A DNA stretch of 64,000 nucleotides from Blastocatellia bacterium (GTDB lineage: Bacteria; Acidobacteriota; Blastocatellia; UBA7656). Each line of letters starts with the position of its first letter. Position 1 is the stretch's first letter. This document shows positions 1 through 64,000 of this stretch, in pieces. Below the pieces are notes generated by a model. It did not search any database. It saw nothing but the letters and a program-made list of their open reading frames with translations, and was not told the DNA's origin. The position numbers were made by a program, and so were the translations under genes. The stretch is from assembly GCA_963765495.1 (NCBI GenBank), contig CAVXWP010000015.1, positions 124,115-188,114 of the forward strand. The letters run 5' to 3'.

Positions 1-65
1 CCGGCCAAACCGAGCGTTAATCGGTATATCGAGCGGGGGCGAGTCTTTTTGTGTGTGGTCAGCAT
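1..65 (-). CDS. Possible 5' end of a gene running off the left edge (signal-peptide-like start)
   Basis: Minus-strand ATG at 65 gives MLTTHKKTRPRSIYRLTLGLA, open to the window edge; basic then hydrophobic residues. Confidence 0.3.
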   Translation of the reverse strand, partial: MLTTHKKTRPRSIYRLTLGLA

Positions 66-364
66 GGCAGCTACAACTCTTGCCTGGCTTTTTTCGATTC
101 TATGACGGGTAAGGCCAGGGCGCAAGAATACTTCGTTCCACCCCAAGAAACTGCGTGCCGGTTTACTGCTGCCTTTGCCTGCTGATTCAACTCCGTCTTC
201 GCTTGAGATTTTGCATTCCTTCACGGCGCTGCTTCGTAATTGATATCTGGGGTCATCTGAGTAGTCGTGCCGTTTGGAAACTTTAGTTGACCATCTCGAA
301 CCGGCGATGAATCCTTTGATTGCCGACCTCCAGAGGTTGTGATGAAGTCGCTCGAAATATACTT

Positions 365-390
365 GGAACCAATGAATTCAACCCTCCGTA
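365..390 (+). promoter_or_regulatory. Putative ECF-sigma (SigW/SigM-like) promoter
   Basis: GGAACC (365-370), 16-nt spacer, CGTA (387-390), 54 nt upstream of the adaptor gene. Confidence 0.5.
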
Positions 391-444
391 TGACCGAGTG
401 GACTAAAACCCGGACAAAATTTTATAAAAACTGGCGGAGATATA

Positions 445-1644
445 ATGGCTAAGAAAAAGTCTCGAAAATATATCTTTATCTCGCTCTCGATTATAGTCGT
501 TGGCGCTGTGGTCGTTTTTGTGGCCTCGTCTTTGTCGCGCACCAAGGCCGAGATTGACCCGTCGCGCCTTGTGACGATTGAGCGCGGCGACCTGGCTCGA
601 TCAGTTGTCGCTACGGGGCGCGTAGAGCCAATATCGAAGGTCGAGATCAAATCGAAGGCCAACGGCATCATAAAGGAACTCAAGGTCAACGCGGGCGATA
701 TGGTAGTTCCGGGGCAGGTGCTGGCCGAGCTTGATAAAGAGAATCTTGCCGCGAGATTGCGCGAGGCGCGGGCCGCCTTGATGAGCGCCGAGTCAAATAC
801 AAGAGCGGCTCAGGCCGAGTATGAAAAGAACAAGGTCGAGGCCGAAGCCCCCGACGTGGCCTTTGCCCGACGCAATGTGGAACGCGTTCAAAGGCTTTTC
901 GATAAGGGCCTGATCTCGCAGCAGGAGATTGAAGATGCGCGCCGCGCAATGGAACAGGCCGAAAATCGCCAGCATGTCTCTCGCTCTCAATTGAGCGTAA
1001 GCCACGCGCGAGTTTCGCAGGCCGAAGCGGAAGTCGCTCAGGCTCAGGCCGCCGTAGATCGCGCCGATGAGGAGTTGAATAACGCTACGATCCGCTCGCC
1101 AATCACCGGCATGGTTTTGTCTCGCGATGTGGAACTGGGCAGCCCCGTCTCTTCAATCCTCAATATGGGATCAGCCGCGACGCTTGTGATGGTGCTCGGA
1201 GACATCAGCCAGGTCTATGTTCGCGGGCAGGTTGACGAGACCGACATCGGCGCGGTGAAGCTGGGTCAACCGGCGCGAATCAAAGTCGAGACATTTAAGG
1301 ATAAGGCGTTCGAAGGTCACGTCACGGAAATCTCTCCGCTTGGAGTCGAAAAAGATAACGTAGTGAGTTTCGAGGTAAAGGTTTCGATCAACAATCCGGG
1401 CGGTGAGTTACGCGCAAACATGTCGGCAAACGCAGAGATCGTTCTGGAAGAGCACAAAGGCACATTGATAATTCCCGAAAGCGCCGTTATCTATGACGCT
1501 GAACGCAACGCATTCGTCGAGGTGCCCGGCCCCGCTTCGCCTACCGGACGCGAAAAGAAACCGATCAAAGTCGGCATCAGCAACGGAACCCGCACCGAAG
1601 TGACCGAAGGCGTGATAGAAGGTCAGCAAGTAATACTCCAATAG
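445..1644 (+). CDS. Efflux periplasmic adaptor / membrane fusion protein (MacA/YknX-like)
   Basis: N-terminal TM helix, lipoyl halves (GIIKELKVNAGDMVVPGQVLA; IRSPITGMV), coiled-coil hairpin, LRANMSANAEI. Confidence 0.9.
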   Translation: MAKKKSRKYIFISLSIIVVGAVVVFVASSLSRTKAEIDPSRLVTIERGDLARSVVATGRVEPISKVEIKSKANGIIKELKVNAGDMVVPGQVLAELDKENLAARLREARAALMSAESNTRAAQAEYEKNKVEAEAPDVAFARRNVERVQRLFDKGLISQQEIEDARRAMEQAENRQHVSRSQLSVSHARVSQAEAEVAQAQAAVDRADEELNNATIRSPITGMVLSRDVELGSPVSSILNMGSAATLVMVLGDISQVYVRGQVDETDIGAVKLGQPARIKVETFKDKAFEGHVTEISPLGVEKDNVVSFEVKVSINNPGGELRANMSANAEIVLEEHKGTLIIPESAVIYDAERNAFVEVPGPASPTGREKKPIKVGISNGTRTEVTEGVIEGQQVILQ

Positions 1645-1748
1645 TGATGCGTGATCCGTGACTCTAAGAGGCTAGCAAGTCTATTTAGGCCTGCGGTCCT
1701 TCTGAAAGTCACCAATCACGCATCACGCATTACTCATTACGCATCACG
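1645..1748. repeat. Family A element: TGATGCG-type heptamer array, ~46-nt core, inverted array
   Basis: tgatgcgtgatccgtga ... tcacgcatcacgcattactcattacgcatcacg. Confidence 0.8.
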
Positions 1749-1753
1749 AGATT

Positions 1754-3052
1754 ATGAGAGAACTCTTTTCACAAACCTGGTCCAATCTGAGGGCTAACAA
1801 GCTCCGCAGCCTGCTGACGATGTTCGGCATCATGTGGGGAGTGATCTCAATCGTGATTCTGTCGGCGGTAGGCGAAGGCTTTCAGCGGGGCAATCAGGTT
1901 GTTCTGCGCGAGCTTGGCAAAAACATCATAATCATCAGGGACGGTCGAACGAGCATGCAGGCCGGCGGCGCACGCGCGGGCCGCATCATTCGTCTCGATA
2001 TAAACGATGTATATCTGCTCAAGAAAGAATCGAAGCTGCTGGAGAATATCTCGCCCGAGTTGATGGGCGGTGCGAGCGTCAAGAGCGCCTTCAATTCCAG
2101 TTCGGTAGGCATCAGCGGCGTTTGGCCCGTCTATCAGGATATTCGGACGATTGAGCTTGAGAAGGGCCGCCTGATGAATGAACTCGACAACGAGCAGGCC
2201 CGGCGCGTCGTCATCATCGGCTATGACGCCTGCAAGCAGTTGTTCGCCGACCGCGACCCGCTTGGCGCTCAGGTAACGCTCAACGGTATTCCCTATGCGG
2301 TGATCGGGAAGATGCGAAAGAAGGAGCAGGATTCGAGCTACACGGGCGAGGACAACAGCCGGTTGTTTATTCCTTATGAGACGATGAGAAAGGATTTCCC
2401 GCTCTCCGGGAATATGCGAACCGCCGATTCGCTTTCGGCCATCATCGCTACGCCTTATCTGTATGTGACCGAAGGGCTGCGCAAGAAGATGGAGCAGGAA
2501 GGCAAGGGCATATTCGATAACAACGGCCCCGTTGAAACCGAGGTGCGGCAGATACTGACCCAGAGACACGATTTCGATGCGCACGACGCGGAAGCGGTTT
2601 CGATGTGGAACACCACGGTAATGTCGGTGATGTTCGACAAGATGATAGGCGGTATGAGCGAATTTTTTATAGCCGTCAGCATCATCACTCTGGCGCTCGG
2701 AGGCATAGGTGTTATGAACATCATGTTTATCGCCGTCAAAGAACGCACGCGCGAGATCGGGGTGCGAAAGGCTCTGGGCGCGACCTCCTTCAACATTCAG
2801 TTGCAGTTCTTAAGCGAAGGGCTTTTCCTGACTTTGTTGAGCGGCGCAATCGGTTTTGTAATCGGGGCGGGGCTCTGCAAACTTGTAAACCTCCTGCCGC
2901 TGCCCGCGAGGTTTTCGGGGATGATAATCACCTGGCAGATCGTAGCGTTTTCCATAGTCGCGCTCACGATGATAGGCGTGGCCGCATCTACGATTCCTGC
3001 GCGCCGCGCCTCGCGCCTCGCGCCGGTCGAGGCGCTCAGATATGAGATGTAA
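1754..3052 (+). CDS. ABC transporter permease, MacB/FtsX family
   Basis: [42 protein letters not shown]-terminal PVEALRYE. Confidence 0.92.
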   Translation: MRELFSQTWSNLRANKLRSLLTMFGIMWGVISIVILSAVGEGFQRGNQVVLRELGKNIIIIRDGRTSMQAGGARAGRIIRLDINDVYLLKKESKLLENISPELMGGASVKSAFNSSSVGISGVWPVYQDIRTIELEKGRLMNELDNEQARRVVIIGYDACKQLFADRDPLGAQVTLNGIPYAVIGKMRKKEQDSSYTGEDNSRLFIPYETMRKDFPLSGNMRTADSLSAIIATPYLYVTEGLRKKMEQEGKGIFDNNGPVETEVRQILTQRHDFDAHDAEAVSMWNTTVMSVMFDKMIGGMSEFFIAVSIITLALGGIGVMNIMFIAVKERTREIGVRKALGATSFNIQLQFLSEGLFLTLLSGAIGFVIGAGLCKLVNLLPLPARFSGMIITWQIVAFSIVALTMIGVAASTIPARRASRLAPVEALRYEM

Positions 3053-3064
3053 GGAGAGATTCGG

Positions 3065-4321
3065 GTGATACTGAAGGAAGTTCTTCTCCAGGCGGTTTAC
3101 GCGCTCATAAGCCACCGCCTCCGCGCTTTGATGACGATGTTCGGCATCGCGTGGGGAATCGTGACCGTGGTCCTGTTGATGGCCTACGGCAACGGTTTTC
3201 ACGATGCTATAGAGGCGGGGTTTCGCGGCGCTTTCTCTGACGGCACGGTAGTGATGTACGGCGGCCAGACAAGCTCGCAGGCGGGCGGCGAACGGGCGGG
3301 GAAGCGGATTCGCCTTGAAATGGATGATGTCGAGGCGCTGAGAGAACTCGGCGTCATCAAATTTGCAAGCCCCGAATATATACAGGATTACCCCATCAGT
3401 TTCGGCAACCGGCAGACCTCCACCGCCGTGCGCGGGGTGGCCCCCGAATACGCCGTGATGCGAAACGAGCCCTCCGAATTCGGGCGCTTTATAAACGGCG
3501 AAGATATCGAAAAGCGGCGGCGCGTAGTCTTTCTTGGCTATGAAGTGGCGCGCAAAATATTCGGCAACAGCTATGCCGTGGGGCAAACGGTTCGCATAGC
3601 CGGGATGTCTTTTGAAGTGGTTGGCGTGATGCCAAACAAGGTGCAGATGTCCACCTATTACATGCCGGATAAAAGCAGCGTCTTTATCCCCTATACGACG
3701 GTCGGGCAATTGTGGAACGATCAGTATCTTTACACGCTGGTCTTTCAGACCGTGAACCCGTCGGATCAGCCTCGCGCCATCCGGCAGGTCCGCGAAACGC
3801 TTGCCGCGCGCCACGGGTTTGATCCCAAGGATGAGCGCGCCGTGCGAATGAACGATTCGGTAGAGAACAACCAGATGATAAACGGAATCACAAACGGGCT
3901 GAAAGTGATCCTTGGTTTTATCGGCACGCTGACGTTGATGATAGGCGGCATAGGCGTGATGAATATCATGCTGGTTTCCGTGACCGAACGCACCCGCGAG
4001 GTCGGGATTCGAAAGGCTCTGGGGGCAAAGCGCCGCCACATCCTCATTCAGTTTCTGCTCGAAGGGATGGTTATAACCTTCTTTGGAGGAATCCTCGGAA
4101 TCCTGTTGTCTTACCTTCTGGTGCTGGTGATCGGCGCTCGGCCATTCCTGGCCGAACTGCTTGACGACGTATCGCGCCAGACCGATATACACCTGTTGCT
4201 ATCGGCCGACGTAGTGTTTACGGCGACGAGTATACTGATATTCGTAGGTCTCGTCAGCGGACTCTGGCCCGCCTTTCGCGCCTCGCGCATGGACCCTATA
4301 GAATCGCTTCGTTATGAGTGA
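3065..4321 (+). CDS. ABC transporter permease, MacB/FtsX family (second paralog)
   Basis: [37 protein letters not shown]; GTG start with RBS-like ggagag. Confidence 0.92.
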
Positions 4322-4397
4322 CAGGATTAACAAGATTTTATGCGATTCAAGAAGATTTCTGATCCTGAAAATCCTCTCGAATCCTGTTAATTCTGCC
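4319..4397. repeat. Family B inverted repeat (GACAGGATTAACAGGATT type); supplies the TGA stop
   Basis: tgacaggattaacaagatt ... aatcctgttaattctg. Confidence 0.75.
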
Positions 4398-4464
4398 TGC
4401 GTGCATCCGGCTGAATAACGGCCCCATCTTGCCCCGATTTTTGGCGGCGGCTACAATACAACTG

Positions 4465-5076
4465 GTGAAATCAATAACTGTAGCCATAAGCGGCGCAAGC
4501 GGCGCAATCTACGCGCAACGGCTCTTGATGCAACTCGAGGCAAGCGTCGAGGTGCGCCAGATAAATCTTGTAATCAGCGGGCCGGGCCGCCGCGTCATCA
4601 ATGACGAACTCGATATCAGCGCGACCGCCGATTTAGAGCATCTGGTGGCCGAGATGATAGGCCACGCGCCTGCAAAGATCATCGCCTTTCACGCGGGCGA
4701 TATAGGCGCTGCCATCGCTTCCGGGTCGTATCCGGTCGACGCAATGGTCATCATTCCGTGTTCGGCCTCTACGCTTGGCGTGCTGGCCTCCGGCTCGTGC
4801 CGCAACCTTTTGCACCGCGCCGCCGATGTCTGCCTGAAAGAGAATCGCCGCCTCGTCCTTGTCCCACGCGAGACGCCGCTCTCAATGATTCACCTGGAAA
4901 ACATGTTAAAACTGCGGCAGGCCGGAGCGATGATCGTGCCCGCGATGCCCGCGTTTTATCATCGCCCGATTGATATAAACTCTATGGTGGACCATTTCAT
5001 TTACAGGGTGATGGACCACCTTGGCCTTGCGCATTCCGAGGAGACTGTCTGGCAGGGCGATCTACAAAAGATTTGA
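4465..5076 (+). CDS. ubiX: Flavin prenyltransferase, UbiX family
   Basis: ITVAISGASGAIY, IASGS, PCSASTL, RAADVCLKENRRLVLVPRETP, PAMPAFY; GTG start at 4465 inferred. Confidence 0.92.
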   Translation: MKSITVAISGASGAIYAQRLLMQLEASVEVRQINLVISGPGRRVINDELDISATADLEHLVAEMIGHAPAKIIAFHAGDIGAAIASGSYPVDAMVIIPCSASTLGVLASGSCRNLLHRAADVCLKENRRLVLVPRETPLSMIHLENMLKLRQAGAMIVPAMPAFYHRPIDINSMVDHFIYRVMDHLGLAHSEETVWQGDLQKI

Positions 5077-5128
5077 GATTTGAAAACAGAGTTGAATTCC
5101 GGGAGTGCCGGGCAAAGTGAGATTGAGT

Positions 5129-6010
5129 ATGACTGTAGCTGAGCGACTTCGAATCACGCTCGAAATGATAAAGATCGAACACACGCTGTTTGCGCTTCCC
5201 TTTGCGTTTCTGGGCGCGGCGCTTGCCGCGCGTGACCTGCCCGCCGAGCCCGCGAGTTTCTGGATATGGAAGCTCCTCTGGATATTACTGGCAATGGTTG
5301 GAGCGCGTTCGGCTGCGATGACTTTCAATCGAATTGCCGACCGCCACTTTGACGCTCAAAATCCGCGCACGGCAAACAGGGCTTTGCCCGCAGGGTTGCT
5401 CGACCTGAAATTTGCCTGGATATTTACCATGATTTCGTCGGCCATTTTCCTGTTTGCCGCCTATCAACTCAATCGGCTGACGTTTCTGCTTTCGCCTGTC
5501 GCGCTGGGCTCGGTGCTGCTTTATTCCTACACCAAGCGATTCACATTTGCATCTCACCTGTTTCTTGGCTGGTGTTTGTCGATAGCTCCGGCGGGCGCGT
5601 GGATAGCGATAAGAGGCGACCTGACGGCAGTGCCGTTGCTTTTGTCGCTTGCGGTGATGCTGTGGACCGCCGGGTTCGACATTCTCTATGCGTGTCAGGA
5701 TTTTGATTTCGACAGGCGTGCGGGACTGCACTCCATCCCGCAGCGGTTCGGATTGAGCGGTGCGCTGTGGATTGCTCGCGGAATACACGCGTTGATGTTT
5801 ATCGCGCTTGTGCTGCTGTTTCGCCTCGCGCATCTCGGATGGATGGGGATGGTCGGGGTCGCGGCTACGGGCGCGCTCCTTGTTTATCAGCACAGCATAG
5901 TCAAATCCGACGATCTTTCCCGGCTCGACGCGGCCTTTTTCAATACCAACGCGATGGTGAGCATCATCTTGTTTGTCACTATGGCAAGCGACGCGCTCCT
6001 GCTCAATTGA
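5129..6010 (+). CDS. ubiA: UbiA-family prenyltransferase (MqnP-like, futalosine menaquinone pathway)
   Basis: [51 protein letters not shown], multiple TM helices. Confidence 0.88.
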
Positions 6011-6058
6011 GCGAGCCGTGCTATAATTTCAAGTTTCAGATTCGAGATTAACCCGATT

Positions 6059-7975
6059 ATGTGCGGTATTTGCGGAGTCGTCGGCAGGACCGATGAACAG
6101 CTTATCAAAAACATGCTTTTGCGCATGGCCCATCGCGGCCCTGACGACGAAGGCGTTTACATAGCCGAAACCTCCGGGGGGGATCGGGTGGGGCTTGGCC
6201 ATCGTCGGCTTTCGATTATAGATCTATCGGCCGGCGGCCACGAACCGATGTCTGACGCAGGCAAACAGGTCTGGCTCACCTACAACGGAGAAATTTACAA
6301 CTTCAAAGAGTTGCGCCGCGAGCTTGAGCATTGCGGCCATAGCTTTCGCTCAGAAAGCGACGCCGAAGTAATCATTTACGCTTACCTCGAATGGGGCCGC
6401 GCATTTCTTACAAGACTCAACGGCATATTCGCCTTAGCCATCTGGGATCAGCGCGATGAAAGCCTTCTGCTCGCGCGCGACCACCTGGGAGTCAAGCCGC
6501 TCTATTATACCGATACGCCCGCTGGTTTTGCCTTTGCCTCTGAGATCAAGGCATTTCTCGAAGTGCCGGGTTTCAAGCGCGAAGTCGATCTGGCCTCGCT
6601 CGATCAGTTCATGTCTTTCCTGTGGGTTCCAGATCCGAAGACCGCGTTTCGCGGAGTCTACAAGCTTCCGCCCGGCCACTACCTGATCTATCGCGAAGGC
6701 CGCGCCGAGACAATCGAGTACTGGGACATCGAGTTTGACGAAGACGACTCGATAAGCGAGGCCGAGTGGGTGGAGCGCGTGCGCGAGCAAATAGAGCGCA
6801 GCGTCCGTGCGCAGATGATAGCGGATGTGCCGTTGGGCGCGTTTCTTTCGGGCGGGATAGATTCTTCAACAATCGTGGCCTTGATGTCTGAGACGGCAAA
6901 TCGCAAGATCACGACCTACACGTTCGGGTTTAGTCAGGAAGATTTGCGTTACGACATACTCGAAGACGATGTGAAGTATGCGCGGATCATCGGAGAGCAG
7001 TTTAATACGGATTACAGGGAAGAGTTTTTAGAGCCGCGCGTGATGGAGTTGCTGCCAAAGCTCGTCTATCACATGGACGAGCCGGTAGCCGATCCGGCGA
7101 TCATAACCAGCTATCTGATCTGTCGGGAGGCGCGCAAACGGCTGACGGTTTTGCTTTCGGGGATGGGCGGCGATGAGGTCTTTGCCGGGTACCCGCGCCA
7201 CCTCGCCGTGAAAGTAGCCGACGCCTATAACCTGATCCCTTCTTTTCTGTCGCGCCCGCTGGTTGCGGCGCTTCCCGGCGCTCGGCCCGGACGCTTTACG
7301 GCGCTCTTTCGCAATACGAAAAAGCTCGCGCGCTCGGCCGCTTTGCCCGAGCGCGAACGCTATCTTGGCTTTGGAACCTATTTCACCGACCAGGAAAAAG
7401 GCGAACTCTATTCGGGAGAGATGGATCGCGTAGCGGGCGAGTGCGATGCTTACAGCGAGCACCGGAAATATTTTGATCGGGTGGCGGGCGAAGACTTCAT
7501 AAACCAGATGCTCTACATCGATCTGAAGACATTTCTGCCTTGTCTGAACCTGACCTACACGGACAAGACGAGTATGGCAAGTTCCATGGAAGTGCGCGTG
7601 CCCCTGCTCGATCACGAGCTTATAGAGATGACCGCCCGCATTCCTGCGCGGCTGAAGCTCAAGGGGCTTACCAGAAAATATATACTCAAGCGGGCGGCCG
7701 AGGCGTGGCTGCCGCGCGAAATCATCTACCGCAAGAAAGCCGGATTCAGCGCGCCCGTCAGAGCATGGCTTGTGCGCGATCTGCGCGACACGGTCGAGGA
7801 CCTGTTGTCGGAAACAAATATTCGCAGCCGTGGATATTTTGATTACAAGCAGGTGCGGCGTCTGATCGACGAAAATCTTTCGGGCCGCGAAGACAACAGC
7901 CTGAAGATATTTCAACTCCTGACGCTCGAGCTATGGCATCGAGCCTTTATTGATAACGGAGCGACACAGACTTGA
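6059..7975 (+). CDS. asnB: Asparagine synthase (glutamine-hydrolysing) family amidotransferase
   Basis: MCGICG Ntn start, HRGPD, GHRRLSIIDL, YNGEIYN, FLSGGIDSS, SGMGGDE, EVRVPLLD. Confidence 0.93.
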   Translation: MCGICGVVGRTDEQLIKNMLLRMAHRGPDDEGVYIAETSGGDRVGLGHRRLSIIDLSAGGHEPMSDAGKQVWLTYNGEIYNFKELRRELEHCGHSFRSESDAEVIIYAYLEWGRAFLTRLNGIFALAIWDQRDESLLLARDHLGVKPLYYTDTPAGFAFASEIKAFLEVPGFKREVDLASLDQFMSFLWVPDPKTAFRGVYKLPPGHYLIYREGRAETIEYWDIEFDEDDSISEAEWVERVREQIERSVRAQMIADVPLGAFLSGGIDSSTIVALMSETANRKITTYTFGFSQEDLRYDILEDDVKYARIIGEQFNTDYREEFLEPRVMELLPKLVYHMDEPVADPAIITSYLICREARKRLTVLLSGMGGDEVFAGYPRHLAVKVADAYNLIPSFLSRPLVAALPGARPGRFTALFRNTKKLARSAALPERERYLGFGTYFTDQEKGELYSGEMDRVAGECDAYSEHRKYFDRVAGEDFINQMLYIDLKTFLPCLNLTYTDKTSMASSMEVRVPLLDHELIEMTARIPARLKLKGLTRKYILKRAAEAWLPREIIYRKKAGFSAPVRAWLVRDLRDTVEDLLSETNIRSRGYFDYKQVRRLIDENLSGREDNSLKIFQLLTLELWHRAFIDNGATQT

Positions 7976-7977
7976 TT

Positions 7978-8862
7978 ATGGCCGAAGACCTGAAAGCGCG
8001 TGTGAGAGATTTCTGGCAATCGAACCCTTGCGGGGCAAAGTTTGCCGAAGCCGAAATCGGTACGCGCGAATTCTTTGCTCGCCTAGAGCACCATCGTTAC
8101 CAGACCGAATGGCACATTCTGGATGTGGTCGGCTTTGAAAAATGGCAAAACAAAGATGTGCTTGAAATCGGCTGCGGCCTCGGCACAGACGGCGCGAGTT
8201 TTGCCCGCGCCGGAGCGCGATATACGGCCATTGACCTGACGGATAGAGCGGTAGAGCTTGCCCGGCGGCGGTTCGAATTCGAAAACCTTGAAGGGAATAT
8301 AAATGTAGGCGACGCCGAAAACCTCCCCTTTGATGATGCGAGTTTCGATCTGGTCTACTCGCACGGGGTTCTGCACCACACGCCCGACACCCAGCGTGCG
8401 ATCAACGAGGCTCACAGGGTTTTGCGCCCGGGCGGCACGGCGATTGTGATGCTTTATCATAAGAATTCTTACAACTACTATGTAAACATCATGACGCTCA
8501 GAAAGATGGGCGTGCGGCTGCTCAGATTCGACTGGGGACCGGCCTTTGTGCATAGCCTCACGGGTGAAGATGAAGAGCGGCTGCGCGAACTTCAGCGTGT
8601 TTACAGGCAGAATGGAAAGCGATTGCTTTCGCGCGATGAGTTCCTGAATCAGAACACGGACGGCGCTGGCAATCCGCTAGCTCGCGCATACACCAGACGC
8701 GAGGCCCTAAAGATGTTTTCACGTTTCGGCAGGTCTCGCGCGGAAATCCATTTTTTGAACAAACGCTGGATACCTGTAATCGGCGGCCTGATCCCCCGCC
8801 CACTGGAACGGAAGCTCTCGCATCTGGCGGGCTGGCATCTGTGGATAATTGCTCAGAAGTGA
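7978..8862 (+). CDS. Class I SAM-dependent methyltransferase
   Basis: VLEIGCGLG, GDAENLPF, FDLVYSHGVLHH, LRPGG. Confidence 0.9.
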   Translation: MAEDLKARVRDFWQSNPCGAKFAEAEIGTREFFARLEHHRYQTEWHILDVVGFEKWQNKDVLEIGCGLGTDGASFARAGARYTAIDLTDRAVELARRRFEFENLEGNINVGDAENLPFDDASFDLVYSHGVLHHTPDTQRAINEAHRVLRPGGTAIVMLYHKNSYNYYVNIMTLRKMGVRLLRFDWGPAFVHSLTGEDEERLRELQRVYRQNGKRLLSRDEFLNQNTDGAGNPLARAYTRREALKMFSRFGRSRAEIHFLNKRWIPVIGGLIPRPLERKLSHLAGWHLWIIAQK

Positions 8863-8866
8863 AGAA

Positions 8867-8970
8867 TGATGCGTGATGCGTGATGCGTGATTTGCCGGAC
8901 TTGCAGGTTGTTTTAACAGGCAGCCTGCCTGATAATCACGCATCGCGGATCGCGGATCGCGGATCACGCA
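8867..8970. repeat. Family A heptamer inverted element
   Basis: (tgatgcg)3tga, 45-nt core, tcacgcatcgcggatcgcggatcgcggatcacgca. Confidence 0.85.
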
Positions 8971-8971
8971 T

Positions 8972-9943
8972 ATGAAAAGTATTCTTGTAACAGGCGGAGC
9001 GGGTTTCATAGGCAGCCATCTGGTTGATTGCCTGATGGCCGAAGGTCGCGCACGCTTGACCGTCGTAGACAACTTCAACGATTTTTATGATCCGGCGATC
9101 AAGCGGGCCAACGTAGCTCATCACGCAGGGAATGATAATTTCGAACTCATAAAAGCCGACATAACAGACGAGCGGGCGATGGGTGAATTATTTGCCCGAG
9201 CGGGGTTTGACACGGTTGTCCATCTTGCGGCGCGAGCCGGTGTACGTCCCTCGCTTGACCGTCCGATGGATTACGAAGAGACAAACGTGCGCGGCACTTT
9301 CTCGCTGCTTGAAGCCGCGCGCAGGTCCAGCGTTGAGCGCTTCGTATTCGGTTCGTCAAGCTCTGTTTATGGCGTGAATTCCAAAGTGCCTTTTTCCGAA
9401 GATGACCCGATAGCTCAAGCCATATCGCCCTACGCGGCCACGAAAATCGCGGGCGAAACGATTGCCCACGTCTACAGCCATCTGCATGGAATGCGTGTAG
9501 TGTGTCTCAGATTCTTTACCGTTTATGGCGCGCGCCAGCGGCCCGATCTCGCTATCCATAAATTTGCCCGGTTAATCTCCGAAGGCCGACCCATTCAGAT
9601 ATTCGGAGACGGCACAGCGCGTCGCGATTATACTTACATTGACGACATCGTTTCGGGTGTGCTCGCGGCGATGAGCTATGACGGGAGCCTCTTTGAAATC
9701 ATCAATCTGGGAGAATCCCAGACCATAGAACTTCTCCGGCTTGTGGAATTGTTGGAACAGGCGCTTGGCAAACGGGCCAGTATCGAACATAAACCCATGC
9801 AGCCGGGCGATGTCCCGGTCACTTACGCAGACATAAGCAAGGCGCGAAAACTGCTCGGCTATGACCCGCAGACAAAGATCGAGACAGGCATAGGGAAGTT
9901 CGTCGAGTGGTTCAAACGTTATTACGCGGACCGGCTCGATTGA
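8972..9943 (+). CDS. NAD-dependent epimerase (UDP-glucuronate 4-epimerase-like)
   Basis: [56 protein letters not shown]. Confidence 0.9.
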
Positions 9944-10009
9944 TTCATCCGCACTTGCCTCTGATTGACCGGGCGGTCTAGTATCTTCTGGCTGAGTGGT
10001 TGAGCGATT

Positions 10010-11026
10010 ATGAGGGAATACCAGTTAAAACCCGTAAGGAAGATTGAAAAGGCGGGCGAGGGACCGGAGATTTCCGTCTTCCTTCCTGTCTATAACGAAG
10101 AAGAGAACATCGAGCCGCTGCACTCGAAACTCACCCGCGCGCTTGAAGAGTTGGAACGCGCATACGAAATCATCTATGTGAATGACGGCTCTGCGGATGA
10201 CAGCCTCGCCCGGTTGCGCGAGATCGCTGCGCGAGACAATCGAGTGCGGGTGGTCGCTTTAAGGCGCAACTATGGTCAAACGGCCGCGATGAGCGCAGGC
10301 ATAGATCATGCGCGCGGCGAGATATTGATCCCGATGGATGCCGATCTTCAAAACGATCCGGCAGACATAAGCCGCCTGCTTGAAAGGCTGGATGAGGGAT
10401 ACGATGTAGTGTCAGGCTGGCGCAAAGACCGCAAAGACAAATGGCTGACCCGGAGGCTGCCTTCACAGTTTGCCAACCGGCTGATCTCTTCGATAAGCGG
10501 CGTGTCGCTTCACGATTACGGCTGTAGCCTGAAGGCTTACCGGCGCGAGGTGCTGGCCGATGTGCGGCTTTACGGCGAGATGCATCGCTTCATCCCGATC
10601 TATGCCAGTTGGGCCGGTGCGCGAGTCACTGAGATACCGGTTACTCATCACCCGCGCCACGCGGGTAAATCGAAGTACGGGCTGTCGCGCACGATAAAAG
10701 TAATATTCGATCTCATCACAATCAAATTCATGTCCAGCTATCTGACCAAGCCGCTTTACCTGTTTGGCGCGGCGGGGTTGATCTGCCTCGGGGCTGCCTT
10801 AGTGTCGCTTGTCGGGGCGCTTTATTATAAATTCGTGCTCGACGTACACCTGAACCGCATGCCGCTTGCAACGCTCGCCATGATAATGTTTGCAATGGGC
10901 ATACAGTTTATCTTTATGGGATTGCTCGCGGAGATGATCGTACGCACCTATCACGAGTCTCAAGGCAAGCCCACCTATCTTGTTCGCGAATTGATCAACA
11001 TCGAAGAAGACGACGAAGTAAAATGA
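10010..11026 (+). CDS. GT2 polyprenyl-phosphate glycosyltransferase (ArnC/GtrB-like)
   Basis: PVYNEEENI, VNDGS, RNYGQTAA, MDADLQNDP, two C-terminal TM helices. Confidence 0.9.
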   Translation: MREYQLKPVRKIEKAGEGPEISVFLPVYNEEENIEPLHSKLTRALEELERAYEIIYVNDGSADDSLARLREIAARDNRVRVVALRRNYGQTAAMSAGIDHARGEILIPMDADLQNDPADISRLLERLDEGYDVVSGWRKDRKDKWLTRRLPSQFANRLISSISGVSLHDYGCSLKAYRREVLADVRLYGEMHRFIPIYASWAGARVTEIPVTHHPRHAGKSKYGLSRTIKVIFDLITIKFMSSYLTKPLYLFGAAGLICLGAALVSLVGALYYKFVLDVHLNRMPLATLAMIMFAMGIQFIFMGLLAEMIVRTYHESQGKPTYLVRELINIEEDDEVK

Positions 11027-11874
11027 GTCAGGGCACTACGGCAGAAAGAAATACCGGCGTAGGCACCCGAGGACAGAGCAGAGAAGCAGGCACTTCTCAA
11101 ACGCCTGCGCCCTCCTGTCCCTCCGGTCCCGGTTCGCGCATCCGCGTGATCGTGGCCGGGGTTGCGATTGATAATTTGAGCGAAGATGAAACGCTTCGGG
11201 TGATAGACGACTTTATCGCGCTGAGAAAGCCACATTACATGTCGGTTGTGAACGCAGCCAAGGCAGTGGCGGCAAGCCGGGACGAGAGTTTGCGCGGCGT
11301 GTTGAATCGGGCCGATCTTGTGACCGCCGACGGCATGTCTGTGGTCTGGGCCTCGCGTCTGTTGGGCCGCCCGCTCAAGGCGCGTGTTACCGGCATCGAT
11401 CTGTTTGAGAGGCTCGTAGCGCGGGCCGCCGCACGCGGGCTGTCGGTTTACTTTCTTGGCGCGCGACAGGAAGCGGTTCTCGCCGTGGTCGAGCGCTTCA
11501 AGCGAGAGCACCCCGACCTCCGCGTGGCCGGGTATCGCAACGGTTATTTCGACCGCTCGGAGTCGGCAAGGATTGCCGAAGAGATAAAACAGAGCCGCGC
11601 CGAACTGCTGTTTGTCGCTCTGGGGTCGCCCGCGCAAGAGCACTGGATTAGCGCGCATCTTGACCAAAGCGGTGTTCGATTCGCGCTCGGCGTAGGCGGA
11701 AGCTTTGACCACCTTAGCGGCTTTGCGCGCCGCGCGCCCGCCTGGATGCAGCGGATCGGGCTTGAATGGTTTTATCGCCTTATGCGCGAGCCTCGCCGGC
11801 TCTGGCGTCGCTATCTGGTGGGAAATACTGTTTTTTTGTGGCTGATCGCAAAACAGCTACTGAGCGGAAAATGA
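11023..11874 (+). CDS. WecB/TagA/CpsF family glycosyltransferase (GT26)
   Basis: ADGMSVVWA, RVTGIDL, VALGSPAQE, GVGGSFD, RAPAWMQRIGLEWFYRL, EPRRLWRRY. Confidence 0.92.
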   Translation: MSQGTTAERNTGVGTRGQSREAGTSQTPAPSCPSGPGSRIRVIVAGVAIDNLSEDETLRVIDDFIALRKPHYMSVVNAAKAVAASRDESLRGVLNRADLVTADGMSVVWASRLLGRPLKARVTGIDLFERLVARAAARGLSVYFLGARQEAVLAVVERFKREHPDLRVAGYRNGYFDRSESARIAEEIKQSRAELLFVALGSPAQEHWISAHLDQSGVRFALGVGGSFDHLSGFARRAPAWMQRIGLEWFYRLMREPRRLWRRYLVGNTVFLWLIAKQLLSGK

Positions 11875-11959
11875 TGCGTGAAGCGTGATGCGTGATCTTT
11901 GGACAATCACCTGTTGACAGTCTAATGGCTGATTTCACGAATCACGCATCACGCTTCAC
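11872..11959. repeat. Family A heptamer inverted element; supplies the TGA stop
   Basis: tgatgcgtgaagcgtgatgcgtga ... tcacgaatcacgcatcacgcttcac. Confidence 0.8.
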
Positions 11960-12119
11960 TCCTGTTGTGCGCGGGGCCTGATAGGGCTACAATCATGATG
12001 ATTGGCGAGTGCGCCAGAGAGCAACGGCCTCTCGCCCTCAAATTAAATATCCTTTTAATCGCGCTCTCCGCATTTATAGCAGCATCACAGGCAAAAAGAT
12101 CATGGAAGGAGAGACTGAC

Positions 12120-13295
12120 ATGTCCAGGGAACGCAGGCCGCTCAAGGAAGTGAGCGGAAAGCCCTCAGATGTGCGCCCCATGAGTAAAGCGGCCGAACTC
12201 GCCGCCTTGCTCGAAGAACGTAGCGGCCAACGACACGCCATCGTCATGCAGGATTACCCCGATCCTGACGCTATCAGCGCCGCGTGGGCGCACAAGATGA
12301 TCGCGGCTCGCTACAACATAGATTGCGACATAATGTATGAAGGCCGCATCTCTCATCAGGAGAACCTTGCCCTTGTGCAATTGACCGAAATAGAGATGGT
12401 CAGGTATAGCGAAGGCGATGATCTGAAACAGTATCAGGGTACGGTATTCGTAGATAATCAGGGCACGACATCGTCCTTGACGGACCGATTCACCTCAGCC
12501 GGGGTGCCTCCTCTTGTGATAGTAGATCATCACGAGCGACAGGACATTATAGATCCCGAGTTTAGCGACATCCGAAAGATTGGCGCGACCGCGACTATTT
12601 ACACCGAATATATACGCGAAGGTCTTCTCGAACTAAACAAGAGCGATATGCAGCATGTTCGGCTGGCTACGGCGCTGATGCACGGGCTCAGAAGCGAGAC
12701 ATCGGGCATGGTGCGCGCCCGCGAGGAAGAGTTTAATGCCGCAAGTTTCCTGACCCGGTATACGGATCATTCGCTGCTTGAAGATATCCTGTCGGTCAAG
12801 CGCTCGAAGCAGGTGATGAACGTGATACGCCTGGCGCTTGAAAACCGCGAAATTCGCGAAAGCTATTCGATCTCGGGCGCGGGTTATCTGCGAGTCGAAG
12901 ATCGCGATTCGATTCCGCAGGCCGCCGACTTTCTGCTCACCGAAGAGAACATACATACGGCGATTGTTTACGGCATCATCATCAAAGGCGACCGCGAGAT
13001 GGTCGTAGGCTCGATGCGCACAAACAAGATCACGCTCAACCCGGATGAGTTTTTGAAAGAGGCTCTGGGCACGACCGAAGCAGGGCGTTACTACGGCGGC
13101 GGACGCCGGGGCGCGGGCGGTTTCGAGATACCCATAGGATTTCTGGCCGGAACTATGGACGAAGAGATGATGCGTATGAAGTGGCGGCTCTACGATGAGT
13201 TGATAAAGAAGAAACTCTTTGCCAAGATCGGCGTGCGAAATCAGCCAAACGTAACTCGCAACGACACCGGCCCCCTTCGCGCTGAAGAGTCTTGA
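12120..13295 (+). CDS. DHH-family phosphoesterase (NrnA-like)
   Basis: PDPDAISAA, FVDNQ, IVDHHE, GATATI, GGGRRGAGG; start at 12120 inferred. Confidence 0.85.
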   Translation: MSRERRPLKEVSGKPSDVRPMSKAAELAALLEERSGQRHAIVMQDYPDPDAISAAWAHKMIAARYNIDCDIMYEGRISHQENLALVQLTEIEMVRYSEGDDLKQYQGTVFVDNQGTTSSLTDRFTSAGVPPLVIVDHHERQDIIDPEFSDIRKIGATATIYTEYIREGLLELNKSDMQHVRLATALMHGLRSETSGMVRAREEEFNAASFLTRYTDHSLLEDILSVKRSKQVMNVIRLALENREIRESYSISGAGYLRVEDRDSIPQAADFLLTEENIHTAIVYGIIIKGDREMVVGSMRTNKITLNPDEFLKEALGTTEAGRYYGGGRRGAGGFEIPIGFLAGTMDEEMMRMKWRLYDELIKKKLFAKIGVRNQPNVTRNDTGPLRAEES

Positions 13296-13302
13296 ACCCA
13301 TC

Positions 13303-13345
13303 GAGAGATGAAGCCCGGCCCCGAAGAGGTCGGGTTTCATCTCTC
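13303..13345. terminator. Long hairpin between convergent genes
   Basis: gagagatgaagcccggcc, loop ccgaaga, ggtcgggtttcatctctc. Confidence 0.65.
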
Positions 13346-13358
13346 AAACAGCAGGTCA

Positions 13359-13658
13359 TTATCGGTGGCGTCGATGTCGTCTGGTTTTGTGGCGATAGAC
13401 CAGATACCCTGCTCCTGCTCCTGCTCCGCCTCCTATCAAAGCGCCCTTTTTCCCGCCGATCAAAGCTCCGCCAACCGCGCCGACAGCAGTCCCTACGGCA
13501 ATGTGTTTGACTTTGCTGTGGTGATGTCTGTGGGTAGTGTGGCGATAGTAATGACGACGCTGAGCATACCCTCCCGGTGCGGTCGCAAAAAGAATCATAA
13601 CTGCCAGAAGAAGCATCGCTAAAATGTTCCGCTTTCCATCGATTCGTATCATTTTCAT
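13359..13658 (-). CDS. Small exported glycine-zipper protein with His/Arg-rich flanks
   Basis: Signal peptide, RRHYYRHTTHRHHHSK, GTAVGAVGGALIGGKKGALIGGGAGAGAG. Confidence 0.75.
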   Translation of the reverse strand: MKMIRIDGKRNILAMLLLAVMILFATAPGGYAQRRHYYRHTTHRHHHSKVKHIAVGTAVGAVGGALIGGKKGALIGGGAGAGAGYLVYRHKTRRHRRHR

Positions 13659-13730
13659 TCCCTCCTCTCAGCAAATCCTCGCTTCAGGAAATAGCTTACA
13701 ATAACCGTTCCACAGCCCCTGCGAAGTGAT

Positions 13731-14480
13731 TCAAAGCCTCATCCCCTTCCTCACAATTACGGGCGACCCTTCGGCGAGGAAGGCCGAACTCGCCCTTGCG
13801 CCGAGCGCCGGGGCGAACGCCTCGCCGTATAACTCCGCGACGTTGCAATCAAGCGCCGCTTCGCTTGTTTGCCAGACCATCCACTGAGGATGCTCTACCT
13901 GATATTCGACCGCGCCGCCCCCCGTTTGCGCGGCGTAGCCCCAGTAATGCTCTGTGATAAACTCTTCTTCGGACCCGCACGTGAGCGGGTGGGAACTGCC
14001 CGAAGTCCTGACTCGCAGATGATTCCATCGCCCCCGGTAGCGCCAGCCGTACTCGATTGCGCCGTTTTGTTTGAGCGCGCTGTTTTGTTTGAGCGCGCCG
14101 TTTTCGCTTTCAATGTTATGCCGCATAGGAGTGGCGATATAGTTTTCGTTATAGATCAGCCGCGCCACTGTGGCTATCGCTATTCGCGGGACGATCTCTT
14201 TTATAAAGACCACGCCGCGCCGCCAGCCGTCGGGGGCTTTCCTGCGGACGTAAAAACGCAGGTTGACCTCTTCAAAGTTTCGATGGAAAGGAATGGCAAG
14301 GCCCCGCACTCTGGTCTTCAGAAAAAGAAAACCCACCAGACTTACAAAGGTCTTTCCATTCCAGCTATCGAGTTCCGTGCCCTCCGGGACATAAGGTATC
14401 AAAACGGAAGGCTCGATTTCATAATTCATCATCGCCAGATAGCGCCATTCGGCCGTAAGGAATTTGCCGGGTGTCTGCAT
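13731..14480 (-). CDS. DUF2071 / YqjF family protein
   Basis: FLTAEWRYLAMMNY, FEEVNLRFYV, EFITEHYWGY, YQVEHPQW. Confidence 0.85.
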   Translation of the reverse strand: MQTPGKFLTAEWRYLAMMNYEIEPSVLIPYVPEGTELDSWNGKTFVSLVGFLFLKTRVRGLAIPFHRNFEEVNLRFYVRRKAPDGWRRGVVFIKEIVPRIAIATVARLIYNENYIATPMRHNIESENGALKQNSALKQNGAIEYGWRYRGRWNHLRVRTSGSSHPLTCGSEEEFITEHYWGYAAQTGGGAVEYQVEHPQWMVWQTSEAALDCNVAELYGEAFAPALGARASSAFLAEGSPVIVRKGMRL

Positions 14481-14504
14481 AGTTTTGATTAGAGGCGAAC
14501 CGTC

Positions 14505-14816
14505 TTAGAATTTCATCCTGCCCGTGATGACATTTTTGAACATAACCCAGTCAGCCGCCAGACTATAAAACGGATATGTAAAGGTCGCGGGCCGATTCTT
14601 CTCAAAAAAGAAATGGCCCGACCACGCAAATCCGTACCCGATGAAGGGGAGAGCCGCAAACGCCCGCCAGTTCATAGTGACGATTGCGTAAACCAGTACG
14701 ATCAGCGTCAGCGCGCTTCCTAAAACGTGCAGGCGGCGACAGACCGGATTGCTGTGCTCCGACAGATAGAAGGGATAGAACTCCGCAAATGTCTGGTAGC
14801 CTTTCTCCTCTTTCAT
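14505..14816 (-). CDS. DUF962 / Mpo1-like membrane protein
   Basis: FYPFYLSEHSNPVCRRLH, GYGFAWSGHFFFEKNRPATF; start at 14816 inferred. Confidence 0.85.
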   Translation of the reverse strand: MKEEKGYQTFAEFYPFYLSEHSNPVCRRLHVLGSALTLIVLVYAIVTMNWRAFAALPFIGYGFAWSGHFFFEKNRPATFTYPFYSLAADWVMFKNVITGRMKF

Positions 14817-14977
14817 CTCAAGCCCCGGAGCAACCCTGCTTTTGATTATTGCCTTCACGATTGCATGTTGGCGTTTCAGAACCCAAATGTCAAAACAGAT
14901 GAGCAACTGGCTTGATGGGCGGCGGTCAGGTAAAATTCTTTGGCAATTCAGTGAAAGTCATCTGGAGGAGATAAAGC

Positions 14978-15217
14978 ATGAGTGATAACTCAGAAATAAT
15001 TTGTAACAACAACGGCCCGCTTCGCGTGACCGGCGACAACATAATCATCAAGGACGCAGCCGGCAATACATTTGGCCTGGCAGGCCGCAAGGTGATTTCG
15101 CTCTGCCGCTGCGGCCAATCCAACAACAAGCCTTTCTGCGACGGCAGTCACAACCATCACGGGTTTCAATCGGTAGTCGAGGCGAGAGACTTGCCGCCGC
15201 CAAAACCAAAAGCGTAA
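14978..15217 (+). CDS. CDGSH iron-sulfur domain protein
   Basis: NGPLRV, LCRCGQSNNKPFCDGSH; GGAGG RBS. Confidence 0.9.
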   Translation: MSDNSEIICNNNGPLRVTGDNIIIKDAAGNTFGLAGRKVISLCRCGQSNNKPFCDGSHNHHGFQSVVEARDLPPPKPKA

Positions 15218-15382
15218 GCAGTAGGCAGTAGGCAGTAGGCAGTTATTTTGAGGCTGGCATGAATCTGATCCGCGTAAATCCGCCTGATCCGCGTCCGTCC
15301 GTGGTCTATTAGTACTGTCAAAATCATGCCGTTTGAATTATAGCGATAAGTGGACTTACAAAACTGCCTACTGCCTACTGCT
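15218..15382. repeat. Family D (AGGCAGT)n inverted element with a nested family E repeat
   Basis: gcagtaggcagtaggcagtaggcagtt ... aactgcctactgcctactgc; interior atccgcgtaaatccgcctgatccgcgtccgtccgtgg resembles 44217-44261. Confidence 0.8.
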
Positions 15383-15408
15383 TACTTTATTAACGACAAG
15401 AGAGAAAG

Positions 15409-16773
15409 ATGAAAACTATCAGAATAGCGAATGGGCAAGGGTTCTGGGGCGATTCGCTCCAGGCTCCAATCGAGCAGGTCCGGCGAGGTCCTGTTGATTA
15501 TTTGACGCTCGATTATCTGGCTGAGATCACGATGTCTATCATGCAGAAACAGCGCGCCCGCGACCCGCGCTCGGGATATGCGCGCGACTTCGTTGCGATG
15601 ATAGAAGAGATACTCGCAGACCTCGTGGAGCGCAATATAAAGGTCGTGGCCAATGCCGGAGGCGTGAACCCCGAAGCGTGCCGCGATGCGGTGATAGAGG
15701 TTGCGCGCCGGGCGGGTTTCGGCGGCAAAGTCAAAATCGGCATAGTCGCAGGCGACGATATAATGCACAGGCTCGAAGATTACATCGGGCGCGGCGTCGA
15801 GTTGAAAAACATGGAGACGGGCGAGCCGCTTTCCGCGATCCTCTCACAGGTGCAAAGCGCCAACGTCTATTTCGGCGGTCGCCCCGTTGCCGAATGTCTG
15901 GGCCGAGGCGGGCAGATCGTCATCGCCGGTCGCGTGACCGACACGGGGCTTGCGCTCGGTCCCATGATCCACGAATTCGGCTGGTCGGCAGATGACTGGG
16001 ACCGACTGGCCGCGGGAACAATCGCGGGCCATTCGGTCGAATGCGGCGCGCAATGTACGGGCGGCAACTGCATGATTGATTGGAGAACCATCCCAAATAT
16101 GGCCGATATAGGCTATCCCGTGATCGAAGCTCACCCGGACGGCACATTCGTCATAACCAAACACGAAGGCACGGGCGGGCGCATCACGGTCCCTTCCATC
16201 AAGGAGCAACTCGTTTACGAGATGGGCGACCCGCGAGAATACATCACGCCCGATTGCATAGCCGATTTCACATCCATTCATCTTGAACAGGAGGGCGCTG
16301 ATCGCGTCAGATTTTCAGGCATAAAGGGGAGACCCGCGACCGATTTTTATAAAGTCTCTATCAGCTACAGCGCCGGGTGGAAAGCCGCGGGCTCGCTCAT
16401 CTACGCGTGGCCCGATGCGTATGAGAAGGCGCAGGCGGCGGATCGTATTTTTAGAGAAAGACTTGACCGGCTCGGCCTGAAATTCGACCAGGTGCTTACG
16501 GAATACGTAGGCGTGAATGCCTGTCACGGCGCGCTTGCGGGTGAGCCTGCGCCCGATATGGCCGAAGTAATGTGGCGAATCGGCGTGCGCGGAAGCGACC
16601 GCTCGGCGGTCGAGCGATTCACCAGAGAGATAGCGCCGCTTGTTTTGAACGGCCCGCCGACCGTGACCGGATTTGCGAGCGGACGACCGAAGACCGAAGA
16701 GATAATTGCTTACTGGCCCGCGCTCATTCCCAAGAGCGAAGCTGCGCCGGAGATTTCTGTAATCGAGGCTTGA
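15409..16773 (+). CDS. Acyclic terpene utilization AtuA family protein (DUF1446)
   Basis: [55 protein letters not shown]. Confidence 0.9.
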
Positions 16774-17126
16774 TGACAATGGCAAAGATCAAATTAATAA
16801 AACTGGCTCACGCCCGCTCGGGCGACAAGGGCGATACGGCAAATGTCGGCGTGATAGCGTTCAAGCCCGACTACTACCCCGTTCTGGTCGAACAGGTGAC
16901 GGCCGAGCGCGTGAAGGAACACTTCCGAGGCACCTGTCTGGGCGCGGTCGAGCGGTTCGAACTGCCAAACCTCGGCGCGTTGAATTTCCTCCTGCACGAA
17001 AGCCTTGACGGCGGGGGCACGCTTTCGCTCAAGACCGACGCGCAAGGCAAAACATACAGCTCGGCTCTGCTCCGCATGGAAGTTGAAGTGGGCGACGAAC
17101 TCGCGCGCGAGCTTGAACAAGGCTGA
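16773..17126 (+). CDS. AtuA-related small protein (C-terminal AtuA-like domain as a separate gene)
   Basis: AHARSGDKGDTANVGV, ALNFLL, SLKTDAQGK; TGATG overlap with the upstream stop. Confidence 0.85.
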   Translation: MTMAKIKLIKLAHARSGDKGDTANVGVIAFKPDYYPVLVEQVTAERVKEHFRGTCLGAVERFELPNLGALNFLLHESLDGGGTLSLKTDAQGKTYSSALLRMEVEVGDELARELEQG

Positions 17127-17236
17127 TTGGCACCCCGGGGTTAGCAAGAATCAAAGCAGGGGCCCAGGCTAGAGCGCGGAAAACCTGAACCGTTCCTGCT
17201 GCCGGTTTGATTTTATACGGGGAAGGAAGAAAGCCA

Positions 17237-17509
17237 ATGGATTGGCGCGTGCTGCTGACCACGTTTGGAGTGATTTTTCTGGCCGAGATGGGCGACAAGA
17301 CCCAGCTTGCGGCGATGACTATGGCGGCGCAGACCGGGCGGCCCTGGGCCGTTTTGATGGGAGCCTCGCTTGCCCTTGTATGTGTGTCGGCGCTCGGAGT
17401 TCTGGTCGGCAGCCTGCTTGGAGAGTATCTGCCTCTGGTCTGGATCAAGCGCGCCGCCGCCGTGGCCTTTATCATCATCGGAGTGCTGATACTGATCGGC
17501 AAGTTTTGA
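17237..17509 (+). CDS. Single-repeat TMEM165/GDT1 (UPF0016) membrane protein
   Basis: FLAEMGDKTQLA motif, three hydrophobic helices, ~90 aa. Confidence 0.85.
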   Translation: MDWRVLLTTFGVIFLAEMGDKTQLAAMTMAAQTGRPWAVLMGASLALVCVSALGVLVGSLLGEYLPLVWIKRAAAVAFIIIGVLILIGKF

Positions 17510-17546
17510 CTCGCGACATGGATTACAGGAAGGGTTATATAAACCT

Positions 17547-18314
17547 ATGACCGAATACAAGAAAATACTCTACGAGGTAAGAGAGTCCACTGCTCGCATC
17601 ACGCTCAACCGGCCCGAAAAGCGTAACGCGCTCGATGACGAGATAATCGGCGAAGTGAAAGACGCGCTCGAAACCTGTGCGCTTGATGCGAGCGTGCGAG
17701 TGGTAATCCTGACGGGCGCGGGCAAGGATTTTTGTTCGGGTGCGGACCTTGCCGCGCTTCGCCGCATCAGCGAGGCTACGGTTATGGAAAACGTGGCCGA
17801 TGCTCACAACTTCGCCGAGTTATTTATTGCCATGCGGCGTCATCCGCGACCGATCATCGCGGTGGTTCGCGGGCGGGCGCTCGCGGGCGGGTGCGGGCTG
17901 GCCACAGCCGCAGACATCATACTGGCTGCCGAGTCGGCGCAGTTCGGATACCCGGAGGTCAACATAGGATTTATCCCCGCTATGGTGATGGCGATATTGC
18001 GGCGTTCGGTCTCAGAGAAGCGGGCGTTTGAATTGATAACCAGAGGCGAGATAATCGGCGCGCGCGCGGCGAGAGAAGCGGGGATGATAAACCAGGTTTT
18101 TGCCGATCAGACGTTTGATGAATCGGTCGAATCCTACATTGCCGAGATGGCTAAGAAGTCGGCATCTGCGGTGAGTCTGGCAAAGAGCCTGCTCTATCAT
18201 ATGGATGCGATGAGTTTCGAAGCAGCCCTGGAATCGGGCGTACAGATGAATGCGATAACGCGGATGACCGAGGACTGCAAGCGTGGCGTCGAGCGATTCC
18301 TGAATAAATCTTAG
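17547..18314 (+). CDS. Enoyl-CoA hydratase/isomerase (methylglutaconyl-CoA hydratase-like)
   Basis: TLNRPEKRNAL, FCSGADL, ALAGGCGL, FGYPEVNIG. Confidence 0.9.
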   Translation: MTEYKKILYEVRESTARITLNRPEKRNALDDEIIGEVKDALETCALDASVRVVILTGAGKDFCSGADLAALRRISEATVMENVADAHNFAELFIAMRRHPRPIIAVVRGRALAGGCGLATAADIILAAESAQFGYPEVNIGFIPAMVMAILRRSVSEKRAFELITRGEIIGARAAREAGMINQVFADQTFDESVESYIAEMAKKSASAVSLAKSLLYHMDAMSFEAALESGVQMNAITRMTEDCKRGVERFLNKS

Positions 18315-18332
18315 ATCTCAAATCTCAAATCT

Positions 18333-19277
18333 TCAGACGGGCGGGTACTTTCGCTTGAAATACGGGCGCAGGTCGCGGGTGGGCGCGGGCTCTTCTTTAT
18401 TCTCGCCCGCGTCGTCCACGCGGCGGAAATTATAACGAATCAATGCGCGTACGCTCACTGCTTGGCCCTCGCGTGTAGCGGGTTTGAATTCCAGGCTTCG
18501 TATCGCGCGCGCTGCCGCTTCATCGAGCCCGAATCCCGCCCAGCGTGTGATCTCGATTTTGCCTACCCGCCCGTCGTAACGAAACACGGCCAGCGCTTCC
18601 ACGGTGGCGCTGACGTTTGCCTGCCCGGCCTCGTCGGTGTATTCGGGCTTTACGCGATTTGAAAACTCAGGCGGGGTGAATCCGGTTGATCGAGGCGAGT
18701 CCTCATCCGGCATCTCTTCGATTCGTTCATCGTTCGACGCTTCGGGCAGGGCCTCCTGGGTGAGGCGAAACTCTGTCATTCGATCAACGTAATTGCCTGC
18801 CCGGGAGGTTAAAATTTCTATCGCCTGGCGCGTAGCCTCTTCTTTAGTCTTCGCCTTTTGATTTATGAAATCGAAAGCGGCAAGCTTTCCGTTTCGGCCG
18901 TCAACGATCATAACGGCGATGAGAGCTTCCTCGTGAGATTCGTTTTTGCGCAGGGTGCGAGTGAGAACTTCGGATTTACCCGTGATGAAAAAATCGCAGC
19001 CAATCGCAGCGCCAATCCTTCGCGCTTCATCAGTTGTCAGGTTGAGCGATCCATCGTAACCCAAAGCGGCAATCGCAGGCCCGCTCATCGCTTGATCGAC
19101 GAGCGTTACACGCCCGTCTCGCGCAAGCCCGCCTGTGAGCGCGTGTAGCGATTCGCCTTGCGCAAAACCGATAACGGCGACTCTGAAGCGGGGTTGATGA
19201 TCATCAGTAGTTGATCCTTGCGCGGTCAAAGCGATGATCCAAAACAAAAACACGACGCTGGCTGAAAGGCGAATCAT
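18333..19277 (-). CDS. Exported protein with a C-terminal TonB domain
   Basis: PEYTDEAGQANVSATV, GFGLDEAAARAIRSLEFKPATREG; N-terminal signal peptide. Confidence 0.75.
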   Translation of the reverse strand: MIRLSASVVFLFWIIALTAQGSTTDDHQPRFRVAVIGFAQGESLHALTGGLARDGRVTLVDQAMSGPAIAALGYDGSLNLTTDEARRIGAAIGCDFFITGKSEVLTRTLRKNESHEEALIAVMIVDGRNGKLAAFDFINQKAKTKEEATRQAIEILTSRAGNYVDRMTEFRLTQEALPEASNDERIEEMPDEDSPRSTGFTPPEFSNRVKPEYTDEAGQANVSATVEALAVFRYDGRVGKIEITRWAGFGLDEAAARAIRSLEFKPATREGQAVSVRALIRYNFRRVDDAGENKEEPAPTRDLRPYFKRKYPPV

Positions 19278-19299
19278 CTCTTCTCTTCTTTCGCTTCGC

Positions 19300-20817
19300 T
19301 CAGGCGATCTTTCTCAACCCCCAGCGGTAAAGCACCTTCATCAACGTCTTGAAACGACCGAACCAGAGATCGGTATAAGGGAACCACCACCAGTCGCTCT
19401 TCAAAGGCAGCATGTCCCAGTTTATATGCTTCATGCGCACGAACTCGAACAGACCGGCCCGCCCGTGCGTCACCCCCATGCCGCTGTCTTTGATGCCAAA
19501 CCACGGAGTCTGCGCCGCGCCGTGCGTGTAGAGCGCGTCGTTGATTACGACCGTGCCTGCCTCTATCCTTCGAGCGATGCGGCGTCCCCGGTCGTTGTCT
19601 GCGGTCCAGACCGATGCAAGCAGCCCGTAGCGAGAGTTGTTTGCCTCGCGTATTGCTTCCTCTTCGTCCTTGACGATCATAATCGGAAGCACGGGGCCGA
19701 ACGTCTCTTCACGCATCACCTTCATAGAATTGTTCACATCCACAAGCACCGTAGGCTCGAAGAAATAGCCTTCCGAGCCTTCGCGTTTGTGCCCGCCCGC
19801 AAGCACTCGCGCGCCACAGGCCACGGCGTCGGCTACGTGATCCGAGACCACATTCAACTGGTTCTCGTTTGCAAGCGGGCCGATGTCGGTGCTGCACCCC
19901 GAGGGCGCGCCGACCCTGAGTTTGCCCACCTCTTCGACAACAGCCGAAATGAATCTTTCCGCTATCGGCTCGACTACATATAACCGCTCGACCGAGGCGC
20001 ACACCTGCCCGCAATTGGCGAACGCGCCCCAGACCGCGCCCTTCACCGTGCGCTCAAACGGCGCATCTTCGCAGACTATCATAGGGTCTTTGCCGCCGAG
20101 TTCGAGCACTACCGGCAGGAGCCGCTTCACGGCCGCTTCGGCTATACGCTTTCCGGTGCGAACCGAGCCGGTGAAGAAAATCTTGTCAACCGAGGATTCG
20201 ACAAGAGCCGCCCCTGTAGACCCGTCGCCCTGAACTACTTGAAATACGCCTTCGGGAAAACCGGCCGAGGCAAACAATCTGCCGATTGCATCGGAGACAA
20301 GAGGCGTGAATTCGGATGGTTTCAGCACTACGGTGTTTCCGGCCATCAGCGCCATCACGATTTCGCCCGTAGGGATCGCGAATGGAAAATTCCACGGACT
20401 GATGATCCCAACCACTCCTATGGGTTCGTATGTGATCATAGACCGCTTGTTGCGAAAGACGGCGAGCGAAAACCGCTCGTCGCGGAGTATCTTCTCGGTC
20501 TTCGCGGCATAATAGCTCATCAAATCGGTGACTGGAAAAACTTCGGTTGAGAGCGCCTCAAACGGCGGTTTGCCTGTTTCGTCCGAGATGATATTGATCA
20601 ATTCGTTTTGCCGGTCATAGAGCGCGTGACGCAGCTTCAATATGTAGCGGGCTCGATTTCTGTACGCGAGCGCGCCCCAGTCGGGCTGCGCAGCCCGCGC
20701 TCGCGCGACCGCCGCGTCCACCTCGGCGGCCGATGTTATGGGGAAGCGCCCCAGTTCTTCGAGCGTGGCCGGGTTGACCGAGATTACTTCAGAGTTGATC
20801 GTTACGGCTGCGGTCAT
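19300..20817 (-). CDS. Aldehyde dehydrogenase family protein
   Basis: ISPWNFP, LKPSE, FTGSVRTG, LELGGKDP, GQVCAS, EETFGP. Confidence 0.93.
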   Translation of the reverse strand: MTAAVTINSEVISVNPATLEELGRFPITSAAEVDAAVARARAAQPDWGALAYRNRARYILKLRHALYDRQNELINIISDETGKPPFEALSTEVFPVTDLMSYYAAKTEKILRDERFSLAVFRNKRSMITYEPIGVVGIISPWNFPFAIPTGEIVMALMAGNTVVLKPSEFTPLVSDAIGRLFASAGFPEGVFQVVQGDGSTGAALVESSVDKIFFTGSVRTGKRIAEAAVKRLLPVVLELGGKDPMIVCEDAPFERTVKGAVWGAFANCGQVCASVERLYVVEPIAERFISAVVEEVGKLRVGAPSGCSTDIGPLANENQLNVVSDHVADAVACGARVLAGGHKREGSEGYFFEPTVLVDVNNSMKVMREETFGPVLPIMIVKDEEEAIREANNSRYGLLASVWTADNDRGRRIARRIEAGTVVINDALYTHGAAQTPWFGIKDSGMGVTHGRAGLFEFVRMKHINWDMLPLKSDWWWFPYTDLWFGRFKTLMKVLYRWGLRKIA

Positions 20818-20862
20818 AAGCTCCTCCTTTTATACCTGAGCTTTATATCTGAAGTTGGGGTC

Positions 20863-21504
20863 TTACTCAGGATTCAAAACATCAAACAGATCGCCGATTG
20901 AATCGAGCGCGAGATCAGGCGATTCGGCAAGCAATCGCTCACGGCTCGCCCCGCTCCACAGGGCGGCGGCCGTGCTTGTGCCTGCCGCGCGGCCCATCAT
21001 TATATCAGCCGGACTGTCTCCGATTACCAGCGTTCGCTCGCTCGTCGAATCAAGCTTTTTCATCGCCCGCAAAACGCCGTCGGGTTCAGGCTTTGGGCGC
21101 TCTACATCGTCGCCCCAGACCGTAGTCGCTATAAGCCCTCGCAGACCCGTCAGGTCGAGTTCGATCTCTCCGGCTCGTCGCGGCTTGAGCGACACGACCG
21201 CTACCTGCGCGCCCCGGTCCCGGAGTCGTGTGAGTGCCTCTCTCACGCCCGCGTACGGAATCAGGTAGTGATGATGATTGGCGTAATAAAATTCTTCAAA
21301 GCTTTCGAGCATCTCGTGGAGCATCTCTTCGCTATAACGCCTGAGCACTTCCGAGGGAGTCATGTTCCAGAAATCGCGAAAATCCTCATCTTCAATTTCA
21401 AGGCCGGTATGCAGGCGTATCGAATGAGCGAACGCCTCGCGGTAAGCGCGCTCCGAATGCGCCAGCGTACCGTCGAAGTCGAAGATGAAGCAATCGAAAT
21501 ACAT
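20863..21504 (-). CDS. HAD-IA hydrolase (Gph/PpaX-like)
   Basis: FDFDGTL, KPEPD, IGDSPADI. Confidence 0.88.
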   Translation of the reverse strand: MYFDCFIFDFDGTLAHSERAYREAFAHSIRLHTGLEIEDEDFRDFWNMTPSEVLRRYSEEMLHEMLESFEEFYYANHHHYLIPYAGVREALTRLRDRGAQVAVVSLKPRRAGEIELDLTGLRGLIATTVWGDDVERPKPEPDGVLRAMKKLDSTSERTLVIGDSPADIMMGRAAGTSTAAALWSGASRERLLAESPDLALDSIGDLFDVLNPE

Positions 21505-21510
21505 AGAATT

Positions 21511-21627
21511 GGGGGTCAGGGGTCAGGGGCCGGGGGCCGGTTTTTGAGAATCAGTCCTGATGGCTCCGAGTCAACCGGCAACTTTCTTTATTATGTTCAC
21601 CGGCCCCCGGCCCCTGACCCCTGACTC
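21511..21627. repeat. Family F (GGGGTCA/GGGGCCG)n inverted element
   Basis: ggggtcaggggtcaggggccgggggccgg ... ccggcccccggcccctgacccctgac. Confidence 0.8.
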
Positions 21628-21633
21628 CGGCGT

Positions 21634-22545
21634 TTACGCCATCTGAGCCACATCGCCCATAGCGCGGAATTTCTGGTAACGGCGACTGATACGCTCGGAA
21701 TCCGTGAGGTTGCGAACGGAATCAAGCGCATCGGCCAGGTAAGCATCGAGTATTTGCCCCATCTCGGCGTGATCTTTGTGAGCGCCGCCGACTGGTTCCG
21801 GCACTATCTGGTCTATCAATCCTAGTTCGAGCAGGTCGCCTGCCGTCAGGCGCAAGGCGCGCGCGGCCTGCTCTGCGTGCGCCTGATCTCGCCAGAGTAT
21901 TGCCGAACAGGATTCGGGCGAGATCACCGAATAGATCGCGTTTTCAAGCATCAGCACGCGGTCGCCCACCCCTATTGCGAGCGCGCCGCCCGACCCGCCT
22001 TCGCCCGTCACGGTTGCGATTAGGGGGACGCGCAGTTTAGCCATCTCGCGGAGGTTGTAGGCAATGGCTTCGGCCTGCCCGCGCTCTTCCGCATCTATGC
22101 CGGGATAGGCTCCGGGCGTATCTATAAAGGTGAAGACCGGGCGATGAAATTTTTCGGCCAGTTTCATGACGCGCAATGCCTTGCGATAGCCTTCGGGTTT
22201 TGGCATGCCGAAGTTGCGCTGCTGACGTTGCTTTGTGGTGCGTCCCTTTTGATGGCCCAGGACCACGCAAGGCTCTCCGTGAAAGGCGGCAAATCCGGCG
22301 ACCATGGCGGAGTCTTCGCCGAATCGCCGGTCGCCGTGAATCTCTGTGAAGTCCTGGAATATCAGTTTTATGTAATCGAGCGTGTAAGGCCGCTCGGCGT
22401 GACGCGCGAGCTTAACCCTGTCCCATGCATTTGGTTGAGCGGGGTCTGCCGTCAAATTAGCATGCTCAGATTGTTGGAGGTGGCGGTGAATCTGCTCCAT
22501 CGAATCGTCATCTCCCAAAACGGTTTTCTTGCTCTCTTCTGCCAT
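21634..22545 (-). CDS. accA: Acetyl-CoA carboxylase carboxyltransferase alpha subunit
   Basis: [62 protein letters not shown]; start at 22545 inferred. Confidence 0.95.
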
Positions 22546-22550
22546 AATGA

Positions 22551-22680
22551 GTGATCCGTGAATCGTGATTCGTGATCCGTGAATCGTGATTTGTGATCCG
22601 TGAATCGTGACTTTACAGATAGGCCGTAAGTTCAAGCCAGCTTATGAGCCTGCCAATCACGCATCACGCATCACGCATCG
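22551..22680. repeat. Family A element with an expanded array (21-nt higher-order unit x3)
   Basis: (gtgatccgtgaatcgtgatt[c/t]) repeated, 46-nt core, (tcacgca)3. Confidence 0.85.
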
Positions 22681-22706
22681 CTGTATTCTAAATCAATCCG
22701 CCAATC

Positions 22707-22736
22707 TTGACACCCCTTGCGCGGCGCTGTTAAATT
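22707..22736 (+). promoter_or_regulatory. Sigma70-type promoter for icd
   Basis: TTGACA, 18-nt spacer, TGnTAAATT extended -10. Confidence 0.6.
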
Positions 22737-22795
22737 GTGCGCCCACGTCTGAGCACAAAAACATATTGCTCACATAACAGGAGGTTTGAAGCCCT

Positions 22796-24181
22796 ATGGC
22801 GACGTTCAATGGTATAGAAGTTCCGTCCGATGGTCAAAAGATTACGGTAGAGGGAGCAAAACTCAATGTTCCCCCCCATCCCGTCATTCCTTTTATCGAA
22901 GGCGATGGAACAGGGCGCGACATCTGGCGAGCGTCCCGCCGGGTCTTTGACGCGGCGGTGGAAAAAGCCTACGGCGGGGCGCGCCGCGTAGTCTGGTATG
23001 AGATATTCGCGGGCGAGAAAGCCTTCAAGATGTTCGGCGAGTGGCTGCCCGGTGATTCGGTCAAAGCCATTGCCGAATTTGTGGTTGCAATCAAAGGACC
23101 GCTTACGACCCCCGTAGGCGGAGGCATTCGCAGCCTCAACGTGACGCTCAGGCAAGTTCTCGATCTTTATGCCTGCGTGCGGCCCGTCCGCTACTTCGAC
23201 GGCGTGCCCTCGCCTGTCAAGCACCCGGAGAACGTAAACGTAGTGATATTCCGCGAGAACACCGAAGACGTTTACGCCGGGGTCGAGTTTGTGTCGGAAA
23301 GCGAGCGCGCGCGAGAATTGATCTCGCTTCTAAACGATAAATACGGCTACAGGGTCCGAACCGACAGCGGCATCGGGATCAAACCCATCTCGCCTACGGG
23401 GACAAAACGGCTGGTGCGCCGCGCCGTTCAATACGCGCTCGATTTCAACCGTCCCTCGGTCACGCTCGTCCATAAGGGCAATATTATGAAATTCACCGAG
23501 GGGGCGTTTCGTGACTGGGGTTATCAACTGGCCAAAGAAGAGTTCAGAGACCAGATAGTCACCGAGCGCGAGACGTGGATACTCGATAACCGCGAGCGCA
23601 ACCCTTCGATCACCGATGAAGAGAACGCTCGCCTGATAGAACCCGGCTTCGATCAGATGTCCGAAGATAAACGCGCCGAAATCGTAAGCGAGATCCAGAC
23701 GACGCTCTCCGAAATAGGCGAGACACACGGCAACGGCGGGTGGCGCACCCGGCTCCTTGTCAAAGACCGCATCGCCGATTCTATGTTTCAGCAGATACTC
23801 ATTCGCCCGGATGAATACTCCGTCATAGCCACTCCAAACCTGAACGGCGACTATATTTCAGACGCGGCGGCGGCGCAGGTAGGCGGCTTAGGAATGGCTC
23901 CGGGAGCCAATATCGGGGATGGGGCGGCAATATTTGAAGCCACACACGGGACGGCCCCGAAGTATGCGGATAAGGACGTGATCAATCCTTCGTCCGTGAT
24001 CCTTTCGGGTGTGATGATGTTTGAGCATCTGGGATGGCGCGAGGTGAGTGAAGGCATAGTTGACGCGCTGACAAAGACAATCGAGCAGAAGCGCGTAACT
24101 TATGATCTCGAACGGCAGATGGAGAACGCTACGAAATTGAAGACAAGCGAATTCGCCTCGGCCATCATCGAAAATCTTTGA
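22796..24181 (+). CDS. icd: NADP-dependent isocitrate dehydrogenase
   Basis: [66 protein letters not shown]. Confidence 0.96.
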
Positions 24182-24252
24182 CAGGATTAACAGGATTCGG
24201 GAGGATTGAAAAAGATTCTTATTCAGGCCTCCCGAATCCTGTTAATCCCGTC
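24179..24252. repeat. Family B inverted repeat between convergent genes; supplies the icd stop
   Basis: gacaggattaacaggattcgggagg ... cctcccgaatcctgttaatcccgtc. Confidence 0.85.
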
Positions 24253-25718
24253 TAGCGCGGCAATTTTTCGGGCAGGTTGGCAATCGCGTATGCCAGCACC
24301 GTCATAACGGCGGCGTTTTCCGCCAGTTCGCGGGGAACTATTTTATCCAGCGTATCGGCAGCCGTGTGATGGTAATCGAAATAGGTGCGCGCGTCCTGTA
24401 TGGGGGCAAAGCCCGGCACGCCCGCCTGATCGAGCGGAGAAATATCAGCGCCTACCTCGCTTGTGACAAGCCTGATCACTCCAGCGCCTATGTCTGAGAG
24501 CACCGAGGCTGCCGGTTGAAGCAGGGGGAGGGCTTCCGGTCTCACGTGCGCAAAGAATCCGGCCGGGTGTCCGGCTCCGAGGTCGCTCTCGATTGCGGCG
24601 ATGTGATCGGCTACTTCTGAGGCATGATCTTTGGCATAGGCCAGTCCGCCTCTCAGCCCGTTCTCTTCATTCATCCACGCGATCACGCGGACGGTTCGTT
24701 TGGGGTGCAGATTCAATTGCTTTATCAACTGCCCGACCTGCATGGCTACGGCCACGCCCGCCCCGTCATCAATCGCTCCCGTGCCGAGGTCCCACGAATC
24801 CAGATGGCCCGACACTATTATCACCTGCTCCGGGTGCTCGCTGCCCTTTATGTCTGCGACCACGTTATAGCTTGGCGCATCCGCGAGCGTTTGCGGTGTG
24901 AGGGTCAGATGCATTCGAACCCTGCCTTGATTTGTGAGATAAGCGATCAGGTCGGCATCTTCGGCCGTTACGGCAGCGGCGGGAATCTTTGCCGCATCAT
25001 CGGCGTAACGCAGTGCTCCCGTGTGAGGCAGACGGTATTCGGCACCGCCTACGGAACGAACAAGCGCGGCGACTGCGCCCAATCGAGCGGCGGCGCTCGG
25101 CCCCCCTCCGCGGTAGGCGACTGCCGCGCCGTATGCTTCGCCAGCAAATCCCTGAAGCGCCAGCCGCCTGTCGAACGGCACATTGAACAGGACTATTTTG
25201 CCTGCCACGCGGTCGCGCCCTAAACGGTTCAACTCTTCGAAACTCGTGGCTACGATTACTTCGGCGGTCAGTCCGTTTTCGGGTGTGGCCACGCTTCCGC
25301 CAAGCGCCGTAAGCAATATTTTCTGTGTAGTGCCCTCGGCCTGGCCGGGGAATTCCGTAAGCGCGCCCGACTCCTGACCGCGCGCCCAGTGAGGGACCAT
25401 AACCTTTTCAAGTCGGACCTCAAGTCCCAGACGGCGGAGTTCGTCGGCCACATACTGAACGGCTTTTTCAGCCTGCGGCGAGCCGCTCAGGCGCGGACCT
25501 ATATTGTTTGACAGATGCGCTACCTGTTTGTAGGCGTAGTCGCTTGTGAGCGCGGCCTGTTGCAGACGGTTGAGTTCGCCTGTGAGTTCCGGTGAATAAG
25601 AATACGTCGGCGGCTCCTGCGGCTGTTGAGCTACAGCAAGCATGCTTGTGATTAACAGGAGAGTGATACCGGCGCTTATATGGGGGAAGAAAAAAGTTGA
25701 TTTACGCATCGAGTCCAA
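24252..25718 (-). CDS. Secreted M28 metallopeptidase (carboxypeptidase Q-like)
   Basis: IGPRLSGS, SGHLDSWDLGTGAIDDGAG, NEENG, IESDLG, YHHTAADT; exact start uncertain. Confidence 0.9.
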   Translation of the reverse strand: MDSMRKSTFFFPHISAGITLLLITSMLAVAQQPQEPPTYSYSPELTGELNRLQQAALTSDYAYKQVAHLSNNIGPRLSGSPQAEKAVQYVADELRRLGLEVRLEKVMVPHWARGQESGALTEFPGQAEGTTQKILLTALGGSVATPENGLTAEVIVATSFEELNRLGRDRVAGKIVLFNVPFDRRLALQGFAGEAYGAAVAYRGGGPSAAARLGAVAALVRSVGGAEYRLPHTGALRYADDAAKIPAAAVTAEDADLIAYLTNQGRVRMHLTLTPQTLADAPSYNVVADIKGSEHPEQVIIVSGHLDSWDLGTGAIDDGAGVAVAMQVGQLIKQLNLHPKRTVRVIAWMNEENGLRGGLAYAKDHASEVADHIAAIESDLGAGHPAGFFAHVRPEALPLLQPAASVLSDIGAGVIRLVTSEVGADISPLDQAGVPGFAPIQDARTYFDYHHTAADTLDKIVPRELAENAAVMTVLAYAIANLPEKLPR

Positions 25719-25866
25719 TTATACGCAACAGAGCGCGGGTCGAACAAACGCCAAAAACAGAGTTCTATTTTTTTGCGGGTTGATTGATGAGCGATGACCA
25801 TCCTAGAATGAATACCTGAAATAATCTCGGGGAATCAGCCTCAAAAATAGAACAGGAGATGTAAAG

Positions 25867-26145
25867 ATGAAAGCTATATGGAATGATAAAGTACTTGCCG
25901 AAAGCGATGATACTATAGTGGTAGAGATGAACCATTATTTCCCGCCCGACTCCGTCAACAAAGAATACGTGCGCGAGAGCAGCACCCATACCACCTGTCC
26001 CTGGAAGGGGCTGGCCAGCTATTACGATGTCGTCGTTGATGACAAGGTAAATAAAGATGCTGCCTGGTATTATCCCGATCCAAAGTCTGACGCTGAGATG
26101 ATCAAAGGTTATGTGGCCTTCTGGAGAGGTGTGAAGGTCGAATAA
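25867..26145 (+). CDS. DUF427 domain protein
   Basis: VLAESD, HYFPPDSV, TTCPWKGLASYY, AAWYYPDP. Confidence 0.9.
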   Translation: MKAIWNDKVLAESDDTIVVEMNHYFPPDSVNKEYVRESSTHTTCPWKGLASYYDVVVDDKVNKDAAWYYPDPKSDAEMIKGYVAFWRGVKVE

Positions 26146-26147
26146 GG

Positions 26148-26186
26148 GCACGAATTTTTCGTGTTTATTCGTGTAGATTCGTGGCT
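26148..26186. repeat. Short ATTCGTG-type repeat/hairpin
   Basis: gcacgaatttttcgtgtttattcgtgtagattcgtggc. Confidence 0.55.
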
Positions 26187-26217
26187 AAATCCTGCTGCAA
26201 TTTGCTCTAAATAATAT

Positions 26218-27174
26218 TTGGAAGAAACCCTCTTCATCATCAATCCGGCATCGGCCTGTGGCTCGACCTTGAAAACATGGGTTGAAGCGCGGAGGGAATT
26301 GATTCGACGTGGCGCGGCATTTGCGGAACACGTGACCTCCCGTTCAGGCGAAGCCACCGAGATCACTCGCAAAGCCATAGCCAAAGGCACGCGCTGCGTT
26401 ATAGCCGTTGGCGGCGACGGAACTCTGGGAGAGGTGGTAAACGGCTATCTTGCCGTGTGTTTTGCCGGGGAGGGCGACGACCAGGGCCATCCAATCAACG
26501 AGGATGTGGCCCTGGGATTGTTGCCGAGTGGGACCGGGTCAGACTTTCGCCGCTCGCTCGGGTTGGACTCTCTTCAAGAAGCGATTCACGCAATCATAAA
26601 CCGGCGCACCCGTCTGATTGATGCCGGGCGCTGCGAATTTACGAATACGGATGGTCAAATCGCCTCGCGCTATTTCATCAACCTCGCATCGTTTGGGCTG
26701 GGCGGAGACGTGGTCGCGCTTGTGAACGGGTGGCGCGGCAGGCTGCCTTCATGGGTCGGCGGGCGGGCGCGTTTTGTCGCCGCCGCGCTCAAGGCGCTTG
26801 GCCGCTACAGAAATATTTCCGTAGCGGTTCAACTCGACGGCGAGCGCAGGGTTGAGATCAAAAGCAACCTGATCGTAGTCGCCAACGGGCGATTCGCGGG
26901 TGGCGGGATGATGCTGGCTCCTCATGCCCGACTTGATGACGGGTTGTTTGATGTGATTCTCACAGACGGAGCTACTCGAATGGATGTGATAAAGGAGTTG
27001 CCTCGCATCGGAGTGGGCGGTCTGCTTAAGAATCCGAAGGTTAAAGAGATGCGAGCGCGCGAGGTGTCAATCACAAGCGCCGTGCCGATAGCCCTTGATC
27101 TGGACGGAGAGACGGCAGGACAAACACCCGCGCGATTGATGCTCTTACCGGCGGCCGTGAGATTGATCTCGTGA
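26218..27174 (+). CDS. Diacylglycerol kinase family lipid kinase (YegS/BmrU)
   Basis: IINPAS, AVGGDGTLGEVVNG, LPSGTGSDF, ANGRFAGGG, DLDGE; TTG start. Confidence 0.9.
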   Translation: MEETLFIINPASACGSTLKTWVEARRELIRRGAAFAEHVTSRSGEATEITRKAIAKGTRCVIAVGGDGTLGEVVNGYLAVCFAGEGDDQGHPINEDVALGLLPSGTGSDFRRSLGLDSLQEAIHAIINRRTRLIDAGRCEFTNTDGQIASRYFINLASFGLGGDVVALVNGWRGRLPSWVGGRARFVAAALKALGRYRNISVAVQLDGERRVEIKSNLIVVANGRFAGGGMMLAPHARLDDGLFDVILTDGATRMDVIKELPRIGVGGLLKNPKVKEMRAREVSITSAVPIALDLDGETAGQTPARLMLLPAAVRLIS

Positions 27175-27261
27175 TACGTGATTCGTGATTCGTGACTTTC
27201 AGGCAGGCCACAGTGTAAGGCAACTTGCAAGCCTGCTTGCATCACGCATCACGCATCACGT
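27170..27261. repeat. Family A element between convergent genes; supplies the TGA stop
   Basis: cgtgatacgtgattcgtgattcgtga, 46-nt core, tcacgcatcacgcatcacg. Confidence 0.85.
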
Positions 27262-27262
27262 A

Positions 27263-28273
27263 TTACTTCTCAGCCATCGCGTCTGTCACTTTTATGCGAC
27301 CGGCGATTATGTCCTGTTTTGCCCGCTCAACATCTTCTATCACTGAGGGCGGGATGAGGGATTCGTTGTTTTTATCCATCGCGTAGCCGATCCCGTTATT
27401 GTCGAGGCCAAACTGGTGTATGCCGCCCGTGAAGCGCCCTTCGGTCAGGTCCTTGACCGTGTTAAAGACGGCCACGTCCACACGTTTGGTCATGCTGGTC
27501 AGGATGAATCCGGGCTTGATCCAGTTCTGGTTCGAGTCTACGCCTATGGCGAGTTTGCCCGTCTCTTCGGCCGCATCGAATACGCCGAGGCCGGAATTAC
27601 CCGCCGCCTGAAAGACCACATCCGCTCCGCGCTCTATTTGAGCCTTTGCCAGTTCTTTCCCTTTGCCCGGATTGTTCCACGCCGAGTCGTTGACTCCCAC
27701 ATAGTTTTCAAAGATCTGGACCTTCGGGTTTGCATAGCGCGCACCCTCTTCATATCCGGTCTCAAATTTGTGAATGAGCGGGATGTCCATGCCGCCGACA
27801 AATCCTATCTTGTCGCTCTTGGTTGTGCGCGCCGCTATCATCCCTACAAGGAAAGAGCCTTCGTGCTCTTTGAATATGAGCGAAGCCACATTAGGTTCGT
27901 CAATGACCCCGTCGATTATGGCAAACTTGAGATTGGGGTAATCGCGGGCGACGCTATCCATGATCGGTGCCTGGGCAAATCCTACGCCGACGATCAGATC
28001 ATATCCGCGTTCGGCAAAGGCTCGCATCGAAGGCTCTATCGAGGTAGGATCGCCCGGCTCGACATCGCGCAAAAAGATGCCCAGTTCGTCGCGCGCCCGC
28101 TTGACGCCTTCCCAGGCCGCAGCATTGAAAGATTTGTCGTCTTTGCCGCCTATGTCAAAGACTATGCCTACGCGCAGGCGTCCGGCTGCCTCATCGCGGT
28201 TGCTGAAAACGCGCCCGCACCCGGCAAGCGCAAGCGCGAAAGTCAAAAGCAGAGCTAGTGCTGTATTCTTCAT
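27263..28273 (-). CDS. BMP-family ABC substrate-binding lipoprotein (nucleoside-binding type)
   Basis: Lipobox LAGC, GGKDDKSFN, FKEHEGSFLVG, AIGVDSNQ, TSMTKRVD. Confidence 0.92.
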   Translation of the reverse strand: MKNTALALLLTFALALAGCGRVFSNRDEAAGRLRVGIVFDIGGKDDKSFNAAAWEGVKRARDELGIFLRDVEPGDPTSIEPSMRAFAERGYDLIVGVGFAQAPIMDSVARDYPNLKFAIIDGVIDEPNVASLIFKEHEGSFLVGMIAARTTKSDKIGFVGGMDIPLIHKFETGYEEGARYANPKVQIFENYVGVNDSAWNNPGKGKELAKAQIERGADVVFQAAGNSGLGVFDAAEETGKLAIGVDSNQNWIKPGFILTSMTKRVDVAVFNTVKDLTEGRFTGGIHQFGLDNNGIGYAMDKNNESLIPPSVIEDVERAKQDIIAGRIKVTDAMAEK

Positions 28274-28444
28274 ATTTATGCCTATCCATAGAGCAGTAAG
28301 AGGCTTGCTAAAGTGTAGCCGATAACATCGGCGCTAAACAACCGCGCGTCTGTTCTTAACTCTTGCGCGGGATGGCTTGTTGGTTTATGCTTCCGAGTGT
28401 TTGCCCCTGCCCGGTTGTCCAGTCAATCAAAATCGGAGATAGAT

Positions 28445-29317
28445 ATGAGTAGCTTTCGGTCGGTTGCCGCGATGGTGAAATCACTTTGCGCTGTGTCTGT
28501 CATGGCGTTTGCGGTGGCGTTATTGATCGCCCCGGACGCATCCGCGCAGCAACCCGCGACGGGTAGAAGAAGAGTTCCAAGGATGACCTCTGACGATGTC
28601 CTTCTGCCGAAATCCGAAACGACAACGGACGAGACTTCAAGCGAGACGGCGAGCGCAGCGCCCGAACCGGGTAAAAAAGATTCATCGGCCAAGTCTTCGG
28701 GTGAGGAAGCGAAAGCAAACCCTGACGAGGCCGCCTGGCGCGAAAATGTCAGCAAGGCGAGAGACCGCGCAAAGACGCTGGAACGTCAGGCGGAAGACGC
28801 TGAATTGCGCGTCACCGCTCTCCGAAATGAGATGGGCATGTCGGGTCAGGGCGCGAATCACAGAAATCAGGTGGCCGCCGATCTGGATCAGGCGGGCGAG
28901 CTGGTAAAAGAGCTTCGCCGACAATCGCGCGCCGCATCTGACGATCTTGAAAAGTTATTGGAATACGGCCGCCGGAAAGGCTTCACCGAATCCGAAGGTC
29001 CGAAAGCGGCCTCGGATGACGGCAAGCCTAATGCGGAATATTATCGCTCGCGCTACAGCGCGCTCACCGAAGAGCTTCAAACGGCGGATCGCCACATAGT
29101 TCTCTATGAGAATCGGGTCCGCGATGCGAATCAGCGCATCACAAGCAACAGCGTGTCGGGCGACAATTACTATATCGCTCAACTCAAACAGGACCGCGAT
29201 GAAGCGCAAGAGAAACTCGACCAGGCGCGGGCCGAACGAACAAAAAAGCAGGGCGAGATAGAAACATTGATGGAGGAAGCGCGCCGGGCAGGCGTGCCGC
29301 CCGGAGTCTTCAGATAA
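28445..29317 (+). CDS. Hypothetical exported coiled-coil protein
   Basis: Signal peptide, Ser/Thr/Glu linker, two long charged helices, C-terminal EEARRAGVPPG. Confidence 0.7.
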   Translation: MSSFRSVAAMVKSLCAVSVMAFAVALLIAPDASAQQPATGRRRVPRMTSDDVLLPKSETTTDETSSETASAAPEPGKKDSSAKSSGEEAKANPDEAAWRENVSKARDRAKTLERQAEDAELRVTALRNEMGMSGQGANHRNQVAADLDQAGELVKELRRQSRAASDDLEKLLEYGRRKGFTESEGPKAASDDGKPNAEYYRSRYSALTEELQTADRHIVLYENRVRDANQRITSNSVSGDNYYIAQLKQDRDEAQEKLDQARAERTKKQGEIETLMEEARRAGVPPGVFR

Positions 29318-29356
29318 ATTGCTCGGATAAGTTGTTCAGATAAATTGTTCAGGTAA
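29311..29356. repeat. 13-nt tandem repeat, about 3.5 copies
   Basis: cagataaattgct cggataagttgtt cagataaattgtt caggtaa. Confidence 0.7.
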
Positions 29357-29405
29357 TCCCCGGTCCCCTTTTCGAGAGCCTCCCTTTAGCCCAATTGAAG
29401 CAGGA

Positions 29406-29436
29406 TGAAAGTCAGCAACCTGGTTGCTGACTTTCA
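29406..29436. repeat. Perfect 15-bp inverted repeat with a 1-nt centre
   Basis: TGAAAGTCAGCAACC-T-GGTTGCTGACTTTCA. Confidence 0.85.
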
Positions 29437-29448
29437 AGTTATCAAATT

Positions 29449-30831
29449 ATGGCGGAGATACTGTTAGTAGAGGACAAGGAAAGCCTCAGGCAGATGTTGC
29501 GCCTGACGCTTGAAAACGTAGGCCATACGGTGGACGAAGCCTGTGACGGCGCGGAGGCCCGACGAAAGCTAAACGACACTCGTTACCGTCTGGTAGTCAC
29601 CGACCTGAAGATGCCGAGAGCCGACGGATTGGAAGTGCTGCGCGCGGCAAAATCGTCAGATCCCGACACGGCGGTTATCTTACTGACCGCCTATGGCACG
29701 ATTGACGAGGCGGTGACGGCGGTCAAGGAAGGCGCTTACGAGTTTCTGCAAAAGCCGGTCGACAGTCGTCATCTGCTGCTGCTCGTACAGAGGGCGCTTG
29801 ACGAGGCAAAGCTGCGCGCCGAAAATATCCTGCTCCGGGATGAATACTCGCGCCGGTACGGATTCCCGCGCATCATAGGCGACTCGCCCGCCATGCAAAA
29901 AGTCGGGCGCGAGATACAACAGGTCTCGGCCACTCCGACAACGGTCTTACTGCTCGGCGAATCGGGCACCGGCAAAGAGCTTTTCGCCCGCGCGATACAT
30001 CATCTGAGCGAGCGCCGCAACGCTCCTTTCATCGCCATCAATTGCGCAGCCATCCCTGACACCTTGATCGAAAACGAATTGTTCGGCCACGAAAAAGGCG
30101 CATACACAGGGGCCGACCATCGCCGCGCCGGGAAGTTTGAGCTTGCGGCGCGCGGCACTATTTTCCTGGATGAGATAAGCGAGATAGCGCCCGCCGTGCA
30201 ATCGAAACTGCTCCGGGTTCTGGAAGAAAGAAAGGTCACACGCCTCGGAGGCTCAGCCGATATTGATATCGATGTGCGAGTCATTGCGGCGACCAACCGG
30301 GATTTGAAAGCGGCAGTCGCATCAAAACAGTTTCGCGAAGACCTCTATTTTCGCCTTGCGGTCTTCCCCGTACAGATTCCCGCCCTGCGCGAACGGCGAT
30401 CAGACGTGAAGCAACTGGCCGAGACCTTTGCCGCAAAGTATGGCCGTGAGTTGCGTCGAGCGCCGCTCAGGATAACCGATGCATCCGTTCGCATGCTCGA
30501 AGATTACGACTGGCCGGGCAATGTTCGCGAGCTTGAAAACTGCATCGAGCGCGCCTGCATTCTCGCTCACGGACAGGAGATCACGCCCGCCGATCTCAAT
30601 ATCAGCCCGCCTTCCGATTACTCGCTGCAAGAACAGCTTGCCCTGCTCGACGGCTTCGATATGCGAGGGTCGCTGTCGGAGGTGAGCGCGCGGGCGCAGC
30701 GACTGGTCGAAGGCCGCAAGATAGGTTTGACGCTGAAGGAATGCGGCTACAACAAGTCGCGCACCGCAGAACGGCTTGGCGTCAGCTATAAGACGCTGCT
30801 CACACGCATAAAGGAACTCGAACTTGAATAG
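29449..30831 (+). CDS. Sigma-54-dependent response regulator (NtrC family)
   Basis: Receiver (VTDLKMP, LQKP), GESGTGKE, ELFGHEKGAYTGA, FLDEI, WPGNVRELEN, Fis-type HTH. Confidence 0.95.
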   Translation: MAEILLVEDKESLRQMLRLTLENVGHTVDEACDGAEARRKLNDTRYRLVVTDLKMPRADGLEVLRAAKSSDPDTAVILLTAYGTIDEAVTAVKEGAYEFLQKPVDSRHLLLLVQRALDEAKLRAENILLRDEYSRRYGFPRIIGDSPAMQKVGREIQQVSATPTTVLLLGESGTGKELFARAIHHLSERRNAPFIAINCAAIPDTLIENELFGHEKGAYTGADHRRAGKFELAARGTIFLDEISEIAPAVQSKLLRVLEERKVTRLGGSADIDIDVRVIAATNRDLKAAVASKQFREDLYFRLAVFPVQIPALRERRSDVKQLAETFAAKYGRELRRAPLRITDASVRMLEDYDWPGNVRELENCIERACILAHGQEITPADLNISPPSDYSLQEQLALLDGFDMRGSLSEVSARAQRLVEGRKIGLTLKECGYNKSRTAERLGVSYKTLLTRIKELELE

Positions 30832-30843
30832 CCCCCGAGGACC

Positions 30844-30898
30844 TGAGATTTGAGATTTGAAACAGGATTAATCCCATAAAATCCTGTCAACCCTGTCA
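30844..30898. repeat. Family C (GATTTGA)n array joined to a partial family B repeat
   Basis: tgagatttgagatttgaaacaggatt ... aatcctgtcaaccctgtca; family C also at ~5070, ~18315 and ~33153. Confidence 0.7.
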
Positions 30899-31008
30899 AA
30901 AAATTAGCCTGCCGCTTTTCAGGCAGTTGACTTTTCATGCGCCGCTTGCTTATCTCACCAATGCTGTATAATTGAACGCAGTTCGTAAATCACCGAGGTC
31001 AAAAATTC

Positions 31009-33150
31009 ATGAAGAGATGTAAACTTGCGATCATCGCAGGCGTGCTCGCATTGCTTTCGACCGGCTCGCCAAAACTCTTTGGCGACACGCCCGGGAAAGA
31101 GTACCGCCAGTGGAATATGTATGGCGGCGGCCCGGAAAATATACATTATTCCTCGCTGGATCAGATCAATCGCGAAAACGTGCGCGACCTCTCGGTTGCA
31201 TGGACCTATGATACCGGCGATGCCTTTCCCGACTCCGAGATGCAGTGCAACCCGATAATCAGCGACGGGATTCTTTTTGCGACCACGCCCCGGCTTCGAG
31301 TGATCGCGCTCGACGCGGCAACCGGCCAACTCAAGTGGAGCTTCGACCCGAACGAAGGAGAGCAACATCCCGGCAAGATCAGAAATCGCGGTCTCACATA
31401 CTGGCAAAACGGTCGTGACAAGAGAATCTATTTCGCCTTTCGACATCTGCTCTATGCGCTCGATGCCGAAACCGGGCGACCCGTGCCGGGTTTTGGCCGG
31501 ACGGGACACGTGGACCTGAGAGAAGGTCTTGGCCGCGACCCGAGCAGGATTTATATAACCGCCTCTACGCCCGGGGTAGTTTATAAAGACACGCTCATCA
31601 TCGGAAGCCTTGTGAGCGAATCACTGCCGTCAGCGCCGGGTCACATCCGCGCTTATGATTTGCGCACCGGAAGACTGCGATGGGTCTTTCGCACGATCCC
31701 CGAACCGGGCGAGTTTGGATACAATACCTGGCCCCGCGATGCGTGGAAATACATAGGCGGAGCCAACAACTGGAGCGGCATGACGGTTGACCAGAAGCGC
31801 GGGCTGGTCTTTGTTCCTACGGGGTCGGCGGCGTTCGATTTTTACGGCGCGAACCGCCACGGCAATAATCTTTTCGCAAATTCTCTGATCTGTCTGAATG
31901 CCGCGACCGGCAAACGGATGTGGCATTTTCAGTTTGTCAGACACGATGTATGGGATCGCGACCTGCCCACCGCGCCCTGTCTTGTGACGGTCAGGCGCGG
32001 GCGTCGCGTAATCGAAGCCGTGGCGCAGATCACGAAATCGGGTCACGTCTTCGTCTTTGAGCGCGCGACCGGCAAGCCCGTCTTCCCGATTGAATACCGC
32101 AAAGTGTCGGTTGCCGGAGTGGACGGTGAAAAGCTGGCAACGACACAGCCTTTTCCGGTACTTCCGCCGCCCTTTGCAAGACAGGCGCTCACCGAAGATA
32201 TGCTGACCCGGCGCACGCCCGAGGCGCACAGGGCGGTAGAGGAGCGATTTCGCAAGCTGCGCAGTCGCGGGCAGTTTGAGCCGCCGAGCCTTGAGGGGAC
32301 CATAATCTTTCCGGGGTTTGACGGCGGCGGAGAGTGGGGAGGCGCGGCCTTCGATCCAACGACCGGGTTGCTTTATGTGAACTCAAACGAGATGGCGTGG
32401 ATTCTCAGGCTTGTCCAACGACCTGCGGAGAAAAAAACAGTGGGCGGACGGGGCCTCTATCAGGCTAATTGCGCCGGTTGTCACCGAAGCGATTTTGAAG
32501 GCAGCCCGCCAAACTTTCCTTCGCTCGTAAACATCGGCGAAAAATATAACGCCTCACAGATAAGATCGGTGATTCACGACGGCGCGGGAAGAATGCCCGG
32601 TTTTTCTTCCCTCGGCGATGAGGCGATCTCTGCAATCGCAGAGTACATAACCACGGGGCGGGATACCGCTCCGGTAGCCGACCGTGCGGAGCCGCAAGGC
32701 ATCTATCAAAAGTATATGCACGACGGATACAATAAATTCCTCGACCCCGACGGTTTCCCGGCCGTAAAACCGCCCTGGGGAACCTTGAGCGCGATTGATC
32801 TGAGCAGGGGAAAGATCATCTGGCAAAAACCGCTGGGTGAATATCCAAAGCTGGCAGAGGCAGGCGTGCGCGACACGGGAAGCGAAAACTACGGCGGGGC
32901 GGTTGTTACCTCTGGCGGGCTGATTTTTATCGCCGCGACAAGCTATGATAAAAAGTTCCGTGCATTCGATAAGGCGAGCGGAGAACTGCTCTGGGAAGCG
33001 GTGCTCCCCACGTCGGGAAACGCTACGCCTGCGACCTATGAAGTCGACGGGCGGCAGTATATCGTAATCGGGGCAGGCGGCGGCAAAGGCGCACCTTCGG
33101 GCGGCACCTACGTAGCCTTTGCGCTGCCAAAGGACAGGGATGGGAAATGA
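31009..33150 (+). CDS. PQQ-dependent (glucose/quinate-type) dehydrogenase with an inserted cytochrome c domain
   Basis: [43 protein letters not shown]; CAGCH heme motif and GRMP. Confidence 0.9.
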
Positions 33151-33184
33151 TGGAGATTTGAGATTTGAAAACAGAGAGGTTCTT

Positions 33185-33715
33185 ATGACAACATCTAAAA
33201 CACAACTGACTCGACCGGACGAGACCGAATACGCGCCGTATTATGGAAAATATATCTCGCTTGTGCCGGATGGAGACATCCTCAATACGCTCAGAGAGCA
33301 ACTCGAAGAGACTCTCGGCGTACTCGGGAGCATCCCCGAATCGCAGGCAGATTACCGGTACGCTTCGGATAAGTGGAGCATCAAGGAAGTCATCGGCCAC
33401 CTGGCCGACAGCGAGCGGATATTTGCTTACAGGGCGCTGAGGATCGCCCGAAACGACAAGACGCCGCTGCCCGGATTTGAGCAAAACGATTATGTGGAGA
33501 ATGCCGATCTCGCTCACCGACAGCTTGCGGACCTGGCCGAGGAATTCAAAGATATAAGACAAGCCAGCCTGCATCTGTTTCGCTCGCTCAGTGAAGAAGC
33601 GTGGGCGAGACGAGGCACGGCGAGCGAAGTCGAGGTCAGCGTGCGTGCGCTGGCTTACATAATCGCCGGGCACGAGCTACATCATTTGCAGGTGCTCAGG
33701 AGTCGCTATCTGTAA
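33185..33715 (+). CDS. DinB/YfiT family protein
   Basis: KWSIKEVIGHLADSERIFAYRALR, AGHELHH; start at 33185 inferred. Confidence 0.88.
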   Translation: MTTSKTQLTRPDETEYAPYYGKYISLVPDGDILNTLREQLEETLGVLGSIPESQADYRYASDKWSIKEVIGHLADSERIFAYRALRIARNDKTPLPGFEQNDYVENADLAHRQLADLAEEFKDIRQASLHLFRSLSEEAWARRGTASEVEVSVRALAYIIAGHELHHLQVLRSRYL

Positions 33716-33723
33716 AAATAAAC

Positions 33724-33767
33724 AGACAGGATTAACAGGATTCACTCTGATCCTGTTAATCCTGTCT
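33724..33767. repeat. Family B perfect inverted repeat
   Basis: agacaggattaacaggat, loop tcactctg, atcctgttaatcctgtct. Confidence 0.85.
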
Positions 33768-33785
33768 AAAAATTTGGAGAAGACG

Positions 33786-34724
33786 ATGAGAAAGATTCTT
33801 GCTGTCATTTTAACGGCGCTACTGATTTCGGCTGCGGCTTTTGGGCAGCCGGCAGAGAAAACGCTGGCTGAACGGCTCGGATACCCGAAGGATGCGAAAC
33901 TGCTCATAATGCACGCGGACGATCTGGGCGTGGCTCACTCTGTCGATGCCGCCTCGACAAAGGCGCTTGAGGCCGGAGCCATCTCGTCGGCCTCTATTAT
34001 GGTTCCCTGTCCCTGGTTTCCAGAGATCGCCGCTTATGCGCGCAATCACCCTCAGGCCGATTTAGGGTTGCATCTGACGCTGACAAGCGAATGGCAGCTT
34101 TATCGCTGGGGGCCTGTGCTCTCAAAAGACCGGGTCGCTACGCTTTTGGACCCGACCGGCTACCTTTACCCTACGGAGATGGAAGCCTCCGCGCACGCAT
34201 CTGCTCAGGAGGTCGAAGCGGAGATAAGGGCGCAGATCGAGCGGGCGCGAGCGTTCGGAATAAACCCCTCGCATCTTGATTCTCACATGGGCACGCTTTA
34301 TCGGAGTCGACCGCTTTTTGAGGCGCTGCTGAAAGTGGCGCGGGGATACAAACTCCCGGTGATGATTTCAAAAGAATGGTTTGCCCAGGCCGATTTTCTG
34401 CCCGCAATTCTCAGCCCGGACACAATCGTCATAGACAGGGTCATCACCATCGGCCCCGACATAAAGCCCGAAAAATGGGCCGATTTTTACACCGGGGTCA
34501 TCAAGAGCCTTCAACCCGGCGTCACCGAAATCATTGTGCATCTTGCCTATGACGATGAAGAGATGCGGGGCATAACCTATGAGCATCCCGACTGGGGAGC
34601 GGGATGGCGGCAGCGGGATTTCGATTTCCTTATGAGCGAGCAGTATCGCCACCTGCTCGAAGAGAACAACGTCAAGCTCATAACGTGGCGGGAAATTGGC
34701 AAACTGCTGGACTCTCAGAATTGA
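33786..34724 (+). CDS. ChbG/YdjC family carbohydrate deacetylase, exported
   Basis: HADDLG, SASIMVPCPW, GLHLTLTSEW, SHLDSHM; signal peptide. Confidence 0.88.
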   Translation: MRKILAVILTALLISAAAFGQPAEKTLAERLGYPKDAKLLIMHADDLGVAHSVDAASTKALEAGAISSASIMVPCPWFPEIAAYARNHPQADLGLHLTLTSEWQLYRWGPVLSKDRVATLLDPTGYLYPTEMEASAHASAQEVEAEIRAQIERARAFGINPSHLDSHMGTLYRSRPLFEALLKVARGYKLPVMISKEWFAQADFLPAILSPDTIVIDRVITIGPDIKPEKWADFYTGVIKSLQPGVTEIIVHLAYDDEEMRGITYEHPDWGAGWRQRDFDFLMSEQYRHLLEENNVKLITWREIGKLLDSQN

Positions 34725-34764
34725 TCGAGGTTTCTCTATCGTTTATTGCAGGGGGATCACATCT

Positions 34765-35604
34765 ATGGAGCGACTCAAGGTAGATCACCTCACGATAGCG
34801 GGTTCGGAACTCCCTCAGCTTGAAAGGGTCTTTGCCGATTTGAATCTGAGGGTCGTCTATGGAGGCGCGCACTCAAACGGCATTACTCACATGTCAATAA
34901 TCGGGTTCGAAGACGGATCATATTTAGAATTGATTTCCACGCTTGAGAGAGGGCAGCAATCGCCTTTGTGGGGCGACTACATTTCAAACGGCGCGGGTCT
35001 ATGCGCCTGGGCCGTGGATGTCGATGACGTGGCTCGCGAATCTGCCCGGCTATCCGGGATGGGAATAGTTGTGAATGGACCGCGTTATATGAACAGGCGG
35101 CGACCGGACGGAAACCTCGCGGAATGGGACCTTGCCTATATTGGAGACGGCGAACCGGGCGCGAAACTGCCTTTCATCATAAAAGACAGGACGGACCGCC
35201 AAATACGGATCAGCCCTACGGTGAGCGCGGATGAATCTGAACTGCTGGGAGCCGAGAAAATTATCCTCGGAACATCGGACATGGATTCTTCAATAGAGTT
35301 GTTCAGGCGCGTCTATACTCTGCCCGCTCCATCGTTGATTGACGATGCCGATTTTGGAGGAAGACTCGCAAACTTCGCGGGGACGCCCGTGGTACTGGCT
35401 TCGCCTTTGGGAGAACGGGGCTGGCTGGCGGAAAGGCTAAAAAGATTTGGCGACCTGCCCTGCGGCTTTCTTATAAAGAGCAGAGATTTCGAGAAGGCGA
35501 AAGAAAGATTTGGATTCGATAAAGAATCGGCATTCTTTGAAGGCAATGTCTGCTGGTTCGACGAGCCCATTCTCAACGAAACAAGAATGGGTTTCGTCTC
35601 ATAA
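34765..35604 (+). CDS. VOC / glyoxalase-like domain protein
   Basis: VDHLTI, YGGAHSNGITH, GSYLELI, LPFII; start at 34765 inferred. Confidence 0.8.
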   Translation: MERLKVDHLTIAGSELPQLERVFADLNLRVVYGGAHSNGITHMSIIGFEDGSYLELISTLERGQQSPLWGDYISNGAGLCAWAVDVDDVARESARLSGMGIVVNGPRYMNRRRPDGNLAEWDLAYIGDGEPGAKLPFIIKDRTDRQIRISPTVSADESELLGAEKIILGTSDMDSSIELFRRVYTLPAPSLIDDADFGGRLANFAGTPVVLASPLGERGWLAERLKRFGDLPCGFLIKSRDFEKAKERFGFDKESAFFEGNVCWFDEPILNETRMGFVS

Positions 35605-35658
35605 GAAGCGGGCCGAAGATTCTCACATGCGCGATTAAAACTTGGGGGGATTCACTTC

Positions 35659-38034
35659 ATGAAAATACTAAATCTCGTATCCGCTGGTATGTCTCTGGCG
35701 CTGTTATTAAGCCTTGCGGCTTTCCCGCTAGCCACTATCTTTGCGCAGACGATTGATTACCGCGCGAAGGCGAAAGAACTCGTGGGGAAAATGACGCTCG
35801 AAGAAAAGGCTTCTCTCGCGTCGGGGAAAGATTTCTGGACAACGAAGCCGGTTGAGCGGTTGGGCATCCCATCCATCTTTATGACCGACGGGCCGCACGG
35901 GTTGCGAAAAGACTCGGGCGGCGGGTTTACAAACAGCGTTCCGGCCACGTGTTTCCCCACGGCTTCGGCCCTGGCCTCGTCGTGGAATACGGAGTTGCTC
36001 GAAAAGGTGGGCGAGGCGCTTGGCGTAGAGAGCCAGGCCAACGACGTGCAGATTTTATTAGGCCCCGGCGTGAACATGAAGAGGTCGCCGCTTGGCGGAA
36101 GAAATTTTGAATACTTCTCAGAAGACCCCGTGCTTTCAGGCCGCATGGCCGTGGCCTTTATCAACGGAGTTCAAAGCCAGGGCGTAGGAACTTCGCTCAA
36201 ACACTTCGCCGCTAATAATCAGGAATATCAGCGGATGACTATGAGTTCCAGCCCGGATGACAGGACTCTGCACGAGATATATCTGCCCGCATTTGAGATG
36301 GCTGTAACAGAAGCCCAGCCCTGGACCGTGATGTGCTCTTACAACAAGCTGAATGGAGTCTATGCAAGCCAGAACCCTTTTCTGCTTGATGAGATTCTGA
36401 AAAAGGAATGGGGGCTGAAAGGGTTTGTGGTATCGGACTGGGGCGCGGTCGATGATCGCGTTGCCGGAATCAAGGCGGGTCTGAATCTTGAGATGCCCGC
36501 GAGCGGCGGGTTAAACGACAGGAAAATAGTAGAGGCCGTCAAGAGCGGGCAACTTGAGGAAGCGAGACTGGATGAGGTTATAACGGAGTTGCTCGCGGTG
36601 ATATTAAAGGCCAGAGACGCTCATAAATCTGGCGTGACATACGATGCGCAGAAGCATCACGAACTGGCTCGACAGGCGAGCGGCGAAACGATTGTCCTGC
36701 TGAAAAACGACAACGCCATTTTGCCGCTCGACACCGAAAAGACAAAGAAGATCGCCGTGATCGGCGGCTTTGCCAAACATCCGCGTTATCAGGGGTCGGG
36801 CAGTTCGCGAGTCAACCCCACTCAGCTTGCAAACGCCTTTGATGAGTTGAAGAAACTGGCGGGCAATAATTCTCAAATCAGTTTCGCGCAAGGCTACGAA
36901 GAGGAAGGCAGAACCGATGACAAGCTGATTGCCGAAGCCGTGGAGGCGGCGAAAAATTCCGAAGTGGCGATTGTCTTTGCGGGGCTGCCCGACAGCTATG
37001 AATCCGAGGGCTATGATCGTCAGCATATTGATTTGCCCGACGGTCACAACCGGCTTGTAGAAGCCGTGGCCCAGGCTCAACCCAACATCGTGGTAGTGTT
37101 GATGAACGGTTCTGCGGTCGCGCTTCCGTGGGTCTCAAAAGTGAAGGCCATCCTCGAAGGCTGGCTTGGCGGTCAGGCGGGCGGCGGCGCGATAGCAGAT
37201 GTGCTGACGGGCAGGGTAAACCCCTCCGGCAAGTTGTCCGAGACCTTTCCTGTGAGGCTTGCCGACACGCCCGCGTTTCTCGATTTTCCCGCGAGGAACG
37301 GCGAAGCCCGCTACGGCGAGGGCATCTTTATCGGCTATCGTTATTACGATAAGAAAAAGATCGCCCCGCGCTTTCCCTTCGGCTACGGGATGAGCTACAC
37401 CACGTTTGCTTATTCGGGGATAAAGGCAGACAGGACGAGCTTGAAAGACACCGACCCGCTCACGGTCGAAGTGACGGTGAAAAACACCGGCAATCGCGAA
37501 GGAAAAGAGGTCGTGGAATTATACGTCGGTGATCGAACGGGCAAGGTGTTGCGGCCCGAAAAAGAGCTGAAGAAGTTTGCCAAGGTATCTTTGAAGCCCG
37601 GAGAAGAAAAGACCGTCAGCTTCAAACTGGGTTTTCGCGACTTCGCATACTATGACGAGAACGTAAAAGAATGGGAGACCGAATCGGGCAAATACGAAAT
37701 CCTTGTGGGCGGTTCTTCCGAAAGTCTGCCGTTACGGCAAATCGTAGAGATCGAATCTACGAGAACGGCTTTCGCAAAGCTGACGCCTTATTCGACTTTG
37801 AAAGAGCTTAGCAATCACCCGAGAGGCAAAGCGGCTTACGAGCAGGTAATGGGTGGGATGTCGAGCATGTTTCTGGGCGGGAACACACACCCGAGCGAGG
37901 AAGAAAAACAGAAGGCCAGGGCAACGGCAGAGACGTTTTTTGGCGATCTGCCTCTGAAAAAACTGATCACCTTTTCGCAGGGGAATTTTACGGAGGCGAT
38001 GCTCGAAGGCTTGCTGCAAAGCGTGAATCAATGA
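35659..38034 (+). CDS. GH3 beta-glucosidase
   Basis: TDGPHGLR, GGRNFEYFSEDP, KHFAANNQE, VVSDWG, PFGYGMSYTTF, Fn3-like C-terminal domain. Confidence 0.93.
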   Translation: MKILNLVSAGMSLALLLSLAAFPLATIFAQTIDYRAKAKELVGKMTLEEKASLASGKDFWTTKPVERLGIPSIFMTDGPHGLRKDSGGGFTNSVPATCFPTASALASSWNTELLEKVGEALGVESQANDVQILLGPGVNMKRSPLGGRNFEYFSEDPVLSGRMAVAFINGVQSQGVGTSLKHFAANNQEYQRMTMSSSPDDRTLHEIYLPAFEMAVTEAQPWTVMCSYNKLNGVYASQNPFLLDEILKKEWGLKGFVVSDWGAVDDRVAGIKAGLNLEMPASGGLNDRKIVEAVKSGQLEEARLDEVITELLAVILKARDAHKSGVTYDAQKHHELARQASGETIVLLKNDNAILPLDTEKTKKIAVIGGFAKHPRYQGSGSSRVNPTQLANAFDELKKLAGNNSQISFAQGYEEEGRTDDKLIAEAVEAAKNSEVAIVFAGLPDSYESEGYDRQHIDLPDGHNRLVEAVAQAQPNIVVVLMNGSAVALPWVSKVKAILEGWLGGQAGGGAIADVLTGRVNPSGKLSETFPVRLADTPAFLDFPARNGEARYGEGIFIGYRYYDKKKIAPRFPFGYGMSYTTFAYSGIKADRTSLKDTDPLTVEVTVKNTGNREGKEVVELYVGDRTGKVLRPEKELKKFAKVSLKPGEEKTVSFKLGFRDFAYYDENVKEWETESGKYEILVGGSSESLPLRQIVEIESTRTAFAKLTPYSTLKELSNHPRGKAAYEQVMGGMSSMFLGGNTHPSEEEKQKARATAETFFGDLPLKKLITFSQGNFTEAMLEGLLQSVNQ

Positions 38035-38059
38035 CTGACTCATGCCGTCAGGGGCGGTA

Positions 38060-38133
38060 CGTGATGCATGATTTAGCATATCTACAAATTGGCTTTTACA
38101 GGCGGATTGCCTAAGAATCACGCATCACGCATC
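38060..38133. repeat. Family A element with short arrays
   Basis: cgtgatgcatga, 46-nt core, tcacgcatcacgcatc. Confidence 0.7.
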
Positions 38134-38136
38134 TGA

Positions 38137-40533
38137 ATGAATCACATGAAATTATTACGCTCGTTATTAATCATAGCGTTGCTTGCCGGTGGTGGTGGAG
38201 GCAATAGCTCACTGGCCCAGAACGCCCCGACGCCGCGCATAAACCCTGAGTTGCTCACGAGGCTTTGGAGTGCGCACTGGATTGTGGTCCCCGATACGTC
38301 GCCTTTTGATTACGGCGTCTATCATTTCCGCAAGACATTCGAACTTCCGTCGAAACCCGCGTCGTTTGTCATTCACGTCACGGGCGACAATCGGTATCAA
38401 CTCTTTGTCAACGGCGAGCGTGTAGTGTGGGGGCCTGCGCGCGGAGATTTGAATCACTGGCGCTATGAGACTATAGACATCGCGCCGCAATTAAAGGCGG
38501 GGCGAAACGCGCTGGCGGCTGTGGTCTGGAATTTTGGAGAGCACGCGCCCGAGGCGCAAGTGACCGACCGCGCAGCCTTTCTGCTGCAAGGCGACACCGA
38601 GGCCGAAAGAGTCGTTGACACAAACGATCAGTGGAAGTGCATGCGCGACCCGGCCTATCAGCCGTTGCATTACACACACGCGCAGATGCGCGGCTATTTC
38701 GTCGCGGGGCCTGCCGACAGAGTTGACGGCGCAACCTATCCGTGGGGATGGGAGCAGACAGATTTTGACGATTCAACGTGGGTCGGGGCGCGGACGGAGT
38801 GGCGCTTGAGCGGCGCTCCACGTGATGCGCGCGACGCGCCGAATCGCTGGCTGCTCGTGCCGCGAAACATACCTCTGGAGGAAGAAAAGCCCGAGCGGTT
38901 GAACGCCTTGCGCCAGTCGAGCGGCGTAAACGTGCCTGCCAGCTTCCCGAAAGAAGCGGCCTCCTTCACGGTACCTGCAAACACAAAAGCGCGGTTGCTG
39001 CTCGATCAATCTCATCTGACCACAGCTTATCCTGAGTTGATCGTGAGCGGAGGCCGGGGTGCGGTGATTGAAATGGGCTATGCCGAATCTCTGTTTGAGA
39101 AAGAGGGCAAGGGCAATCGCGACGAAGTCGAGGGCAAAACGTTTGTAGGCTATTACGACATCTTCACAACCGACGGCGGCGGCAGGCGGATGTTTCGCCC
39201 GCTATGGTGGCGCACATATCGCTACATCGATTTGAAGATCGAAACCGGGGAAGCGCCGCTCGTGGTTGAGGATTTGCGCGGCGTCTTTGTAGGCTACCCG
39301 TTCGAAATGAAGGCAAGCTTTGATGCGGGTTCCAAGCGTCTCGCCCACATTCTCGAAGTGGGCTGGCGCACGGCTCGGCTTTGCGCGCACGAAACCTACA
39401 TGGACTGTCCTTACTACGAGCAGTTGCAATACGCGGGCGACACACGAATACAGTGTCTGGTTTCTCTCTACAACGCGGGCGACGGACGGTTGATGAGGAA
39501 CGCGATAGCGCAGCTAAACGATTCGCGCACGTCCGAAGGCGCTACGATGAGCCGCGCCCCGACCCGTCAGCAGCAATACATCCCGCCGTTTTCGCTCTGG
39601 TGGATAGGGATGGTGCACGATTACTGGTGGTATCAAAACGACCCCGAATTTGTGCGCGAGATGCTGCCGGGCGTGCGCGCCGTTCTGACTTTCTTTGCAA
39701 AATACGAGAAGCCTTCGGGATCGCTCAAGCAGATGCCGTGGTGGAACTATGTTGACTGGGTGTGGAAGAATTCCGGTGAGCCGCCCCGGGGGGCGGACGG
39801 TTCTTCGGCTGTCATTGACCTTCAGCACTTGCTCGCGCTCGACTGGGCGGCAGATTTGGAGGAGGCTCTGGGTTCGAGGCGGCAGGCATCCGAATTTCGC
39901 GAACAGGCCGTAACCTTGCGAGCGGCAATCAAACGGCTTTACTGGGATACGACTCGACAACTCTTTGCCGATACGGTTGAGAAGAAGGAGTTTTCGCAGC
40001 AAGCCAACTCGCTTGCCGTGCTGGCCCGCGTGACGGAAGGCGAAGAGGCTCGCTCGCTTGTTGTTCGCATTCTGAATGACTCGTCGCTAACCGAGTGCAC
40101 ATACTATTTCCGGTATTACCTGTATTCGGCGGTGAATCAGGTAGGCGAAGGCGACCGCTACCTTGACCTTCTCGGCGAATGGGACAGTATGCTTGCGCGA
40201 GGGCTTACGACATGGGCCGAGAAACCTGAGCCTACGCGCTCGGATTGCCACGCCTGGAGCGCAAGCCCCAATTATGAACTCTTCCGAACGGTGCTTGGCA
40301 TCGACTCGGCCGCGCCCGGGTTCAAGCGCGTAATCATTCGCCCTTATCTCGGCAAACTCACGCGCGTAACCGGCTCGATTCCGCACCCGAACGGAGAGAT
40401 AAGTGTGAAGCTCGCGCTTGAGGGCGGCAAGCTTGAAGCGGAAGTAAATCTGCCCGCAAGCGTCACGGGCGATTTCATCTGGCGGGGCGAAAGGCGAGCC
40501 CTCAAAGCCGGGCAGAACAAACTGTCTTTATGA
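38137..40533 (+). CDS. GH78 alpha-L-rhamnosidase family protein
   Basis: [30 protein letters not shown]; signal peptide. Confidence 0.88.
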
Positions 40534-40584
40534 TGATTGATCGGGTACTTAATTTGAATAAACTTGAAACGAGGTCGAAACGGT

Positions 40585-41466
40585 ATGAAATTAAAAGCTA
40601 CGATTCTGATTGTGTTGCTTTTTGCTCTGGCCGGCGTAGCCAGTGCTCAAAAAGTTATACGCCTGTATCCGGGCGCAGCGCCGGGGTCCGAAGACTGGAA
40701 GCATCAGGAGAAAGAATATTTCTCGCAAATCTGGAATACGCAGGTTGTGACAAACGTAGCGCAGCCTACGCTGACGGTTTATGCCGCCGACCCGGCGACG
40801 GCCAACGGCACGTCGGTCGTCATCTGCCCGGGAGGCGGATTCCACGCGCTCTCGATCAACAGCGAAGGCATTGACGTAGCCAAATGGCTAAACGGCAAAG
40901 GCGTCACGGCATTCGTTTTGAAATACCGTCTGGTGCCTACGGGCGAGGACGGCGTGAAAGAGTTGATGTCAAAAATCACGGACCGCGACCGGATGGACCA
41001 GGACAATGCCAGAGTCATACCTCTTGCCATAGCGGACGGCGTGGCGGCGGTCGCCTATGTGCGAAAGCACGCCTCGGAGTTTGGCGTGTCGCCCACGCGC
41101 ATAGGCTTGATGGGATTTTCAGCGGGCGGGACGGTCACCGCCGCCGTAGGCTTTCAATATACGGCAGAGAGTCGCCCCGATTTTCTCGCCCCGATTTATG
41201 CCTACATGGGCGCGGTCAAAGATGCGCCCGTGCCGAGTGACGCCCCGCCGTTGTTCGTAGCGGCGGCCACGGATGATCAACTTGGGCTTGCGCCCGACAG
41301 CGTCAATCTTTATATAAAGTGGATGCTGGCGAAGAAGCCCGCCGAGATTCACATGTATTCAAAGGGCGGGCACGGCTTTGGAATGCGAAAGCAGAATCTG
41401 CCCTCCGACCACTGGATCGAACGTTTTGGCGAATGGCTCGACACGCAGGGGCTCTTGAAGAAGTAA
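40585..41466 (+). CDS. Exported alpha/beta hydrolase (carbohydrate esterase-like)
   Basis: ICPGGG, GFSAGG nucleophile elbow, GGHGFG; start at 40585 inferred. Confidence 0.88.
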   Translation: MKLKATILIVLLFALAGVASAQKVIRLYPGAAPGSEDWKHQEKEYFSQIWNTQVVTNVAQPTLTVYAADPATANGTSVVICPGGGFHALSINSEGIDVAKWLNGKGVTAFVLKYRLVPTGEDGVKELMSKITDRDRMDQDNARVIPLAIADGVAAVAYVRKHASEFGVSPTRIGLMGFSAGGTVTAAVGFQYTAESRPDFLAPIYAYMGAVKDAPVPSDAPPLFVAAATDDQLGLAPDSVNLYIKWMLAKKPAEIHMYSKGGHGFGMRKQNLPSDHWIERFGEWLDTQGLLKK

Positions 41467-41468
41467 TC

Positions 41469-42194
41469 ATGCCGAAAACATCCGGGTTTGAAATTGATGT
41501 TATCGCCTTTGATGCCGACGATACGCTCTGGCACAACGAGCCCATTTTTACCGAGACCAAACGCAAATTTGAACGGCTCCTGATGAGCTATCACAGCGAG
41601 CCTTGGATCGCCGGCAAACTTGACGAAACCGAGCTTCGCAACATCCAGCACTTTGGCTACGGTATAAAGGGATTTACGCTCTCGATGATCGAAACCGCCG
41701 TCGAACTTACCGAAGGGCGCATCGGCGCAAACGAGATTATGGAGATCATCGGCTACGGGCGAGAGATGATGCTCCACCCCGTAGAGCTTCTCGATGGAGC
41801 GCGAGAAACCGTCTCGAAGCTATCAGAATCCTACAATCTGATGCTCATCACGAAGGGCGATTTGTTCGATCAGGAATCGAAGATCGCCCGCTCCGGGCTG
41901 GGCGATTATTTCAGTCGAATCGAGATCGTGAGCGAGAAACAGCAAAGCACATACGAATCAATTATGGCGCGTCACCGAATCTCGCCCGAACGATTTCTGA
42001 TGGTAGGCAATTCCATAAAATCGGATATACTGCCGGTCCTTGCCTCGGGCGGGCGCGCCGTCCATGTTCCGTATGCGACCACGTGGTTTCACGAAATGGT
42101 TGAAGACTTCGACCCGGCGCAGGCGGATTTTATCGAACTGGAAAGCCTCGCGCTTCTCCCCGAATTGTTGGCCGAATTGACCGGCAATCGATAG
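41469..42194 (+). CDS. HAD family hydrolase
   Basis: FDADDTLWHNE, ITKGDLFDQ, MVGNSIKSDILP. Confidence 0.9.
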   Translation: MPKTSGFEIDVIAFDADDTLWHNEPIFTETKRKFERLLMSYHSEPWIAGKLDETELRNIQHFGYGIKGFTLSMIETAVELTEGRIGANEIMEIIGYGREMMLHPVELLDGARETVSKLSESYNLMLITKGDLFDQESKIARSGLGDYFSRIEIVSEKQQSTYESIMARHRISPERFLMVGNSIKSDILPVLASGGRAVHVPYATTWFHEMVEDFDPAQADFIELESLALLPELLAELTGNR

Positions 42195-42213
42195 ACATCT
42201 GGAAAGGAAATGC

Positions 42214-43359
42214 ATGAAGATACTCGTACTGGGCGCGGGCCGAATGGGATTTGGCGCGGCCTATGACCTCATTCACAATTCGGGCGTGGACGCGGTCACC
42301 GTGGCCGATGTCGAAGTCGATCGCGCTACCGAAGTGGCCAAAAAAATCGGAGGCGACAGAATTACCCCTCGACAGATAGATGTGTCGGATTACGATCAGA
42401 CAATCGAGTTGATGCGCGGGCACGACGCGGCGATCAGTTGCGTGGTCTATCACTACAACCTGCAACTGGCCCGCGCGGCAGTCGAAGCCCGGGTGAGTTT
42501 TTGCGACCTCGGAGGCAATAACGCGGTCGTCGCCTCCGAGCTTGATCTTGATGAAGCGGCGCGGGCGGCAGGGATAAATATAATACCCGATTGCGGGCTG
42601 GCTCCGGGGATGGTATCGGTGCTCGTAGCTCACGGCGCGGCGCGATTCGACCGGCTCGAAGCCGTTCACATCCGCGTAGGCGGATTGCCTCAAACGCCTG
42701 AGCCGCCGTTGAATTATCAGATGGTTTTTTCCGTCGAGGGCTTGATAAACGAATATGTGGAGCGCGCTCGCGTGATTCGCGGCGGTCAGATAATCGAGGT
42801 CGATTCCATGACGGAAATCGAGTCGCTGGAATTCCCCCCGCCTTACGGACGCATGGAAGCCTTCCAGACATCGGGCGGAACCTCTACGTTGCCTGAAACT
42901 TTTCTCGGTCGTCTGGACGAACTCGATTACAAAACGATTCGCTATCCGGGCCACTGCGAAAAATTCAAGCTCCTGATTGATCTGGGGCTTGCGACAAGCG
43001 AAGAGATAGAGATCGAATGCGTGCACCTCGCGCCACGCCGCGTGCTCGGAGAGATGCTTGTCAGGCGATTGCCCGCCGACGGCCCGGACGCGGTTCTAAT
43101 CCGCGTAGTCTTTCGCGGCGAGGCAAACGGCAAGCGGCAGACTCTCAGCTACGACATCATTGATTTATTTGATAAGAGCACGGGGTTGAGCGCGATGATG
43201 CGGACCACCGCATTTCCCGCCTCGATAATCGCGCAGATGATGGCGCGCGGCGACATAAAAGAGAAAGGCGCGATACCGCAGGAGCGATGCGTCCCGCCCG
43301 AAGCCTTTGTGCGGGCGCTTGCCGAGCGTAACATAAATATCGTTGAACGAACCGATTGA
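42214..43359 (+). CDS. Saccharopine / lysine 6-dehydrogenase family protein
   Basis: VLGAGRMG, DLGGN, DCGLAPG, VGGLP, YKTIRYPGH, AMMRTT. Confidence 0.9.
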   Translation: MKILVLGAGRMGFGAAYDLIHNSGVDAVTVADVEVDRATEVAKKIGGDRITPRQIDVSDYDQTIELMRGHDAAISCVVYHYNLQLARAAVEARVSFCDLGGNNAVVASELDLDEAARAAGINIIPDCGLAPGMVSVLVAHGAARFDRLEAVHIRVGGLPQTPEPPLNYQMVFSVEGLINEYVERARVIRGGQIIEVDSMTEIESLEFPPPYGRMEAFQTSGGTSTLPETFLGRLDELDYKTIRYPGHCEKFKLLIDLGLATSEEIEIECVHLAPRRVLGEMLVRRLPADGPDAVLIRVVFRGEANGKRQTLSYDIIDLFDKSTGLSAMMRTTAFPASIIAQMMARGDIKEKGAIPQERCVPPEAFVRALAERNINIVERTD

Positions 43360-43430
43360 CAGGATTAACAGGATTCGCGGCGGATTAAACATGATTCTCT
43401 TTGATCTTTTTAATCCTGTTAATCCTGTCA
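43357..43430. repeat. Family B inverted repeat; supplies the TGA stop
   Basis: tgacaggattaacaggatt ... aatcctgttaatcctgtca. Confidence 0.85.
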
Positions 43431-43474
43431 TAAAATAACCGGCGAAAGAAATTTGAGTTTCCAAGACAAAGCCG

Positions 43475-44182
43475 ATGCCTTTTCCTGAAGCTGCGCGAAT
43501 CGAACTCCCAATATTGCAGGAACTGGAAGCCACAGGCGGGAGCGATCAACTGCGATACCTCTATGACCGCCTTGTGCGCTACTTTCCGCAACTGACCGCC
43601 GACGACCTGGGCCGGACTACGTCTACCGGGCGGAGCCCGTGGCGCAACGTAGTGCAGCGCGCCGGTCGCCAGTTGATTGATAAAGGCGAATTGCGCCGCG
43701 ACGGCAACGCGTGGACGCTCACGGCTAAGGGCCGCCGCCGCGTAGAGGCCGAGGCTCTGCATTTGTCGTTTGACTCGACTCCTGTCGAAGATGTCGCGCG
43801 CGCAGTCTCGCACACCGAAGCGCAACAGATGCTTGTTGAGATAGGCCGGATGCTTGGCCGACACGCCGAAGCCGAGTTTGAATACTACGACGTAGTCTGG
43901 CGCGACAGCCCAATGGCTCCTCGCCTGAGCCACGTCTTTGAAGTGCAGGTAGCCGGTAGCGTAGACAGCGCGCTCACTCGATTAAAGCACGCTTATGACG
44001 CGCAACGGTCGCGCCCTTTTCTGGTGATTGCCGACGAGCGGGCGGCAAACTTCGCGGGCCGCCGACTGACAGGCTCGTTCCACGAAATCTGGGAAGAGGT
44101 AACGCTCATCGGCATGGGAGAATTGAAACGACTCTATGAGTCGCTCAAAGCGAACGATGAATTACTAAATAAAATAGTATAG
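43475..44182 (+). CDS. Mrr_N-like winged helix fused to a putative PD-(D/E)XK-type nuclease
   Basis: ELPILQEL..GG, WRNVVQRAGRQLIDKG..WTLTAKG (Mrr_N-like); EAEF-YDVVW-FEVQ catalytic-like pattern. Confidence 0.65.
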   Translation: MPFPEAARIELPILQELEATGGSDQLRYLYDRLVRYFPQLTADDLGRTTSTGRSPWRNVVQRAGRQLIDKGELRRDGNAWTLTAKGRRRVEAEALHLSFDSTPVEDVARAVSHTEAQQMLVEIGRMLGRHAEAEFEYYDVVWRDSPMAPRLSHVFEVQVAGSVDSALTRLKHAYDAQRSRPFLVIADERAANFAGRRLTGSFHEIWEEVTLIGMGELKRLYESLKANDELLNKIV

Positions 44183-44216
44183 CCACGGTTGATGTGAAGT
44201 AAGGTGGATATAACTT

Positions 44217-44261
44217 GATCCGCGAAAATCCGCCGCATCCGCGTCATCCGCGGCCTATTCC
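44217..44261. repeat. Family E (ATCCGC-based) repeat
   Basis: gatccgcgaaaatccgccgcatccgcgtcatccgcggcctatt. Confidence 0.65.
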
Positions 44262-44334
44262 CATTGACCAATTTTAGAAGTTTCGATTTACGAACAGAGG
44301 TTGCAAACAGAATAGCCCGGCCCCGTGAAAGCCC

Positions 44335-46866
44335 ATGTCTACACCGCTTCGCCGACAATATCTTGAGATCAAGCGCCGCTATCCGGGCATGATCCTTCTG
44401 TTTCAGATCGGCGATTTTTACGAGACTTTTGACGAAGACGCGCAGACGCTTGCGCGCGAGCTTGGCGTAGTCCTTACGCGCAAATGGTTTGGCAAAGGCA
44501 ACGCGCACCCGCTCGCGGGGATACCCGTTCGCTCGCTCGACAGCCATCTGGCCCGGCTCATCAATCGCGGGTACAAGGTGGCCGTGTGCGATCAGGTGAC
44601 GCCGCCGGGCAAGGGGCTGGTCGAGCGCGAAGTCGTCCGCATCATCACGCCCGGTACGGTCATTGACCCCGGCCTGCTCGAACGTCGCGCCAATAATTAT
44701 CTGGCGGGTATCTGTATAGGCGAACGCTCGGCCGGGCTTGCCTATGTAGACGTGAGCACGGGCGAATTTCGCGCAACCGAGCTTGATCGCTCGCAGGCCG
44801 AATCCGAGCTTGAGCGAATCGCGCCCGCCGAGCTTGTAGCGCCCGCGAGCCTCGATCTTTCATCCTTCGAAGCTCGCGCCATAACTCGATTGCCAGATGA
44901 GCAGACCGAATGGGAAGCGGCGCGGCGCGCCCTGCTCGATCATTTTCAGGTAGTGTCGCTCAAGGCATACGGGCTTGAAGATTGGCAGCTTGCCACGCGA
45001 GCGGCGGGCGCGGTCATCGCTTATTTGCGAGACACGCAGCCCGACGCGCTGGCGAATCTCAATCAGATTCAGAGTTACCGCGCGGATTCGAGCATGCAGC
45101 TTGATTCGCAGACGCTTCGCAACCTGGAAATATTTCAAAGCTGGGATTTCGCGGGCGGCGCGCCTACGGGGTCGCTCGTGGCGACCATTGATCTGACTCA
45201 GACGCCGATGGGCGGGCGGTTGCTTCGCCGCCGGTTGCGCCATCCTTTGCTCGATCTTGCCGAACTGCGCGCAAGGCTCGACGCCGTAGAGTGGTTTCAC
45301 AAACACGAATCTGCGCGCGAGCGTGTTCGCATTGCGCTCGATGATGTTCTCGACATTGAACGGGTGCTTGGCCGCGTTCGTCGTCGGCTGGCCGTACCTT
45401 ATGAAGTGATAACGCTCGGGCACAGCCTCAAAGGAGTGGCAAAGATTCGAGCCGCGCTTGAAGGCGAGCGAGCGCCCGAAGATTTTATCTCGCCGCTTGA
45501 GTCTTGCGCCGATTTAATCAAGTACATCGAGGGCGCGCTGTCGGATCGGCCTCCCACGAATTTCGAGCGCGGTGGAGTGATCCGCTCAAGCTTTTCATCC
45601 GAGCTTGATGAGTTGCGCTCTACGCTTATCGGGGGCCGACGCTTTATGGCGGAACTCGAAGAGCGCGAGCGCAAACGCACGGGCATACGCTCGCTCAAGG
45701 TGGGCTATAACAAGGTGTTCGGCTATTACATAGAAGTCACGCGGCCAAACCTGCGGCTCGTGCCAAACGATTACATCCGAAAGCAGACGCTTGCGAACGC
45801 CGAGCGATTTTTCACGCTCGAACTCAAAGAGCACGAATCGCTGATAGCCAACGCCCGCGAAAGCATCTTTGAACTTGAGACCTCGCTGTATAGGCAGGTG
45901 CTTAGTCACATCAGCCGCCATCACGAACGCATCAGCCGCGTAGCCGTCGGGCTTGCGCGGATTGATCTGAGCGCGGCGCTTGGCGAATACGCCGCGCTCA
46001 ACGGATACGTGCGGCCCGAGTTGCACGAAGGCGACGAGATAGAGATCGTAAACGGTCGCCACCCGATGATCGAACGCATGCTCGAAGGGCGCGAGTTTGT
46101 GGCTAATGATACGCGGCTGTCAGGCAGCGATATTCAGATAATGCTATTGACCGCGCCAAACATGGCGGGCAAATCGGTTTACCTGCGACAGGTTGCGCTG
46201 ATCTGTTTGCTCGCGCAGATAGGCAGCTACGTCCCGGCCGAATCTGCGCGGCTGCCGATGATTGATCGAGTGTTTACGCGCATAGGCTTGAACGACTACA
46301 CCCTGCGCGGCCATTCTAGTTTTATGATAGAGATGATCGAGACGGCGCACATCCTTCATCACGCGACCGTGCGGAGCCTTGTATTGCTCGATGAAATCGG
46401 GCGAGGCACATCCACTGCGGACGGCCTTTCGATAGCCCGCGCCGTGGTGGAATATCTGCATAATCAGCCGCGCCTGCGGGCCAAGACACTGTTTGCGACG
46501 CACTATCACGAACTGACCGATTGCGCCGATTACCTGCCACGCGTCAGGAATTTTCACGTAGCGGTCAGAGAGCGCCGGGGAAAAGTAGAGTACCTGCACA
46601 AGGTAAAAGAAGGCCGCGCAGAAAAGAGTTTTGGCATATACGTAGCGCAGCTTGCGGGCCTGCCGCGCCCGGTGCTACATCGCGCAAAGGAGTTGTTGAG
46701 CGAATACGACAGCGGGCAGAGCAAGAAAGAGCCGATCACAAAGAAGAAAGCCGCAAATCCGTTGATTGAAGCGTTGATGAGCCTCGATATAAACGAACTG
46801 AGTCCGGTTGAAGCATTGACAAAGCTCTATGATTTACAGCAACGCGCAAAGGATTTGGGTGAATGA
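44335..46866 (+). CDS. mutS: DNA mismatch repair protein MutS (MutS1 architecture, divergent ATPase motifs)
   Basis: GDFYETF, TPGT, TPMGGRLL, YNKVFGYYIEV, APNMAGKS, LDEIGRGTST, FATHYHEL. Confidence 0.93.
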   Translation: MSTPLRRQYLEIKRRYPGMILLFQIGDFYETFDEDAQTLARELGVVLTRKWFGKGNAHPLAGIPVRSLDSHLARLINRGYKVAVCDQVTPPGKGLVEREVVRIITPGTVIDPGLLERRANNYLAGICIGERSAGLAYVDVSTGEFRATELDRSQAESELERIAPAELVAPASLDLSSFEARAITRLPDEQTEWEAARRALLDHFQVVSLKAYGLEDWQLATRAAGAVIAYLRDTQPDALANLNQIQSYRADSSMQLDSQTLRNLEIFQSWDFAGGAPTGSLVATIDLTQTPMGGRLLRRRLRHPLLDLAELRARLDAVEWFHKHESARERVRIALDDVLDIERVLGRVRRRLAVPYEVITLGHSLKGVAKIRAALEGERAPEDFISPLESCADLIKYIEGALSDRPPTNFERGGVIRSSFSSELDELRSTLIGGRRFMAELEERERKRTGIRSLKVGYNKVFGYYIEVTRPNLRLVPNDYIRKQTLANAERFFTLELKEHESLIANARESIFELETSLYRQVLSHISRHHERISRVAVGLARIDLSAALGEYAALNGYVRPELHEGDEIEIVNGRHPMIERMLEGREFVANDTRLSGSDIQIMLLTAPNMAGKSVYLRQVALICLLAQIGSYVPAESARLPMIDRVFTRIGLNDYTLRGHSSFMIEMIETAHILHHATVRSLVLLDEIGRGTSTADGLSIARAVVEYLHNQPRLRAKTLFATHYHELTDCADYLPRVRNFHVAVRERRGKVEYLHKVKEGRAEKSFGIYVAQLAGLPRPVLHRAKELLSEYDSGQSKKEPITKKKAANPLIEALMSLDINELSPVEALTKLYDLQQRAKDLGE

Positions 46867-46880
46867 ACAGATGGACCAAC

Positions 46881-47450
46881 CTACTTGCGGGGTTCCTCTT
46901 CATCATCTGGAAACAAGTCGTCAACCGGCATCGCCCAACCTTTCACCGCTTCTCCAGCGTCTGCGATGTCTCCATGATGAAAGATGATTGGATTGTCAGG
47001 ATCGCTGGAATGGTAAGACCTGATCACTTCTGGACTAAGTAAATCCACATCCCACAGACAGAGAGTGCCGGCCGCAAAATAGTCCTTTCGCTTTTCAGCT
47101 ATACGCTTTTCTGCGACTGGACCATAATCGCTTTCGCTTCTTACCTCTACGGCAAATATGGGCGCGCGATCAAAGAATTTCATTCCCCTTGATGGCCCGA
47201 TGTAATAAGCTGCATCCGGGCTAAGTGAATTGCGGTGAGGAAGATTCACTTTGAAACCCGCATTGTCGGTAACCGCGCGGCCCTTACCTGTACTGCGCGA
47301 GTGGTGACGTAAGCTGGCGAAAATCTCTCCTGCTGCATAGTTGGGCACATCTCCTGTTGGTGACATTAAAACAAGTTCTCCATCAACAATTTCCGCTTTA
47401 CCTGGCGCATGGTAGAGGTCATCAATAGTAGCTCTTGCTTTGGTAGTCAT
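46881..47450 (-). CDS. Uma2 family endonuclease (DUF820)
   Basis: KAEIVDGELVLMSP, SPDAAY, APIFAVEVRS, KRKDYFAAG. Confidence 0.9.
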   Translation of the reverse strand: MTTKARATIDDLYHAPGKAEIVDGELVLMSPTGDVPNYAAGEIFASLRHHSRSTGKGRAVTDNAGFKVNLPHRNSLSPDAAYYIGPSRGMKFFDRAPIFAVEVRSESDYGPVAEKRIAEKRKDYFAAGTLCLWDVDLLSPEVIRSYHSSDPDNPIIFHHGDIADAGEAVKGWAMPVDDLFPDDEEEPRK

Positions 47451-47532
47451 AATAGAACCTCAAGGTCACATTTTAGCATATCAACCGAGTGACGGAAGAC
47501 CCTTACACTCCCCCGATTGCCGATGAATTTCG

Positions 47533-49680
47533 TCATACACCCTCCCCGCGCCATTCATCCAGTTGTTCGCGCGCATTGGCGGCGTAGGGGCTTTCGATCT
47601 GCTCGTATATTTCCAACGCAGCTTCCGTATCGGCAATAGCCTGAACACGGTTGCCTAGTTTTTTGAGTTCCTGGCTCTTGTTAAAGAGCGCATTGCCTTC
47701 ACCACGCCTGTCACCAATCTCGCGAGTTATGACCAACTGTTGCTCGTAGAAGTCGATAGCGCGGCGGGTCTCGCCCAAAGCTGCGTATGCAAGGCCCATG
47801 TTGCCCAGTATCATGCCTTCATTGCTTCGGTCTTTTAATTGCCGGGCGGCATTCAGCCCGGCTTCATACCAATTGATTTTCTCTCTCGGATGCTGGCGCA
47901 GGTCGAGCAGATATACGCCTGCCAAAGGGTAATCGCTACAATAACGGGCTGCCGCGTCATCTTCGTCAGTCTGCGATTCGGACCACGCCTGTCCTGCTTG
48001 AATGTTACTCCATTCAAGATCAAACATGGCCATTCCTTGCCTGAGCGATTCCCCACCCTGCTTATAAAGCTCATTGGTTTTTCTCAAAACACTCAAATAA
48101 TGCCCGGCGTGACGTTTCACGCAAGCGAGGCTCTCTTCTTCTTCCAAGCGTTTTTTCGCAAACAGGCGCATCAGGTCGTGCAGGCGATAACGCTTTGTTT
48201 CTTTGTCGTAAAGCACGAGACTGCGCCGCAATAAATCAGTCAGATTTTTGTGGCCCGCGTCTTCGCATATTGCCTCTTCCGCTGCCGCGTCGAATGTACC
48301 GGGAAAGATTGCCAGACAGTGAAATATTCGTGCTGAATCAGCCGATAATCGCGCATAGCTCAAGTTGAAAGATGCTTCTACGCTTCTGTCTACGCCTGTT
48401 TCCCCGATTAGCTCAAGCCGCGCCCGCTCATCTTCCAGTTGCTTTGCGTAATCATCAGGGTCTAAATCCTCGGTCACGGCGAGCAGGCTTCCGGCTGCGC
48501 GAATGGCCAGAGGCAGATAGCCGCACAGGTAACATATCCGGTCTGCAATCTCTGGCTCTATTCCCGGCGCGATTTCCGTCAGCAAATCTCGCGCTTCAAC
48601 CGGGCTGAGTTGTTCGAGCCGTATGCGCTTCATCCCCGGCAAGGCTATCGCCTCGCGTGAAGTCACAAGCAGCGCGCAACCAGCAGGCGGCAGGAAAGGC
48701 CGCGCCTGTTTATCCTCCGCCGCGTTGTCGAGCAGTATCAAAACGCGCTTGCCGTTCAATTCGTTTCGATAAAGCGTGGTGAGTGTTTCCACATCGTCGG
48801 GCAGTCTCGTTTCAAGCCCTTCGAATGCGCGAATGCACGATGCGAGCGCATCTGTCGAATCGCGCGGATTGTCGGCAGTGCCGCGCATCTCGATCAATAA
48901 TTGCGCGTCGGGAAAATCTCCGCGAAGCTGTTCGGCTACATACAAGGCAAGCTCGGTTTTGCCTATGCCGCCCATGCCGCTTATGCCGCTGATACCGGCG
49001 CTGCCTCCGTTGCGGAGCATCTCTTTCAACTCGGCTATTTCTTTTTCACGGCCTACGAAATCGCCTACCGGGGCGCGCAACTGATAAAGAGCGCGGATTC
49101 GCTCGATAGTGCTCAACAGGTGAGTGGGCAACTCCTTTTCGAGCGCGTCTCGATCTTTGACCGAGGCAAGCAGGGATTGTGCTCTGGCGGGAGAGGCTTC
49201 GCCACGGCTTACGCGTTCAAGCTCTGGAATCAGGTAATCATCAATATACCAGCGATACAAATCGCCTATCACGCGGGCTTCCAGATTATCAGTGTTGTTA
49301 AATTCAGTAACCGTGTGATTGCGCCTCAACTCTTCTTTCAAAGCATTCAGTCGAGTCGGATTATCGCTCCATTTCTCATCACAGGCATCATCTTTCTTGA
49401 AATAGATATAGCAGGGCAATTCACGCTTTCGTGCCCTGTGGTACTCGGCCTCGGTGATGCCTGAACCGTAGCGGTTGCCGAATATGCCTACATAGACGTG
49501 GCTTTTATCCACCGCATCGAGCGAAGCGTCATGCGTAGTCTTGTCGCGGCTGCCGAAATATTCCATGCCTGAGAATTTTGTTTCTCTGATCCGATGGACA
49601 GCCGTTTCCACAGCTTTACGCTCTGGCTGCAAGTCGAGCGACGTGGAACTGACGAAGACATAAAGCGGCGGTGATGACAC
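47533..49680 (-). CDS. DUF4062 + NB-ARC (STAND NTPase) + TPR protein (NLR-like)
   Basis: VFVSSTSLDLQPER, GMEYFG, RYGSGITEAEY (DUF4062); GMGGIGKT, LLDNA, VTSR, GYLPLAI, YRLHDL; TPR-like GNMGLAYAALGE. Confidence 0.88.
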   Translation of the reverse strand: MSSPPLYVFVSSTSLDLQPERKAVETAVHRIRETKFSGMEYFGSRDKTTHDASLDAVDKSHVYVGIFGNRYGSGITEAEYHRARKRELPCYIYFKKDDACDEKWSDNPTRLNALKEELRRNHTVTEFNNTDNLEARVIGDLYRWYIDDYLIPELERVSRGEASPARAQSLLASVKDRDALEKELPTHLLSTIERIRALYQLRAPVGDFVGREKEIAELKEMLRNGGSAGISGISGMGGIGKTELALYVAEQLRGDFPDAQLLIEMRGTADNPRDSTDALASCIRAFEGLETRLPDDVETLTTLYRNELNGKRVLILLDNAAEDKQARPFLPPAGCALLVTSREAIALPGMKRIRLEQLSPVEARDLLTEIAPGIEPEIADRICYLCGYLPLAIRAAGSLLAVTEDLDPDDYAKQLEDERARLELIGETGVDRSVEASFNLSYARLSADSARIFHCLAIFPGTFDAAAEEAICEDAGHKNLTDLLRRSLVLYDKETKRYRLHDLMRLFAKKRLEEEESLACVKRHAGHYLSVLRKTNELYKQGGESLRQGMAMFDLEWSNIQAGQAWSESQTDEDDAAARYCSDYPLAGVYLLDLRQHPREKINWYEAGLNAARQLKDRSNEGMILGNMGLAYAALGETRRAIDFYEQQLVITREIGDRRGEGNALFNKSQELKKLGNRVQAIADTEAALEIYEQIESPYAANAREQLDEWRGEGV

Positions 49681-49806
49681 GAATGCTCCTGTGAAACGGG
49701 CGATCAGGCTAAAGCTTTATTACACTATCGGGCGCAGGAAATAAGTAACCGGAATGACGTTTGGATGTCAAGCAAGTCAGGCAAACGGCGGGGAAGAGAA
49801 GAGCTT

Positions 49807-49885
49807 TTTGACAGGATTGACAGGATTTCAAAAGATAAACAGGCAATCCCGGTCAATCCTTCAAAATCCTGTTAATCCTGTCAAA
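49807..49885. repeat. Family B inverted repeat
   Basis: ttgacaggattgacaggatt ... aatcctgttaatcctgtcaa. Confidence 0.85.
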
Positions 49886-49938
49886 GTTTTGGCAATGCGG
49901 GGCGATATGCTATCTTAGAACCGAGTTGAGCGGGGAAT

Positions 49939-51888
49939 ATGCGACTAGCGAGACTTATCACAGTGGGGCTTGCGATCTGTCTGTTGCTTAACGGCAACAC
50001 GCGAGCCGATTCAGCGCCCGAATGGGTTCAGGCTGTCTTGCAGGCTTCTCCGCAGAGCTTCGATAAGGGCGAGCCGTTTATAGTCTTGCTCGATGAGCGA
50101 ATCACCACGGTCAAGAGCGACGGGCGGGCCGAGACGAGGTCTCGATATGTCTTGCGGGTGCTGACCGAAGAGGGGCGCGCCGCCGCCCGGCGCGAGATTC
50201 AATACGACAGCCAGACCCGAATAAGCGATCTGCAAGCGTGGCACATCCGCGCCGATGATAAGGTGTTCAAACTCGGAAGCCGCAATGCCATCGAAGAATC
50301 TATAACCGATGATCTCTACAGCGAAATCCGTTCCAAGGTCATGCGCTTTCAGGCGGTAGACATTGGTTCGGTAGTCGCTTTCGAATGGGTGCAGAAAGAA
50401 AAGCCTCTGGTCAATCAGGATTATCATTTCTTCCAGACCCGGTCGCCTGTCGTTGCTTCCAGGTATCAACTGAATCTGCCCGAAGGATGGCGCGTCGAAT
50501 CCCGCGTATTCAATCACGCGCCTGTTACTCCGGTCGTGGACGGCAACAGCTATACGTGGGAAGTGCGCGACCTGCCCTCGCTCAAAGAAGAGACCGACAT
50601 GCCTGATCTGACGGGGCTTTTGCCCTACCTGGCCGTGGCGTATTATCCGCCCGGAGGGCCTGCCGCAAGTGGGAATATCTCTTCCTGGCAGGACGTGTCG
50701 AGATGGACCGAGCAGTTGATAGATGACCGCAATAGCCCTAATGAAGCCATCATCTCGAAGGCCAGAGAGTTGACCACCGGACTGGAATCGGATTTCGATA
50801 AAGCGCAGGCGATCTCTCGATGGGTGCAAAAAAACATCAGGTATGTCTCTATACAACTCGGCGTGATCGGTGGTTATCGCCCCAACCCGGCGAGTGTGGT
50901 CTTTAAGAAAGGCTACGGCGATTGCAAGGACAAGGCTGCGCTCTTGCAGGCGATGCTCGGGTCGGCAGGGATAAAGTCTTACATGGTGCTGGTCTATTCG
51001 GGCGACCCCACAAGGGTGAGGCCGGAGTTTCCGTCTCCGCTGCAATTCAATCACGCCATAGTCGCAATTGCCTTGAACCGGGACACGCAAAGCATGTTGG
51101 ATTCTTCGGGGCTGGGCCGTCTGCTGTTATTCGACCCGACCGATAGCGTCACACCTCTGGGCGATTTGCCGTTTTATCTTCAAGGAGGGTATGGCCTCGT
51201 TGTCAACGGCGATTCGGGCGACCTCTTTCGCCTTCCTGTAAGTTCCGAATCAGCCAACTCGGTGCGGCGCGAATTGAATGCGCAGATACAGGATACGGGT
51301 GAGGTGACGGTTGAAGTGAAAGAGACGGCCACCGGACAGATGGCTTCGCTTGCGCGGCGGCGAATCTCGATGTCAAACGCCGATCAGTATGCAAAGGAGA
51401 TGTCGTCACGCGTGGCCCGCGATATTCCCGGCGCAACGCTCAGCGATTTGAAGATCAATAGAGATGCCGACCCCGGCGACCCCTTGACTCTGCAATACAC
51501 GGTCAGAGCCGATCATTACGGCAATCGACTGGGCCGCCTTTTTGTGCTGAGACCGATATTATTATGGGTGCAGGATCACCCTACCTTTACTAAACCCGAC
51601 CGGGAGTACCCCGTCCTGTTCGATATGAAATCGACCAGAGAAGATATGATAGAGATAGCCCTGCCTCACGGATTCAAGATTGATGAGCTACCGCCCGACG
51701 TTGATCTTAAAGAGGGTTTCGGACAGTTCAAGCTCGAATACAAAGTGAGCGGGGATCAAGTAGTAGTTCACAGGTGGCTGGCTATAACCCGGCAACTGGC
51801 CCCGGCCTCGGATTACGGCGATATAAAGAAATTCTTTGATGCGGCGCAGGCGGCTTCACAATCGAGCCTGGTTCTGGCCGGACGGTGA
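49939..51888 (+). CDS. DUF3857 + transglutaminase-like + DUF3858-type exported protein
   Basis: WVQKNIRYV, GYGDCKDKA (Cys), FNHAI (His), FDPT (Asp); signal peptide. Confidence 0.88.
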   Translation: MRLARLITVGLAICLLLNGNTRADSAPEWVQAVLQASPQSFDKGEPFIVLLDERITTVKSDGRAETRSRYVLRVLTEEGRAAARREIQYDSQTRISDLQAWHIRADDKVFKLGSRNAIEESITDDLYSEIRSKVMRFQAVDIGSVVAFEWVQKEKPLVNQDYHFFQTRSPVVASRYQLNLPEGWRVESRVFNHAPVTPVVDGNSYTWEVRDLPSLKEETDMPDLTGLLPYLAVAYYPPGGPAASGNISSWQDVSRWTEQLIDDRNSPNEAIISKARELTTGLESDFDKAQAISRWVQKNIRYVSIQLGVIGGYRPNPASVVFKKGYGDCKDKAALLQAMLGSAGIKSYMVLVYSGDPTRVRPEFPSPLQFNHAIVAIALNRDTQSMLDSSGLGRLLLFDPTDSVTPLGDLPFYLQGGYGLVVNGDSGDLFRLPVSSESANSVRRELNAQIQDTGEVTVEVKETATGQMASLARRRISMSNADQYAKEMSSRVARDIPGATLSDLKINRDADPGDPLTLQYTVRADHYGNRLGRLFVLRPILLWVQDHPTFTKPDREYPVLFDMKSTREDMIEIALPHGFKIDELPPDVDLKEGFGQFKLEYKVSGDQVVVHRWLAITRQLAPASDYGDIKKFFDAAQAASQSSLVLAGR

Positions 51889-51917
51889 ATGAATTTGGAG
51901 AAGCGCAGAGACCGCTC

Positions 51918-53369
51918 TCACTCGCGCGAGGCTTCGATTATGCAAAACTCTGTTTCTTCATCTACGCCCGTCTGATTGGGGTGGAACCGAAAAGCGCCTT
52001 CACTCTCTTCAACAAAAATCGAATTGGAATTGATCAGGTTCTTCAACCTGAGTTTACCCTGCGCGCCGATTGACCGGGCAAGCGGAGTTAAATCAAATGC
52101 CACGGCATTGAATTTGTGCCAGGCGTCGGATATTTGACCCAGATAGGCGACCGCTCGCCCCCCCGTTTGCCTCATGAAAGTCACGGCTCCCCAGACGCCG
52201 CTGTCAAACAGAGCAAACGAGCCTTCTTTGAAGATCGGGTCACTTGTAGCCTCTAGTATCTTTTTGTAGCCTGCCTTCAACGCCGCGTCTTCCGTCTCCT
52301 GGTTTAGCGGTTTGATTCGCTGTACGGGCAGGCGCTCCTGTCTGCCTTCCATCTGGCCTTCGTGAATAAGGCTCGTGCCCGGCAGTGAAAGTATCAATGC
52401 CGCCGCCGCCAGATTATTATTTCGATTGAAAACGGATGCGGCGCGAGGTTCGTCGTGGTTCTCTATAAAGTAAAGCGAGGACTGCAATACGCGAGTGTCG
52501 CGCGCGAGCCGCTCGTTTACAAGTCCGGCATTGCGGCTCGCGAGACCATCATACAGCTTCTTCTCATACGTGAAATCGAATCCCTGTTCGGCAAGGTACG
52601 GCTCTTTATCCCAGTAGGCTTCGGCTATAAAAGTGAAATCTGGTCTTATGGATTTTACTTCGCTGATGGCCTGATTCCAGAACTCTCCCGGCATATGCTC
52701 GTCAAACCAGAGCGCGGGCGCATTAGGGTACCAGTGCTGGCGTATGTAATCTCTGAGCACAAGCATAGCCATATCGCACCTCACGCCGTCGGCTATCCGG
52801 CTGATGTATATCAGGACCTCGATCATACGCGCTCTCAACTCTTCGTTTGTGTAATCGAGTTGCGAGGTATCGTGCCAGGGAGGAAAGTAGGGGTCGCGCC
52901 CGAAGGCTACGACTTCGCCCGTTGGGTGCAGGAAGAACTCAGAGGTAGTCTGGTTACGCACTCGCGAGTCGCTTCGAATAAACAACTCCGGGTTCTCATC
53001 AATCCAGGGCGAGTCTATCGCCATGTGATTTGAAACGAAATCGACTATGACCCGCAGACCCGCCCGGTGGGCGCGCTCGACCAGAGCCGAAAACGCTCTC
53101 TCTCCGCCAAGCTCTGAATTGACCCTGTATTCAGGAATCGCATAGGGCGAGCCTTCGTAGTCTTCGGCCACGATTTTCGATATTCGCTTTGCGCCCTGGC
53201 TGATCTGCCAGATGCCCATAGGCCAGATGCAATCGAACCCCAGCAGAGACAATTCACCCAGTTCGGCGTCTGTGATCTGCTCAAGGCTCAAGCAGTGCAG
53301 GCGAGTGTTAATCTCGTATATTCGCAATTTTTCAGTACCTTCGGGGCTGTTGAAGTTAATATTTGTCAC
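51918..53369 (-). CDS. GH13 alpha-amylase family protein
   Basis: YEINTR, DFVSNH, DGVRCDMAML, AEAYW, FIENHDEPRA; GTG start. Confidence 0.9.
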   Translation of the reverse strand: MTNINFNSPEGTEKLRIYEINTRLHCLSLEQITDAELGELSLLGFDCIWPMGIWQISQGAKRISKIVAEDYEGSPYAIPEYRVNSELGGERAFSALVERAHRAGLRVIVDFVSNHMAIDSPWIDENPELFIRSDSRVRNQTTSEFFLHPTGEVVAFGRDPYFPPWHDTSQLDYTNEELRARMIEVLIYISRIADGVRCDMAMLVLRDYIRQHWYPNAPALWFDEHMPGEFWNQAISEVKSIRPDFTFIAEAYWDKEPYLAEQGFDFTYEKKLYDGLASRNAGLVNERLARDTRVLQSSLYFIENHDEPRAASVFNRNNNLAAAALILSLPGTSLIHEGQMEGRQERLPVQRIKPLNQETEDAALKAGYKKILEATSDPIFKEGSFALFDSGVWGAVTFMRQTGGRAVAYLGQISDAWHKFNAVAFDLTPLARSIGAQGKLRLKNLINSNSIFVEESEGAFRFHPNQTGVDEETEFCIIEASRE

Positions 53370-53386
53370 GTAGTGTCAAGCTGGTT

Positions 53387-53884
53387 TCAGGCCAGACGCT
53401 TTTGCGGGGCGAGGCTGAGCGTTGGCTCCAACCCGTCAAGCCACGAAAAGCGAACCGCCTCGGCCAGACACGTTCGCTTTTCGGGTGCGAGCGAGTTCAA
53501 ATACCTGTCACGATTGCGTAAACCGTCTTCCGTTACGGCTTTCAGCACCTCTTTACCCCGCTCGCTGAGCGATACGAGCAGTTGCGGCCTGTGCGAATTT
53601 GCCTCATATGTCAGGTCTAAAAGCCCCGCCTGCTGCATGCGCTTGCAAAGCTGGCCTGTGGCCGTGCGGTCCCGCACCAGATGTTCGGCCAAAACTCTCA
53701 GCGGCAGGTGCGCTTCTTCGAGACAATGCACGGCTAGCAGCACCTGATAATGCTCGAAAGTGGTGTTATGGGCCGCCGCCGCCCTTGCATAGAAATCATC
53801 AAGCGTGCGAAGATAATTCCTCGCCGTCGTCAGATGTTCGTAAATATCGCATTCATTATGACTTACCTTTTCTCTCGCAGACAT
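53387..53884 (-). CDS. MarR-family transcriptional regulator
   Basis: TFEHYQVL, LAEHLVRDRTATGQLCKRMQQAGL, VSLSERGK; start uncertain. Confidence 0.7.
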   Translation of the reverse strand: MSAREKVSHNECDIYEHLTTARNYLRTLDDFYARAAAAHNTTFEHYQVLLAVHCLEEAHLPLRVLAEHLVRDRTATGQLCKRMQQAGLLDLTYEANSHRPQLLVSLSERGKEVLKAVTEDGLRNRDRYLNSLAPEKRTCLAEAVRFSWLDGLEPTLSLAPQKRLA

Positions 53885-54084
53885 CCTCTCTCCCTCTATT
53901 TGCATCTAGATACTTCGGGAAATATGTTGTATTATATTTCTTTGAAGGTTATGTTATGTAATGCACTACAGGATGTCAACCACTATTTCAGGTTGATGAA
54001 GATTTGAAGCGCCGCTGGACAAAAGGGGCGCTTTTTAGTTCGGTCTAAAAACGGCGCATAGCGAAAGGCGGAATAAAGGTCAGA

Positions 54085-55725
54085 ATGGACAAGGACATCC
54101 TTTTGGGAAACCACGACGAAAACCAGGAAGATTTCGGCCCGTCAAAGGGCCTGGACCGCATAGTCGCGGAAATAGACGAAGATACGAGTGATGATCTCTG
54201 GGAGAGCGTGGATGTAGAGGAAGAAGAAGCTCCGGAAGCGGTAGAGGAAGCGGCCGACGAGATTGATGTTGATCTGGAGCCGGGCAAGGATGAATCTCTC
54301 GATCCGATGCGACTCTACCTGCGCGAGATGAGCTCGGTTCCGCTACTCACACGCGAGGATGAGATACGTATAGCCAAGCGTATCGAGCGAGGCAACAAGC
54401 GTATTGCAAAGGCGCTCTCGCGCTCATTTATAACCACCGAAGTAATAAGAGACCTTGCCGAAAAGCTTACTGAGGGAGCTATCAATCCTCAGGACATAGT
54501 CGATGTGGCGACCGACCCTGATGCCGAAGAAGCTCTCGAAGAGCAGCGCGAAGAGATTCGCCAGCGCGTCATGTTCGAGTTTGGCGAAATAATAAAATCT
54601 CACGACAGCCTTGTAGCCCTTTCAGGCAAGATAGAGAAAGAGCCCAAGTCATCAAAGAAGCTCAAGAAGCTTCGCCGCCAGTACGCTCACAGTCTGGTCG
54701 AGATGTCGCGGCGAGTGAGGGCTTTTACCTTTAGCGCCGAGACCCGGCGGCGTTTTGTCGAGGGTTTGGAGTCAATAGTCAGAGAGATCCGGGAAGCCGA
54801 AACCGATCTGAGTCGCGTTGAGCGCGCTCTGGAATCAAAACGCCGCAAGGACATTACGGAACTCAAGAAGCAGCAGCGCGCAGCGCGCAAGGTTATCCGT
54901 GAAATCGAGCGACGTTATGCGAAGTCGGCTATCGACATAAAGCGCACCCTCCAGACGATTGTCGGGGCCGAGGCCGAAGTAGAGCAGGCCAAACGCGAGA
55001 TGATAGAGGCGAATTTGCGGCTGGTCATCTCGATTGCCAAAAACTATATAAATCGCGGACTGCACTTTCTGGATTTGATCCAGGAAGGCAACATCGGATT
55101 GATGCGCGCGGTCGAGAAATTCGATTGGCGGCGCGGTTATAAGTTTTCGACCTACGCCACGTGGTGGATACGTCAGGCCGTCACGCGTGCCATAGCCGAT
55201 CAGGGGCGGACGATTCGCGTGCCTGTTCACATGGTTGAGGTGATAAATAAGATACTGCGAACCCAGCGATTGATGGTGCAGGAACTTGGACGCGAGCCTA
55301 CACACGAGGAGCTTGCTCGTCGGGTTGATATGCCGGCCTGGAAGGTCCGCAAGGCGCTCAAGATCGCGCAGCAGCCCATATCGCTTGAGACCCCTATCGG
55401 AGACGACGGCGAGACGACTATAGCCAGCTTTATCGAGGATCGGCGCTCGGCCAACCCGGCCGAGACCGCCATAACCAATAACCTCCGCGAGCTGACCGAA
55501 GACGTGCTGTCTACGCTTACGCCTCGCGAAAAAGAGATTATCAAGATGCGTTTTGGCCTGGATCAGTCGGGCGAAGAGCGTACGCTTGAAGAGGTGGGCA
55601 AGCATTTTAACGTGACCCGCGAACGAATACGCCAGATCGAAGCCAAAGCGCTTGCCAAGCTGCGTCATCCGATGCGTTCGCGCAGGCTGCGGGCCTTTTT
55701 GGACGGCACTGCCGTGGCTTCCTGA
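54085..55725 (+). CDS. rpoD: RpoD-like sigma-70 factor
   Basis: [74 protein letters not shown]. Confidence 0.9.
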
Positions 55726-55762
55726 GACAGACTAAATCAGGGCAAAACATTTCGGGGCCGGT

Positions 55763-56707
55763 TTACGGCCCCGTTTTCTTTGCATAAGTATCTATAGCCG
55801 ATTTTATGGCGCGAAGATTTCGCTCGGGTGTATCGGTCGGGACGGAGCATCCGGGAGTGATGATCAAACCGCGCGGCCCGATTTCCGATATAGATTCGGC
55901 CACCTGCCTGCCGATCTCGGGCACCGACAGGTGATATGCCTCAACTTCATTGACCCCGCCGAGGACTGTTTTCCCGCTCATCGCCTTTCCTTCTTTGAGC
56001 GTGGGAGAGGTAGAAAAGTGCGACCAGTTCAACCCGGCCACGGGATAATCGAGAAGGGCGTCGAAGTGGATTTGTTTACCGTGAATGTGCAGCACGTTGA
56101 ATGGAGCGTCACCGACGGCCTCGAGTATTTTCAGATCGAACGGGCGGCCCCACATTTCGTATTGCTCGCGCGGCATGATGTCGTCGGTAGCCGCGCCGAG
56201 CGAAAGAAATATCCCGGCGGCTCCTCTCGATATTGCTTCCCGCGCGTAGGCGGCCAATGAAATAGCTATGTTTTCCATTGCCCTGAGAACGATCTCCGGG
56301 TAGCGGTCTCGCGCTTTTGCGAGTTCGCCGGCTCGCGCAAGTCTGCGCGCCGTGGTCCAGGGACTGAAAATAGTCTCTATAAAAAGAGTCTCTTTGCCAA
56401 TCGCATCGTTGATGATTGAAAGCGCCGATAACTGCTCTTTCCAGCAATCATCATTTGCCTCGAGCGGCTCTATCCTCTTCCAATCTTCTTCCGAGTCCAC
56501 GGAATCGAGTCCGTGAGGTAATGGATATGCGTAATCACTCATGACCTTCAGGAAATCGAGGTCATAAGCGCGATAAAAATCGATCTCAGCCTCGGCGTGG
56601 TTGCTTCCGAACATATGTTGAAGCCCGAAGTGATACCAGAAACTGAACGGAGGCCGGTCCACCTCTTCGCCCTTGAGCGCTCCTTTAATACGTTCTATCT
56701 TATTCAA
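55763..56707 (-). CDS. Uroporphyrinogen decarboxylase-superfamily protein
   Basis: ERIKGALKGEEVDRPPFSFWYHF, TIFSP, LHIHG, IITPGCSVP; TTG start at 56707 preceded by GAGGGAG. Confidence 0.82.
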   Translation of the reverse strand: MNKIERIKGALKGEEVDRPPFSFWYHFGLQHMFGSNHAEAEIDFYRAYDLDFLKVMSDYAYPLPHGLDSVDSEEDWKRIEPLEANDDCWKEQLSALSIINDAIGKETLFIETIFSPWTTARRLARAGELAKARDRYPEIVLRAMENIAISLAAYAREAISRGAAGIFLSLGAATDDIMPREQYEMWGRPFDLKILEAVGDAPFNVLHIHGKQIHFDALLDYPVAGLNWSHFSTSPTLKEGKAMSGKTVLGGVNEVEAYHLSVPEIGRQVAESISEIGPRGLIITPGCSVPTDTPERNLRAIKSAIDTYAKKTGP

Positions 56708-56773
56708 AGTAGTCTCCCTCGAATCGTAAAGGTCCATATTAATGTATTGCGTCGGGTTGCGTCGAGCGAGAGG

Positions 56774-58432
<1,659 letters not shown>

Positions 58433-58438
58433 TTTCAA

Positions 58439-58451
58439 AATCAATAACTTA
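58439..58451 (+). promoter_or_regulatory. IHF consensus site
   Basis: AATCAATAACTTA matches WATCAANNNNTTR. Confidence 0.6.
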
Positions 58452-58452
58452 C

Positions 58453-58475
58453 AGCCACCGCAAAGGTGGCTTTTT
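58453..58475 (+). terminator. Rho-independent terminator after tRNA-Val
   Basis: AGCCACC-GCAAA-GGTGGCT followed by a T tract. Confidence 0.8.
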
Positions 58476-58597
58476 AGTTTGGTCAATCATATGGTCAATC
58501 ATTCGTCACCCATCTCTTGATTTGTCAAAGTAATTCATTAGCTCATTTATGAATAGCAATATATTGGGGCAGTGTTAGGTAGGCCGAAAAGTTCGTA

Positions 58598-58876
58598 TTA
58601 TTGCACCATTGCTGATTCTACAATCTCGAACGACGAATCGAATATCAATAGGTGTCCACAGTCACCGCAGTAGGCAAAACGATGTATTTCAGTATTCACA
58701 AACGTGGCACGCAATTCCCGCGCTCGCTCTTTTGCCCTATCTTCGGCCGCACCGATCACTGACCCGGAAGGATCAAAGACGATGAAGCGACGACCACAGA
58801 TGCAGCGCAAACTCCATTCTATAGGCGGCTGAGTGCGCGGGGGCGGAATTCCTTGAAGTGGAGGGTAATTCGCCAT
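58598..58876 (-). CDS. Small hypothetical protein, possible zinc ribbon
   Basis: CICG and CGDCG motifs; directly downstream of the Xre gene. Confidence 0.55.
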   Translation of the reverse strand: MANYPPLQGIPPPRTQPPIEWSLRCICGRRFIVFDPSGSVIGAAEDRAKERARELRATFVNTEIHRFAYCGDCGHLLIFDSSFEIVESAMVQ

Positions 58877-58880
58877 AGGT

Positions 58881-59120
58881 TTATCCCTTCCGCTTGTTTT
58901 TCCTGCCGCTTTCGGCCTCTATCAAGTCCCCAGCTTCGCATTCTAAAACCTCGCAAAGCTTATCAAGTACATCTAGTCTGATGGCCTGCGCTTTGTTGTG
59001 CCTGAGCTTTGCCAGAGACGCATGTGAGATACCGGAATCAATCGCCAGCCGATACGCCGTCATTCCTCTTTCTTCCAGCAATTCGTCAATCCTAATTCTC
59101 GCCATAGTGCCGCCAATCAT
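58881..59120 (-). CDS. Xre/Cro-CI (HTH_26-like) transcriptional regulator
   Basis: IDELLEERGMTAYRLAIDSGISHASLAKL, IRLDVLDKLCEVLECEAGDLI; GGAGG before ATG 59120 (alternative start 59105). Confidence 0.88.
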   Translation of the reverse strand: MIGGTMARIRIDELLEERGMTAYRLAIDSGISHASLAKLRHNKAQAIRLDVLDKLCEVLECEAGDLIEAESGRKNKRKG

Positions 59121-59221
59121 AACATACCTCCCTGCGCATAATACAACGCGCTCGCTTATATATACCATAACGCATCATTGCGCGTAAAGTAAAATAATTC
59201 GCGTTTCGCATTATTTTTTGC

Positions 59222-59250
59222 TTGACATTATATCGCGTTTCGCGTAATAT
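59222..59250 (+). promoter_or_regulatory. Strong rightward sigma70 promoter overlapping a candidate operator
   Basis: TTGACA-17-TAATAT; TCGCGTTTCGC occurs at 59199-59209 and 59233-59243. Confidence 0.75.
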
Positions 59251-59411
59251 TACATCAATTCGATGGTTCTTTAACAATCTAGCGCGAAGCACTCAGGCCG
59301 GAGTTGAAGGAAGAACCCGGAAGGCAGCGACGAGCGCAAAGGTGAGCCAATAACAGTAACTCACCCGACAACACGCAAACATTCACCAATTCAAACCAAG
59401 AGGCTACCACG

Positions 59412-59540
59412 ATGCAAGAAAAACCCTTTCGCACGCTTGAGCAAGTCAAGGCAGGCGACATACCGCAGGTCGAATTTGAAATGACCGCCGAAGACTTTGG
59501 CGAATGGCTACACGAAGATGAGCAGGATTACCCGTTCTAA
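59412..59540 (+). CDS. 42-aa acidic small protein ending in DEQDYPF (absent from the ORF track)
   Basis: MQEKPFRTLEQVKAGDIPQVEFEMTAEDFGEWLHEDEQDYPF; GAGG RBS; first clear ORF after the promoter. Confidence 0.6.
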   Translation: MQEKPFRTLEQVKAGDIPQVEFEMTAEDFGEWLHEDEQDYPF

Positions 59541-59546
59541 CAGCGA

Positions 59547-59577
59547 AGCGGCTAGATGCTCGCAACATCTAGCCGCT
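59547..59577 (+). other. 12-bp perfect hairpin between small ORFs
   Basis: AGCGGCTAGATG-ctcgcaa-CATCTAGCCGCT. Confidence 0.6.
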
Positions 59578-59618
59578 CGAAACTCTCACCGCCTAAACGA
59601 TGAAAGGAATGTTTCACC

Positions 59619-59928
59619 ATGAAATCTATCACGACACCGACCGACATTCAATCACTCACTCAGGATTATTACCCCGCAGCCTACAGCCTTCAATTACAGG
59701 CCGAAGAACTGGCCGCTAGCCGATGACTTTGAAGGCTACAGCGATTGGTCAGAAGACCTTGAGGCTATCCGATTAGCCGAAGAAGAAACCAAAGCTTGGG
59801 ATGGCGCAAAGCCTGTCACTTTGGACGATGGCGCGCAAGTCTTAATCAAAAAGGCTTGTGAACATGCCAAATGCCCGCATCACAAATGCACCCGCTCGGA
59901 CCTTCGTATCGGCGGGATAGACATTTGA
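59619..59928 (+). pseudogene. Frameshifted acidic hypothetical protein with a Cys/His-rich tail
   Basis: MKSITTPTDIQ... stops near 59726 but continues in another frame ADDFEGYSDW...CEHAKCPHHKC; AAGGA RBS. Confidence 0.5.
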
Positions 59929-60203
59929 CCTGTGGATTGTGCAGCAAGGCAATCAAACCGGATGATGTAACAAACCTGCATCATCCGGTTTACCGCAGCC
60001 AGGGAGGAACCGAAACCGAGCCGGTTCACAAAGGCTGTCACGTTGCCTATCACAGCAGGCAAGGCGATTTCAAAGCATTCGGCCGCATCGGTGGCCAGAT
60101 CAGCGCACTATCACGGAGATGGGCTTTCAATCTCAAGAATGTGAAAGACCATCCGGCCTATGAACTGAGCAGGCAATTTTATCGAGCGCACTACGCGCAC
60201 TAA
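59925..60203 (+). CDS. HNH endonuclease
   Basis: CGLC, NLHHPVYRSQGG, VHKGCHVAYH; TTG start overlapping the upstream TGA. Confidence 0.75.
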   Translation: MTCGLCSKAIKPDDVTNLHHPVYRSQGGTETEPVHKGCHVAYHSRQGDFKAFGRIGGQISALSRRWAFNLKNVKDHPAYELSRQFYRAHYAH

Positions 60204-60213
60204 TGGAGGGAGC

Positions 60214-60491
60214 ATGAGCGCAGCAAGATTTCCACTAGGCCAGATGGTAGCCACACCGGGCGCACTGGAAGCACTCGCACAGAACGGCCAGAACGCTTTT
60301 GAATTTATCCGCAGGCATGAAACCGGAGATTGGGGTTGCTTGTGTGATGAAGACAAGCAAGAGAATGAATTTTCAGTTGATAAAGACCTCAGAATCTTCT
60401 CAGCCTACCGCCTCAAAGATGAAACCAAGATTTGGGTAATAACGGAGGCGGATCGAAGCGCAACTACTGTGCTTTTACCAGTGAATACTAA
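60214..60491 (+). pseudogene. Plasmid/phage-associated small conserved protein, frameshift at the C-terminus
   Basis: FPLGQMVATPGA, RHETGDWG, DKQENE, IFSAY, IWVITEADRSATTVLLP; adding 1 nt gives a P-S-E-Y-stop ending that I recall for this family. Confidence 0.65.
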
Positions 60492-60543
60492 CCACACCAG
60501 ACCGGGGCAAGCTCGACTTGCCCCACACTCAGGAGATAAGACC

Positions 60544-60903
60544 ATGATTCATCAGATACCCGCACAAATCGAGATCAAAACAACAGGAGTTGATTACCGA
60601 CAGTGAAGACCTCGCGCAAGTGCGAGAACAGATCAAGGATGCCGAGCTTGAGGCAATCTGCGAAGCGGCCGAAGCCAGGGGCGAAGACGGAAAGCCCCTT
60701 TACACAAACGACAAGTTCAGGGAACGGGCCGCACGCTCAGAGCCTAAAGGCCGATGCTCAATATCAGACGGGACCGTGAAACCGCTCGAATACTTGAGCG
60801 CCATGTTGCGATGCTAACGGCAGAGATTGAGCGAATGCGCCGAGATTATCGCATCGCTTTGATTGACTACGAGCGCGAAGAGTTAGGCCAGCGCGCAGCA
60901 TAG
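60544..60903 (+). pseudogene. Frameshifted coiled-coil hypothetical protein
   Basis: AGGAG RBS, MIHQIPAQIEIK / QQELITDSEDL..GKPLYTND / LERHVAMLTAEIERMRRDY in shifting frames. Confidence 0.45.
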
Positions 60904-60987
60904 CAAGATTAAGGGCCGCGCAGTCCCGCAAAGAATCGCACGGCCCACTATCCCACGCGCCTATTCAGCGCGTAGAAAGGTACTGTT

Positions 60988-61320
60988 ATGACACCACAGG
61001 AGAACTCAGAGAATCAACCGAGCCTGTTTATGGATGACGAGAGCAGGCTTGTACGCCTTGAGGGAATTTCAGCCGAGAGCCGCGAAGCCCTTGCTGACCT
61101 GTTCATCGTATTGCGCCGAGGGATGAGGAAAGAAGGCTGCGGCTGGCAGGTAGTAGAAGCTGAGCTAAACCGATTCATAGAGTTGTTGTTTAGGGAGTCG
61201 GAAGCTTATAGATTGGCCCTGAAATTATATGCAGGCCGGTATGAAGTGATTGGCGGAAGGAATGCCGCCGACATATTGCGCGATGTCGTAGAGAAGTATT
61301 TGCCTGAGAGTGGCGAATAG
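60988..61320 (+). CDS. Hypothetical protein
   Basis: 110-aa ORF with AAGG RBS; no recognised motif. Confidence 0.55.
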   Translation: MTPQENSENQPSLFMDDESRLVRLEGISAESREALADLFIVLRRGMRKEGCGWQVVEAELNRFIELLFRESEAYRLALKLYAGRYEVIGGRNAADILRDVVEKYLPESGE

Positions 61321-61348
61321 AGAGCAAGATAGACGATGCAGCAGGGGA

Positions 61349-61441
61349 AGAAAGCTGAGGCATCAGCGGGGTGCGTGAACGGCAATCAAAGGTTTACAAG
61401 GATTGTGCTTCGCGCGCTCCGGTTCACGCGGGGCGTTAGGC
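61349..61441 (-). other. attC site 3 (distal; L'/R' arm degenerate)
   Basis: Minus strand GCCTAAC-GCCCCG-CGTGAACC-GG-A-GCGCGCGAAGC...; shares an arm with the other two sites but has no intact GTTRRRY. Confidence 0.7.
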
Positions 61442-61491
61442 GCGCCGTGGGATAGCGAGCCGTTTGGAAAAGCTTTGTTCCTGTATAAACA

Positions 61492-62554
61492 CTATAACCT
61501 GGCTCCGTGTGCAACAACACTGCGGATGCTATCGGATAGTTCGCGCACCCCTCGTGTTATATCGTGGTCTCGCAAGTCCAGATACTTTACATCGCGTAAT
61601 AAAGCCGGAACTTCTGTGTCATCAAGAAGAATAGGAAAAACTATTGGCCCGCTTTTCTCTCGAATTCGACGGGTCATAAGTGCGTTAAGCTCCAACTGCG
61701 CCCACCGGCTACTAATGGAGTTCTTGGAAAGGAAGAACGCGAGGAAATCTGCCGAATCTAAGCCTCGTGATACTTCATCGCTAATTGACTGTCCGATAGA
61801 CACTCGATCTTGGTCAATCCAAACATCTACTCCCTCAGCTCGTATGCTGAAAGCGAAAGTTGTCACAATATTGCTATCTGCATGGGAGTAACTGAAAAAC
61901 ACTTGCGGGCTACCTTTGCCCTCGATTGTAAGGAGAGACCTTATTGCTAGGCGAACCGCAGACAATATAGTGGCTTCAGGGATTCGATTCTCTAGGGCTG
62001 GGCGTAATAATGAGCCAAGCTCGTCAAGCAGAGAGCTATCAGCAGTTGCTTGCTGCGCTTGTTCTGCATGTATAGTTTGTTCCAGAGCTTGTGCTGTTCG
62101 GCTTAGATCCGCAGCGACGCTAACTGCTAAATCGTGGGCATCATTAAAGGTTGCAATAGTATGTCGTTCCTGTAAAAGGTGTTTGAATTTTTCTAGTGCC
62201 TCAAGCTTTTGCGCATCGCGCTCGATATTCCTCGGCAAAATAGGAATGTTTTCATTCCGAAGATATACTAGACAGGGCTTGCCGAGTCGAAATCCTTCAG
62301 AGTATTCAGCCTCTGTAAAAGACACAGTCATGCTCGGAACAGGCTTCCGTATTTATACCCAACAATGACAACAAGTATATCACTGCGCCGCACCTCTTCT
62401 ATGCAGGTTTCAATCGGCAAAGATGAGCGCGCTCCAAAAAACTCCATTGAGTCGTGTTGAAGCTGAACTTCCTGACTGCCTCAAGTACCGCCTGTCGCTC
62501 ATCGGCAAGATCCGTGTACGTACTACATAGAAATACTGTGAGAGATGATTTCAT
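61492..62554 (-). pseudogene. DUF4062 + TIR fusion gene cassette (two apparent 1-nt deletions near 62466 and 62340)
   Basis: MKSSLTVFLCSTYTDLADERQAV / SMEFFGAR..CIEEVRRSDILVVIVGYKYGS / SFTEAEY; TIR VFFSYSHAD, VWID, SRWAQLEL, VFPILLDD. Confidence 0.85.
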
Positions 62555-62777
62555 GATTAACCGCTCGTCAGCGTCTTAACTCAAGAGTTCTAGTGCTTCA
62601 TTACCTATTACAGCGGTTTGCAGACGAATGAGTAGAGTTATTCAATAACACATCGTACGGATGCAGGCAATTGATGTGTCTGTCTCTTCGTTCAAGTGAA
62701 AGCCGCTGTAGTATATGAAATCGCCATAGAATTATGCTTACCGAACTGTTCCATAGCAACCATAATTGCGTGAGCGC

Positions 62778-62869
62778 GCCTAACGCTTCGGTTGACCGGG
62801 CGCGCGAACGGCCTGAAAGGAACCATAAGAAACTCGCTTTGCGCGCTCCGGTCGAGCCGTTTGTAATGC
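62778..62869 (-). other. attC site 2 (92 bp)
   Basis: Minus strand R'' GCATTAC, 5-nt spacer, L'' GCTCGACC, GG, extra A, stem, CC, L' GGTCAAC, 6-nt spacer, R' GTTAGGC. Confidence 0.88.
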
Positions 62870-62888
62870 CCAACTTTCGCGTGTGCTA

Positions 62889-63835
62889 CTATCTCTGATT
62901 TAATACGCGCTTCAATTCCGGCAACACCTAGTAATCATTATGAATCCGCCATTGCCTTCAAATATCTCGATAAGGCGGCGGTTAGCCAGAGCCTTCAATG
63001 TATGTCGAATCAGCATTAAAGGTTGGTCGAGTTGCTCCGATATTGAATCTTCATTTACCCTCGTTATTAACGATCTGAGTGGCTATCGTGTTCACAATAG
63101 AGCTATAGTCAGGTATGTACACCCTCGCGTATTGCTCAAAGCCATAAAGAATTATGGTAAATGCTGGTGGATCGACACTCATGGGTCTTACCAATTCTAT
63201 GTAGCCTTTATGTTCCAATATATCAAGTGATTCAAAAAAATCTTTCTGATGGATTTCGTGCGGTTGTACTTGCGCATACAAAGGTTCAGTTTCTATAAAT
63301 GGATAGTCTATTTCAAGAGCCATTTCACAAGCAAGTTTGAGAATCAAGCTGTCCAATTCTGTGAGGCCGGGCACAATGTCAATTACGGTTTGTGCATACG
63401 CTGGAGGATTGCCTAGCGGCGGCCTATCCAGTTTTCCAAAAATTGACAATACAATACTTTCTAGTTCGGTATCATAGTTATCAAGGTTCTCAATCTTTAC
63501 CCAGACAGTCGTCCTCAAGCACGCTGGAATTTCACAATCGTCAATAATGATTGGGATAAGCTTGGTATTGTCTTCAATTCTTCTGACCATTCCGGCATTT
63601 AACTCTTCCCGGACCCAGTGCTTCTACGCTATACTTGGATAAAACCGCAATCATTGCTTGGGCATTCTTTTATCCCCTCTTCAAATATTTTGTCGATCAG
63701 TTTATCTCCTGCATGCATCTCCCATTTGTCTACCCAAGCATCAATTCCTTTTGCGCGTAGTCTGGCTGCGAAATCCAACACGAATCTGTCTTTATCTTCG
63801 GATGCGTGACTCACAAAAACCTTCGGTGTATTCAC
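62889..63835 (-). pseudogene. TIR-domain protein gene cassette (about four apparent indels)
   Basis: VFVSHASEDK, AWVDKWEMHAGD / NAQAMIAVLSKYSV / HWVREELNAG..LIPIIIDDCEIP / ..VLPELKRVL-stop; GGAGG RBS before GTG. Confidence 0.85.
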
Positions 63836-63892
63836 TCTTTCCTCCCTTTCTGTACATTATATCCTTATTGGCTCAAGTCGTCTGTTGGTTAG

Positions 63893-63985
63893 GCATAACG
63901 GTTGGGATGACCGGGCGCGCGAGCAGCACTGGTGGAGCTATAAGATACTTGCTTCGCGCGCTCCGGTTGATGCGATTTGTTAGGC
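63893..63985 (-). other. attC site 1 (93 bp); its own cassette lies beyond the window
   Basis: Minus strand R'' GCCTAAC, L'' CATCAACC, GG, extra A, stem GCGCGCGA/TCGCGCGC, L' GGTCATC, 6-nt spacer, R' GTTATGC. Confidence 0.88.
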
Positions 63986-64000
63986 CCGGCCTGAGTTATA

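Follow-up and report, generated by a model that had tools for sequence, protein, structure and literature searches.

Two frameshifted TIR-type cassettes at the probable distal tip of a chromosomal integron array in a soil acidobacterium

The window analysed here is a stretch of 64,000 nucleotides, the last base of which is also the end of contig C15. Its final part contains three related palindromic sites and two genes on the minus strand, lying next to a tRNA-integrated island (Table 1). Site 1 represents the 3' end of a further cassette, truncated by the contig end at position 64000, which lies 13 bases past this site. Sites 1 and 2 each show one deviation from the RYYYAAC/GTTRRRY consensus. 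Site 3 has retained an intact R'' box and an intact 5' arm, with 19 nt identical to site 1 (BLAST, 19/19), and the alignment of the window's repeats revealed a mutated 3' arm. The ends of the cassettes are complementary, with 11 of 11 positions pairing between GTTAGGCGCGC and GCGCGCCTAAC, and 10 of 12 between GTTATGCCTAAC and GTTGGGCATTAC, the start and the end of cassette 1. An earlier note on this DNA had reported the three palindromes and both complementarities, and these were confirmed.

Table 1. Features at the contig end, with coordinates in the window.
Feature	Position	Strand	Description
attC site 1	63891..63987	minus	R'' GCCTAAC at 63985-63979, R' GTTATGC at 63899-63893; imperfect palindrome
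Cassette 1	62785..63898	minus	about 1.1 kb; from the TT of the site 1 R' box to the G of the site 2 R' box
Cassette 1 gene (probable pseudogene)	62892..63835	minus	protein of about 315 aa; AbTir-like TIR and C-terminal domain
attC site 2	62776..62871	minus	R'' GCATTAC at 62869-62863, R' GTTAGGC at 62784-62778
Hairpin repeat	62607..62710	minus	about 105 nt, 15-nt inverted ends; in cassette 2, upstream of the gene
Cassette 2 gene (probable pseudogene)	61495..62554	minus	protein of about 355 aa; DUF4062 (TIR-like NADase), helical stalk, TIR_2; stop codon 61492-61494
Decayed terminal attC (site 3)	61349..61441	minus	R'' GCCTAAC at 61441-61435; R' box absent
Island arm	58434..61371	plus	tRNA-Val-integrated island; seven further genome copies, 77-85% identity (BLAST)
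Small ORFs of island arm	59871-60203, 60214-60606, 60988-61320	plus	first with weak HNH match
XRE-type repressor	58881-59168	minus	in island arm; PHROG repressor matches
tRNA-Val (GAC)	58360..58433	plus	ARAGORN; Rfam tRNA 67.4 bits; presumed island attachment site
IS4-type insertion sequence	56931..58236	plus	just upstream of tRNA-Val; one of five identical copies

Two covariance models were used for the identification of attC sites. Model R1 was built from nine attC sites, all located on other contigs, and its seeds were picked in part by similarity to the window's own repeats. Model R2 was built only from the 49 attC sites of three intI-linked arrays and is fully independent of the window. 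These 49 sites are 91.4% paired, with seven pairs changed on both sides, and their pairing score was reached by none of 500 shuffles. With R1, site 2 scored 60.4 bits (E 1.9e-14) and site 1 scored 39.2 bits (E 1.5e-8) on the minus strand, while the plus strand gave scores of just 17.6 and 14.5 bits. With R2, the two sites were the top two matches within the 64-kb window at moderate scores of 25-30 bits (site 2, 29.5 bits, E 5.1e-6; site 1, 24.9 bits, E 1.1e-4). Sites 1 and 2 are thus genuine and significant integron attC sites on the minus strand. The attC architecture which had been ascribed to all three palindromes, the third being noted as degenerate on its L'/R' arm, holds for these two; for site 3 it does not, since only the 5' half is present, with a partial R1 match of 12.6 bits (E 0.35), and the R2 search of the window did not recover it. 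The orientation of the sites agrees with that of the genes, as had been noted earlier, both genes being located on the attC strand and each followed by its attC. In the plus-strand fold, site 1 forms a hairpin in which the R and L boxes pair and a T is left unpaired (energy z -3.3), and for site 2 the energy reaches a z of only -1.4; folding energy by itself is weak evidence for attC identity.

The genome contains three intI genes, with 475-487 bits against a TIGR02249 cut-off of 265, all of which are located on other contigs. The IntI protein of contig C6 shares 70-75% identity with proteins named integron integrase in their sources. A search of the whole genome with R1 gave at least 150 matches, with 150 of 1282 candidates scored, and an iterated nhmmer search identified 259 attC-like sites; the final count is at least 264 attC-like sites and 234 cassettes. 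About 260 related sites form co-oriented arrays adjoining intI. The longest ORF lies on the attC strand in 156 of the 234 cassettes and on the opposite strand in 31, and 47 have none of at least 40 aa. The other cassettes contain mostly small ORFs of unknown function and toxin-antitoxin genes. Seven contig ends lie inside arrays, four of them exited downstream and three entered, C15 being one of the latter; no overlap of the last bases of C15 with any other contig end was found. The presence of three intI genes, at least 264 sites and seven array-crossed contig ends indicates that a giant chromosomal integron system has its distal tip in the window. Positions 61349-64000 therefore very likely represent the distal tip of a chromosomal integron array, with two minus-strand cassettes and frameshifted TIR-type cargo. 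The view of the earlier note that the distal end of an integron-type array lies beside a tRNA-integrated element is supported; the array is hardly "hidden", as that note had called it, being a small piece of this system. It was considered whether the three intI genes go back to a simple duplication of a single integron, flanks included, and this was rejected because these flanks show no mutual homology beyond intI itself.

A CALIN is a cluster of attC sites without an integrase nearby. It is possible, but unlikely, that the array in the window is a free-standing CALIN carried as cargo by the tRNA-Val island, and not the end of any intI-headed array. Consistent with this, no intI was found on the distal side within the 64-kb window, the integrase search giving for C15 only a weak tyrosine-recombinase match, at C15:5683-6450; a single attC is present at the same junction on the C14 copy of the island; and the attC sites of the window belong to a minority subtype which is also scattered at C2:52182, C9:8718, C9:18713 and C9:46217. 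However, four arrays leave contigs and three enter them, so that a partner end exists for C15, and beyond the homologous junction on C12 lies an array which a tRNA-Lys repeat pairs with the C6 end that bears intI. The reading as the distal tip of an intI-headed array is therefore preferred.

Site 3 and the island arm are fused, the arm running from about position 61371 downwards, and the homology with other copies of the island reaches 61371. The same junction of arm and attC was identified on C15, C12, C2 and C14, where it ends three other arrays or solo attC sites, and it has diverged along with the arm (82-91% identity). A promoter-like region with a leader, TTGACA...TAATAT, is conserved in eight copies of the arm. 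PHROGs and Pfam gave no family for the small ORFs of the island beyond the XRE repressor and the weak HNH match, and an Rfam search of 58200-64000 identified the tRNA only. The IS4-type element upstream matches its four other copies at 100% identity over about 1305 nt, and it lies between the two halves of a 100-bp duplication (56837-56936 = 58300-58399).

The 3' end of a tRNA-Lys is perfectly repeated over 48 nt at a distance of 6.3 kb beyond the intI gene of C6, in an orientation which puts this intI and its array inside an island; island-type primase genes lie between the repeat and the intI gene. The join of C12 and C6 is inferred and is not assembled. An attR of the tRNA-Val island was not found, and no attC was present within about 2.5 kb of six homologous island arms in four relatives. 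For the far flank of the island synteny is uninformative, because the right-hand neighbours in G007 map to the middle of C8, a rearranged region. An IS-like insertion of the arm into an attC site was rejected, since none of the copies has a 3' half-attC at its other end; it is also countered by arm copies which are located at tRNA genes together with phage-type integrases and direct repeats. As a tentative proposal, which we consider a serious possibility rather than a probability, the integrons are perhaps not sedentary, the units of intI and array, that of the window included, riding in tRNA-integrating islands with an ancestral junction of arm and attC. If this were true, arrays of dozens of cassettes could move as a whole between tRNA sites or genomes. 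A literature search found no report of large chromosomal integrons inside tRNA islands, although such reports may exist.

Cassette 1 is excisable in principle, because an intact attC is present on either side. Its gene contains four frame changes, near 63664, 63622, 63054 and 62928, as identified by three-frame reading and by tblastn with the intact L046 (318 aa) and L044 (337 aa), and also P0122, as references. The TIR domain is spread across three frames, without a single open frame; its 68-aa N-terminal piece matches Pfam TIR_2 with an E value of 3.2e-12. Pfam placed the domain in TIR_2, with SEFIR merely at threshold. Pieces of the protein match positions 35-84 (E 5.6e-13) and 132-203 (E 1.8e-8) of the PADLOC bSEFIR profile, which covers about 40% of its 412 positions. 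The C-terminal domain of about 180 aa gave weak winged-helix matches. No match was obtained in a metagenome scan with the cassette 1 alignment; a scan with P0124 identified six distant intact homologues, none of which has an attC match beside it (0/6). The cargo of cassette 1 may thus be described as a predicted AbTir-like TIR NADase domain with a sensor-like C-terminal domain, and is a candidate for an anti-phage protein.

In cassette 2, two frame changes were located near 62468 and 62340. The 51-aa upstream fragment matches DUF4062 with 27 bits against the Pfam cut-off of 24.7, and the following 279-aa ORF matches TIR_2 (E 2.3e-24), so that the TIR domain lies within an open piece and the break upstream of it, inside DUF4062. 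The protein is 64% identical to the intact 363-aa homologues P0002 and P0003. P0002 aligns over its DUF4062 domain and stalk to residues 8-181 of KpSwz (PDB 10wc, E 3.4e-11) and retains the Glu aligned with KpSwz E97. Two residues, E84 and E289, are invariant across 57 members of the DUF4062-TIR family. In the AlphaFold model of P0002 (pLDDT 80.4), the best fold match is the AbTir TIR domain 7uxu, with a TM of 0.83 normalised to the target. Directly beside the DUF4062-TIR gene, and on the gene strand, attC matches were identified in 5 of 13 loci of other phyla, a lower bound because the attC model is tuned to its own genome. These five loci belong to Chloroflexota, Longimicrobium, Desulfocapsa, Desulfobacteraceae and a delta-proteobacterial MAG, the homologues are intact, and their occurrence beside attC indicates that the gene is a travelling cassette. 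By its domains, the cargo of cassette 2 would be a Swarozyc-like DUF4062 NADase domain with stalk, to which a second, canonical TIR is added as auxiliary domain, and it is likewise a candidate for an anti-phage protein. Cassette 2 itself is probably not excisable, because the terminal attC has lost its R' box.

That each cassette carries one gene and that both genes encode TIR domains with a conserved Glu, as the earlier note had proposed, is borne out by the TIR_2 matches and by the motifs WVREEL and WAQLEL, both of which were found in the cassette genes. In alignments with the AbTIR and BtTir chains, the Glu of these motifs falls on the Glu of Y-E-L, which is the catalytic residue of AbTir. 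A "shufflable TIR library" did not emerge, as just one further TIR_2 was identified among the longest ORFs of 150 other cassettes of the genome. In the PADLOC check which that note had suggested, bSEFIR was matched in part by cassette 1, and the PADLOC candidate PDC-S66 by the genes of both cassettes.

With four and two frameshifts, both TIR genes are probably dead, and as assembled there is no working defence gene, because both are frameshifted. No promoter-like signal above chance was identified (2 sites against 4.4 expected). Most likely, both genes are unexpressed copies in decay, located at the array's silent end. It is rather improbable that the cassettes are instead intact and functional, coding for two working TIR defence proteins, with the six breaks being artefacts of assembly or consensus calling close to the end of the contig. 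Each of the six removes one or two bases, in some cases within short one-base runs, and all lie within the last 2.7 kb of the contig; losses of this kind near a contig end are also a signature of long-read consensus errors. In addition, the segments between the breaks align well to homologues, without an internal stop. Against this, the five copies of the IS show no difference over about 1.3 kb, and about 25 kb of adjacent long ORFs are unbroken. P0122, a 96% identical protein from another assembly, reads through two of the breaks of the window, but is itself called from an internal start codon only, pointing to an independent decay of this cassette. All six breaks in frame are therefore probably real and not consensus errors. 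A decay of both copies fits the idea of costly abortive-infection genes which erode at the silent end of an array.

For the movement of the cassettes, the plus strand would serve as the bottom strand of each attC, and its hairpin would contain extrahelical bases. The integrase, provided by one of the three intI genes, would then cut the R' box between G and TT, and would excise or insert the cassettes as circles; by this mechanism cassette 1 could still be movable, and cassette 2 is probably immobile. As judged from their protein families, intact relatives of the cargo most likely sense infection, oligomerise and destroy NAD+ in an abortive infection.

The system resembles sedentary chromosomal integrons and CALINs in its attC architecture, its co-oriented cassettes with one gene each and the presence of intI in the genome. 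It differs from them in size, a single genome holding three intI genes together with at least 264 attC-like sites, and in the array end, which is fused to the arm of a tRNA island at a recurrent junction. Salmonella genomic island 1 carries a class 1 integron and is likewise an example of an integron within an integrative island; unlike this island, a candidate large array of the sedentary type (at least 37 attC sites, C12 and C6) would be present here in a tRNA-Lys island. Phage-defence integron cassettes (BRiCs) were reportedly described by Kieffer et al. 2025 and Darracq et al. 2025. According to the available part of a preprint on such cassettes, the BRiCs brc22 and brc23 carry ThsB-like TIR genes (10.1101/2024.07.02.601719). 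As far as this part goes, the present cassettes are similar in that defence-type genes, TIR-family proteins included, are found as integron cassettes; in contrast to the BRiCs, they have a single gene each, come from an environmental acidobacterium, carry frameshifts in both copies, and are known from their sequence alone. Acidobacterial chromosomal attC sites have already been used for a taxon-specific model, as stated in the accessible portion of PMC8352920.

Thoeris, CBASS, Pycsar and SPARTA, to which the cassettes had first been compared, are poor comparisons, since the cassettes are single-gene units without partner genes. For Thoeris, ThsB_TIR gave 17.1 bits against a cut-off of 21.2, and no ThsA-like ORF is present in 61349-64000. 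Better comparisons are the systems of a single TIR or SEFIR protein and the DUF4062 systems (Swarozyc, Evangelion, NIR). The AbTir and BtTir structures (PDB 7uwg, 7uxu, 8g83, 7uxr) are the top sequence and fold matches of both TIR domains, with the Glu of W-x-x-x-E aligned, and differ from the present proteins in their partner domains. The single-gene defence system bSEFIR (PADLOC PDLC03957) has a profile which cassette 1 matches in part only. Defence by DUF4062/NIR NADases has been described for Swarozyc (10.64898/2026.05.01.722283) and Evangelion (10.64898/2026.06.25.731849), and NIR, Vulcan and Vesta have been described as NADase defence proteins (10.64898/2026.09.04.749371), each in the part of the source that is available. 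Compared on this basis, the cassette 2 protein shares with Swarozyc the N-terminal DUF4062 and the helical stalk, with the aligned Glu kept; it differs from the described DUF4062/NIR members in that a canonical TIR_2 replaces the variable auxiliary or sensor domain, and in that the window copy is broken. Two NADase-type domains per chain (DUF4062 and TIR_2) were not found among the DUF4062/NIR architectures described in those parts.

The locus is a good but fairly ordinary case of integrons storing immunity genes, the host being a soil acidobacterium. Since the storage of anti-phage genes by integrons was already known, the core finding adds an example and not a principle. In at least five distant lineages, the DUF4062-stalk-TIR protein, which combines two NADase-type domains, is encoded in a cassette flanked by attC; intact copies exist, and it is a candidate for a new defence system, consisting of one gene and disseminated by integrons. 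If island-borne arrays are confirmed, the large chromosomal integrons of soil Acidobacteria would be mobile as whole units.

That the palindromes are a dispersed hairpin repeat of the REP or MITE type, lying between genes by chance, can be dismissed almost entirely, for although a 105-nt hairpin is present in cassette 2 and the fold z-scores of site 2 are unremarkable, the covariance-model matches are strand-specific, R''/R' boxes and cassette-specific complementary ends are present, and the genome holds three intI genes beside co-oriented arrays of related sites. The palindromes are thus retained as the attC sites of an integron array, decayed in the case of site 3. The 105-nt hairpin, for which no Rfam match was obtained, was considered as a gene-specific leader of cassette 2; this was rejected, since its copies precede unrelated genes, and it is regarded as a dispersed element. 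In relatives, four copies are present in G011 and one in G002, adjoining unrelated genes. Within the same genome, copies of the hairpin (MFE -28.2 kcal/mol) were identified at C9:654457-654561 and C8:575123-575227.

The array at the end of the window is a real, well-formed example of integron-borne anti-phage-type cassettes, which are already known in principle. Integrons were reportedly established as stores of anti-phage systems in Science papers of 2025. A preprint (10.1101/2024.07.02.601719) describes mobile integrons that carry TIR cassettes of the ThsB-like kind. Added interest comes from a recurrent DUF4062-TIR cassette and from the junction of the array with a genomic island, and it is lowered by the fact that both TIR cassette genes in the window are broken.

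The three palindromes described as attC sites in the earlier note are present (table); they align with a mean column identity of 76% and share a nearly invariant 5' arm (...ACCGGAGCGCGCGAAGC...). Since Rfam holds no attC family, covariance models were made from the sites of the genome itself. Model R1 was seeded with nine attCs from contigs C2, C6 and C9 of the same genome; because four of the nine had been chosen by similarity to the window repeats, a second, independent model, R2, was made solely from 49 attCs of three arrays starting at intI genes. With R1, site 2 (62776-62871, minus strand) scored 60.4 bits (E 1.9e-14) and site 1 (63891-63987, minus strand) 39.2 bits (E 1.5e-8), as compared to 17.6 and 14.5 bits, respectively, on the plus strand. 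The top two matches of R2 in the 64 kb were these window sites, at 29.5 bits (E 5.1e-6) and 24.9 bits (E 1.1e-4). The attC assignment was thus significant with both models for sites 1 and 2, but not for site 3, which gave a partial match with R1 (12.6 bits, E 0.35) and was not detected by R2 in the 64-kb window. The 49-site R2 alignment was 91.4% paired, with seven pairs altered on both sides; its score was reached by none of 500 shuffles, and slid controls were 21-38% paired. The folding energy of site 2 is unconvincing alone (z -1.4). With a G|TT crossover, a cassette opens with six bases that are part of its far-end attC; the complementarity of the two ends of each cassette is a prediction of this crossover, and the counts reported for it earlier, 11/11 and 10/12, are correct.

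Coordinates of attC sites, cassettes, integron integrase genes and DUF4062-TIR loci with neighbouring attC matches
Feature	Location	Strand	Remarks
Site 1	63893-63985	minus	R'' GCCTAAC 63985-63979; R' GTTATGC 63899-63893
Site 2	62778-62869	minus	R'' GCATTAC 62869-62863; R' GTTAGGC 62784-62778
Site 3	61349-61441	minus	R'' GCCTAAC 61441-61435; no recognisable R'
Cassette 1	62785-63898	minus	begins with 68-aa ORF matching TIR_2
Cassette 2	61442-62783	minus	51-aa DUF4062 fragment and 279-aa ORF
intI	C6:263576-264514	minus	adjoins co-oriented attC array
intI	C17:4162-5100	plus	adjoins co-oriented attC array
intI	C3:315777-316718	minus	adjoins co-oriented attC array
L038, Chloroflexota	gene 2501-3553		attC upstream 2408-2489; downstream 3582-3643 (50.5 bits), two more further downstream
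L033, Longimicrobium	gene 1183-2238		attC 2309-2413, then two more
L035, Desulfocapsa	gene ends 1438		attC 1464-1529
L037, Desulfobacteraceae			attC beside gene, E 0.005
L039, delta-proteobacterial MAG			attC upstream E 6e-7, downstream E 0.011

Three integron integrases were identified in the genome (475-487 bits against a TIGR02249 cut-off of 265), and the one on C6 shares 70-75% identity with many proteins that bear the name integron integrase, some of them from MAGs labelled Pyrinomonadaceae and Blastocatellia. R1 gave at least 150 matches across the genome (150 scored of 1282 candidates), and by iterated nhmmer 259 sites of the main type were found, which together with five of the window's minority subtype make 264. 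Between co-oriented neighbours these delimit 234 intervals, with a median inner length of 446 nt. In 156 of them the longest ORF shares the strand of the attC, in 31 it is on the other strand, and 47 contain no ORF of at least 40 aa. For the window attCs, dozens of the matches listed, at about 75-87% identity, are in relatives of the same family. Chromosomal integrons of Acidobacteria, with a taxon-specific attC model, are already published (PMC8352920).

The window corresponds to C15:124115-188114, and its final base is the end of this contig. Arrays are interrupted by seven contig ends: at four the array runs off downstream (C2 start, C3 end, C6 end and C17 start), and at the other three (C2 end, C12 end and C15 end) it is entered from its upstream side. 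From this count, the C15 array probably continues into one of the former four; no contig-end overlap joining C15 to any of them was found. On C2, two long arrays point apart (minus-strand attCs at 422-28368, plus-strand attCs at 32943-55789), and since no intI lies between them (C2:28368-32943), this suggests an inversion inside an array. Five IS110-family transposase genes lie within cassette intervals (C2:3871-5175, C2:11992-13326, C2:21305-22639, C9:21018-22352 and C9:30722-32026), which is reminiscent of the IS1111 group, known to target attC sites.

The array had been proposed to serve as a library of TIR genes. Of the 187 ORF-bearing cassettes, 157 lie in the loci covered by a Pfam scan, which took in the longest ORFs of 150 of these; 47 of the 150 gave a family at E <= 1e-4. 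These families comprise toxin-antitoxin parts (PemK, PIN, HicA, Phd), Uma2, HEPN, Abi_alpha and Mrr_cat, besides transposases (five of the IS110 type) and assorted enzymes. TIR_2 was found in only one of the 150, which does not bear out a library; the adjacent pair of TIR cassettes is therefore a local coincidence or a small cluster, with no array-wide theme. The single match, C2:13751-14884 (minus strand), is a third TIR_2 cassette gene, intact, coding for 378 aa and not close to either window gene.

Both window genes are of the TIR type with a conserved Glu, as the earlier note had read them: they match TIR_2, the nearest sequences to their TIR domains are the NAD+ hydrolases AbTIR and BtTir, and the Glu of WVREEL and WAQLEL is aligned with the Glu of Y-E-L in these enzymes. 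In cassette 1, the first ORF covers TIR_2 positions 1-51 (E 3.2e-12), and the rest of the protein lies in other frames. Intact metagenome relatives (L044, 337 aa; L046, 318 aa) have a TIR domain at the N terminus and, at the C terminus, one of about 180 aa that gave weak winged-helix matches; in the Atlas, the intact relative falls into clusters whose TIR proteins have about 315 aa. For the cassette-1 pieces, the nearest PADLOC entries were candidate PDC-S66 and bSEFIR, with partial coverage. At L044 (858-3973), a second TIR protein directly follows the intact homologue, and XRE and ImmA/IrrE-like genes precede it. This setting is defence-island-like, and no attC match was found around it.

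Six breaks interrupt the two genes, each a loss of one or two bases: near 63664, 63622, 63054 and 62928 in cassette 1, as compared to L044, L046 and P0122, a homologue from another assembly which is 96% identical, and near 62468 and 62340 in cassette 2. They are quite likely to be real, because five IS copies are identical, the remaining window has long intact ORFs, and P0122 stays in frame across two of the window breaks but begins only at an internal start, as would be expected if it were broken at another place. Consensus error is a possible source, and the breaks do lie close to the contig end.

For the cassette-2 gene, whose 279-aa ORF matches TIR_2 at E 2.3e-24, the homologues among the 120 listed are mostly 350-470 aa with both DUF4062 and TIR_2, the best of those listed being 64% identical and 363 aa long. 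In one intact homologue, P0002, the DUF4062 part and the next helices align to the Swarozyc protein KpSwz (PDB 10wc; E 3.4e-11), and the Glu aligned with chain residue 82 of KpSwz is kept. By residue count this is the E97 that was mutated in the Swarozyc preprint (10.64898/2026.05.01.722283). E84 in the DUF4062 domain and E289 in the TIR domain of P0002 are invariant in 57 family members. The predicted model (pLDDT 80.4) has two alpha/beta domains linked by long helices, with the AbTir TIR domain (7uxu) as best fold match (TM 0.83 on target). When species-representative genomes were scanned with P0002, 13 loci from very different phyla were obtained, and in 5 of the 13, a lower bound with R1 tuned to this genome, attC-like R1 matches lie directly beside the gene on its strand (table). 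The DUF4062-TIR gene is a travelling cassette. Its architecture is absent from the descriptions in the available parts of 10.64898/2026.05.01.722283, 10.64898/2026.06.25.731849 and 10.64898/2026.09.04.749371. Cassette 2 also contains, at 62607-62710, a conserved hairpin, about 105 nt long, whose ends are inverted over 15 nt (TTACAGCGGTTTGCA...TGCAAACCGCTGTAA) and which has no Rfam match. Further copies lie at C9:654457-654561, C8:575123-575227 and L056-L060. Copies differ by at least one compensatory change, and the element also occurs in other genera, beside unrelated genes including parA/parB.

Site 3 abuts one arm (58434-61371) of an island integrated at tRNA-Val. That the array stands beside a tRNA-integrated element was correct: seven further copies of 59330-61371 were found in the genome (77-85% identity), among them copies at the tRNA genes for Lys (C12), Thr (C14), Met (C16) and Val (C9). 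Phage-type integrases accompany the copies on C12, C14 and C2, the last of which also has a PrimPol/AAA_25 gene; for the C9 copy, a 49-nt tRNA repeat at a distance of 23.8 kb marks the other end. Five copies kept the right end, and four of them (C15, C12, C2 and C14) abut an attC 5' half at the same point; no abutting attC half was found in the fifth, C16. C12 and C2 are 91% identical over arm, junction and last cassette, and C12 and C14 are 82.5% identical over arm and junction. Because the junction recurs and is common between copies, the decayed terminal attC is, on this sequence comparison, taken as an old inherited junction. A recent accident was rejected as its origin for the same reason.

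On C6, the 3' end of tRNA-Lys is perfectly repeated over 48 nt (C6:257303-257256). This repeat lies 6.3 kb past intI, on the opposite side to the array, with a DnaG-type primase and a DUF6788 gene in between. Its orientation places intI and the array of at least 27 attCs inside the island starting at the C12 tRNA-Lys, whose C12 arm has 10 more attCs at its end (C12:204230-213096; C6:257256-277694). Taken together, the repeat, its orientation, the primase genes and the recurrent arm-attC junction suggest, given the inferred C12-C6 join, that a tRNA island carries at least one complete integron as cargo. Against a general reading of this kind, the search for a repeated tRNA-Val 3' end gave nothing, and no attC lies within about 2.5 kb of six homologous arms in four relatives.

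All eight island copies carry a strong promoter-like TTGACA-N17-TAATAT (window 59170-59400). Next comes a conserved leader with two hairpins (GCGCGAAGC...GGGCGCAAGG...GACAACAC), about 120 nt long and divergent from an XRE repressor; this leader could represent either a regulatory RNA or the operator region for the switch of the island. An IS4-type element is flanked by a 100-bp direct duplication of 99% identity (56837-56936 and 58300-58399), and since the duplication reaches into tRNA-Val as far as nt 37, part of the tRNA is present a second time on the upstream side of the IS.
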